Below are positions 1 to 42,486 of a stretch of 42,486 nt of DNA, one piece after another. Within the stretch, counting starts at the first letter, position 1. Every line of letters starts with the position of its first letter. The DNA is taken from the IMG/VR virus record IMGVR_UViG_3300010362_000041, positions 1 to 42,486 of that record; one strand, 5' to 3'. Below the pieces are notes generated by a model that was not told the DNA's origin, ran no database searches, and saw only the letters and a list, made by a program, of their open reading frames with translations. The stretch is from a virus (taxonomy: Duplodnaviria > Caudoviricetes). Made by a program: the position numbers and the translations under genes.

Positions 1-801
1 GCCGCCGGAGGTTACCGGCGTCCCGCCGGTCGGGATGGCGTCCTCCATGTAGATGTCCAGCCCCGGATTTATACTTGCCCGCAGCTTGTATATGCCCGGC
101 ACGCTGCCGCCCGAGTAAATCTTTTGCAGCTCGCTCGCTCCCGCGCCGAGCGAGCCATGCTCGACGGTGAAATCTACAATCGGCGCTCCGAACTGATCAA
201 TCGCCGCCAGTCTCCAATCGCCTTTCAATACGGGAGCGGGGACAGTCTCCGGCGGCGCCGCCGTAAATGGCGGTGTGCCTATAATGAGCCCGCGATAAAT
301 CGCAGGATAGGCGACTGCGGCGCCGAGGCTTGTTCGTGAATGGACCAAATTGTCATTAACGAATAAGCGGAAGCCCGAGGCGATTTCTATTTTGAATCGC
401 ATACCCACGGACACCGGCAGAGGTACATTTGCGAGCATCACGCTAAGCTCGTCGAAGACTTTGACCCGATCAAATTCTACCGACACCTGATATTGCCAAT
501 CCGTTCCGCCTGGCCGATCGAGAAATACAAGGAAGATCAGAGATGCCCCTGCCAGCGGTAGGCAGCTCTGGACCATCGTCCACTCAAGCGAACCCACGCC
601 GCCTACAAGGCGAAAAGCGCCCTCGGCATTGATATTGACACTGACGCCCGGCTGCGAAACTCGGACCGAATAGTCCTGTTGAACCACGCCGAAGCCTGGA
701 TAGATTTTGTGCATGGGCGGAGGCAGCAGGGCGCGCGCCTCGAAGGGAAGCTTGTCATTCGGCAGGACGGGAATTGCCGGTGGATAAACGTCGAAACTCA
801 T
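1..801 (-). CDS. Tail-associated protein, truncated by window edge (>=267 aa; not in ORF track)
   Basis: Manual translation from ATG at 801 (MSFDVYPPAIPVLPNDKLPFEAR...) is open to base 1; starts 2 nt after the tail tip stop; ends in YMEDAIPTGGTP, resembling IYVDDAVPQGAT in the upstream protein. Confidence 0.75.
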   Translation of the reverse strand, partial: MSFDVYPPAIPVLPNDKLPFEARALLPPPMHKIYPGFGVVQQDYSVRVSQPGVSVNINAEGAFRLVGGVGSLEWTMVQSCLPLAGASLIFLVFLDRPGGTDWQYQVSVEFDRVKVFDELSVMLANVPLPVSVGMRFKIEIASGFRLFVNDNLVHSRTSLGAAVAYPAIYRGLIIGTPPFTAAPPETVPAPVLKGDWRLAAIDQFGAPIVDFTVEHGSLGAGASELQKIYSGGSVPGIYKLRASINPGLDIYMEDAIPTGGTPVTSGG

Positions 802-803
802 AT

Positions 804-2864
804 CTATGGTAGCGTCAGCGTTACTTGTCTGGGCCGATGGTACGTATCAACGTCAAGAGACCCTTCGATTTTTTGCAATGTAAACTCGCATTCGTCGGCC
901 GAGTTCTCGGCGCTTCTGACCGTAACTGAGACCACGAGGCATAATTGATAAGTCCAGCCCAAGACAGGATGGGAGACGGTTACGTAATCCCCCTTCAGGA
1001 GATGGATCGATGTCGCATTGCCCACCAGGCTGACGCGAACTGGATTATCGTGCGTAAAGCGCGCGGTGTACTCGGTGATGCGCTGAGCCTGCGAATACGT
1101 CATGCCGCCTAATGCAAGCTCGGTGCGGATCTCGCCCGTTCTACTCTTCGACTCCTCGCGGAGTTGATTCTGAGGAGTATCGTCCGGCGGCTCTACGGCG
1201 CCAGGCTCGAGGAATTCGCTTTCGCTGTTGCGAAATCGGCCGATGAATCTGTTATAGCGCGCTCTAGGCTTCAGCGTAGAGCGTTGAGGCGCGCTCGTAA
1301 TATTGCCTGGGTGAAAGTGATGAACCGGCGAGCGCGGCGTCGGCGGCAGAAAGATTATTTTTTCGCCGTCGTCCGCCCACATAGTAAACGACTGCCCGCA
1401 GGTCGCATCGAGAACTTGCGCCATCGTAGTAGGGCCAGTGAATCCTCCATTAAACTCGGCGCGCGGCGTTAAGACATTTACGCCGTTCCCCTCTCTGTCC
1501 CACGGAATCAATTCTGCGCTGTTTTTTAGCCACTCAACCCAACTTCGCCAGTCGATGCGACGGCGAAACTTGTCCGCCGCAATATCGAGCCGATCGCGGT
1601 ATCGGCGCTGAAAAAAGAACTGGAATCTATCAGCCGCCGCTCGCGCGGGACTGGGCGCGTAGCCGTAATCAATCTCGGCTCCCGTGGCGTCATAGTTATA
1701 CGTCTTCCGACATTCGGCGATGCACTTGAAGCCGTCTGGTCTGTCCTGCGCCGATTGAGTCGTGTTGAGCCGGACGAAAACATTCGCGGCGCCGGAATAG
1801 GCCAATCCGGTCGGAATGCCGAGGAAGGCATGCTCAATCGTTTGCGCGTCGGTCGCTATGACTCCCGGCCGAAAAAGGTACGTCCCGCCAAGAGGGACGC
1901 CAGAGGAATTGTATTTTCCTGCCTGATCCCAGGCCGCGCTCCCGCCGAAACATATGAACGCCATTCCGTTGACCGTCAGGCCGACGAGCCCGACCTGGCT
2001 TGCCGCAATCTGCAACAATACCCATTTACCAGTCGCCGGTAAGGCTCCGGCATTTCGGCGGCCGTCCGTGCCGGGCGTGCCGAAGGGTATCGAGTCCGCG
2101 CCCCAATAAGCTCGATGCTCGGCGTCCGCGCCGACTTGCCATTGCAGCATGACCTCCGTGGGCGGATTCGTCGGATCGAGCCAAACAAAGCAGTAAAGCT
2201 GATCGTTGGCTTGAACCGGCATTGTCTGACTCGCGTTCGAGAACTGGTGAAAATGCGTGCCCGCGATCAAAGGCGCTTGATGGGCGTATTTTCTGGAGTA
2301 GGGGGTAGGATTAGTCGAAATCCAGTTCCAACCATCCAGGCCAGGGATGATCGTGGCGCCTTGCGGTACAGCGTCGTCTACGTAGATTTGATAGTTAAAT
2401 GCCGAGGCCAATTCCTCGCCGAACTGCCATGCCTTGACGATGCGATTAAATTCACCGTGACGGCCGAGGCCGCCCCACCCTTCACCGAGAATGCCGGTAA
2501 AATTATTTCGAGGTAGGCCAACGCCGGGGCCTGGCTCATACAGGTGCGAAACCAGCTTCAGAGCAAATAGTATTTTGCCGTAGAAGATCCCGATCGGGAC
2601 GCCCTCTTCAGTCTCGAAGCGCGCCGCCTGATCCAATTGTTCCAAACTCAATCCGCCCGCCAGAGATTGCGCGATCTCGATCGGCGTCGGTATATGTTGC
2701 GGAACGACGGCGAGGGGCTCGAAGTTAATAAAACGATCGCCGCCTCCGAAATCGATAAGCGATTGGTCCACCTCCGAGCCGCCGTCCAGGAGTAGCTCGC
2801 GGCGCATGTATCGCGGTCCGCCGGCGCGGCGTCGAAGGATCGGAGATTGAAGATCGAAAATCAT
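804..2864 (-). CDS. Tail tip / baseplate hub protein (gpJ / Phage-tail_3-like) with inserted domain
   Basis: Position after TMP and gpL-like gene; GVPIGIFYG start and C-terminal HLLKGDYVTVSHPVLGW...LVVSV motif typical of hub proteins. Confidence 0.75.
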   Translation of the reverse strand: MIFDLQSPILRRRAGGPRYMRRELLLDGGSEVDQSLIDFGGGDRFINFEPLAVVPQHIPTPIEIAQSLAGGLSLEQLDQAARFETEEGVPIGIFYGKILFALKLVSHLYEPGPGVGLPRNNFTGILGEGWGGLGRHGEFNRIVKAWQFGEELASAFNYQIYVDDAVPQGATIIPGLDGWNWISTNPTPYSRKYAHQAPLIAGTHFHQFSNASQTMPVQANDQLYCFVWLDPTNPPTEVMLQWQVGADAEHRAYWGADSIPFGTPGTDGRRNAGALPATGKWVLLQIAASQVGLVGLTVNGMAFICFGGSAAWDQAGKYNSSGVPLGGTYLFRPGVIATDAQTIEHAFLGIPTGLAYSGAANVFVRLNTTQSAQDRPDGFKCIAECRKTYNYDATGAEIDYGYAPSPARAAADRFQFFFQRRYRDRLDIAADKFRRRIDWRSWVEWLKNSAELIPWDREGNGVNVLTPRAEFNGGFTGPTTMAQVLDATCGQSFTMWADDGEKIIFLPPTPRSPVHHFHPGNITSAPQRSTLKPRARYNRFIGRFRNSESEFLEPGAVEPPDDTPQNQLREESKSRTGEIRTELALGGMTYSQAQRITEYTARFTHDNPVRVSLVGNATSIHLLKGDYVTVSHPVLGWTYQLCLVVSVTVRSAENSADECEFTLQKIEGSLDVDTYHRPRQVTLTLP

Positions 2865-3505
2865 TGCGGGATCGTTATCTGAACCTTATTGTCGAGATAT
2901 GGCGCGCCCATATGACGCGCGAACGCATCGGATCCAGGATGGCGAGCTTGACAGGCGGCCAGCGTGCGAGGACAGGTCGGCAAATTGCTTGTAGATCCGC
3001 ACTCGAAGCCCTTGTACGGTTGCGCATGGCAGAGTCTTCGAATATTGCGCGTCGGCCCGACGTCCACATCCGAATAGATGTCCGAGACAATCGTGACGCG
3101 CGCGGCCATCTCGTCGTCGCCTATGTCGTCCACCAAACCTGTCAAAAATACCTTGTGCCATTCATCGCCGCGCTCCAGGTCTTGCCAATAGCGCCCGACT
3201 TTGGCCTCGGCTCCGAAGAGAAATCGCTCCAAATTGGCGAACTCAGTCCCCAGGATCGTATCGACGTTTTGCAGTTCTACGATCGCCGCGTCAGGTTCCG
3301 CAGTAAGACTTGATGTGATCTCGGGCGTTTTTCTCAGGTGGGGCTGCCAGGCTATGCCGTTAAACTTCAACGAGGCCGTAGCGAAGTAATAGCTTTTAGT
3401 CTCGGCGCCGTTGACGATGAACAGTTCCAGCGTGCCGTAAGCCGATATCCGCGAGCCGGGACGGCCGAGCGCTTCCATCAATCCGGGCGGCATGATCCTG
3501 GGCAT
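2861..3505 (-). CDS. Minor tail protein, gpL/DUF2163-like, with C-terminal 4-Cys cluster
   Basis: Follows TMP; C-terminal LCHAQPYKGFEC...TCPRTLAACQARH pattern like the Fe-S-binding gpL family. Confidence 0.7.
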   Translation of the reverse strand: MPRIMPPGLMEALGRPGSRISAYGTLELFIVNGAETKSYYFATASLKFNGIAWQPHLRKTPEITSSLTAEPDAAIVELQNVDTILGTEFANLERFLFGAEAKVGRYWQDLERGDEWHKVFLTGLVDDIGDDEMAARVTIVSDIYSDVDVGPTRNIRRLCHAQPYKGFECGSTSNLPTCPRTLAACQARHPGSDAFARHMGAPYLDNKVQITIPQ

Positions 3506-6500
3506 TACGAGATCCTCTTTCTCTTTCGCGCGACGTTGACCTTGTCGACGATCAAGTTTTCACCGTCTCGGCCGCTCAGTCCGATTCGCGTCATCTGCCT
3601 GGCTTCCTCTTCGCTCGCGACGATACCGGCCTCGATCGTGAGGTTCTGAATTACGATTTGCGGCTGTCCGATACTCGATGCTTGAGCCGTCCCGCCCAAC
3701 TGGAAGGCCTGCGCGCCGCCGACTTGAATCGCCGTCCTCGGGACGCCTGCGCGATCGAAGACGCCTAGATTCGATTGCGCTATTACTGACGCCTGCTGAC
3801 TGCGCGTAAAAACCTTCTCGCCCGAGCGTAGTATCACCAAGACTGAATCTCGGCCGCGATCAATGCCGGGAACTGTCCCGCCGGCGTTGAATTGAGGAAT
3901 AAGCCTCGAGTCTATCGCCGAGAATCGCGCCGCATCGGCTCGGCGCTTTTGCTGAGCCGCGATCTCGGGAACGATAATCGCCTGATAGATTCCCTCTATG
4001 TCGCGCGTTTGATTCTTCAGTCGGCTTTCGACGACCGACTTCGTTTTGAGCGTCTGGATCTGCTGGCGGAATACGCCGAGAATTTGTGTATCGAAGATAG
4101 TTCGCGCCTGAGATCCATCAATCTGATCAGAGGCGATCCCGGCCTTCAGTTGCGCCAATTGATCATGCGCCTGGCGCTGAAACTCGCCGGCGGCTTCTTC
4201 GTCCTTATGGCGCTGTGAGGCTTTGCCGAGCAATAGGCCGCCGATCAATAGAGGCGCGCCGATCAACGCGATCGGCCCTAAAGCCGCCAGCGCGGCCGGA
4301 CCGAGCGCCCCGAGTCCTCCCCCGGCGGCTGAAAATACCGAAGCTCCGAACGATAGCCCCAGTCCCACGGCGCCGCCCCCGATCGCGCCGAGAATCCCGC
4401 CCGCCGTCGAAGGCCCGCCTATGCCGGCGCCGAGGCCTGCGCCCAGGAATGGAGCCGCCGAGGCCAGTCCGCCCAGGAGGCCGCCGAGAGAGAACCCGCC
4501 GCCGGACGCGGCAGCCGTGCTAGCGGCGCCGCCAATGCCGCCTATGCTCCCGCCCCCTGGTAATACACCCGTCAGACCGGCGATTGCGCTCGCAATTGAT
4601 TGCGTCTGCGAGATCGAAGGCGGCGCGTTTATTCCGCCGCCGGCCGCCCCCGCGAAAGCCTGCGCGAAGTTCCCGAAGGTCGAAGGCGTTCGGAAGATAT
4701 TGCCACCGCCGAATATCTCGCCGAGCGAGCCGCCGAGACTGCCGAACAGTCCGCCGAGCGTATTTCTGACCAAGTTTTGCAAGCTCTGGCCTAGCAAATC
4801 GTTGAAAAAGCTCAGTACGGCCTGTTTGAGGCCATTGAACAGGTCTTTGACGTTCCCGAACGCCCGCGAGACGTTGGCGCCGAATCTGTCAAAGGCGTCG
4901 CCGCTGGTCTCGATCTGAGAATTGAAGCCCCTCATGAAGCGCTCGCTATCGGAGACGGAAACGCTCAGCCGATTGAAGAGGTCTATTTCATCGCGCAGAT
5001 CTTCGAGAACATTTGGATCGGCGCCTGCCGCCTGCCGCTTCGAAAAGACGTCTTGCAACTTACCCGCAAACTCTCCGGCGGCACCCTGCCTCAATAATTC
5101 GGCCTCGCCCGGCGTGATCTGGCCGCGGCTCAATGCGTCCTCAATGAAGCGTCCTGAGCGCGTGAACCCGCGGCGCGATGTCCGCTCAAGCACGTTGATC
5201 GCCTCTTCGGCCTCTCTTGCGCGCTTGGCTTCGCCCTCTTGTATAGCCTTGACGATGCCGGTAAAAGCCTGGACTTCATCTTTCTGCCGCTGAATCTCGA
5301 CGCGCGCCAGGTCGGCCATATGCTCGTCAATTCCCTTTTGCGCTTTCGCCAAATCGAACTCGGGAGTCTTCACGAAGGCGGCTGATAGAAGGTCTTTCGG
5401 TGGACGCTTGGCGGCGCGCGCGCGTGTCCTGCCGCCGCCGAGGCTCCCGCCTCCCCCGCCTCCCCCGCCGAAATCGCCGCTCGCTCCCCGGCTACTAGAA
5501 GACAAATTTCTTGTCGCCGAGCCGAGAAACGGCGAATTGCGGACCGCCGCGGCTTCGGCGTCAAGCTCGTCGAATCTGGCGATAGCCGCTCTTTCTGCCG
5601 GCCCTACAGCTTCGAGAGAAAACGGATCATTGAGGATGTCTTGAATCGCGCCCGCCGATCGCGCGAGGAACTTGAATACCCCACTTCGCGCGCCGACCTC
5701 GGCGATCTTGCCGACAAGTTTCCCGACCTCAACGGCCATGGCCGTGATCTCTTTCGCCGTAGCGATGATATCGTTTCGATTTTCTCTAAATACACTGGCC
5801 GCGGAGGCTCCGTATTGCTCGACGGTCTTTACCAGGTCATTAAAGATAGGCAGTAAAACTTTGGCCAACTGCTCGCCGACCGGCGCGAGCGCGACAGTAA
5901 GCCGGTCCTTGAGTTTCTCGAACTGCCCGCCTATGGTCTCGACCGCGTTCTTCAGCGCCGGGTTATTTTCGCCCGCCTTGATAAACTCTTCCGCGAGCCT
6001 CTCGACCGTGGTGATCCCGAGCCGGCGGGCGGCCGTCCTGATCGCCTCGGCGTTCACTGGAGAATCGACGTTGAAGATTTGCTTGACGAGCTGGCCGGCG
6101 ATAGGCGAATTCTCGACAAGCTCTTTCAAGTCTGTTTTTTCAAAATTCCCGCTGATTAACTGCGTCAGGTTTTGTACGAACGTGCTTGGATCGCGCAGCC
6201 CGATCGCGTTGAGTCTGCCGATCACCGGCAGCAGCCTATTGATCGTCTGCTCGGCGACGTTGAAGACGCGGAGCTGCGCGTCGAGCTGGGCGGCGAGATT
6301 CGTCGTCAGCCCCGGCGTCTGTTGCGCGATCTTGAATAGTTCCTGGAATCGCTTCTGAGCCGCCTCCGCGCTCCCCGTAAGAGCCCTGAGGGTACTTACC
6401 TGCCTGTCTACGCTTACCGCCGCGTCTAGCGCCGCGCGCCCGACTCGCTCGAAAAGAGAAACAATGCCGAGGCCGGCGAGTACGCCGAAAGCTCCTGAAA

Positions 6501-6891
6501 TGCCCGCGATGGCCGAACGCAAAGAACTGATCCCGCCGGCGCCGGACTGAATCGCGCGCTCGAGCTTCTGCTGGTGCTCAAGCTCTTTTTGAACTGCGCG
6601 CTCGCGGATCAGATCGAGCTGAGCCTGCTTCCGCCTCTCGATCTCCACGATCCTCGCGGTAGATTGAGCCGAGATCGCCTCGAGCCGGCGCTGATGCGCG
6701 AGTTCTCTGTCTTCGCGAGAACGACGCGTCGTTTCGATGCCCAGGCTGAGCGCATCGCCGATTTTGCGGCCGGCCTCGCGCGCTTTGTTCTGGACCTCGG
6801 GAGAGTTGAGCGCGTTGGTTAGATCCTGCTTTACCTTCTTCGTGCTCTCCCGAACGTCCAGAACTGTTTTGATGACGATCTCTTCGCCCAT
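3505..6891 (-). CDS. Tape measure protein
   Basis: 1128 aa Ala/Gly-rich helical protein; LRALTGSAEAAQKRFQEL tape-measure motif; C-terminal GGTVPG..GRDSV...LRSGEKV motif; follows chaperones. Confidence 0.92.
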   Translation of the reverse strand: MGEEIVIKTVLDVRESTKKVKQDLTNALNSPEVQNKAREAGRKIGDALSLGIETTRRSREDRELAHQRRLEAISAQSTARIVEIERRKQAQLDLIRERAVQKELEHQQKLERAIQSGAGGISSLRSAIAGISGAFGVLAGLGIVSLFERVGRAALDAAVSVDRQVSTLRALTGSAEAAQKRFQELFKIAQQTPGLTTNLAAQLDAQLRVFNVAEQTINRLLPVIGRLNAIGLRDPSTFVQNLTQLISGNFEKTDLKELVENSPIAGQLVKQIFNVDSPVNAEAIRTAARRLGITTVERLAEEFIKAGENNPALKNAVETIGGQFEKLKDRLTVALAPVGEQLAKVLLPIFNDLVKTVEQYGASAASVFRENRNDIIATAKEITAMAVEVGKLVGKIAEVGARSGVFKFLARSAGAIQDILNDPFSLEAVGPAERAAIARFDELDAEAAAVRNSPFLGSATRNLSSSSRGASGDFGGGGGGGGSLGGGRTRARAAKRPPKDLLSAAFVKTPEFDLAKAQKGIDEHMADLARVEIQRQKDEVQAFTGIVKAIQEGEAKRAREAEEAINVLERTSRRGFTRSGRFIEDALSRGQITPGEAELLRQGAAGEFAGKLQDVFSKRQAAGADPNVLEDLRDEIDLFNRLSVSVSDSERFMRGFNSQIETSGDAFDRFGANVSRAFGNVKDLFNGLKQAVLSFFNDLLGQSLQNLVRNTLGGLFGSLGGSLGEIFGGGNIFRTPSTFGNFAQAFAGAAGGGINAPPSISQTQSIASAIAGLTGVLPGGGSIGGIGGAASTAAASGGGFSLGGLLGGLASAAPFLGAGLGAGIGGPSTAGGILGAIGGGAVGLGLSFGASVFSAAGGGLGALGPAALAALGPIALIGAPLLIGGLLLGKASQRHKDEEAAGEFQRQAHDQLAQLKAGIASDQIDGSQARTIFDTQILGVFRQQIQTLKTKSVVESRLKNQTRDIEGIYQAIIVPEIAAQQKRRADAARFSAIDSRLIPQFNAGGTVPGIDRGRDSVLVILRSGEKVFTRSQQASVIAQSNLGVFDRAGVPRTAIQVGGAQAFQLGGTAQASSIGQPQIVIQNLTIEAGIVASEEEARQMTRIGLSGRDGENLIVDKVNVARKRKRIS

Positions 6892-6894
6892 ATT

Positions 6895-7278
6895 TCAACT
6901 GTGGCTCAATCGTTTCAAATGCTCGAATTGCTGCTCTCGATCGGCTTTCTGTTGGGGCTGCTTGGCGCTTTTGTTCTCGCTCGCTCGCCGCGCGGCCTTG
7001 ATGGCGATCAAACAGGCATATTCGAACGGGTCGAGATAGTCCAGGATCGCCGGATAATCGAAGCCTTCACATACGAGGCTGTCTTCGTCCAACTCGTTGG
7101 CGATGTAGATCGCATGTGACAAATGCGCCGGCTCGCGTCCTGGCTTCGTCGGCAGGAACCGGCAGCCGGCGCATATCTGCTCGATCTCCGTATCGGGCTC
7201 GCGCTTCAGGATTCGATAAATCCTGCCCGTCTCCTTCGTCTCGCATCTCTGCTCGCCCGGACAGATCTCGAAGTTCAA
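6895..7278 (-). CDS. Tail assembly chaperone T-like part (Cys-containing; probably made by frameshift)
   Basis: Directly before TMP; TTG start with no SD; frame is -1 relative to upstream gene and open upstream of its stop. Confidence 0.6.
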   Translation of the reverse strand: MNFEICPGEQRCETKETGRIYRILKREPDTEIEQICAGCRFLPTKPGREPAHLSHAIYIANELDEDSLVCEGFDYPAILDYLDPFEYACLIAIKAARRASENKSAKQPQQKADREQQFEHLKRLSHS

Positions 7279-7316
7279 ATCCCGAATCTTGTCGAACCGA
7301 TCGGTGAACCACTCCG

Positions 7317-8123
7317 TCAGCTCGTCGATAAGTCCCGCCGTAAGGCCTCGAAGTTCTCCATCAGCGCCTCGATTGCGCCGAACCTCCAGATCGCATTTAC
7401 CAGGTCCTTGCGGCGCCCGATGTTCAGATCATCACCCGTTACGCCTTCGAGACGATCGAAGATTCTCTCGTACAGATCGAAATAGGGCTTTAGATTCGTA
7501 AAGACCTCGCTCTTCCCTTTCGTAGATCCCGGCTCGAACTGCGTCTCGCGCGATTTGCGCGAGAGGTCGCGGCGATCTCTGTCGCTTGGCTTGTTGAAAA
7601 CGTGCCAGATCGTATACGGCCCGTATATCTGTTTGACGCGATAGATCTGCGCGCCGAGGACGTATCCCTTGCCCTTCGGTCTTTCCACCTCAAATTGCGA
7701 CGCGAACAGGCCGACAATGGCCTCCGATTTATGCTCGACGGGGATCTCGGCGGCCAATTCATCAGAGACGTCTATCCACTGATCCGGATCGAGACCGTTC
7801 CATTCGTAGCCTTTGACCTGGCTCCTGAACTGGTCCCATAGCCAGGCGTTCGCGTCTACGCTGCCGTCGTCGTTCTGATATCGGCTTTTGCTCGCGCCGA
7901 GCCTCTCGGTCTTCTGTGGCGTGCGACGTTGCCTGTCTATGAGCGCGCCGAGCGTCGGCCATTTGATTTTGTGATAAAGAGTCACTCTCTCGTCTTCGCC
8001 GTAAACGACCTCGATCTCGCGGACAATTTCTGACTGCTCAAGCGGAAAGAGCAGCGGCAAGGCTCCGGCCTGAGCCTGGCTTTCGGTAATGAGGTTTTCG
8101 AGTTTTCCGATCGCTTCTGACAT
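7317..8123 (-). CDS. Tail assembly chaperone G-like protein
   Basis: Between tail tube and TMP; AAGGAGG SD before ATG 8123 (MSEAIGK). Confidence 0.6.
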   Translation of the reverse strand: MSEAIGKLENLITESQAQAGALPLLFPLEQSEIVREIEVVYGEDERVTLYHKIKWPTLGALIDRQRRTPQKTERLGASKSRYQNDDGSVDANAWLWDQFRSQVKGYEWNGLDPDQWIDVSDELAAEIPVEHKSEAIVGLFASQFEVERPKGKGYVLGAQIYRVKQIYGPYTIWHVFNKPSDRDRRDLSRKSRETQFEPGSTKGKSEVFTNLKPYFDLYERIFDRLEGVTGDDLNIGRRKDLVNAIWRFGAIEALMENFEALRRDLSTS

Positions 8124-8143
8124 GTGCCTCCTTCTAGGCGCCT

Positions 8144-8464
8144 TCAAAGTTGATCGGCCCGCGACGCGTGAAGGTTTCGCGCCATGTCCTCGCGGCGATC
8201 AACCGAGAGTAAGCGAGCCGATGGTTGCCATTTATCCAGCGGACAGCGCAGATCGCGCATCCGCCATTTCGTTCGCAAGTCTGAAAGCGGCCAGTGCGGA
8301 CATCTGCACTCCAGGCAAAATACGCCGGTCTCCGTCACGTCCAGGCGATTGCAGCCGAGGCAGATCTTCTGCCGGCGATCGTGCTCGACGAGCGGAACGT
8401 CGCCCCATCGAACAAACGACGAGACGGCGCGCAGGAGGCTCCAGGCCTTCTTTAAATACAGCAT
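8144..8464 (-). CDS. Small Cys-rich protein (DUF6171-like)
   Basis: R..IC..C.........C..C.C......K.....CP..KW pattern. Confidence 0.6.
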   Translation of the reverse strand: MLYLKKAWSLLRAVSSFVRWGDVPLVEHDRRQKICLGCNRLDVTETGVFCLECRCPHWPLSDLRTKWRMRDLRCPLDKWQPSARLLSVDRREDMARNLHASRADQL

Positions 8465-8733
8465 CGCTGAGCGACGGCCGCTTCTATGTCCATCGTGAGC
8501 GACTCGTCAGGTCCTATTAAGCCATTGCGCCGAAATATGTCTTCGCGCTCGATGGCGGCCTGAGTAGCGCGGAGGGCGTAAGCCTCGCGTTGCAGGCGCT
8601 TCGCTCGCTCCTCGGGGTTTTCTTCAGCCTGCGCGAGGGGTTCTTCGGCCTGGCCGGCGGCGAGTTCCTGGATAATTGGCGGAGCTTCTTCGATCGGGAT
8701 TTCTACGCCTATTGATTTCTCTGTCTTTGCCAT
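8452..8733 (-). CDS. Hypothetical protein
   Basis: GAGGAG SD; co-oriented in tail operon. Confidence 0.6.
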   Translation of the reverse strand: MAKTEKSIGVEIPIEEAPPIIQELAAGQAEEPLAQAEENPEERAKRLQREAYALRATQAAIEREDIFRRNGLIGPDESLTMDIEAAVAQRCCI

Positions 8734-8739
8734 AACTCC

Positions 8740-10176
8740 TCAATTGAAAAGGGGCGAGACGCCGTCGAGGCCGTTGACAACATCGATGCGCGCGCCGTTC
8801 GTTACCGTGTCGAACTCGGCTGCGAAACTGAAGCGGAAGGCGGCGTATCCGTCTACGTTGTCGCCGCGGACGCCGTTGAATTTTGCCTTCGGGATTACGA
8901 TGCTCAGCTCCTCATAGGTCGGCGCGACGCCGTCGAGCACGGCTCCGCGCGCTCCAAATTTAACGTTTGTGAGCTGGATCGATTTGCACATCTTTTCCCA
9001 CTCAAGGACGCGGCTACCGACCAGATATGTAATTTCGGCCGAGAGGGTGCGACGAGTTCCGCGCACGCTTTTGTTGTTATACGCGCCGAGAGCCGGACCC
9101 ACCGTGACGGCATAATCGCCGGGCGCTTGCTTGGGATCGCCGCCGCATCTGGCGGCAGTAGCGCTATGGTTATTGTTAAGGCCACACGACCAAGCGCGCC
9201 ATCGGCAATCGGTCGCCAAGTCTCTGAGGCCGACGTCGTCCGTGTATTCCAAGAATGGGCGCGGATCGAGACACGCGAAGGCGGGCGGAGCGGGCAGCGT
9301 AAAAAGGCCGGGCGTTGTGATCGTACTGCTCGCCGGAGTAATGCCCGTGCTCGTATCGTTAGTTACCGCGAGGCTCGCCGTCGTATCATTCGCCGCGGTA
9401 TGCCTGGCGGTAAGCGTGATGCTCGTGCTGGCTCCGCCGACGATCCAGAAATCCGAGACGACCGGATCATTCGACAGCGCTGTCCGGGCCTTGCCTGCCC
9501 AAACCGTAGGGGTGTCGGCATTGACTACGCCGAAGATGACGATCCGCGGGCTCTCCTGCATATTCCCGGCGACGACGGTCAGCTTCGCGTTTCCCGTGCC
9601 GCTTACCGTGCCCGCCGCCGTCAGGGTTATGACCTCCTGCGTCCCGATCAGCATCGGGATTCGATGTTTGCCCGACGTAAGAAAACTCGCCGAGATTTGG
9701 AAGTCGTCATCGCCCTGCTGGCTCAGCCCAAAGTCGTTGACGACCGTTCCAGGCCAGAGCGTCGAGGCGCCGCCGGAAATCGTGACGGCGTTGAAAGAGG
9801 GCAGTTGTAAGCCGGCGGTCTTCGGCCTTAAAGGCGCGCTATGCCTGAACGCGACGCCGCCCACGACCACGACAGGCGTGGCCGGCGTTCCGCCGAATGC
9901 GCGCATTCCTATCTTTCCGTAGAGGCGAAAGTTCGCGCGATCGCCAAGCCCGATGCTCGCCCCGACGAAGCGCTTCAAGCATTGGCCTGTCTGGAATTCC
10001 GAGGAAATACCCGCCCGGCCTGCGTCGGTCGAGAATTCAGGCTCGGGGATATAGACCTGCGCGTTTTGCCATCCGGTGCGCTCGTATTGGTTCCCGTTCG
10101 TGAGCGGCGTATTGAACGGGCCTTCACGATCCGAGATGTATAATTCGGCATCTTCGATTACAAAATCATTTGGCAT
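8740..10176 (-). CDS. Major tail tube protein with internal Ig-like/Thr-rich insertion
   Basis: Position after tail terminator; beta-rich; internal GTQEVITLTAAGTVSGTGNAKLTV...ITPASS module. Confidence 0.7.
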   Translation of the reverse strand: MPNDFVIEDAELYISDREGPFNTPLTNGNQYERTGWQNAQVYIPEPEFSTDAGRAGISSEFQTGQCLKRFVGASIGLGDRANFRLYGKIGMRAFGGTPATPVVVVGGVAFRHSAPLRPKTAGLQLPSFNAVTISGGASTLWPGTVVNDFGLSQQGDDDFQISASFLTSGKHRIPMLIGTQEVITLTAAGTVSGTGNAKLTVVAGNMQESPRIVIFGVVNADTPTVWAGKARTALSNDPVVSDFWIVGGASTSITLTARHTAANDTTASLAVTNDTSTGITPASSTITTPGLFTLPAPPAFACLDPRPFLEYTDDVGLRDLATDCRWRAWSCGLNNNHSATAARCGGDPKQAPGDYAVTVGPALGAYNNKSVRGTRRTLSAEITYLVGSRVLEWEKMCKSIQLTNVKFGARGAVLDGVAPTYEELSIVIPKAKFNGVRGDNVDGYAAFRFSFAAEFDTVTNGARIDVVNGLDGVSPLFN

Positions 10177-10188
10177 TGCTTCCTCCGT

Positions 10189-10686
10189 TTAAGAACAGGC
10201 AACAGGGCCGTAAAAATTGCTCGCGCGCAGATTCGCTTTCGACTGTCGAGCCGTTCCGCGCGTGATTGGCTCGGGCTTGTCAATTGAGTCGGCCGGCCAT
10301 TCGATCGGCTGGACGCGCGCTCTCTTCAGGATCGTCGGCAGTTCGCCGACGTATCTGAAAGCGTTGATGACGGCGTCGCGCTCGAGACTCGCCTCTCGAT
10401 CGGAATTCGAAAGATCCGAGCCGCTGCGGTACTGAAAAATCTGCGTCAGGTTGTAAACGAGTTCATAAAGCGCGCCCCCCTGGCGGATATCCGACGGCAG
10501 AAAGCTCCGAGGAGTGACGACCCAGACATGGATCTTGTTCTCGTCGTCGAGCAATCCGCTAAAGGATCCCGATTCGAGAATTCCGCTGATATCGCGGCCG
10601 AGCACGATCGGCGCCGGATCGAAGACGGAGAGCGCGCTCTTCATCCGTTCGACGATGGCCTCTCTGATCTCGATCTCGCTCGCCAT
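10189..10686 (-). CDS. Tail terminator-like protein
   Basis: Synteny (between gp10-like gene and tail tube); IREAIVERMK N-terminus. Confidence 0.55.
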   Translation of the reverse strand: MASEIEIREAIVERMKSALSVFDPAPIVLGRDISGILESGSFSGLLDDENKIHVWVVTPRSFLPSDIRQGGALYELVYNLTQIFQYRSGSDLSNSDREASLERDAVINAFRYVGELPTILKRARVQPIEWPADSIDKPEPITRGTARQSKANLRASNFYGPVACS

Positions 10687-11067
10687 CTATGCGCGCCTCC
10701 TCAAGATTTCCTTAACGGCCGGCACGGCGAACGGGCGCGGCGATATCCGCGGCGTGCCTCGCTCCAGATAGCCCGCAAAGCGCGCTCCGATCTTGAGCGA
10801 ACCAACGAGAAACCCGCCGAATTTCTGTACATCAGGCTCGCCGATTGAGCGCTCCAGACCGCCAAAGCGTCGCGCCGGCGACTCCCCGGGCGCTGAGGCC
10901 TGATGCCTGACGCCGCCTCTTAGGCGATACTCGCGGCCCGACTTCGGCGCGTTGAACTCTTCGATCATTACCGCGCGCAGCTCGTTCAATGCACGCTCCA
11001 TGATCGGCGCGACCTGGCTAACGATGGCTCGCTCGAGCGCGTCTCCGATGATTACCTCGAAGCTCAT
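10687..11067 (-). CDS. Tail completion/neck protein (HK97 gp10-like)
   Basis: HQASAPGESPARRFGGLERSI and YLERGT.RI.PRPFAVPA motifs. Confidence 0.85.
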   Translation of the reverse strand: MSFEVIIGDALERAIVSQVAPIMERALNELRAVMIEEFNAPKSGREYRLRGGVRHQASAPGESPARRFGGLERSIGEPDVQKFGGFLVGSLKIGARFAGYLERGTPRISPRPFAVPAVKEILRRRA

Positions 11068-11459
11068 GCAACCTCCTCGAGCGGCGCGATATGGAAGCGC
11101 CAGAAACGACGAGGACCCGTCGGCGGGACGACGCCCGGTTCGGCCTGATCGCCGCGGACGACGCGGAAGCGCTGCGTACCGTGCTGAATGGCCGCGACTT
11201 GTCTCGCGTCTTCGTCAGAGATCATCAGCTCGCCGATCTGCAACTCGTATCGGACATCAGCCGGCAGAGATTTCCCCTCAGCGTCGCCAGTGAAAAAGGG
11301 GTAAAAGCTCTTATCAACGGTCAGGAAGTCTACGAACTCGCGCGTCGTCGGATCGAGTTTCTGAAGCGAGATCGAGCCTGGCTCGCCCTGCAATTCCAGA
11401 TTGACGCGGCGGATCGCCTCGAGCCGTTGCATATGCGCCTGTGTGAAAAGTCCGGACAT
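11064..11459 (-). CDS. Head closure (stopper)-like protein
   Basis: Size and synteny upstream of gp10-like gene. Confidence 0.5.
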   Translation of the reverse strand: MSGLFTQAHMQRLEAIRRVNLELQGEPGSISLQKLDPTTREFVDFLTVDKSFYPFFTGDAEGKSLPADVRYELQIGELMISDEDARQVAAIQHGTQRFRVVRGDQAEPGVVPPTGPRRFWRFHIAPLEEVA

Positions 11460-13051
11460 CAGCTAGTCTTTCGCGTGACGCCACTAAAGAAGGGGATATT
11501 CCCTTTCTCGAGCGTATGAATGTCGCCGTTACTGGCCAGGACCTTAACGTCGTGAATGTAGTCGAGGCCGGCCTTCGCCTTTATGGTCTCCGTCCGATTC
11601 GGATTGAAGAACATCGCGAGAGTTCCGCCGGCGGTATTGGGGATAGTGATCTGGCCATTCGCCGAAGGCGCGGCCGTGATTTCCTTGTGAATGAGCGCCT
11701 GGCCGTCTGACTCTTTTTCCGACTTCTTCACAGAAAACCAGGCCTTCGTAATGACCGTACCCGGCGGCAGCGTCGTATAGGTCCGCCGGACGACGAAGTC
11801 GTCGCCGATCGCCACTGGTTTGATTTTTACGCCCGTTTTCGTCATGCCGATGTGTAGAAGAGGAAATGACTGATTATCTTCCCAGGTCGCTTCGATCGTC
11901 CGATTATCTTCCCAGGCCGCTTCGATCGTCTGATCGTCTTCCCAGGTAAGCGCGATCGTCTGATCGTCAATCGTTAAAGGTTCAAAGGCCTCATCAGGGA
12001 ACGAGATGCCGCCGATCGCTCGGCCGCTTCCCTGCGATCTCCCTGCCAATCCGCGGAGCGCATTTATCGCCGATTGCACCGTCGAGGATCCGCCGATCCG
12101 CGCCGTCAGGCCGCGCAGTATTCCGGCCGCTCCTCTTGCGCGCCCCGCGCCGCTCACTCGAGCATCGAATCCGCGAATTACCGACAGAACGCCTTGCGCC
12201 GACGATCGCCCGGTGATGATTCCGGCGAGAGCCCTAATCGCCCCGGTCGCAAAAGTTCCGATCGTGTTCGATCTTCCGGCTACTCTCGCGGCGAAAGTTC
12301 GCAGCACGGCGATCGCGCCTTGCGTCGAAGATCGGCCGCCGGCTAACCCCGCCAGGCCGCGGATAATTGAAGCCGCGGCGACTGTCCGGCTTTGCCCCGT
12401 CGTCCTGCCATTCAATGATCGCAGCGTCGCTATGGCGCCCTGACTGGAGGTTCGGCCCGTTACGCGCCCCTCGAGCGCTATCGTCGCGCCGCCTCCTGCC
12501 AGATCCTCGGCCAGGAAATCATCGAAGCTCTCGGCCGCCCACGCGATTACGCCTGTCTGGCCTGCGGTCGTAATCCGTGCGGCGTTCGCGTCGAGGATGT
12601 CGGCGCCGAGCTGTACCCCGTTGCGAATCGCCTTCAGCGTGACGGTCGCGCCAGTCCCCGAGACTTGCAACGTAAAGACGTCGTTCGCCCCATGGGTCTG
12701 CGTCCGACTCCCTACGAGATTGTGAGTTCCACTGTCTACGCGATAGACCTCCACAGTGTCGGAACTGTAGAAGTCCAGGTAATACATGCTGTTCTGATTG
12801 GCAGCTCGAACGGCCGGCCCGCCGTCGAAGCCGGCTCCGGTGATCCGTTTTATGCTCGCTTTGCAGTCCGCGATCGCCGCGTGAGCCGTCGTCGTAGTAA
12901 GGACACAAACAAACGGCCCGCCGCCCGCCGCCGCGAGTTGATTGCCGGAAATCGACCAAGTCGAGCCACCGCTTTCGAACTCCGTCCAGTTCGTCGCGTC
13001 GACTGTGGCGCTGTTGATGCGATTGAAATTGTCGCTGAATAGCGTCGCCAA
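11459..13051 (-). CDS. Fibre/appendage protein: N-terminal beta-sandwich, ~22-aa repeats, C-terminal BppU-like domain
   Basis: FSDNFNR start; repeated LxGRxxGRSSxQGAIxxLR; C-terminal GDDF...AWFSVKK...YIHDVKV...TLEKG. Confidence 0.6.
   Translation of the reverse strand: MATLFSDNFNRINSATVDATNWTEFESGGSTWSISGNQLAAAGGGPFVCVLTTTTAHAAIADCKASIKRITGAGFDGGPAVRAANQNSMYYLDFYSSDTVEVYRVDSGTHNLVGSRTQTHGANDVFTLQVSGTGATVTLKAIRNGVQLGADILDANAARITTAGQTGVIAWAAESFDDFLAEDLAGGGATIALEGRVTGRTSSQGAIATLRSLNGRTTGQSRTVAAASIIRGLAGLAGGRSSTQGAIAVLRTFAARVAGRSNTIGTFATGAIRALAGIITGRSSAQGVLSVIRGFDARVSGAGRARGAAGILRGLTARIGGSSTVQSAINALRGLAGRSQGSGRAIGGISFPDEAFEPLTIDDQTIALTWEDDQTIEAAWEDNRTIEATWEDNQSFPLLHIGMTKTGVKIKPVAIGDDFVVRRTYTTLPPGTVITKAWFSVKKSEKESDGQALIHKEITAAPSANGQITIPNTAGGTLAMFFNPNRTETIKAKAGLDYIHDVKVLASNGDIHTLEKGNIPFFSGVTRKTS
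11871..11970. repeat. 30-bp tandem repeat (~3.3 copies) encoding WED(D/N)xTIxxx
   Basis: tgattatcttcccaggtcgcttcgatcgtc / cgattatcttcccaggccgcttcgatcgtc / tgatcgtcttcccaggtaagcgcgatcgtc. Confidence 0.85.
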
Positions 13052-13058
13052 GCATTAC

Positions 13059-13472
13059 TCAAGCTAAACTGTTTGCGTCGAATTCAGTGTTGCCCAGGCG
13101 TTCGGCGATCGCGGCGAGCACGTCTCGATACGAGCTGGAGTTATCAATGACCGTCATATCAACGCCGAGCGCCGTCAAACGGGTCATCATTTCGACTTTT
13201 GAATTGTCGTCCATTCCGCTGAGGCTGCCGTCGAGCGAATAATCCGGCATCAGATAGACGTCTTCGACGGCGCCGAGAGCCGCGTGATTTTGCGCCTCCA
13301 GGAAACAGCAACACCAAGGGACGTCCGGCTCTCCTTCGGTAATACCGCTCTGCATGACTCTATTGACCTGGCGATCGGGTTCTACGAGCCAGGCCTGGCT
13401 ATCAAGGATCGCCGGCCGCACTCGATTGCGAGAGTCTCGAGCCAGGGGCGAGATGTAATATCGTTCCGACAT
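13059..13472 (-). CDS. Hypothetical protein (possible fibre chaperone)
   Basis: GGAGG SD; lies between two fibre-like genes. Confidence 0.6.
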   Translation of the reverse strand: MSERYYISPLARDSRNRVRPAILDSQAWLVEPDRQVNRVMQSGITEGEPDVPWCCCFLEAQNHAALGAVEDVYLMPDYSLDGSLSGMDDNSKVEMMTRLTALGVDMTVIDNSSSYRDVLAAIAERLGNTEFDANSLA

Positions 13473-13483
13473 TGTTCCTCCGA

Positions 13484-14149
13484 TCAGTCTTCAGAGACTT
13501 GTATAGAGTTAGCTACAAATTGAACCGTATCGCCGTTGAGGACTGGCTTCGCCGCGATCTTCGCTATTAAGCCCGAGCCGTCAACGGTGATATTGATCGC
13601 CGCGCCGCCTTGCGTGGCGGAGAGTTGGAAAGTGTTGCCGCTCACGCCGATGACGAAGTAAGTCGTGCCGGCGGAAAGACCAGTCGGCAATGTCGAGCCG
13701 GGAACGGCATACAATCGAACCGTATCGTCATTGACAAACGTATGGCCGGGAGAGGTCAGGACTTCGGTCGCAGCAAGGCCGGTGAAGACTCTGCCCGAGT
13801 CGCTGCCGAGCCATCCCCAATAAAGGAGATTGCCGCCTGACACCGCATCGAAGAGGCCGAAGGCGACAACGGGCGTCAGCGCCGGCGCCCAATCGGCGTT
13901 AGCCGTGACGAAGTCCTGCTGAGTTGCGAGCTGCTTCAGGCCGCCGGAGGCCGCCGGGAAGTTCGTCGTATTGTTGGTGACCGACTTCCTCGCGTAATTG
14001 CCCGCGCTGCATTCAGTGCCGCCGCCCCCGTCAGCCGGCGCTGTCGTAAACAGGCCGATGAAGATATTCGCCGGCGCTGTATACGCTTGGGCGCCGAGGA
14101 CGTGATCGAGCAGCTCGAGTTCGAGAAAATCGCTTTTACTTCCAGGCAT
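13484..14149 (-). CDS. Phage fibre/structural protein with inserted beta domain
   Basis: SDFLELELLDHVLG..AYTAP..IFIGLFT.AP.DGGGGTE....YAR motif; insert SPGHTFVNDDTVRL...LPTGLSAGTTYFVI...NTFQLSATQGGAAINIT. Confidence 0.75.
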   Translation of the reverse strand: MPGSKSDFLELELLDHVLGAQAYTAPANIFIGLFTTAPADGGGGTECSAGNYARKSVTNNTTNFPAASGGLKQLATQQDFVTANADWAPALTPVVAFGLFDAVSGGNLLYWGWLGSDSGRVFTGLAATEVLTSPGHTFVNDDTVRLYAVPGSTLPTGLSAGTTYFVIGVSGNTFQLSATQGGAAINITVDGSGLIAKIAAKPVLNGDTVQFVANSIQVSED

Positions 14150-14160
14150 TCAATAACTCC

Positions 14161-14796
14161 TCATTGCCAGGCTCCGGCCGTCGCGCAGCGGCAGGAGATA
14201 AATCCACATAAGCGGCAACATTGAGCGCCTCTCTGGCCGACGGCGTAAGCTCCGCTCGCCGCGTCCTCGGCGCTCGTATAAAGCGCCGCGAGAGCCTCGC
14301 CGACGAGAGCCTCGCGATCGCGCGTCTGCGAGTAATCCGTTCCGTCGCGGCCGCCTTTGGTGGCGACCGTGCCGTCTCCGATCCGATCGAGCGCTTCGAC
14401 GATCGCCGAGAGATGTTGCGAAACGAGATCGAGGATCTCTCCGCCCAACGTATACGCGCCGTTGCCGATCGAGCCGAACAGTTCGAGAGTGTTGGCCGAA
14501 GGATTCGCCACGAGCCAAACGCCATTGGCCGCCGTATTGCCCTCGACGCCTTGGACGGTGATCGGCTCGTCGGCCGCGAAGCCGTGGCCGTTCGAAGTGA
14601 TCACGATCGGCGAGGCGTTGCTCGCGGCCGTGATCGCCTTGCGCCGGGCGACTCGCGCGAAGACTTTCGACTCGACGTTCGGCCATCGCGCCGTATCCTG
14701 GCGATAGGTCTCCGAGGCTCTGACAACGCGGATCAGGCGCGTCGCCTGGCTCGCATTCAGGACGTCGGCATTCTCGATCTGTGAGACGATCGGCAT
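14161..14796 (-). CDS. Putative head-tail adaptor with inserted FCCH-like beta domain
   Basis: Position after capsid; ITAASNASPIVITSNGHGF...VQGVEGNTAANGVW.V....NTLEL insert; C-terminal Cys cluster. Confidence 0.55.
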   Translation of the reverse strand: MPIVSQIENADVLNASQATRLIRVVRASETYRQDTARWPNVESKVFARVARRKAITAASNASPIVITSNGHGFAADEPITVQGVEGNTAANGVWLVANPSANTLELFGSIGNGAYTLGGEILDLVSQHLSAIVEALDRIGDGTVATKGGRDGTDYSQTRDREALVGEALAALYTSAEDAASGAYAVGQRGAQCCRLCGFISCRCATAGAWQ

Positions 14797-14799
14797 TGT

Positions 14800-15039
14800 T
14801 TACTTCGATTCGCCTTGCGATTGCTCGACCGAGGCCTCGACGACCTCCGCGATCGCGCCGAGGCTCAATTGAAATTCAGGATCCGGCAGCTCGTCGGCCG
14901 TAACCGTTTCGCCTCTCAGTCGCAAATTGCCGGTTTTATCAGAGATGCCACTGAAGGCCACGACGTAAGACTTCGGAGCGACTTTCGCCGGCGCTTCCGG
15001 TGTCTCCTTGCCTGTTTTTGGAGTCTTTTCGTTTGCCAT
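14800..15039 (-). CDS. Small hypothetical protein after capsid
   Basis: ATG 15039 (MANEKTPK); LRGETVT..EL....QLSLGAI motif common in post-capsid genes. Confidence 0.6.
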   Translation of the reverse strand: MANEKTPKTGKETPEAPAKVAPKSYVVAFSGISDKTGNLRLRGETVTADELPDPEFQLSLGAIAEVVEASVEQSQGESK

Positions 15040-15052
15040 AACACCCTTGAAG

Positions 15053-15082
15053 AAACCCGGCCCCGTTTGCCGAGGCCGGTTT
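15053..15082 (-). terminator. Hairpin after major capsid gene
   Basis: Imperfect inverted repeat aaacccggcc...ggccggttt. Confidence 0.45.
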
Positions 15083-15115
15083 AGTTGGAAGGAGGACCGC
15101 AAAAAGCGCTCCAGG

Positions 15116-16144
15116 CTATACACTCAGGATTATGATCGCCGACGGGAAGTAGATCACCGGCCCGCCGTTGTGGCCGTCATGGACCTCGATGGTGCGCGGA
15201 ACCTGCCTGCCGCTGCCCGCCGCGCCGCGGTCGATAACTTCCATATAGGCCCCCGGGGCCATATTCGGATTCTGAGCGTTGCGCGTCATCCGGTACTCGG
15301 CGACGCGCCCGCCGTCCGTGCGCGCGCCGACGACGATAACTTTCGCGTTGGCGATGAATGGCTGGAAGACTCCGACCTCGTCGAGGTAACCGCCGTCGTA
15401 GATAACTATCTGCGGCAGATCCTCGCCGGCCAGCACGGAGTTGATCTCGGTCAGGTTGAGCACGCTCTGCAGGCCGCTCGTGCGTCGCCCGGCGAAGTCG
15501 TTCGTGTTCGTGTTCGAGACCAGGTTGTTGAACGTCACCCGGTTCATGTAGGCCTTTGCCGCCGCTCCGAAATTGACCGAATGGCCGCGGCTCAGGAGCT
15601 GCACCGCCCGAAAATCTTTCAGCGGAGTCGCGGTTGCGAAGGTCGCCCAGGCCACAGCGGCCGAGGCCGTCTGCAAGGCGAACGTGTCAGTCTGCAGGAC
15701 CTGCCCGTCAGGACCGCTGATTGAAAACGTCCCCGTCGTCAGTAACGTCCACCCGATAAATTCTTCCCGGTCGAGCCTGCGGCCGAGGAGGCGGTCCTGC
15801 TCCCGCATGATCAGATCGTCGATCGAGATGGGCTGGCCGAAGGTTCCCCACTGCCGGCGTTCGGTGAGTTCGAGTTCGTCTATGGTCGTGAACTCGCCGT
15901 AAACGCCCGGCTCCATCATGAACCGTTTGGCGCCGGTCTTCTTTACACGCGGAGGCTGGCCGTTCAGTCCGCGAATCTGCTGCAGGCCGACGTAATTGTC
16001 TTCCTGCTCCCACATCAGGATGTGAGAGTCCACGCTCTCGATGGGCATAATTCCGAAGATCGGCCGCTGCGCGACCAGATTCGGCAATTTATCCTGGGCG
16101 ATTCGCGTCAACTCGGCGCTGGTCGGATAAACTAAAGTTGCCAT
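15116..16144 (-). CDS. Major capsid protein (lambda gpE family)
   Basis: 342 aa following decoration gene; RRLDREEF..W..L.TG and W.....TPLKDF motifs. Confidence 0.9.
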   Translation of the reverse strand: MATLVYPTSAELTRIAQDKLPNLVAQRPIFGIMPIESVDSHILMWEQEDNYVGLQQIRGLNGQPPRVKKTGAKRFMMEPGVYGEFTTIDELELTERRQWGTFGQPISIDDLIMREQDRLLGRRLDREEFIGWTLLTTGTFSISGPDGQVLQTDTFALQTASAAVAWATFATATPLKDFRAVQLLSRGHSVNFGAAAKAYMNRVTFNNLVSNTNTNDFAGRRTSGLQSVLNLTEINSVLAGEDLPQIVIYDGGYLDEVGVFQPFIANAKVIVVGARTDGGRVAEYRMTRNAQNPNMAPGAYMEVIDRGAAGSGRQVPRTIEVHDGHNGGPVIYFPSAIIILSV

Positions 16145-16198
16145 TTCTTCTCCTCTTCAAGTCCTCTTCAAAAGGTTTTGTTTATCGGCTCGCGCCGG

Positions 16199-16621
16199 TT
16201 ATGGAATTCGAACGACGGCGCCCGGGTCGGCCACGGTGTCGCCGTAGGTTAAGCGGGCTTTCAGATCGGTGATTGCCGCGGCGTCGAGCCCTGTCAGGTC
16301 GGCGACCAGGAAGTCGCCCCGGTCGTAGGCCGGAGCGCTCAGCTCAAACTGGCCGTGCTCCGAAACAGCGGCCGCGCCGATGAAGTGTTGTCCGCTCGCG
16401 TTAGTGGCGACCGGGTATTGCAGGATCGCCCGCGCGACGCCGGAGCCGTCAACAGCGGCATCCACGTAGGCAACCCATAGGTTTGTAGCGTCAACACGGC
16501 CGAGCACTGTGCCCGCGGCGAGAGTCAGCGACGGCGCCAGCTTGACCGTAATCGTGCGCGCCATATCAGGATTGGCCCACGGCTCCAGTTTGACGCCGGT
16601 GAAAGTGTGAATGAGTGGCAT
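16199..16621 (-). CDS. Head decoration protein (gpD-like)
   Basis: LAAGTVLGR...Y...A.DGSGVARAIL motif; between protease and capsid. Confidence 0.88.
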   Translation of the reverse strand: MPLIHTFTGVKLEPWANPDMARTITVKLAPSLTLAAGTVLGRVDATNLWVAYVDAAVDGSGVARAILQYPVATNASGQHFIGAAAVSEHGQFELSAPAYDRGDFLVADLTGLDAAAITDLKARLTYGDTVADPGAVVRIP

Positions 16622-16673
16622 TGTTAATCACGCTCCTTTCGTGCGTTTCAGATTTGGCCGCGAATTGCGGCGA

Positions 16674-18089
16674 TTACTTGACGACGCTCAGCGCGGCCTT
16701 GCCCGCCGGCGTATGCCCGAGCAGTTCGCGCCGGCGCGCCTCGCTCATTTCGGTCTGATTGTTCTCGTCGGCCTTCAGGACCTTGTCGCCTGGCCCGACG
16801 GTAAGCTCCTCCGTGAGCTTGTGAGAGGGGCGCGCTTCGATCATCGCGCGCAGATTGGCGACGCGAGAGCCTTTCTCGAGCGGCCGCTCCTGATCGTCGG
16901 CCGCCGCGATCAGATATTGCGAGATCGTCGGATCCTTCTCGGCCGGGAAGAGCCTGCCGGCGGCGATCTGTGCCCCGACGAAGGCCTCGGCCTCGGCCTT
17001 GGTTTTCTCCTCGAGCTGCGCGGCGAGCTGCTTCCGCAGGCGATCGGCCTCGACCTCGGCCTCGGCGACTCGCGCGCCTTCTTCTTCGACGGATTTGGCC
17101 GGCTCCTGCGTCTCTGGCGTTTCGATCGCCTTCGCCGGCGATTCTCCCTTGATGGCGGCTATAAGGCGCGCCTTCATACCTTCGAATCTCTCTTCAAGAG
17201 TCATGTCGTCTTCCTCCGCGGCTTCGACAATCTCTTCGACATCGGCCGCCATTTTGGGTTTGTATCTGCGCGGCTTTTTGCCGGCCGCAAGATCCGAAAT
17301 AACCTGCTCAAACGAGCCGAGCCGATCGGCCAGGCCGGCCTCGACGGCCTTCTGTCCGACGAACACGGCACCCTGTCCGAAGTCGCTCAGAACGGTCTCG
17401 GCGCTTACGCGCCGATTGCGAGCGACGGTCTCGACGAAGACGTCGGCCAGATCATCGACCATCGCCTGGATCTGATCCTTGCCCGACTCCGTCGTCGGAT
17501 TCGGGCGCTTCTTCGGCGACTGGCTCGAGACGAACTCGATCTCGCGGGCGCTCTTCTTCTCCGGATTCGGCCAGGCGGCGACGACGCCGATCGAGCCGAT
17601 CATCGCCGTCGCGTCGGCGACGATCTCGTCCGCTGCGCTCGCTATCCAATAGGCCGCCGACGCGCCGAGGCCGTCCACGTAAGCGACGATCGGCTTCCGG
17701 CCGCGCGCCTCGAAGACCATCTGAGCGAACTCATTCACGCCGGCGACTTCCCCGCCTGGCGAATCTATGTTGAGCACGATCGAGGAGACGGCGGAGTCGT
17801 TAAGCGCCGCGGCGAAATCCTTGGAGAGGCTCTCGATCGTCGCGCCTCCGGAGATGTCGGTGAAGAAGTCGGTGTATCGGAAAATCGGCCCGGTGACCGG
17901 GACGACGGCGACGCCGCCCTCGCGGAGCCTGGCGCTCTCGGCGCCGTCCATCCTGCGCGATCGCTTCGCGGCGACGGCCTCGAAGTCCGGCAGATGCTCG
18001 CGCGTCGAGATCTCGAGGATCTGCTGGAGCGCATCCGGAGTGATCGCCCACGGTATCGAACAGGCCAGAGTGAAAGCCCGAAACGCCAT
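16674..18089 (-). CDS. S49 (gpC-like) prohead protease with C-terminal scaffold
   Basis: IDSPGGEV, GASAAYWIASAAD, GSIGV motifs; ATG overlaps portal stop (TAATG). Confidence 0.92.
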   Translation of the reverse strand: MAFRAFTLACSIPWAITPDALQQILEISTREHLPDFEAVAAKRSRRMDGAESARLREGGVAVVPVTGPIFRYTDFFTDISGGATIESLSKDFAAALNDSAVSSIVLNIDSPGGEVAGVNEFAQMVFEARGRKPIVAYVDGLGASAAYWIASAADEIVADATAMIGSIGVVAAWPNPEKKSAREIEFVSSQSPKKRPNPTTESGKDQIQAMVDDLADVFVETVARNRRVSAETVLSDFGQGAVFVGQKAVEAGLADRLGSFEQVISDLAAGKKPRRYKPKMAADVEEIVEAAEEDDMTLEERFEGMKARLIAAIKGESPAKAIETPETQEPAKSVEEEGARVAEAEVEADRLRKQLAAQLEEKTKAEAEAFVGAQIAAGRLFPAEKDPTISQYLIAAADDQERPLEKGSRVANLRAMIEARPSHKLTEELTVGPGDKVLKADENNQTEMSEARRRELLGHTPAGKAALSVVK

Positions 18090-19612
18090 TACGAAGCCCT
18101 CCTCGCCTTGATCGTGACGAACGCGCCGGATCGAGGCCTGAAAGTTATGCGCCCCTGCGGTACAGGCGTTTGTACTTGCTGATCGGCGATCTGCGCCTGG
18201 CGCGCGATCCCTCGAGGCTGCTCGCCAGGCAGAGGAGCCGGCAGGCCGAGCTGCTCGGTGACCGAGTTCCATTGCGAGTCGGTGATCTCAGGCGAGAGCG
18301 CGACTGCGGCCGTCGCGTCCGTCGCCCAGTCGCGGCGCTCCGTATCGCCGAGGCTGACGGCAGGACAGAAGCGCAGGGCCTCATCGCCGAAGTTGTAGCG
18401 GATTGCCTTCTCGATCAGATCGCATTTGATCGTCCTGGCGATCTTGCCCTTCAACCACCAAACGAGGAGATCGAGCACGCCCATGTGAGTCTGGCTCTGC
18501 GCGCGCGTACCGAACTGCGCCTCGTTCGTGGCCAAAGTTTGAAAGAGAATGCCCTTCGAGATTTGCGAGTCGGCGACGTTGATCGCGCGCTCGAAGCCGG
18601 TGCCCTCGCCTTCGACGTCGAGCTGATCGACCTCGGCGCCGTTCGGAACGACCGCGGCCGACGCGTTCTTGAGGCCGAGGAGCGCCTGGAGCATCGCCTC
18701 CGCCGGCGTCAGCGGCTTCGCTCCGTCCTTCGGCGTGCCGTCGCTGTTACGCTGGACGTCGCCGGGCTGCTTCGGCGCCGTCTTGCCGATGATCGAAGGC
18801 AGCGCGCAGTTATCGAGCCAGCGCTTATATTCCGGCCAGGTCATGCATTTGAACATCCATGCCGTATAGACCGGCCTGATCGAACTGCGGCCGCGAGGAT
18901 CCTCGTCCTCTTCGTGCAAAGCCAGGTGAAAGAACTTTTCGCGGGGGATAACGACGCGCGCCGGCAGGCTCAGAACCGGCGTTCGCGGAGTGAAGCCGAG
19001 ATGATTCCAGAAACGATCGACGACGAAGTCGAGCGTCCGGTAATCCTTTTGAGCCAGGCGATCGGGCAGGAGCTTCCCGCGGTCGACGCCGCTTTCGACG
19101 AGCTTCCAGGTGATTTCGGCGGTCTTATGGCCATACGTCAGCGCGCCTTCGACGATCCCTTCGAGAGTCTCCTCGAGCGGCTTGCGCAAGTATGAGATCG
19201 AGCGCTCGCAAAATTGCGCGATCTCGAGCGCTCGATCGAACTCCGGCGCGTCGTCGTCCACCGGCTTACCTTCGACGGCCGGCGCGAGCTGCATTCCGTC
19301 GGCGAGTGCCATCTGGACGAGCGTCCGGACATCGCTCAAGACTTCCGGATCGTTGAGCATCTGCCGATACGTCTCGAAGGTAACTTCGGGCGCCCTCGGA
19401 TCGTGGGATTGAGACGGTATCTGGCGCTCGAGAGCGCCATACGCCTGGCCGTAGGCGGCGACGTATTCGACGCTCGGATCGAAATCGGCTGCGGCCGAGG
19501 ACTCGCCGCCACTGGAGGGGGAAATGGTCAAGGCGGCGGTTTGAACGTGATCGGGCTTCAGCGCGTTCGCGCCGGCGACCTGGAATCTGTTTTTGTTTCG
19601 CCTTTTGCCCAT
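18089..19612 (-). CDS. Portal protein (DUF935 / Mu gp29-like)
   Basis: ALTYGH..AEITW, PRGRSSIR, QISKGILFQTLAT..QFGTRAQSQTH motifs. Confidence 0.9.
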   Translation of the reverse strand: MGKRRNKNRFQVAGANALKPDHVQTAALTISPSSGGESSAAADFDPSVEYVAAYGQAYGALERQIPSQSHDPRAPEVTFETYRQMLNDPEVLSDVRTLVQMALADGMQLAPAVEGKPVDDDAPEFDRALEIAQFCERSISYLRKPLEETLEGIVEGALTYGHKTAEITWKLVESGVDRGKLLPDRLAQKDYRTLDFVVDRFWNHLGFTPRTPVLSLPARVVIPREKFFHLALHEEDEDPRGRSSIRPVYTAWMFKCMTWPEYKRWLDNCALPSIIGKTAPKQPGDVQRNSDGTPKDGAKPLTPAEAMLQALLGLKNASAAVVPNGAEVDQLDVEGEGTGFERAINVADSQISKGILFQTLATNEAQFGTRAQSQTHMGVLDLLVWWLKGKIARTIKCDLIEKAIRYNFGDEALRFCPAVSLGDTERRDWATDATAAVALSPEITDSQWNSVTEQLGLPAPLPGEQPRGIARQAQIADQQVQTPVPQGRITFRPRSGAFVTIKARRAS

Positions 19613-19657
19613 AAAACACAAAAGGCCGATTCGCCCATCACTGGACGAATCAGCCTT
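19613..19657 (-). terminator. Intrinsic terminator immediately upstream of portal gene
   Basis: AAGGCTGATTCGTCCA-GTGA-TGGGCGAATCGGCCTT followed by TTGTGTTTT. Confidence 0.8.
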
Positions 19658-19719
19658 CGAGAGACGCTTTCCGCTTGGCGCTCGCGGCGCGCGCGGGAGA
19701 TTTTATAGATCGAAGCCGG

Positions 19720-19749
19720 ATTCTACGGACTAAGTCTTTTCGATTGCAA
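19720..19749 (-). promoter_or_regulatory. Sigma70-like late promoter
   Basis: TTGCAA-18 nt-TAGAAT pointing to portal operon. Confidence 0.6.
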
Positions 19750-19766
19750 GAGAAATCTGATGCGAG

Positions 19767-19799
19767 CCCCGCTCTACGCTGTGAGAGCATAGAGCGGGG
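19767..19799 (-). terminator. Hairpin after 48-aa gene
   Basis: CCCCGCTCTATGCT-CTCAC-AGCGTAGAGCGGGG. Confidence 0.65.
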
Positions 19800-19811
19800 G
19801 AAATGGCCTAA

Positions 19812-19958
19812 CTATTTCTTCTTCTTGCTAGGCTTGTTTGCAGTTTGAGTCAACGCCGAGGCCGCTACCCTGCGAACAGGTTTAGGGGTCTTGGGGTCGC
19901 TCAGGAGTCGCGACGCAATAGTCGCGATGGGTTTTGATGTTTTCTCGTTTTTCGCCAT
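19812..19958 (-). CDS. 48-aa basic microprotein
   Basis: AGGAGA SD; MAKNEKTSKPIATIASRLLSDPKTPKPVRRVAASALTQ resembles a recurrent small mobile-element protein family. Confidence 0.75.
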   Translation of the reverse strand: MAKNEKTSKPIATIASRLLSDPKTPKPVRRVAASALTQTANKPSKKKK

Positions 19959-20020
19959 AAAGCTTTCTCCTGGCAGAGGTTGATATTTACGAAAGAAAAA
20001 AGGCGTGCTACCCTGACATT

Positions 20021-20098
20021 GACAGAGATACACCGACCGCTGAACAAGTGCTACGAACCTGCCAAGAACGTCTTACTTGTTCAGCGGTTTCCTTTTTA
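20021..20098 (+). ncRNA. Putative ~80-nt antisense sRNA
   Basis: TTTACG-17-TACCCT promoter with TG extension (19986-20014); perfect 14-bp stem 20036-20049/20075-20088 followed by T-tract. Confidence 0.5.
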
Positions 20099-20206
20099 TC
20101 TTCCAACGGCCAAACCATTAATATACAATATGCTGTAGACGTTCAAGCACATAATGCGCTCTATTGTGGTCTGCGCCTACTGGCGTATTAGGTTCCACCT
20201 CCACAT

Positions 20207-20296
20207 TCATGGCGGAACTTCGATGATGATGGTGATCCACCCTATCTTGATTTTGATGATTATGCTGCGGTAACCCAAACTACTCCTATGCTTCAT
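20207..20296 (-). CDS. 29-aa microprotein MKHRSSLGYRSIIIKIKIGWITIIIEVPP
   Basis: GGGAGG SD close to ATG; Ile-rich composition. Confidence 0.4.
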   Translation of the reverse strand: MKHRSSLGYRSIIIKIKIGWITIIIEVPP

Positions 20297-20435
20297 ATTC
20301 CTCCCGTTAAAATCTTACACACCTATGATTTACCGCTAGGGATTGAAAAATGGTGATGGCTCGGATAGGATATGGCCGAAACCATGCACCGCCCAAGCGG
20401 TGTTTATTGTGCGTCACACATTAGGTTTCTACGTG

Positions 20436-20468
20436 ATGGCCAACGCGGTCACCTCCGCAGTTGGCCAT
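20436..20468 (-). terminator. Hairpin after 274-aa gene
   Basis: ATGGCCAAC.GCGG...CCGC.GTTGGCCAT inverted repeat 2 nt after stop. Confidence 0.65.
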
Positions 20469-20470
20469 TT

Positions 20471-21295
20471 CTATGCAACCAGTTTGTACTGATTGCCCAC
20501 CTTCTCAAACTCCTTTCCGTTCCTCAACGTGCCATGTATGGAAATGGGCTTAACGGCTTGTCCAAGTTTCTCGCTCATCGCTTGGATGATAGAGTCAGCC
20601 GTATGTAATTCCCCATCTTGCATAAACTCACGGATGGCCACCCTAACTGGGCTTAGTTCTGGTTGTTTTACATCTTCTGGCACTACGATCCGCTTTCTCT
20701 CAGGTACGTTGCGCGGCTTCAATTTTGAGGTTTGTTTCTTTTTGGGCTTTACGGCCTTCACCTTGGCGGTAACTCTCCCATTACGAGACTGTTTCACCTT
20801 GGGCTTATTCTTGGCCGTAGTCTTCGATCCTGATGATTTCGCGTTTCCGTAGAAGGATCGCAGGCCAATATAGCCATTACCGACACTGACGAAATCTTGC
20901 CAATTATTTCTGAGCAAGGCGACGGATAGGGTTCTTTTCGGGTCTATTCCGCCCACCTTACAGCCGCCCATTCTCAAAACATCTAGCAATTCATCTAGCG
21001 CGACGGCGTGGCCAACTCTGGTCAGATAGTCTCTCGCCGCTTCGCCGTGCGATTTAGTGAAGTACTCATCTGGACGGATGTCGAGCCTTTTCGAGTTCGC
21101 GTATGTGTTACGCTCGGTATTAAGACCTGCAGTGAAAATAGGCAAGTTGAGGATTGCTGAGTCTTCAGCCTCTACTTCAAGCTCCTGCTCAAGCTGCCGG
21201 ATGGTTTGCACCATGGGTTGAAGCTCATCGAGCTTCTTTTGCAGTTGCTGCTCAAAATACTTCAATGTCTGTCTGAGGGAATCTTGTGATTCCAT
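20471..21295 (-). CDS. Moron protein: coiled coil + winged-helix-like domain + Lys-rich linker + second winged-helix-like domain
   Basis: GGAGGT SD, own promoter and terminator, lower GC; IRPDEYF..SHGEAARDYL...LLDVLRMGG...DFVSVGNGYIGL and AIREFM..GELHTADSII...SIHGTL...EFEKVGNQYKL. Confidence 0.7.
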   Translation of the reverse strand: MESQDSLRQTLKYFEQQLQKKLDELQPMVQTIRQLEQELEVEAEDSAILNLPIFTAGLNTERNTYANSKRLDIRPDEYFTKSHGEAARDYLTRVGHAVALDELLDVLRMGGCKVGGIDPKRTLSVALLRNNWQDFVSVGNGYIGLRSFYGNAKSSGSKTTAKNKPKVKQSRNGRVTAKVKAVKPKKKQTSKLKPRNVPERKRIVVPEDVKQPELSPVRVAIREFMQDGELHTADSIIQAMSEKLGQAVKPISIHGTLRNGKEFEKVGNQYKLVA

Positions 21296-21336
21296 GTATC
21301 ACCTCCAAACTTTGAGTTTATCGTGCGTCGCCGCAG

Positions 21337-21366
21337 ATTATGCCAGCGCAGATGAGAAGGCGTCAA
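21337..21366 (-). promoter_or_regulatory. Promoter of 274-aa moron gene
   Basis: TTGACG-18 nt-CATAAT with TG extension. Confidence 0.7.
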
Positions 21367-21621
21367 GAGGAACGTAATTTGCCTTCCGCGAAGACTTGCA
21401 AACAAGCAGGTAGTGAGGCAATACGATTCCATCGTATTCACCTTAAACCCTGTATATTACAATAGATGCAGGCTTGAATTCTCCCGACACTGTGTCGTAG
21501 AACCTACGGGTTTATCACCTGAATTTATTTATTGAATAATGGCCGACTATCGTTGATTCGAGATGATGCAGGCGTATTTTAGGTAAATGCCAGATTTTGT
21601 AACCCTGTCGTGGAACTGCTC

Positions 21622-21976
21622 TCAAGACAGCGAAGGCCAGAAGATCTCTCTTCCGGCCTTCGCTGTTTCTGACGTATCAGGATGTGTTCTCTCACTTGCT
21701 GTTTGAGATGCATCCTCCTTGCCGCACCACGCCTTGAAGGGTTGTCTTTACAGATCAACCAACCGCAGTCCCCTCGGCAGGAGACGCTTCCCCCGCTCAG
21801 ACTCTTTTGCCAGGAGCGTACTCTGGCGGAAAGGATACTCACGGGAAACAGGTCGCTATCCGCCGTCAGACGGATGCCGAATTAAAGCGGTCAAGAGTAT
21901 CCACTACATCAACCAAGACTTAAGCTTGGCCATAGTTGATACCCTCCTTTCAGCAACAATGATTGCTCATCGCGCC
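21622..21976 (-). ncRNA. Putative ~350-nt structured RNA containing a 9-codon ORF (21904-21933)
   Basis: Extended -10 TGtTAAGAT at 21983-21991; at least six consecutive stems with G-U pairs only on the minus strand; GNRA loops; 18-bp terminal hairpin 21627-21666. Confidence 0.6.
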
Positions 21977-22148
21977 GCACGCATCTTAACACAAACAGAA
22001 ATCGAGCACTCAGTAATTGACCGTGACATATAAAAATGTCAGTGCGACATCGAGCGCGGATTGATGTTTACAGGGTGTTTGAATGCCGAGTTTACCAAGC
22101 GCAATGGCGGCAGCCTTGTTCTCCGTCGTCGGCGACATTATCAGAAAT

Positions 22149-23597
22149 CTACCGAACGATCAGAGATTTTCTCGCCCCTCCGATCGCTGGCGCATCTTCC
22201 GGATCGATCAACCGTGCCATCAGGCCATATCGCGCAGCGTCGGCCGGGTCATCGCCGCCCATTCCTTCATCGTCAATATCCCACTTCAATACATCCTCGG
22301 GCTTGTTCGGATTATGTTGAAGCGCGGGAATACATTCGATCAGCCGCTCGCAGTCCCTCGCGATCTTGAGCCGAGCGGGGATTGGGTTTTCCGCCCGGCC
22401 CGGGTCGCCGAGCAGGTCGAGCATCTCGCCCCAGCCTGAAATGCGGTCATTCGGAGCGGCGACCATATACACGCCGTGCGCCTCGTACTGCTGTGCGATA
22501 GTTTTCGCGTTCTCGTCACCTTTGTTCGCGAAGACGTCCGGCCCAGCGAAAACCGGAATGTCGGGAATGTCCCTGCCGTGTTTGGCCGCGATCCGCCGCA
22601 TCGCTCCGGCATGGTCTCGCGGAAGCTTTTTAGCCTCGACGTGTTCGCCGGTGATAATGATCTCGCCGTCGAACTCGGTCAGCAGGTAGAACGCCGACGG
22701 GTGAGTGAAGCCGTAGTCGAACGCGCCCCACACAGGCCAGTGGGCCGGAATGATGAACGGCTCGCAGGTGTGCTCGTCGTAATTCCAGGTCGAGAAGTAC
22801 TGGCCGGCGGCGATGTCCCAGTCGCCGAATCTATACGCGCGCAGCTTCCAGCCGGTGTTGTCTTCGAGCTTCTTCGTATACCCGGCGTCCACAAACCTGT
22901 TGTCGTCCACAGTAGCGAAGATAAAGCGCGTGTCGGTCTCGCAGGCTTTCCGCGCCGGCATAATAAATCGCTCCTTGAACCAGACATGGCCGATGTTGCC
23001 CGGATTCGTCGTGGCGTAAATCCGAGGCCGCCAGTTCGGCTTCGATGTGCGGTTCGAGTCCCTGAGTGTTTTGTACTTGGACAGACTGAGCGTCGTGGCC
23101 TCTTCGATCACGATCACGTCATATTCGAGGCCTAGGTATTGATCGACCTCGGCTTCCGTCCTGAAGTGGCCGATTACGATCCGCGAGTCATTGGCGAAGG
23201 TGATTATGCCCTGGCGGTTGTAATCGTGCGGGACGTGCCGGAGTACGTTACGGCGCAGGTCCTCGAACTGCTCGCGGGCGTTCTTCGCCACCTTGCGAAT
23301 ATAGAGAGTCTTCAGGCCTTCGCAGCGCTGCGAATCGTCGAGCGCGACCTGGGCGAAGGCGGCATGCGATTTTCCTGGCCCCCTCGCGCCTCCGAATCCG
23401 ATCTGATCCGGACCGCCAGGCAGATCGGCGAGTCTGCAAGCGGCATGGAATTGGAGTTGCTTCGGCTGCGGAATGTAATGGCCGCGGAAGAAGTTTTTGA
23501 TCTGATCTCGAGGCGCGCCGAGTTCGCGCGCAGTTATGGCGCATTCCGTCGCGAGCGTTTCAATATGCCGGAGCTGGCTATTTTTTGCCTTTGCCAT
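22149..23597 (-). CDS. terL: Terminase large subunit
   Basis: GGARGPGKS Walker A, VIVIEEAT Walker B, TTNPG, FDYGFTHP nuclease, DDPADAARY. Confidence 0.97.
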   Translation of the reverse strand: MAKAKNSQLRHIETLATECAITARELGAPRDQIKNFFRGHYIPQPKQLQFHAACRLADLPGGPDQIGFGGARGPGKSHAAFAQVALDDSQRCEGLKTLYIRKVAKNAREQFEDLRRNVLRHVPHDYNRQGIITFANDSRIVIGHFRTEAEVDQYLGLEYDVIVIEEATTLSLSKYKTLRDSNRTSKPNWRPRIYATTNPGNIGHVWFKERFIMPARKACETDTRFIFATVDDNRFVDAGYTKKLEDNTGWKLRAYRFGDWDIAAGQYFSTWNYDEHTCEPFIIPAHWPVWGAFDYGFTHPSAFYLLTEFDGEIIITGEHVEAKKLPRDHAGAMRRIAAKHGRDIPDIPVFAGPDVFANKGDENAKTIAQQYEAHGVYMVAAPNDRISGWGEMLDLLGDPGRAENPIPARLKIARDCERLIECIPALQHNPNKPEDVLKWDIDDEGMGGDDPADAARYGLMARLIDPEDAPAIGGARKSLIVR

Positions 23598-23991
23598 AGG
23601 CCTTATCGAGCGCAGCGGCGAGCGGATCGAGTAACGGCTTGCCGCCGCTCGTCACGTCAACCTCCGAGCGCTCTCTGTATTTGTCCGGCTTGTGCGCCTT
23701 CAGGAGAAAGATCATCAGGAGATCGCTCTTCTTCTTTGCGCGCTGCCAGGCCTCGGCCTCGAGGATCTCGATTGCGGCTTCCTTCGCGTCTTCCCATTGA
23801 GCGGCGAATTCGGGCATCTGCTTTTTGTGTTCATATGCGGTTTCTCTGGTGATCCCCGCCCCCTTGCATGACAGCGTCACATTGCAGGTCGTGCCAAGCA
23901 GTTCAATGAATCGAGGATGCCATGACGTATCAACCGGCTTTTTGCCTTTGCCCTTTTTTTTAGGTGTCAGATTGGTCAGTTTCTCACCCAT
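23578..23991 (-). CDS. terS: Terminase small subunit
   Basis: N-terminal HTH; EAEAWQRA..SDLLMIFLLKAHKPDKYRE; overlaps terL start. Confidence 0.88.
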   Translation of the reverse strand: MGEKLTNLTPKKKGKGKKPVDTSWHPRFIELLGTTCNVTLSCKGAGITRETAYEHKKQMPEFAAQWEDAKEAAIEILEAEAWQRAKKKSDLLMIFLLKAHKPDKYRERSEVDVTSGGKPLLDPLAAALDKAYGKGKK

Positions 23992-25198
23992 CCAGACGCT
24001 CTAATAACTCGGCTTTCTTGCCCGTTTCCGCTTCCCATCGCGAGAGGATCACGTTGACGTATTTCGGCTCGATCTCGATAACGCGGGCAGTCCTAGATGT
24101 GCGTTGACACGCAACCAACGTCGTGCCCGAACCGCCGAATGGTTCGTAAATCAAGTTGCCAACATCTGTAAAATCACTGATCAGCGTCTCCCATAGTTTG
24201 AGAATCTTAGGCGTGGGGTGCAATTCGTTAAGCGGTTGTCCGTCATGAAACTGCATGCCTATTGGGATGTCATAAATATCCTGGCCTATCTTCTTTTTCG
24301 GCTTATTGTAAATCAGTATAGGCTCCCAAGCCTGGAAGCCTCCAATGCACGAGTGTGTCGTCGTGTTCTTCTTGACCCAAATGGCCATCCAGTACGGCAT
24401 TCCTATTGCGAACCACAACGGGAAGTTGACTAGACCTCTACCTGTACCGGGCGTAAAAACTAAGCCATCTGCATTTTGTAGCGCCAATGCAGACCACTGA
24501 CGCGAAAACTCCTGATATTCCACAAATGACTGCTGATCAGAATAATTCTCACCATAACTAATCCCCACGTTATATGGCGGATCAGTGATGGATGCTGCGG
24601 CCTTCTGCCCCACCATCAACCGCTCCACATCCTCCGCTTTCGTGCTATCACCGCACAACACACGATGCTCACCACATGCCCAGATGTCGCCATACATCAC
24701 GCGAGTCTGCTCTTCGTCGGGCGCCATGTCGAAATCGTCGCCCCCGGCGCCGGGAGCTTTGCTTTCATTGCCAAAATACAGTCCGCTCTCTTCCGCAACG
24801 TCACTGAGCAGTTTCTGCAACGCGGCGTCGCCCGTCGAGACCTCGCGCAAAAGCTGATCCAGCATCACGCGGGATTGCTCGGCTTGCCAGCCAATCGGAT
24901 CGAATGTGGCGACCGCCAGATCCGCCTCCGCGTCCGTCAGGTCGTAAATATCCACATCCCATTCGGCGTTCGGATCGAGTGACTGCCGACCGTGGCCGTC
25001 GAAGAACACGAGGGCGCCGCCAGCGCGTTCTGAGCGGTAGGCTTTGAGGTCGTCGAGCTTGCCGACCGTTTCCAACAAGCCACGCAGCGGCGCGAGCTGG
25101 CCCTCGGGGTGAATCTTCGGATTCATCGGATGCGGCAGAACATCGCCGACTCGCATCCGCCGGGTCTCGACTTTTCGATCTCTCCATTTTTCGCTCAT
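23984..25198 (-). CDS. DNA methyltransferase (N6/N4 beta class) with ParB-like N-terminus
   Basis: HPMNPKIH N-terminus; HRVLCGDST, TDPPY, HPTPK, YEPFGGSGTT motifs. Confidence 0.92.
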   Translation of the reverse strand: MSEKWRDRKVETRRMRVGDVLPHPMNPKIHPEGQLAPLRGLLETVGKLDDLKAYRSERAGGALVFFDGHGRQSLDPNAEWDVDIYDLTDAEADLAVATFDPIGWQAEQSRVMLDQLLREVSTGDAALQKLLSDVAEESGLYFGNESKAPGAGGDDFDMAPDEEQTRVMYGDIWACGEHRVLCGDSTKAEDVERLMVGQKAAASITDPPYNVGISYGENYSDQQSFVEYQEFSRQWSALALQNADGLVFTPGTGRGLVNFPLWFAIGMPYWMAIWVKKNTTTHSCIGGFQAWEPILIYNKPKKKIGQDIYDIPIGMQFHDGQPLNELHPTPKILKLWETLISDFTDVGNLIYEPFGGSGTTLVACQRTSRTARVIEIEPKYVNVILSRWEAETGKKAELLERLDG

Positions 25199-25644
25199 CT
25201 GCGAACTCCGATCAGGATTACGACGACGACGGCCACGCCGGCGACGAGCGCGAATTTACGCGCGCGCTTCAGTTTGCCTTCGAGGCTGGCGATCCGCTTC
25301 TCCTGCAGGTCAATCTTTCCGGTAAGCGCCTGGATCTTCTCGCGCTCGGCGTCGATTACGGCCTGGAGCTTCTCCGCGCGATCGGCCTCGAGGCCGGAAA
25401 GCTCTCTGAGCGACTCGACCTCTTTCCGCGCGATCTCGATCCTCTCGGCGGCCGCGGTGATCTCTCGCTCGTAGCCTTCGATTAGCTTCCTTGCCGCCGC
25501 AAGTTCGACGGCCGCGGCCGAGCAGGCGCGGGCAAGTTTGGCGCAGTCGTCATCGGCACGGGTGGTCGAGTCTTGCCAGTTGCGCGCAAACGCTGGCGAC
25601 GGAAGTGTCAGCAGGAGCGACAGGGACAGAGCGAGCTTTCTCAT
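25195..25644 (-). CDS. Signal peptide + coiled coil + C-terminal TM protein (spanin-like)
   Basis: MRKLALSLSLLLTLPSPAFA signal; C-terminal FALVAGVAVVVVILIGV. Confidence 0.55.
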   Translation of the reverse strand: MRKLALSLSLLLTLPSPAFARNWQDSTTRADDDCAKLARACSAAAVELAAARKLIEGYEREITAAAERIEIARKEVESLRELSGLEADRAEKLQAVIDAEREKIQALTGKIDLQEKRIASLEGKLKRARKFALVAGVAVVVVILIGVRR

Positions 25645-25990
25645 AATCTCCTTTCAACGTAACGTTGACATTTCGGATACTCTCGAGCGCCGATTCGGCG
25701 GCCTTGGCGCGGATCTCCAGATCGCGCGCTTCGGCTTTCTTCGCCGCGATCTCGCCTTTAAGATCGGCGTTCTCGGCCTCTAACTTTTCAACCCGGGCGT
25801 CGGCGTCTCGAATTTGCTGATCGAGCGCCTGGACGTGCTTCTCGTATCGCCATTGCTTAAAGCGCTCGACGCCGGCGACGATCAGTAAGAGCGCGATCAG
25901 CGTCGCCGTTAGCCTCAGAAGCCACTTGATCAGTCTGGCGCGATTCTCGCGGGCGTACTGTTCGATTCTGAAGAGAAAATTCCTAAGCAT
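25550..25990 (-). CDS. N-terminal TM + coiled coil protein (i-spanin/Rz-like)
   Basis: Single TM LTATLIALLLIVAGV then coiled coil; overlaps next gene. Confidence 0.55.
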   Translation of the reverse strand: MLRNFLFRIEQYARENRARLIKWLLRLTATLIALLLIVAGVERFKQWRYEKHVQALDQQIRDADARVEKLEAENADLKGEIAAKKAEARDLEIRAKAAESALESIRNVNVTLKGDYEKARSVPVAPADTSVASVCAQLARLDHPCR

Positions 25991-25992
25991 AG

Positions 25993-26295
25993 TTACCTCG
26001 GCGACCGCAGTTCGCTGATAAGTTGCTTTACCTCGGCGACCGCCTCTTTGAAATCGGTTCGCAGTGAGGAGATCTCCGATTTCAGCTCCTCGCGCGTTAC
26101 GAATACGGCGGACGCCCCTTCGAGCTTCGAGACGCTTTCGCGAACTGGCGCCACGATCCGCCTCTCGAAGTCGTCGAACTTCCGTTGAGTGCTAAGAGTT
26201 GAGGCGAACCAGCCGATCGCCGCAAATAACAGAGCCTTGATTGCCTCTCCGAAAAGGTCGGTGGGGGTTATCATCGTTTGAATTTTTACTCCCAT
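25993..26295 (-). CDS. Small membrane protein (holin-like?)
   Basis: GAGGT SD; one hydrophobic helix then FVTREELK coiled coil; precedes spanin-like pair. Confidence 0.45.
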   Translation of the reverse strand: MGVKIQTMITPTDLFGEAIKALLFAAIGWFASTLSTQRKFDDFERRIVAPVRESVSKLEGASAVFVTREELKSEISSLRTDFKEAVAEVKQLISELRSPR

Positions 26296-26336
26296 GAGCA
26301 CCTCATTCCGGGGGATGGGTGTTTTTACTTCAGCAG

Positions 26337-26379
26337 AAAAAAGAAAAAGCGCCGCGCGGCCCTGCGGACCGCTGGCGCT
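26337..26379 (-). terminator. Intrinsic terminator after Com-like gene
   Basis: AGCGCCAGCGGTCC-GCA-GGGCCGCGCGGCGCT then TTTTCTTTTTT. Confidence 0.8.
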
Positions 26380-26406
26380 CGGTGGCGCGAAATATCTCGG
26401 CGTCAA

Positions 26407-26655
26407 TTAGAGGCGCTCAGATTTTTCAGGATTCGAGTCTATGTCAGGCTCTCGCGCCGCTTCAAGAGAAATTTGAACGACGACATAGACGCTGACGCGG
26501 CGTCGGAGCATATGAGCGCGGCGTCGGCGCGTACAGCGTCGGCATTTTATCCTGACCGAAAAAGCCTCGCGCGTCGGAGTGATCTCAAACAGAACCAATT
26601 TACACTTGGGGCATCGGATCGGGGCGAGCTTGAGTTCTTTCTGTGAGGTATTCAT
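26407..26655 (-). CDS. Com-like zinc-finger regulator
   Basis: IRCPKCKLVLF...VRIKCRRC matches the Mu Com zinc-ribbon pattern; very basic. Confidence 0.75.
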   Translation of the reverse strand: MNTSQKELKLAPIRCPKCKLVLFEITPTREAFSVRIKCRRCTRRRRAHMLRRRVSVYVVVQISLEAAREPDIDSNPEKSERL

Positions 26656-26747
26656 TTTGCGTTTAAATCGCCTCCATTGAGTTCATGGCTATTGTCCTCG
26701 CGGCGGAGGGCGATCGTTTAAAATCGCCCGGTTTCCGCCTGGGCCTG

Positions 26748-26885
26748 CTATGCAGTAGAAGCGGACTTCGCTTTCGATTTCGGCCTCGCTCTATACGCCG
26801 GAACTCGTCTGTCTCTATAGCCCCAGCTCCAACCAGGAGGCAGAGGCCTCAAGGCCGAGTCGGCTTTCTTGTCAGTCGTGATCAT
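26748..26885 (-). CDS. 45-aa hypothetical protein
   Basis: AAAGGAGA SD; MITTDKKADSALRPLPPGWSWGYRDRR... Confidence 0.45.
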   Translation of the reverse strand: MITTDKKADSALRPLPPGWSWGYRDRRVPAYRARPKSKAKSASTA

Positions 26886-26930
26886 TGCGATTCTCCTTTG
26901 TTTTCTGTGCCTTCGGCTTTTGCTGAAAAT

Positions 26931-27226
26931 TTGTCGCCTGTGTGGCGACGGATAGGCGACAAGACTGGCGACAAGTTAATTACTCTATTTAATATAGATA
27001 GATATTGTTTATATGCCTTGTCGCCTGTGTCGCCACTAAAATTTTTTCTCCCATGCGCGAGGATGAAATAAAAAACGAGCTACTTCGATTTTTATCAAAT
27101 GCCTCATGTAGGGAATTTTTTGGACAGGCGACACAGGCGACAAACGCGAAAACCGGATTTAAAGGCAATGGCGTCAACAAAACAGTTGTCGCCACAAGTG
27201 TCGCCTGAGCGTCGCCACTGTCGCCA
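26931..27226. repeat. Putative phage replication origin: TGTCGCC iterons in both orientations around an AT-rich core
   Basis: About a dozen tgtcgcc/ggcgaca-type copies flanking AT-rich 26975-27015, directly after the primase-helicase gene. Confidence 0.7.
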
Positions 27227-27271
27227 CTCTTCCGGAGCTTCGTATGAGATCTCGAGCGCCTCGAGGCGCAC

Positions 27272-30200
27272 TTATGCGTCGATCTCATCAATCCCCTTTC
27301 TGAGAACTGTTATCAGGTGGGCCCGTTTGACTTCGCCGCGGACCCGATGCTCGCAAGTAAAGCGCCTCTGGCCGTCGTCCTTCACTTTGAGCCAGCCTCG
27401 TTCGCGCCATTCGCTCATGACCGCTTCCGGATTGAATTTCTGGCCTCTTAACAGGTCCTCGACGTGATGCGGATAAAAGCCAATGAATTCGAAATCCTCC
27501 TCGCGATCCCAACGCCCGATCCAGCCGGCCGACGGCGCGACCGGAACGCCTCGATTATTCTCCTGTTCTCGCCCAATGAATCGCGCCTCGTTCGCCCACG
27601 CCCAGGAGAGCAAATATCTGAGCGCGCGCCTGGCGCCGACGGCGTCCTCGGCCTCTCCGGAGATCTCCGCCCATAGCTTTCGAATCGGATCCTCGAAGAC
27701 CCATGGCAGATCGAGCGCCTTATGCGCGAGCGAGGCGGCCTGCGCGATCGTGGCGGCATAGAGCGCCAGGCGGCCGGCTCGTTCGCTCGCCGCCTGGCGA
27801 ACGTATTCCTCGGCGCGCCTGCCGATCTCCTGCTTCCATTCGTCGCGCTGATCGAGATTTTCCGCGAGCCAGGCGACAAATCACCGGCCGGCGTGGCCGT
27901 AGTTGCTCAAAATCGCCAGATTGAACAGCTCGACGATCTTGCCGGTCTCGGCGTCCTGGCGGCCGAAGGGCGCGCCTTCGATCTCGAGCGTTCTCATCCT
28001 CGTTCCGCCGTCGTTTGTAAAACTGGTCACCGGCTGCTCGCCGGAGGAGATAAGAACGGTGTGCCAGGTCTTCGATATCTGAAGGCCTTTGAGCGAGCCT
28101 CTCACTCTGCCGCGGCCGGACGCGACGAGATATAGAGTCTCGGCGATGATCTGCGGATTTTTGGCTCGCTTCGTATCGTCGAGGATTAGCGGGATGCCGT
28201 TTAAAACGGCGCTCGCGCGCTCGGCTCCGACCTTGCTGATATCCCATGTCTGGATCGCGGCGCCAGGCTTGCGCTCGTCAGGCACGCCCCAGACGGAGGC
28301 GGCCGCGCGCTGCGCCGTTGTTTTCCCCTGCGAGATCCTGGCCGAAAGATCGACGATAAAATTCGGCAGATTGAGCAACTGTAACAGCGGAGAGGCGAGC
28401 GAGGCATATATCGTGCTGACGACGCGCGCATATGGCGCGATCTTCTCGACGGCCTCGATCCAGGCGTCGAGATCACCTTCGGCGCGATATCCTTCGACGA
28501 CCTGATCGTCGCCGGCGTCGGCGCCGCGGAAGGCGATCGCCTTGTTCGTCCAGTTCATGGAGTCGGCGCGGATCTCCGCTTCGACGATCTCCCCGTCGGG
28601 CTTTACGAAATCCCTTCCGATCGAAAAACCCGATTTGCAGTCTGAGCCCTGCCAGCCGAGATGCGACGTCGTCCGCGCCGTCGGCAGCTCCGAGAAGTTC
28701 GCGGCCTCGAACTTGGCGAAATATTCGACCTGCAGTTTCGAGTCGGAAGAGGTAACAGGAAAGCCGGTGTTTGCGAGCGAAACCAATTCCCGGGCGTTAG
28801 CGACGACGCCGCGGTCGACGATCTTGTGGCGCCAGGCACCGCCGCGCCTCCAGGAGACGCGAACGCCTTCGGCCTCGCCGTCGACGTCCTTCGTCCGGCC
28901 GGTGATCAGGAGCGCGCCGTAGGCGATCGGCTCCATGATCGAAAAGCCGAGAGGATTCGGAATCTGGCCGAGCGTCCGATCGGCCTCGAGCTTGTATCCG
29001 TCGGGGATGATCAGATCCGGAATCGGCGAGTCTTCGAGAAAATCCGAGGCGTATTGAGTGAGATCCTCGTCCGGCTTCACGAGCCGGAGCTTCGGCTGAT
29101 ATTTCTTGATCTCGCGCTCGATGTCTCGGAGCGAAATCTTCGCGCCGCGGAGGATCTCCTTCGCCTCCTGATAGTCTCCTGGCGATCGCTCTCTGAATAG
29201 CGCGAGCGCGCCGAGGACGTCCGGCTCGAAGGCGGCCTTGCCGCTCTCGAGCAATTTGCCGGGGAGTTCGGCGACGATCTTCCGAGCTTTTTCGATCTCC
29301 TCATCCTGGCCGGATTGCGCCGGCGCGTCGGAGGACTCCGCCGGCGGAGCTACAGCAGTCGAAGCCGCCGGCGGCCTGGCCGGATCCGGATCCGCCTGGC
29401 GGCCGTTACTCGACGAATGCCCGCGCCCGAAAGTCGGCTCGGCGGGCAATCCGAAGGCATGCAAGATCGTCGCCTGATCGCATCCCTTGTTACAGTGAGC
29501 CGTATTTTTCGACGGCGAATAATAGAGCCCTGTCTTCCCCTCGCCGTTATGGCAAACCCCTCGACAATCAATGTTGCCGCTCGAGTTCTTATGCGCGGAT
29601 TCGTGCGCCGCGATCCTGCGGCCGAGTTCGGCGCGAAGATCGTCCCAGTTCTTAAACTGGCCGGCCGCGGAACTCGTCGGCCTGGCGGCCGGCTCTCGAG
29701 GCGCGTCTTTGCGCGGCGTATATTCGGCGATAAAGGCCTCGGCCTCCTCCTGGCGCTCGGCGATCGGCAGCGGCTCCTCGTGATAGGAAGCGCCCGTAAA
29801 TATGAAATAGCGCGTCCGATCGTATAGCTCGCGGCCGGCCTTGTCGTTCTTGAAATTCCGGCTCGGCTTCGCCTTCATAATGACGTGAATGCCTTCGCCG
29901 CTCACTGAATATTCCGTATAGGAGTCGAAAGTCTCGATCCATCGAGCGGCCTCGACGCTGAAGGCCTGCTGGCATTCGATCTCCTCGAAGCAGTGATCGA
30001 GATCGGCGCCGCAGTATGGATCGTCGGCCGCGAACACGTAGCCGACGCCGTCGTATGGACGCGGGCCGCCGTATGCCTTCTGATAGGACTCGGCCGCGCA
30101 TTCGAACGAGCGCCAGGTCTCCGAGTCGGTACTCTTCGCGCGCCATCCAGTTTTCGGATCGTAAGGGATCTTTATCCACTTTTTGTCGTCGGCCTCGTAT

Positions 30201-30304
30201 CGCCAGACGACCCACTGCGGCCGCTCGCGCAGCTCCTCCGGTATTCGATCGAACTGCGGCTCTATCGGGACAGGCCTCGGGGGATGTGTGAGGTTTGACG
30301 TCAT
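27272..30304 (-). pseudogene. Prim-pol (NrS-1-like) + Zn finger + DUF927 helicase fusion, interrupted by in-frame TGA at 27881-27883
   Basis: IPEELRERPQWVVWR, GADLDHC, SVSGEGIH; SQGKTT Walker A; LILDD; frame continues after TGA (FVAWLAENLDQ...) to 27272. Confidence 0.8.
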
Positions 30305-30333
30305 CCTGTTATCTCTTCTGCGCCTGCTCAGCT

Positions 30334-30882
30334 TTAATTCGCCTGCGCCTGTTCAAGACTCGCCTCCGTCGAGCCATGCTCCACTTCCTCCGGCAATAGT
30401 GCGAAGATCACGTCCTTCTGCCCCTCGTCCGGCGTCCACAGTTGTTGATAGCCGCGCGAATACACAGGCGAGGAGAGCTTCCAGATCTCGTCGAAGACCC
30501 ACATAAAGCGGCGGGGCGCGTAATTGCCGAACTCGTATTCGTTGGTAGTATTCGCCGGAATCAGCTTCGGATGATCGCTCGTCGAAATGCAGTTAGACAG
30601 CCTGCCGACCGCGACAAAACACCCCCGCGGCAATCCTTCGGGTCCACCGAATGGGATCGCCTTGGCTCGCTCCTGCCATTCTGGAGTAACGCTCAAAACG
30701 TCAACAAATGGCCTGCGAAAACAGATGTCCGCCAGTTCGCTATCCCATTTCTTCGCCGCGTGGATCGCAACGAGGCCGCGATAACTTGTCGGCCAGCTCC
30801 GCGTCTCGATCTTCTTCGCGCCGACGGCCATCAGGCTCGCCCAAGGCTGCCAGAGCGACAGGGCTTTCATTGTTTTAGACAT
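30334..30882 (-). CDS. ASCH domain protein
   Basis: MKALSLWQPWASL...GAKKIETRSW...YRGLVAIHA; RGYQQLW. Confidence 0.92.
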   Translation of the reverse strand: MSKTMKALSLWQPWASLMAVGAKKIETRSWPTSYRGLVAIHAAKKWDSELADICFRRPFVDVLSVTPEWQERAKAIPFGGPEGLPRGCFVAVGRLSNCISTSDHPKLIPANTTNEYEFGNYAPRRFMWVFDEIWKLSSPVYSRGYQQLWTPDEGQKDVIFALLPEEVEHGSTEASLEQAQAN

Positions 30883-31099
30883 TCGCCTTCATTCCCTCCA
30901 GAATCAGATCCTCGTCGTTGAAGCTGGCCGCCTGGCCAGTGATACAAGGCGCGCAGCCGATCCAGCCGACGGCGACGCTCAGAGACGCCGACGCCGGCGT
31001 CGAGCAGTTCGAACAAAGCAGCAGGCCGTTTTCGAAGCGAGCTTCGTTTTCCTTGAGCCTCGGTTCGGCTTTGATCGTCTCTTGATAGGTCATCGTCAT
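30875..31099 (-). CDS. Small CxxC-CxxC protein
   Basis: ATGA overlap with helicase stop; CSNC...CAPC. Confidence 0.55.
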   Translation of the reverse strand: MTMTYQETIKAEPRLKENEARFENGLLLCSNCSTPASASLSVAVGWIGCAPCITGQAASFNDEDLILEGMKANV

Positions 31100-32703
31100 G
31101 CGGCCGCCCTCGCGCTCTTCGCCCGCTCTATCCTGTCGAAGATGTGCTGCAACAATTCCTTGGCCTCCGCCTTCGTTACGCCCGGGCGAAATTGGATTTT
31201 GTTCCTGCTTAGCATTTTGATCTGCTTCTCGGTGGCGGGATCGTTCGCCCATTCTCCGTATATCAATCGTCGAGCTTCGGCCTCGCAGGCGGCTTTTGCA
31301 TCGTCTCGATTCCAGCTCTGGCCGGCGAAATCGCTCCGCCAGTTCATGTCGGCGAAGATATAGGGGCCGTCCGCGCTCTCGCGCCAAACCTCGATCCTGT
31401 GGCCGGCGACAAGCAAACTCGAGCGCCGTTGCTCGGGATGAGCCTGCCAGTTAAAAGGCTTCTTGATCTCCGGCTGTCTCCGCCGAAAAAGATCAACCTC
31501 TTGCCCGACGACTATGCCTTCGGCCAGCTCCGGCAGATCCATCTGCTCGGCCGCGGCCTCTTCGTCCTCCTCCTTCTCGCGCTTGACGGCGGCCGTAACT
31601 TCTTCGCCGTCCTTCAGCTCGCGCAGGCTGAAGAGGCTCGGGAGCGTGACGAGATCGAGCTGATTCGTCGCTCCGACGACGTCCAGGACGAGGCCGTCCG
31701 TCTTGCCGGTCTCCGGCGAGAGTCGCGTAATTCTTCCGATCTCCTGCGAGTAGACGATCTGGCTCTCCGTCGGCCGCGCCAACAGGGCGCAGTTGGCCGA
31801 CGGCAGATCTACGCCTTCGGTCAGGAGATCGCAGCTCGCAATGAATTGGATCTGGCCGCGCTCGAAATCCGCGAGCGCCTTGCGCTGAACGCCTTGCGGA
31901 GTCGAGCCGTCGAGCGCGACGGCTCGGACGCCGAGGCCTCGGATATGCTCGGCGAGCTTGTAGGCCATCGCTACGCGCGGGACGAAGGCGAGCGTCCGGC
32001 GATCCGGCGCGTATTTCAGCCAGCCTTCGGCCACCGGCTCGAACCAGTTGGCCTTGTCCATGATTTCGGCGACTTCGTCCGGCTTAACATCTCTGATCCC
32101 GTCGGAGTTCCTTTGACGGCGGAGCTTCGAGAAGTCGGCCTCGATCGTGATTCTTTGGCCGCGGAGCGGGACGAGATAACCGCGCTCGATCAGATCGAGA
32201 ATGCCGACCTGATAAACGATTTCGCTATATACGGCGTCCAGGCCGACGCCGTCCGTCCTCGACGGCGTCGCCGTCACCCCGAGGACGAGCGTCTCTTCGT
32301 GGCAGACGTGCTCGAGGATCCGCTGATAAGTCTTCGCGGCCGAGCGTTGGCATTCGTCTATGACGACCGTATCGAACTTCGGCATCTTCGAGAGCCGGCG
32401 CGGACGTGCAAGCGTCTGCACTGAGGCGACGACGCAGCGCGCATGCCGCCGGTCCTGCTCGGCCATCACTATCCCCAGATCCGACAGCGGCAGGACGGAG
32501 CCGATCTTCGCCGCGGCCTGCTGGATCAGGCGATCTCTATGCGCCAGGACGAGCGCGCGGCCAGGACGCCGGCCGACGAGGTTGGCGAAGACGACCGTCT
32601 TGCCCGCGCCCGTAGCCATCGCCAGGAGCTGGCGCCGGAGGCCGCGCTCGAACGCGGCGAAGATCGCTTCGATCGCTTCGGATTGGTAATCGCGCAGGAT
32701 CAT
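31096..32703 (-). CDS. SF2 DEAD/DEAH-like helicase
   Basis: LRDYQ, ATGAGKT, IDECQ, TATP, LTEGVDLP, QEIGRITR motifs. Confidence 0.95.
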   Translation of the reverse strand: MILRDYQSEAIEAIFAAFERGLRRQLLAMATGAGKTVVFANLVGRRPGRALVLAHRDRLIQQAAAKIGSVLPLSDLGIVMAEQDRRHARCVVASVQTLARPRRLSKMPKFDTVVIDECQRSAAKTYQRILEHVCHEETLVLGVTATPSRTDGVGLDAVYSEIVYQVGILDLIERGYLVPLRGQRITIEADFSKLRRQRNSDGIRDVKPDEVAEIMDKANWFEPVAEGWLKYAPDRRTLAFVPRVAMAYKLAEHIRGLGVRAVALDGSTPQGVQRKALADFERGQIQFIASCDLLTEGVDLPSANCALLARPTESQIVYSQEIGRITRLSPETGKTDGLVLDVVGATNQLDLVTLPSLFSLRELKDGEEVTAAVKREKEEDEEAAAEQMDLPELAEGIVVGQEVDLFRRRQPEIKKPFNWQAHPEQRRSSLLVAGHRIEVWRESADGPYIFADMNWRSDFAGQSWNRDDAKAACEAEARRLIYGEWANDPATEKQIKMLSRNKIQFRPGVTKAEAKELLQHIFDRIERAKSARAAA

Positions 32704-32719
32704 GGAGCTTCCGAAAGAC

Positions 32720-33151
32720 TCAGACCTCGACGTCGAAGCCGTCCTCGTCGTCCTTCCAGTCTTCTTTGTGGTCCTTGTATTGCGACGTGTAATTGAGAGA
32801 GGCGAGTGCCTGCCTGGCCTTCCGCCGGCGCTCGCTCGCTTCTTCGTGCCGGCGCATAATTTCGCGGGATTGCTCGAGGCGCTTCCTGTCGCTCTCGTCG
32901 AGTTCGGCCTCTGGCGTGGCGAGGATCCTCTGCGCTCTGTTCAAGTCGAAGCTCGAGGCGCCGCTCGACGCGCGCAGATCGTTAAAGATCCGCTCGAGAG
33001 AGGCCAGGACGCGGCCTGGATCGTCGTCTCCGCCGATCTCGACGCGGACGCCGATCTTGATGTTTTCATAATTGCCGAGGTTAAAGACGCGCTCGACGTA
33101 GATGCTCTGGACGCTGCTTTGCTCGAGAGATTGACGATTCGATTCAGACAT
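32720..33151 (-). CDS. Hypothetical phage protein
   Basis: ERVFNLGNYENIKIG motif recurrent in phage early proteins. Confidence 0.65.
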   Translation of the reverse strand: MSESNRQSLEQSSVQSIYVERVFNLGNYENIKIGVRVEIGGDDDPGRVLASLERIFNDLRASSGASSFDLNRAQRILATPEAELDESDRKRLEQSREIMRRHEEASERRRKARQALASLNYTSQYKDHKEDWKDDEDGFDVEV

Positions 33152-33647
33152 CGGCGCCGGTCCCCCATTCGATCGAAATGATGGCCGGCTCTTCGACGAG
33201 CCGCAGGCTCAAAACCTCGACGGTCGTCTGCTCGTCGAATCTCTGGATCAGGACCTGGCGGCCGTTCTCGAAGCGAAAAGCGTCTCGATACTCGAAGGCG
33301 TTCGCCGAGATCTGCGTGAAGACGACCTCTTCGGCCTCGCCGGTTTTGTATTCCTCCTGGAGATAAGGCGGAATGCCTTCGACGTACAGGCGCGAGCCAG
33401 GCGGGACGCAGACGGCCGGCAGCGTCTTCATCAACTCTTCGCTACTCGGCCGGCCAAGGCTTTCGATCCAGTATTTCCATCTTGCGAAGATCCCGGCGCT
33501 GGCCTCGAGCGGCTTCTCGAGCGATCTCAGATCGGCGGCCGACGCCAGGCCTTTCGATCCGGTGTGGAATCTATGGACGAAGAGCCGCTCGCCTTCGACG
33601 GCGAGCCGATTCTTCAGGCCATGCAAAGAGTAATCGCACATCTTCAT
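33144..33647 (-). CDS. Conserved hypothetical protein (MCDYSL family)
   Basis: AAGGAGG SD; MCDYSL...AVCVPPG...YRDAFRFENG. Confidence 0.7.
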   Translation of the reverse strand: MKMCDYSLHGLKNRLAVEGERLFVHRFHTGSKGLASAADLRSLEKPLEASAGIFARWKYWIESLGRPSSEELMKTLPAVCVPPGSRLYVEGIPPYLQEEYKTGEAEEVVFTQISANAFEYRDAFRFENGRQVLIQRFDEQTTVEVLSLRLVEEPAIISIEWGTGADV

Positions 33648-33654
33648 CGCCTCC

Positions 33655-33891
33655 TTAGAGTCTGGATTGCACATATGCCGTCTCGTCGGAGCCGAACGTC
33701 TGGCCGTAGACCAGTCCGTCAACTCGGAAAAAGACGGCGACGAGTTGCTCGTCGGCGAGCGTCGGATCGTCGCCGCGCTCTGTGATTTCGACCTCGGCGA
33801 CGTCGAACTTCCTGCCCTTCCGCCAGGCCACAAGCGCGACGTCGCCGACTTTGATCTCCGACCAGGTTGTTTTGAGAAAGGGCTTTTTCAT
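33655..33891 (-). CDS. Hypothetical protein
   Basis: ATGA overlap with upstream gene; WSEIKVGDV. Confidence 0.6.
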   Translation of the reverse strand: MKKPFLKTTWSEIKVGDVALVAWRKGRKFDVAEVEITERGDDPTLADEQLVAVFFRVDGLVYGQTFGSDETAYVQSRL

Positions 33892-34415
33892 CGGATCCTC
33901 AAATGCGTGCCGCGCTCTGCCAGATAGGCGCCATGAGTCTCTTCGTCGTTTCGAATCGCTTCGCGGATCGCGGTCGTATTCAGTCTGATCTCGACTTTGT
34001 GGAAGGCTTCAGGCGCCGAGGCCGGCTCGGCCTCCCAGGCCGGCGGGACGACGAGAGGCAGAGCGCCGCCGTTAGCCTGGATCCCGACTTTGAAATGCGG
34101 CGTCTCGAGCTTCGAGACGCCGCACAATTCGAGGTAGAACTTCAAACGAGCTTTCAGACGCTTCGCCTCGTTCGTGTCCGTGCCGGCGATCGCCATCAGA
34201 GCCTTCGCCGCCTGCTCGCGGATCTCCGCGCGCCCCTCGAATTCGCGGATCAGCCAGCAACAGCTATCGACCTTTTTCTCGAGCGAGGCGTTCGTCTCGG
34301 CGAACCATCCGTCGATCGCCTCCTCGGCCTGCTCGTCGGTCAACTCTCCTCCGCACTCAGTTAGCAGATTGTGAAGCGCCATGATCTCTTCGGCTATTTG
34401 AAGCAGTGTCGGCAT
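33888..34415 (-). CDS. Siphovirus Gp157 family protein
   Basis: MPTLLQI, EKKVDS, KRLK..L, KVGIQANGG..PL, GAYLAERGTHLRIR. Confidence 0.88.
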   Translation of the reverse strand: MPTLLQIAEEIMALHNLLTECGGELTDEQAEEAIDGWFAETNASLEKKVDSCCWLIREFEGRAEIREQAAKALMAIAGTDTNEAKRLKARLKFYLELCGVSKLETPHFKVGIQANGGALPLVVPPAWEAEPASAPEAFHKVEIRLNTTAIREAIRNDEETHGAYLAERGTHLRIR

Positions 34416-34587
34416 CAGCAGTCCTTTCGTAGTGGTGAACAGGTGGCAAGGGCGGGACTTTCATGTTCGTCCTGTGTACGGCATCGGCAAGAGATTCGCG
34501 CATCTCCTCGGTCATTCGCGATTTGAATCTCGCCAAGGCAATGGCCAGGGCGCTAAGCGCCTTGACAGTTTCATTAACTGGTAGCAT
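34357..34587 (-). CDS. Hypothetical protein
   Basis: AAGGAGG SD; co-oriented. Confidence 0.5.
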   Translation of the reverse strand: MLPVNETVKALSALAIALARFKSRMTEEMRESLADAVHRTNMKVPPLPPVHHYERTADADTASNSRRDHGASQSAN

Positions 34588-35005
34588 CGGACCCTCCTTT
34601 GGCTTTGGGTTTTGGTTTGTCGAGAGCGGCGCGATTCAAGCGATGGGCGTCGCTATATATCCTGGCGCCCTCTTGGCAATTGCCAGGCCCCCACTCGTCG
34701 CAATTAGCACAGTTGGAAGCGTGCTCGTCGAAGGCCTCGTATGCTTTGCAGGCCATCAGCAGCGCGTCGTGGCACTTGTAGGAGAGGACGAGCTTGTCGG
34801 CGAAGGCGAGAGCGATCTCTTCGATCTCTTCCGTCCGCTCCTCCTCCAGGCACGGAAAATCCTCGGCGTTGTAGATCTCGCCGAGGAAAATCTCCGCGCC
34901 TGGTCCTTCTCCGTCGAAGAGATAAATCGTATCGCCGAGATCCTGCTGCTGAAACTGGCCGGAATGATGGATCGCCTGCGGTATTGCGAGAGCCGGATTT
35001 TTCAT
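34574..35005 (-). CDS. Hypothetical acidic protein with CxxC motif
   Basis: AAGGAG SD; ATGA overlap; H..NCANC. Confidence 0.6.
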   Translation of the reverse strand: MKNPALAIPQAIHHSGQFQQQDLGDTIYLFDGEGPGAEIFLGEIYNAEDFPCLEEERTEEIEEIALAFADKLVLSYKCHDALLMACKAYEAFDEHASNCANCDEWGPGNCQEGARIYSDAHRLNRAALDKPKPKAKGGSDATS

Positions 35006-36249
35006 TTCTTGAACTCCTTCTCAATCTCGGCCGCGGCTGCTTTGCCCATCTCGACGTAACGAGAGAGCATCATCCGGACCTTCGGAAGGTCGGCCTCGTT
35101 GATCTCATCGGTCGCGTAGACCCCGCCCGTAATCTTGGCGATCTTGGCGTTGATGTGGTCGACAGAGCAGCCGAGTACGTGGAGTTGGTCGCAGAGATTT
35201 TCGATATCCAATCTCGCCGGCGATGGCGTGGACTCGATGAATTCGCCCTCGACGAAGTCCTCCGCCGGCGGAGGCGGCTCCGGAGCCGGAGCGGAAGGAG
35301 CGGAAGGAGAGACGACGGCCAGGCCGAGCGTCTTTACGGCCTGGCGCTTCTCCTCGAGCGACTTCTTCGAATACATCGCGTTGAAGAATGCCGGCCCGTT
35401 CGCCTTGCCCTTCTCCTTCGCGCAGTGAGCGAGGAGCAGATCGTCGAGCGCCTTCTCTTCGGCCGATTTTCCGTTGGCCTGAGAGGCTTGCGCCGGCGGC
35501 CGCGGAGCCTGGCTCGAGGCCTTCTTCTGCGCGGGCGCGGCCGAGGCCGGCCGAGCGTCTCCGTTCGTCTCTTCGACGAGATCCTCGAGATCCTGAGTAA
35601 AGAATTCGGAGGCGTTAACGCCGATCAGCGCGGCGCCCACGAATGAGCGTTTCTGCGCCATCTTCTGAAGCGTATTGACCAGATCGCAGATGTCGGGATT
35701 CGGTATGCGGCCGACTTGTTGGCTCACGATGTCCGGATCTCCGTTGTCGAACTTCGCTCCGCAGCCGTCCTTCTTCTTGAAGCAAAACCAGCCGCCGTCC
35801 TCAAACTTGCTCTTGAGGATTGCCGACGCTCCGCAGGCCGGACATACGCGCTCGGCTTTGCGCCAGCGATATTTCGACTCGAACGAGTTGCACGAGCCGT
35901 CCGCCTCGGCGATAAGCAGATCGCCCTTGTAGAGCGCGCATCGATAGGAATAGTAGAAAAAGGGCTCGCCGCCGTGATCGGCGCCGGACCAGTCCTCGAT
36001 CTTCTCGACGAGGAGGAATCGCTTACTCAATCCGAAAAACGTCGTCAGCTTCTCGGCTCCGGCCTTCCATAACGAAGGCTTGTCCGTGCCTGGAATCGTG
36101 CCGAAGTCTACGCCCTCGTGCATCAGGCTTTTTACGAATCCGACAACGGCGTCATATCGCGCGACGGCCTGCTCGACGCTTAGCACTGGCATCAACGCCT
36201 GCGCCGCGTCCTGGCGATCAACTATCGCCAAGGCTTCACCGCTGTTCAT
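35002..36249 (-). CDS. Putative single-strand annealing/recombination protein with Zn ribbon
   Basis: DFGTIPGTDKPSLWKAGAEKL, GSCNSFESKY, NTLQKMAQKR; CPACG...CFKKKDGCG; near Gp157. Confidence 0.65.
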   Translation of the reverse strand: MNSGEALAIVDRQDAAQALMPVLSVEQAVARYDAVVGFVKSLMHEGVDFGTIPGTDKPSLWKAGAEKLTTFFGLSKRFLLVEKIEDWSGADHGGEPFFYYSYRCALYKGDLLIAEADGSCNSFESKYRWRKAERVCPACGASAILKSKFEDGGWFCFKKKDGCGAKFDNGDPDIVSQQVGRIPNPDICDLVNTLQKMAQKRSFVGAALIGVNASEFFTQDLEDLVEETNGDARPASAAPAQKKASSQAPRPPAQASQANGKSAEEKALDDLLLAHCAKEKGKANGPAFFNAMYSKKSLEEKRQAVKTLGLAVVSPSAPSAPAPEPPPPAEDFVEGEFIESTPSPARLDIENLCDQLHVLGCSVDHINAKIAKITGGVYATDEINEADLPKVRMMLSRYVEMGKAAAAEIEKEFKK

Positions 36250-36595
36250 GGCTACCTCCCGCAAAAATGGGGCCGCCACTCCCATGCAGCCCCGTTAATT
36301 TCGCCGTAATTCTTCTCGCTAACGGTTTTGAGACGTGCTGCAGCTCCGGCCGTTCGGCCTTCGTTATCGCGGGGGACGGCAGCGCACCCTTCCCGCTAAG
36401 ACTGAACTCGTCATTAGTCGCGCGCAGGCGGACGTATAGAGAGCCGAGTAACTCTCTGGCGCGCCTGTCCCGCCCGCGCAGCGTCTCGATCTCCTCGGAC
36501 ACGTCCTCGAACCAATGCCGGCGCTCCAGCTCGCGGAGCGCCCATAGGAAGCCGATCGCCAGAGCGCCCAATATGAAACCGGTTATTAAGTCCAT
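36236..36595 (-). CDS. Membrane-anchored hypothetical protein
   Basis: N-terminal TM LITGFILGALAIGFLWAL. Confidence 0.5.
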   Translation of the reverse strand: MDLITGFILGALAIGFLWALRELERRHWFEDVSEEIETLRGRDRRARELLGSLYVRLRATNDEFSLSGKGALPSPAITKAERPELQHVSKPLARRITAKLTGLHGSGGPIFAGGSHEQR

Positions 36596-36599
36596 AGAT

Positions 36600-37253
36600 T
36601 TAAAAATCGGCGCGGCCGACTGGGAGGGCGGCCGCGCCGTAAACAGGAGGTTCACCCGTTTTGCCGGTCTTTCCCGGCCGTCCACTGCCGGCACACCCCG
36701 CGCCGGCAATCTCTTCGATCTTCGCTATAACGCCGCTCAAGTCGTCGCCCTTCAGTTCGCTATGATGGATCCTGATCAAATTGATCCGCATACAACGGCA
36801 GAGCGCCGCCTTGCGCTCGGCGTGCTGAATCCTCTTCGCCTGGTCCGGCTTGCCGGGGTCATGGATCGAGCCGTCAACCTCGATTCCGAGCTTGTACTCG
36901 GCGATGTAGAAATCGAGCGTGTAAAGCGTTTCGCCGAGGACGTATTCGCGCTCGTAGCGGAGGCCGAGCGTCTTCAGAAGTCCCATCATTATCAGCTCGC
37001 ACGGCGAAGGGTTGGCCAGGCGCGATCGCCGAGATCCTTCGAAAAGCGCCTTGTAGCCGTGCAAAGCGATCGTCCTGGCCGCGCCCTTCTTGCCGTTTAG
37101 CCGGCAGCTCTCGCTCGAGACTCTGCGCCTCGCGGCTCGCTGCGATGCCGGCGTGAACTGCTGCGCTCGCGCCAGGCCGCCGCGCCTGCCGACCTCGCTC
37201 CGCCATGCGCGGAGTTCGTCCGGTGTCATTGCCTTTGTGTTGACCTTCGCCAT
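36600..37253 (-). CDS. DUF559 (Vsr-like) endonuclease with N-terminal GRRGG/GKKG repeats
   Basis: SPCE...L......Y..E......YTLDFY......IEVDGSIH. Confidence 0.8.
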   Translation of the reverse strand: MAKVNTKAMTPDELRAWRSEVGRRGGLARAQQFTPASQRAARRRVSSESCRLNGKKGAARTIALHGYKALFEGSRRSRLANPSPCELIMMGLLKTLGLRYEREYVLGETLYTLDFYIAEYKLGIEVDGSIHDPGKPDQAKRIQHAERKAALCRCMRINLIRIHHSELKGDDLSGVIAKIEEIAGAGCAGSGRPGKTGKTGEPPVYGAAALPVGRADF

Positions 37254-37357
37254 AAACTCTTCGTGGATAAACCGGGCGACCACTCGGCCGCCCGGGCCTT
37301 TAACAACCGCCACAAGCGCGGTTGTTTTTGTTTGGCGAGGACGCTCGCCCTCGCCAT

Positions 37358-37675
37358 TCACGCCGCCATCGGCAGCGCTATTGAAAAACTCTCCGAAAGC
37401 TCCTGGAGACGAGCGACCCATGGCCCGTCCTCGAAGAGCCAGTCCTCTCGATCGTCTTCGAGCCGTTCGCGCGCGATCTCTCGGCCGTCCTGGCGCACGA
37501 CGACGATGTCTTCTTCGAGCGAGATCGAAAGATCCAGGCCAGGCTTGACGCCGCGCTCGATCAATTCTCGGCAGAGCGCGAAGATCTCCCTTTCGCGGAT
37601 GACCTCGTCGGCGATCTCTCGAAGCGTCTGGCAGAGCCGATCAGACCAGGGCGCAATGTCGGTTGCGTTTTTCAC
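37358..37675 (-). CDS. Hypothetical protein
   Basis: GGAG SD; GTGA overlap. Confidence 0.55.
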   Translation of the reverse strand: MKNATDIAPWSDRLCQTLREIADEVIREREIFALCRELIERGVKPGLDLSISLEEDIVVVRQDGREIARERLEDDREDWLFEDGPWVARLQELSESFSIALPMAA

Positions 37676-37848
37676 TCTTTCTCTCCTGCCGGCTTTCTAA
37701 ATAGCGCGTTGAAAGCAGCGCGCGGATTAACTGGCGGTTTCTGCGACGACGGCCGCGGAGGCCTGGCCGCCGGCTTCGATTTAGGCCGCGGCGCGGGCGC
37801 GGGCGGCGCGGCCTCGAGTAGTTTTCTTTTGATCAGTCTGGCTTTCAT
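37672..37848 (-). CDS. Small basic Pro-rich protein
   Basis: MKARLIKRK...NPRAAFNALF; co-oriented. Confidence 0.45.
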   Translation of the reverse strand: MKARLIKRKLLEAAPPAPAPRPKSKPAARPPRPSSQKPPVNPRAAFNALFRKPAGEKE

Positions 37849-38248
37849 CAACTCTCTCTTTTTTCTCGAGCGACGGCCACGCGACGAGGATCGGTCCTTC
37901 CTGTCCATGCTTCGCTTCGAGTCGAGCGAACTCGCTCAGGACGTAGCGCATAATCAGCCTGGCTCCCCATGGGGTCGTCAGATAGACCGCGCGAAGCAGG
38001 CGCAGGAAGTAATCGATAGGATTCTTGCGGCCGGTGGCCTTGGGATCTTTCTTGCGCGAAGGCCGGCGGATCCATTTGTAAACAGTGTCTTCACTGACGC
38101 CGGCGTCTTCTGCGACTTCTGATATGTCTTCGAGTATCCCCGTATCGGGGTTTGTGAGCGCACGTTCAAGCACTCGCCATCCTGCTGGCATTTCATCTTC
38201 AGAGCGAGGTGGGTCGCCTGATATAGGTCTCGTCTCTGTCCTTCTCAT
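37781..38248 (-). CDS. CII-like HTH regulator
   Basis: ISEVAEDAGVSEDTVYKW...TGRKNPID; downstream of Cro. Confidence 0.65.
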   Translation of the reverse strand: MRRTETRPISGDPPRSEDEMPAGWRVLERALTNPDTGILEDISEVAEDAGVSEDTVYKWIRRPSRKKDPKATGRKNPIDYFLRLLRAVYLTTPWGARLIMRYVLSEFARLEAKHGQEGPILVAWPSLEKKERVDESQTDQKKTTRGRAARARAAA

Positions 38249-38503
38249 TAGTGTCTAAAATGGCAACGGTAAATAAGACTTCCACGTCGAGGCCTGACGC
38301 GGCTAAATTCACTTATGCTCAATCAAGAAATAGATCGCCGAACTCTTCGGCTCCGCGCCTGGATCGCGCGGAGCCGTCGGTATCGAATGCCTCGCGCTCA
38401 ATTGCGGCGATGAAAGGACTCGAGGGCGAGCGCCAATGAGCATCCGATATGGAGACTCGCCCTCGATCGGAAGCCGTGGGGCCTGCTTCCGGAACTGAAA
38501 AGA

Positions 38504-38791
38504 TCAGGCCGCCGCCGGTAGCGCCGAGGCTTGCCTGGCGCGCCGAGCGGCTTCGATAAATCTGTCGACGTCACCCTGACGCCCTTTGCCGATCGCTCCC
38601 CAGATCCAAGGGATCCAGCGCGTCACGTTCGGATCTCCGCAGAGCGCCAGGCTCTCGATCTCTTCGACGTTCGACCCGCCGGCTGCCAGGAATCTCTCGC
38701 GCTTGGTGAGGCATTCCGGACCAATGCCGCGATTGATCGAATCGAGGTTTTCGAGAGCGCGTCCGCAGATTTGGCATTTCGGTTGTTCCAT
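38504..38791 (-). CDS. DUF6011 zinc-finger protein
   Basis: CQICGRALENLDSINRGIGPEC; GGAG SD before ATG 38791. Confidence 0.8.
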   Translation of the reverse strand: MEQPKCQICGRALENLDSINRGIGPECLTKRERFLAAGGSNVEEIESLALCGDPNVTRWIPWIWGAIGKGRQGDVDRFIEAARRARQASALPAAA

Positions 38792-38817
38792 CGAGAACTC
38801 CATGTAAGACGACATGA

Positions 38818-38859
38818 AGTATAAGCATTTTACGCTGAGTCTTCAACATAAAATGTTGA
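38818..38859 (-). promoter_or_regulatory. Early promoter overlapped by two operators
   Basis: TTGAAG-17-TATACT; perfect TCAACAT-AAA-ATGTTGA (38843-38859) and TAAGCAT-TTT-ACGCTGA (38822-38838). Confidence 0.8.
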
Positions 38860-38877
38860 GAGAATGCAGAAAAAAAT

Positions 38878-39102
38878 TTAGGCCGCGACGGCGACTTGCC
38901 GCGAATAGAGAAGATCTATAACGTCTTGTCCGTAAAAATCTGCCAGATCGCAGAGCAGTTCATAGGAGACGTTTTGTCCGGCCTCAGCTCTGTAAACGGT
39001 TCCCGAATGTATCTTTAAGGCTTCCGCCACTTCCGGTTGAGACATTCCCTTTTGTTCGCGCCAAGTCTTTAGCTTGCCCGGGTTGTAATGAGTCGAGTTC
39101 AT
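38878..39102 (-). CDS. Cro-like XRE HTH protein (leaderless)
   Basis: LKTWREQKGMSQPEVAEALKIHSGTVYRAEAG; divergent from repressor. Confidence 0.9.
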   Translation of the reverse strand: MNSTHYNPGKLKTWREQKGMSQPEVAEALKIHSGTVYRAEAGQNVSYELLCDLADFYGQDVIDLLYSRQVAVAA

Positions 39103-39108
39103 TGACCG

Positions 39109-39200
39109 AATATATCTATGACGACAGACGAGGTCAACAAAAAATGTTGTGGAAATACTGATTGCTCTCAGCATATTTTGCAGGCAACATTAAATGTTGA
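39109..39200. promoter_or_regulatory. Lysis-lysogeny switch: Cro promoter and operators
   Basis: Minus-strand TTGACC-17-TATATT (39137-39109); operators at 39134-39150, 39184-39200 and a degenerate one at 39168-39184. Confidence 0.82.
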
Positions 39201-39201
39201 G

Positions 39202-39690
39202 ATGACACAAAAACGAACGGAAAAGCCGTTTATTGACTGGGAGATGTTCGGCCTTTGGATGCGCAAGCGGCGCGAAGAGAAGGGTCTGTCACAGGAGGCC
39301 GCGGCTGAAGAAGTAAAGATCCATCCGCAAACTTGGTATCGCCTCGAAGGCGGCGCGAGCACAAAACACTCTACAATGCTCAGGATCGCTCAATTTTTAG
39401 CGATTGATAAAGCGGATCTCAATCGAACAATGGCCGCAGTGTTCAAGGCGCTTTCGACGGTTCAGCGAGGAACCGTTCGGCAAGAGACCATAGAGGACGC
39501 TCTCGACCGCGCCCTCTTCTTCGAGCAAAAGGGCGTTACTGAGGACGATCGAAATATCGTTCGCCCATTGCTCGAAAGCGCCGATCGAATGCTCGAATTA
39601 TTGATGGCTCGACATACTCACACAATCATAGATCTTGACGACGTAACCTCCGAGGCTGAGCGATCGAGAGATCGTCGAAAAAAGAGCTGA
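39202..39690 (+). CDS. CI-like XRE repressor (no peptidase domain)
   Basis: FGLWMRKRREEKGLSQEAAAEEVKIHPQTWYRLEGG; divergent from Cro. Confidence 0.88.
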   Translation: MTQKRTEKPFIDWEMFGLWMRKRREEKGLSQEAAAEEVKIHPQTWYRLEGGASTKHSTMLRIAQFLAIDKADLNRTMAAVFKALSTVQRGTVRQETIEDALDRALFFEQKGVTEDDRNIVRPLLESADRMLELLMARHTHTIIDLDDVTSEAERSRDRRKKS

Positions 39691-39966
39691 CTTCTACACA
39701 CCGCGTTGAACTGCCCCGATTGCATTGCTTTTATCGCAATCATAGCCTTTTGCCGACCCATTGGATAAATACTCGTCTGTCCAACACGAAGAAAGGAGGC
39801 TTCAATGCGCGCTCCCCCTTATCAGTCCATTCTTGCAAATCCGCCATGATATGGCCCGCCCAGATCGCCGTGATCACTAAAACACGCCGAATAAATCCAG
39901 CGCAGCCTGTTCGGCGACGTTGGATGGAAGTTGCCCTTAGCCGCCGGCATCAGAATCGGCGGAAAA

Positions 39967-40395
39967 ATGCAAATTCCTAAACTGAGCACAGACGGGCTGC
40001 CTCTTTTCAGCAAAGAGGAGAATATACAAATCATGGATGAATACAGAGTCACCAGCGAATGGGCGGAACTTCCACACGGAAGCCTTTTTTATACCCTTCC
40101 CGCTGTTGATCTCAGAGCCGGATCGCTGGCGCTCTTCGGCGTCGGTGAAAGTCCGCTCAGACCGGAGAAGGTAATCATAGGCCGGTGGTTCCCCGATATC
40201 GCCGGTTATAACTGGATCATGCAACCGTCCAGACTAATCAGAGTCGCTAAGGAAGCAGTCATCTGGGTAATCGGACGAATTGTATCTATTCACGATAGTG
40301 GCCTCGATTGGATCGCCGCAGCGGGCATGCTCGTTCAAGGCGCCTACCTGGTCGCCATCAATATCTCGGACCTGCTCATCCCCATAATGAGCTAG
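39967..40395 (+). CDS. Hypothetical protein, possibly degenerate S24/LexA C-terminal-like fold with hydrophobic tail
   Basis: DLRAGSLALF...VIIGRW...WIMQP...IWVIGRIVSI pattern. Confidence 0.45.
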   Translation: MQIPKLSTDGLPLFSKEENIQIMDEYRVTSEWAELPHGSLFYTLPAVDLRAGSLALFGVGESPLRPEKVIIGRWFPDIAGYNWIMQPSRLIRVAKEAVIWVIGRIVSIHDSGLDWIAAAGMLVQGAYLVAINISDLLIPIMS

Positions 40396-40494
40396 TCCCT
40401 ATCTCTTTTGCTTTTACAACTAGTAAACGGCCCCGCGACTGAATGCCTCTCGGTCGCGGGAAATACTATCAGCCTTTGTAGAAAGGACTCCCTC

Positions 40495-40812
40495 ATGCAA
40501 GAACCATCCAAATTCTGTTCAGCCTGCGGACAGCAGAATTATATAGGCGCTGCCTGTTGCCATTGGTGTCAGGCCCGATTCCCGGCCTCGCCGAATACTC
40601 CAGAAAGGAATCAACCAATGCGACCCACTTATGATGAAAAATTCCGGGAAAGACATGAAGTGGTAGTAGTTGATTTCAAAATGAGCTTCAACTCAATGGT
40701 CATCTTTATGATCAAATGGGCAATCGCCGCGATCCCGGCAATGTTCGTGCTGTTCTTCGCCGGCATGCTCTTGATCTCGATCCTGGCCGGGATGAGAGGC
40801 CCGAGGTATTGA
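40495..40812 (+). CDS. Zinc-ribbon membrane protein
   Basis: AAGGA SD; CSACG...CHWC; VVVVDFKMSFNSMVIFMIKWAIAAIPA + TM. Confidence 0.75.
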   Translation: MQEPSKFCSACGQQNYIGAACCHWCQARFPASPNTPERNQPMRPTYDEKFRERHEVVVVDFKMSFNSMVIFMIKWAIAAIPAMFVLFFAGMLLISILAGMRGPRY

Positions 40813-42353
40813 TCGGAATTATCTTCGCCCGCGAATCGAACCGATACGACAAAACCGTCTACTCGTTGAAGAGCCAGGTCGAGGCCTGCGAGGCGGCCGC
40901 CAAGGCCGACGGCGTTAAGATCTTCCGCGTCTTCCGCGAGCAGTTCAGCGGGCGAGATCTCAGCAAAATGCCCAAGCTCGGCGAGCTGCGGCAGCTCCTT
41001 GAATCCACGCCCGGGAGAAAAAAGGTTTACTGCTACGCTCAGGACAGGCTTGTCCGCGGCCGGCGTGGCTATCACATTTTTCGGATCCTCTCCGAGTTCG
41101 ACGAATGGGAGACGGACGTCTTCTTCATCCGCGACAACGTCGACACGACGACTTTCGCCGGCCAGTTTCAGATCCTCTTCAAAGGACAAAAAGCCGCCTC
41201 GGAGCCCGACGATATCCTCGATCGGACAATGAGCGGGAAGATAAGGCGGATCAAGGAAGGGAAGATCCCAGGCTTCGGGCGGAACAAATACGGCTATACA
41301 AAAAATCAGGAGACCGGGAAGGCGACGATTAACGAGACCGAGGCCGTCGTCCTGCGAAGAATTGTCCGCCAGCTACTCGCCGGAGATAGTATCAACGAGG
41401 TCGTGCGCCAGCTTAACAGCGAGGGTATCCTTCCGCCTTTTCCTTCTAAAGGCGAGAGTGCGACGAAGCTGGTCAAACACGGGAAATGGTGGACGGCCAC
41501 GCTCGCCCGGCTCCTTCGCGATCCCGCCTACAAAGGTGAAGGGGCCGCGCTGCGCCGGATCAGCGTAAACGGTCGCGTTCAATTCCGGCCGGAGAACGGC
41601 TGGATCAAACTGCCGGAGGAGTGCTATCCGCCGATCATCGCGCCGGCCGATTGGGATCGGCTGCAGGAAATCTTCGATAAGAACTGCGGCGCGAAGACCA
41701 GGAATCGGAAGCGCCCGGCGCTGCTGCGCGGCCTGATCTTCTGCGCCGTATGCGGTCGCCCCTTCTACGTGGCAACCAATTCCGACAAGTCGGGTAATCA
41801 AATGTATTACCGCTGCGCAACTGTTACGGCCCGTATCCTCAACACCGATTTGCCGAAGTGTCCGGTCAGGCAGATCTCCGCTTCATGGATCGAGGAGGCA
41901 ATCTGGCGCGAGGTCGTCGAAAAGATCTCCGACCCTATCAAGCTGCGCGCGGTTCTGGCCGAAGGTCCGGATCAAGACGGCGATCGCCAAGTCGAGGACG
42001 AACTCGAGAGCCTGCGCGCCGAGCTGGCGAAGAAGGACGGCCAGGAGCGCAACCTGGCGCGCGAGTTGCGCGACGCGACGCCGGCGATCGCCAGGACGAT
42101 CAAAGCCGAACTGGAGAGGATCGAGGCGGAGCGCGGCGCGTTGTTCACTCGCCAGGCTGAAATTTCGCGCCGGCGGACGGCGTCCGAAAACCGCCGGCAG
42201 AGAGCCATCCAGGCGGAGCGCCTTATCGCCGGCCTGACGAAAAAGCTCTCCCGCCTGGCGTTCGAGCAAAAGCGGATAATATTGGAGGAGATCGGGGCGC
42301 GAGTGAAGGTTAACGGCAGGGAATTCACCGTGAGCTATTCAATCGGCGGCTAG
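40809..42353 (+). CDS. Large serine recombinase (integrase)
   Basis: IFARES catalytic motif, DRLVR, YGY recombinase domain, LLRGLIFCAVCG...YYRC zinc ribbon, coiled coil; TTG start overlapping upstream TGA. Confidence 0.95.
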   Translation: MIGIIFARESNRYDKTVYSLKSQVEACEAAAKADGVKIFRVFREQFSGRDLSKMPKLGELRQLLESTPGRKKVYCYAQDRLVRGRRGYHIFRILSEFDEWETDVFFIRDNVDTTTFAGQFQILFKGQKAASEPDDILDRTMSGKIRRIKEGKIPGFGRNKYGYTKNQETGKATINETEAVVLRRIVRQLLAGDSINEVVRQLNSEGILPPFPSKGESATKLVKHGKWWTATLARLLRDPAYKGEGAALRRISVNGRVQFRPENGWIKLPEECYPPIIAPADWDRLQEIFDKNCGAKTRNRKRPALLRGLIFCAVCGRPFYVATNSDKSGNQMYYRCATVTARILNTDLPKCPVRQISASWIEEAIWREVVEKISDPIKLRAVLAEGPDQDGDRQVEDELESLRAELAKKDGQERNLARELRDATPAIARTIKAELERIEAERGALFTRQAEISRRRTASENRRQRAIQAERLIAGLTKKLSRLAFEQKRIILEEIGARVKVNGREFTVSYSIGG

Positions 42354-42486
42354 TCATTTTAGGTACTTCTTCGGGAATTTGGCGACGACGGTGTAGTTCG
42401 GGTCTACGGCGTTGGCGACGCGCGTCACGCCGACCTGCGAAACGACCTGAAAGGCCTCCCATTTTTCGAAGCCGTAATCGTCCACC
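42354..42486 (-). CDS. C-terminus of host acetamidase/formamidase-family protein (partial)
   Basis: Manual translation VDDYGFEKWEAFQVVSQVGVTRVANAVDPNYTVVAKFPKKYLK*. Confidence 0.75.
   Translation of the reverse strand, partial: VDDYGFEKWEAFQVVSQVGVTRVANAVDPNYTVVAKFPKKYLK

Follow-up and report, generated by a model that had tools for sequence, protein, structure and literature searches.

A likely non-coding RNA gene of an undescribed family at the start of a cargo insert in a temperate soil phage

We consider it rather likely that segment 21622-21991 of the window (the whole 42,486-nt stretch of DNA that was analysed), with which a cargo insert in a temperate soil phage begins, holds a self-contained, transcribed gene for a non-coding RNA (ncRNA) of an undescribed family on the minus strand. 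A real and expressed ncRNA gene is likely because the sequence is folded, belongs to no known family and has a core that recurs in soil libraries, of DNA as well as RNA, from eight studies. The initial annotation had spoken of a 'novel phage ncRNA', and this proposal is supported by the lack of an Rfam match, by the presence of the core in all eight soil runs compared (five of them RNA), by variation of non-coding appearance and by four compensatory pairs. Positions are collected in Table 1.

The segment lies between the genes for the terminase large subunit (TerL, 22149-23597) and the portal protein (18089-19621), as first described, and is the opening unit of an insert whose GC content is 0.475-0.49, compared to 0.57-0.65 in the surrounding phage DNA. 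The phage is temperate, with an integrase and a CI/Cro-like pair present. Related phages lack the insert. Among 11 loci of TerL relatives, four (L003, L005, L008 and L009) were found by blastn to have 0 to 86 nt between the end of TerL and the sequence upstream of the portal gene, and a fifth (L004) has a junction that is likewise closed, as judged by eye; the remaining six are cut short or have no downstream match. The 8-mer AGATTTCT was read at both borders of the insert, at 22143-22150 and at 19751-19758.

The lambdoid and HK97-like phages carry 'morons', autonomous cargo units placed between late genes. Here too, an extra unit separates two genes that are neighbours in relatives, the unit deviates in base composition from the phage, it has a promoter-like element of its own, as read by eye, and a hairpin as its possible end, and the carrier phage is temperate. 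The best reading is that the RNA gene is carried by the phage as a moron. It differs from the known morons in that the first cargo unit would encode an RNA, not a protein, and in that this RNA sequence is widespread outside the phage.

Table 1. Features of the cargo insert and of the candidate RNA gene, with folding statistics against dinucleotide shuffles
Feature	Position	Strand	Basis or result
Low-GC cargo insert, 2.4 kb, in the TerL/portal gap	19759..22142	minus	GC content and junctions of relatives
Extended -10 element TGTTAAGAT	21983..21991	minus	read from sequence
Conserved structured core (P1-P4)	21730..21968	minus	contigs of 8/8 runs; z -2.93
P1, small 5' hairpin	21952..21967	minus	predicted fold
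P2, hairpin burying the SD-like GGAGG and the 9-codon ORF (21904-21933)	21893..21946	minus	pair probabilities
P3, multibranch domain	21761..21892	minus	predicted fold
P3a	21853..21880	minus	
P3b (contains UACG hairpin 21809-21827)	21788..21849	minus	
P3c	21768..21785	minus	
P4, GNRA tetraloop hairpin (loop 21751-21748)	21740..21760	minus	compensatory pairs
3' extension, less conserved, with a second AAGGAGG-AUG and hairpin GGAUG/CAUCC	21679..21729	minus	
18-bp hairpin with GAGA loop, which may end or insulate the RNA	21627..21666	minus	
Fold of full segment	21622..21991	minus	MFE -157.2 kcal/mol, z -5.81, 0/100 shuffles as good
Fold of full segment	21622..21991	plus	MFE -123.3 kcal/mol, z -3.71, 0/100 shuffles as good
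Fold without 18-bp hairpin (277 nt)	21700..21976	minus	MFE -104.4 kcal/mol, z -2.67, 3/200 shuffles
Fold without 18-bp hairpin	21700..21976	plus	MFE -74.1 kcal/mol, z +0.11, 109/200 shuffles as good
Fold of conserved core (239 nt)	21730..21968	minus	MFE -92.0 kcal/mol, z -2.93, 1/200 shuffles

All motifs named in the initial annotation were found in place on the minus strand. Transcription is predicted to start near 21976, about 7 nt after the extended -10 element; a two-hexamer promoter scan did not call this element, which lacks a -35 partner. The SD-like AAAGGAGG at 21950-21943 precedes an ORF, ATG to TAG, that does encode MAKLKSWLM, and both are indeed held in one hairpin (pair probabilities 0.84-1.0; -21.5 kcal/mol for P2 alone). 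The anti-SD arm GGATACTC (21902-21895) is exactly complementary to GAGTATCC (21840-21833). The UACG hairpin within P3b, the hairpin P4 with its GUAA loop and a further one at 21679-21716 occupy the places given to them, as does the 18-bp hairpin (repeat I1), which has no U tract and was not called as a terminator. Only one stem, at 21777-21796, has to be qualified: RNAfold pairs 21785-21768 instead, and the two are mutually exclusive alternatives. The pairing of P1 also differs between the core-only fold and the fold of the full 21622-21991.

The minus strand proved more stable than dinucleotide-shuffled controls in each of the three segments folded, and with the terminal hairpin excluded it alone beats the shuffles. 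The strand asymmetry that had been pointed out, with G-U on the minus strand where the plus strand has A-C, is thus real, as judged from the shuffle z values of the two strands.

The absence of a known family, which the initial annotation had put forward, is supported by the covariance models of Rfam 15. These gave no match at the gathering score in the whole window and, at E of 10 or less, hairpin-shaped noise only (best 19.9 bits, on the 18-bp hairpin, compared to a cut-off of 66); when restricted to 21675-21985, the search returned a single match, of 15 bits compared to a cut-off of 30. ARAGORN found no tRNA or tmRNA gene in the window. No homologous DNA was detected by blastn against phage records and a plasmid collection, by exact patterns of 24, 20 and 20 nt in IMG/VR, or in the whole records of five related phages. 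The samples of Acidobacteriota genomes (401, 401 and 151, partly overlapping) were equally poor in relatives: two 24-nt chance matches only in 401 genomes searched with BLAST, and one weak match (E 5e-4), confined to the 18-bp hairpin, in 401 genomes of the class of genome G002. Five individual Acidobacteriota genomes gave chance matches only (E of at least 0.05). A covariance model (R1), built from the window sequence alone and its centroid fold, found itself only in 60 sources (340,638 bases) and nothing in 151 Acidobacteriota genomes, negative results that show little because a single-sequence model is weak. The portions of the literature that were searched contain no description of such an RNA, which is not proof of absence.

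Soil libraries gave a different picture. Words shared with the segment were found in 18 runs from 15 studies, with nine RNA libraries among them and one run being the likely source sample. Eight runs from eight studies were compared, five of RNA (X2, X4, X9, X6 and X15) and three of DNA (X3, X8 and X12), and all eight contain the core at 88 to 97% identity. They yielded 10 contigs of 100 to 242 nt, all within 21703-21968. No contig covers 21296-21702 or 21969-22148 at 80% identity or more, a lack of cover that does not mean absence, and the 18-bp hairpin is reached by none of them. The flanks differ between copies. Two RNA contigs from two studies stop at 21968 with no loose ends, 8 nt downstream of the predicted start; all runs were seen as assembled contigs at depths of 2 to 6, and short contigs may end where strains diverge. 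In two X3 contigs, the loose ends are diverged copies of 21679-21729, one of them without the AUG. Word depths were 2.2 to 4.5 in RNA libraries of 0.19 to 1.17 Gb and 2 to 6 in DNA libraries of 2 to 7 Gb; relative to library size this is a weak hint of expression. DNA carried over into the RNA libraries may contribute.

A further homologue was found on a 16,325-bp metagenome contig by way of a spurious plus-strand ORF, P0020, which is alone in its cluster and absent from IMG/VR. Its first 19 residues are identical at 16 positions to the window's other plus frame from 21682, and the homology spans 21682-22006, the -10 box included. Nucleotide changes in this copy were deduced from amino acids as minimal sets; the box is kept, likely as TATGAT (from L90I). 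Conservation fades upstream of about 21995. The well-conserved core measures about 240 nt, within a homology traceable over 21682-22006.

The differences between copies appear to be those of a non-coding sequence. The first 25 variant positions fall on the three codon phases as 6, 10 and 9 (hand count), and the P0020 contig has a 2-nt insertion near 21737, X12 a 1-nt deletion near 21742. The differences listed are part of those in each contig (11 of 18 for X4). Thirty-four variant positions were placed on the predicted structure: 13 are unpaired, eight form four compensatory pairs, six are single changes that keep the pair, solely through G-U on the minus strand, and seven break predicted pairs, five of these in P2. 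The compensatory pairs are 21825/21811 in P3, 21758/21742 and 21756/21744 in P4, and 21934/21905 in P2, the last deduced from P0020. Single changes in P3 keep the pair at 21853, 21782 and 21761 and break it at 21854 and 21802. The P4 loop stays GNRA, as GUAA, GUGA (X3) or GCGA (deduced from P0020). Segment 21855-21885 has one listed difference across the compared runs, at 21857, and the sole variant deduced for P1, at 21961, lies in the loop of the core fold.

In the predicted helices P3 and P4, pairing tends to survive the changes. The separate variant sets were also compared with random placements. With the 17 listed changes of one DNA contig, the reference structure has -100.1 kcal/mol, compared to -84.9 +/- 6.1 for random placement, and two of 300 placements were as good. 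X3 contig 2, significant on the reference structure, had a fraction of 0.07 by MFE. The listed changes of X4 were no better than random on the reference structure (-91.2 compared to -95.0 +/- 4.8 kcal/mol), nor in P2 alone (-17.1 compared to -18.5 +/- 3.4), and four other sets were not significant (fractions of 0.19 to 0.78 on the reference structure, 0.12 to 0.32 by MFE). The P2 variant deduced from P0020 refolds at the same -22.3 kcal/mol with the register shifted by 2 nt, a borderline result, as 58 of 1000 random sets were equally stable.

The buried ribosome-binding site invites comparison with hok-type toxin mRNAs and leader-peptide attenuators, in which this site is locked in a hairpin and has an alternative partner downstream. 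A possible alternative partner exists here as well; what is missing is a toxin ORF, a conserved peptide, a competitive alternative fold and an adjacent regulated gene. If the RNA were a leader that senses translation, the SD hairpin would be opened by ribosomes on the 9-codon ORF, and the freed anti-SD arm would pair with 21840-21833, the refolded RNA changing downstream expression. The SD-like motif, 9 nt before the AUG of nine codons, does have the appearance of a short ORF with its ribosome-binding site. Every contig covering this part retains the AUG and, in the same position, a stop codon, which in X4 has gone from UAG to UGA by two adjacent changes; the two 8-nt arms (21895-21902 and 21833-21840) have no listed variants; and the SD is still paired in the P0020-derived variant, through the shifted register. 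However, the two mutually exclusive folds of the initial annotation are not borne out thermodynamically: forcing the anti-SD arm onto 21840-21833 gives -97.3 instead of -104.4 kcal/mol, 7.1 worse, with a pair probability of 0.0, and does not even release the SD from its pairing. By our own estimate, chance alone should provide about one perfect 8-nt complement within 370 nt (some 68,000 8-mer pairs x 4^-8), and arms that do not vary cannot covary. Four of the five substitutions in the ORF change a residue (A2T, L4F, K5M and S6T) and one is silent. A spacer of 330 nt separates the 18-bp hairpin from the next gene, for which a promoter of its own is predicted at 21366-21337, and in the eight runs the sequence downstream of the element is not conserved with it (at 80% or more). 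Given the costly alternative fold, the peptide that is not conserved and the lack of a regulated gene directly downstream, the leader-peptide switch is not supported, and we regard it as unlikely.

Slightly less likely again is a 5' leader that acts in cis, either like a riboswitch or by binding a protein. It would control the neighbouring gene P0001 (20471-21295) or read-through into it, with the 18-bp hairpin as expression platform. P0001 is on the same strand and in the same insert, a strong hairpin follows the structured domain, and the conservation of aptamer-like leaders often exceeds that of the genes under their control. Against this, a protein search found 18 relatives of P0001 besides itself (none in IMG/VR), and among 55 other loci of P0001 relatives (49 from metagenomes and five from Acidobacteriota genomes, the window's own being excluded) none has a similar upstream sequence by blastn, nhmmer, tblastn and covariance model; a link of the element to P0001 was rejected on this ground. 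Of the 64 stop-to-stop frames of at least 25 aa in 19700-22200, those within 21296-22148 have no relative in these loci. The promoter in the 330-nt spacer is sigma-70-like (TTGACG-18-CATAAT, with TG before it), there is no Rfam aptamer match and no conserved downstream gene was found.

The conservation might also reflect the recent spread of a mobile or recombination-prone DNA cassette, MITE-like, with passive transcription. Near-identical copies with differing flanks in many soils, the 8-bp duplication around the insert and the recurrence of GATTTCTG just upstream of the -10 box (repeat D4) would fit such a cassette. However, the element has no terminal inverted repeats, no second copy was found in the window and none in other IMG/VR contigs or the sampled Acidobacteriota genomes, and the compensatory and G-U-only changes, together with the strand-specific fold, argue for selection on the RNA, so that we hold a purely DNA-level explanation to be improbable. 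Last, a type I toxin mRNA with a sequestered ribosome-binding site, also suggested by the initial annotation, is very improbable: a stable hairpin does hide the SD together with the start codon, and a long folded RNA resembles hok-type mRNAs, but there is no hydrophobic ORF of 20 to 60 aa, the sole SD-linked ORF has nine codons and is not hydrophobic, the only longer minus frame (87 aa, 21842-21579, with no protein relatives found) is broken in homologues by the 2-nt insertion and the 1-nt deletion, and the plus strand of 21700-21976 has no fold signal for an antisense RNA (z +0.11).

For the non-coding RNA gene that we prefer, transcription would begin near 21976 and run through P1, the SD-burying P2, the multibranch P3 and the GNRA hairpin P4, in this order. 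With a 3' end either in the vicinity of 21730 or at the 18-bp hairpin (21666-21627), the RNA would measure about 240 to 350 nt. As with morons, expression in a lysogen would come from the element's own promoter and would not depend on the late operon, which is silent there. With low confidence, it might act in trans as a folded RNA, that is, as a protein-binding or tertiary-structured molecule. A role as mRNA or leader is improbable: the conserved unit begins at its own putative promoter, holds no conserved frame and is tied to no conserved neighbour gene.

Large structured ncRNAs tied to phages or mobile elements include GOLLD, ROOL and HEARO. The RNA described here resembles them in its several conserved helices, capped by loops of the GNRA or UNCG type, in lying on phage or mobile DNA known from environmental sequence, and in having no obvious mRNA target; it differs in its smaller size and in matching no Rfam 15 model. 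Classes of the GOLLD, ROOL and HEARO kind are not known for a buried SD-AUG mini-ORF such as the one carried here. DicF and IpeX are small regulatory RNAs encoded by prophages. Like these and the Pas sRNAs of E. coli prophages, our candidate would be a stand-alone RNA gene in the cargo of a prophage, and its expression is to be expected in the lysogen. The present RNA is far longer and more branched than base-pairing sRNAs, has no canonical terminator, and shows no complementarity to the phage above chance: the best antisense target in the rest of the phage had an E of 0.81, which is chance level.

We tentatively suggest, on balance with less assurance than for the gene itself, a new and widespread class of compact, structured soil RNA with four domains and its own promoter, passed from genome to genome as a cassette and with expression in many soils. 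Such an RNA might rely on its folded shape, as a ribozyme, a scaffold for proteins or a device directed at ribosomes, and not on simple base pairing, and as phage cargo it might alter the host. No long-standing question is settled by the finding alone. Should the RNA be real, it would be a new family among the few larger structured RNAs of bacteria and phages, and an unusual one in already having a hint of expression from several independent soil metatranscriptomes; the 240-nt core offers a defined unit for synthesis, probing and use as bait. It would also mean that soil phages can use the cargo slot between terminase and portal for RNA genes besides protein genes.

All of the features that the initial annotation had listed for the structured stretch 21622-21991 were recovered on the minus strand where it had placed them. 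On this strand the 370-nt stretch folded at -157.2 kcal/mol (z = -5.81), and none of 100 dinucleotide shuffles was as good. The plus strand gave -123.3 kcal/mol (z = -3.71), a signal much of which is due to the symmetric 18-bp hairpin. When this hairpin was left out (21700-21976), the minus-strand signal survived (-104.4 kcal/mol, z = -2.67, 3 of 200 shuffles as good) and the plus-strand signal was gone (-74.1 kcal/mol, z = +0.11, 109 of 200). The 239-nt conserved core alone (21730-21968, minus) gave -92.0 kcal/mol (z = -2.93, 1 of 200). Taken as a whole, the fold thus bears out both the choice of strand and the claim of better-than-chance folding.

Homologues were found only by indirect routes. 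Direct DNA searches came back empty in phage, plasmid and IMG/VR collections and in five related phage records, and the RNA was not found in two samples of 401 Acidobacteriota genomes or in 151 searched with a model (the three samples partly overlap). In a word index of public sequencing runs, 18 soil runs from 15 studies, nine of them RNA libraries and one the likely source sample, shared 5 to 11% of the sampled words of 21296-22148. The element was present in all eight soil runs examined, at 88 to 97% identity (Table); no contig of these runs covered the element's flanks in the window at 80% or more. The second route used an accidental plus-strand open frame (21719-22033) as a protein query. 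Its one match was P0020, annotated as a 'hypothetical protein' and encoded by a metagenome contig of 16,325 bp. P0020 aligns to nucleotides 21737-22006 at 77% identity, and 16 of its first 19 residues are identical to the other plus-strand frame of the window, from 21682 on. This frame switch implies a 2-nt insertion near 21737 in the P0020 contig, and the matches in both frames imply that homology spans at least 21682-22006, including the -10 box, which would read TATGAT in the homologue. It fades upstream of about 21995.

Judged from these copies, the element varies in the manner of non-coding sequence. By hand count, the three codon phases hold 6, 10 and 9 of the first 25 variant positions; indels of 2 nt (P0020 contig) and 1 nt (soil run X12, near 21742) are tolerated; no protein relatives were found for the 87-aa minus frame; and the arginine- and cysteine-rich P0020 frame is not kept between its two copies.

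We placed 34 variant positions on the structure given by RNAfold, 26 from read tables and 8 as minimal changes deduced from P0020. Thirteen are unpaired, eight form four compensatory pairs, six keep their pair and seven break it. The tetraloop of domain P4 (21740-21760) is always GNRA (GUAA, GUGA in X3 and, by deduction, GCGA for P0020), and the UACG loop is not kept as UNCG. As a control, the changes of each contig were moved at random among positions of the same base. The DNA contig that diverges most (21703-21884; 17 changes listed) scored -100.1 kcal/mol on the reference structure, against -84.9 +/- 6.1 for random placement (2 of 300 as good). The other four variant sets were not significant, and X4, with most of its listed changes in domain P2 (21893-21946), was slightly worse than random placement. 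With the ten P0020-derived changes, P2 refolds to -22.3 kcal/mol, the same as the window, its outer helix having slid by 2 nt to pair AGGAG with CUCCU; in this register, three changes that break window-register pairs turn a wobble into a Watson-Crick pair. Among 1000 random sets, 58 were equally stable. As far as partial lists of differences and deduction from amino acids allow, the fold of P3 (21761-21892) and P4 appears supported, and that of P2 plausible but unsettled. The earlier proposal of a novel non-coding RNA is backed by independent conservation and partial covariation.

Coordinates of features, soil contigs and variant positions (window numbering unless a locus is named)
Feature	Coordinates	Strand	Remarks
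Small terminase	23578-23991	minus	
Large terminase	22149-23597	minus	
Mu-type portal	18089-19621	minus	
S49 head protease, decoration protein, major capsid protein		minus	near candidate RNA
Serine integrase (large serine recombinase)	40716-42353	plus	right end of record
CI/Cro-like HTH gene pair (repressor-like)	38878-39174 and 39118-39690	divergent	right end of record
Sigma-70-like promoter TTGACG-18-CATAAT	21366-21337		between candidate RNA and P0001
Terminator-like hairpin	20386-20403	called on plus	inside 20343-20429
DNA downstream of P0001-relative genes	L064 4822-4899; L065 4830-4882; L066 4828-4907		matches 20343-20429
29-codon ORF MKHRSSLGYRSIIIKIKIGWITIIIEVPP	20207-20296	minus	within insert; GGGAGG motif ahead
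Small basic ORF	19812-20033	minus	far end of insert; matches phrog_5079 (function unknown), E 5e-9
14-bp hairpin	19767-19799		after small basic ORF
Portal leader	19612-19762	minus	
Portal leader in relatives	L003 6361-6512; L005 6371-6524; L008 4846-5008; L009 6396-6552; L004 1896-2040		
X2, RNA, contig 242 nt	21730-21968		8 differences
X4, RNA, contig 228 nt	21731-21951		18 differences
X9, RNA, contig 179 nt	21823-21968		5 differences; diverged continuation
X6, RNA, contig 172 nt	21768-21933		13 differences
X15, RNA, contig 151 nt	21823-21964		4 differences
X3, DNA, contigs 206, 220, 100 nt	within 21703-21954		22, 4, 8 differences
X8, DNA, contig 151 nt	21733-21883		6 differences
X12, DNA, contig 151 nt	21743-21877		4 differences
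Compensatory pair	21825/21811		C-G to U-A
Compensatory pair	21758/21742		U-A to C-G; U-G intermediate in X2
Compensatory pair	21756/21744		G-C to A-U
Compensatory pair	21934/21905		U-A to C-G; inferred from P0020
Single changes	21930, 21924, 21853, 21782, 21761, 21745		pair kept only via G-U on minus strand
Pair-breaking, P2	21942, 21939, 21904, 21903, 21894		
Pair-breaking, P3	21854, 21802		

Translation of the 9-codon mini-ORF is a minority possibility. Its AUG and stop stand at the same place in every contig covering it, even in X4, where a double change turns UAG into UGA; four of its five substitutions alter the residue, and a leader peptide, one of the initial suggestions, is not supported. 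A switch between two exclusive folds had also been proposed. Forcing the anti-SD arm (21902-21895) onto its alternative partner (21840-21833) gave a best fold of -97.3 kcal/mol, against -104.4 unforced, with pair probabilities of 0.0 for the alternative and 0.84 to 1.0 for the SD hairpin, and the SD remained paired even then; this argues against the switch. Neither 8-nt arm varies in any copy, and this speaks neither for nor against their pairing. The toxin-like mRNA is rejected, since the stretch holds no toxin-sized frame.

Most likely, the candidate is a self-contained RNA gene, because the conserved block starts at its own extended -10 box, has neither a conserved frame nor a tie to a conserved neighbour, and also turns up in five RNA libraries, each from a separate study. 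Two RNA contigs, one each from two studies, finish at 21968 with no loose ends, 8 nt past the start that the -10 box predicts; RNA libraries of 0.19 to 1.17 Gb match the low word depths of DNA libraries that are several times their size. Together these weakly hint at transcription, contig data being blind to strand, ends and level, and DNA in RNA libraries being possible. On the 3' side, two RNA contigs end near 21730, and homology carries on more loosely as far as 21682 or beyond; the 18-bp hairpin further on has no U tract and was reached by no contig of the eight runs. The candidate matched none of the Rfam 15 families, ARAGORN found nothing, and the text retrieved by a full-text literature search described no similar RNA. 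Closest in size and architecture are structured RNAs of unknown function linked to phages and mobile elements, of none of which it is a member.

The window comprises one complete IMG/VR virus record of 42,486 bases. Its GC content falls from about 0.6 to 0.475-0.49 across 20001-22000. Eleven loci were fetched around relatives of the large terminase (56 to 88% identity). The terminase gene end and the portal-upstream sequence lie 0 to 86 nt apart in L003, L005, L008 and L009, and by eye L004 has the same junction; the remaining six loci were cut short or had no downstream match. It follows that about 2.4 kb of the window (19759-22142) is an insert absent from these relatives. The 8-mer AGATTTCT borders it on both sides (22143-22150 and 19751-19758), an arrangement resembling a target-site duplication, and the insert showed neither inverted terminal repeats nor a transposase. 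GATTTCTG recurs at 21996-22003, immediately before the -10 box of the RNA; this third occurrence is a hint that the cargo arose through more than one insertion at the AGATTTCT/GATTTCTG motif. The insert begins with the candidate RNA, followed by a sigma-70-like promoter, the 274-aa protein P0001 (20471-21295, minus strand) and some small ORFs, one of which, of 29 codons and isoleucine-rich, may encode a small membrane peptide or have arisen by chance. In position and composition, the RNA unit is like a phage moron.

P0001 belongs to a small family whose members have a long helix at the N-terminus, a pair of winged-helix domains and a disordered linker rich in lysine; short relatives retain the first winged helix only. 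Its AlphaFold model (mean pLDDT 75.7) had no Foldseek match at E 0.001 or better; weak matches were to the winged helices of Fur, PerR and ArgR, the RNA polymerase delta subunit and SelB, and a likeness to HARE-HTH is a lead only. There was no notable Pfam, PHROG, NCBIfam or PADLOC match. Relatives come mostly from soil metagenomes and Acidobacteriota genomes. At 50 metagenome loci (one being the window's own contig) and in five Acidobacteriota genomes, blastn, nhmmer, tblastn and a covariance model found no RNA-like sequence upstream of them, so the RNA was rejected as a companion of P0001. Just downstream of the P0001 stop, 20343-20429 is 76 to 79% identical to DNA downstream of relatives in three Acidobacteriota genomes, unlike the proteins themselves, which are only about 35% identical; it may be a conserved non-coding element or bidirectional terminator tied to the family.

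A second putative structured RNA lies ahead of the portal gene. In six of six phages, a conserved promoter (TTGCAA ... TAGAAT or TAGACT) precedes a leader ending in a terminator-like hairpin and U tract that abut the portal start codon. Of the 26 pairs predicted, seven differ at both positions with pairing retained. The leader resembles an attenuator that late transcription would have to pass.

The serine integrase and the divergent CI/Cro-like pair indicate that the phage is temperate, with its lysogeny module at the right end. The RNA between terminase and portal makes a good candidate for founding a new family. Given its multibranch fold and conserved GNRA loop, the lack of an adjacent regulated gene and the failure to find an antisense target in the phage, we propose, with low confidence, that it would be expressed from the prophage and would act in trans as a folded molecule.
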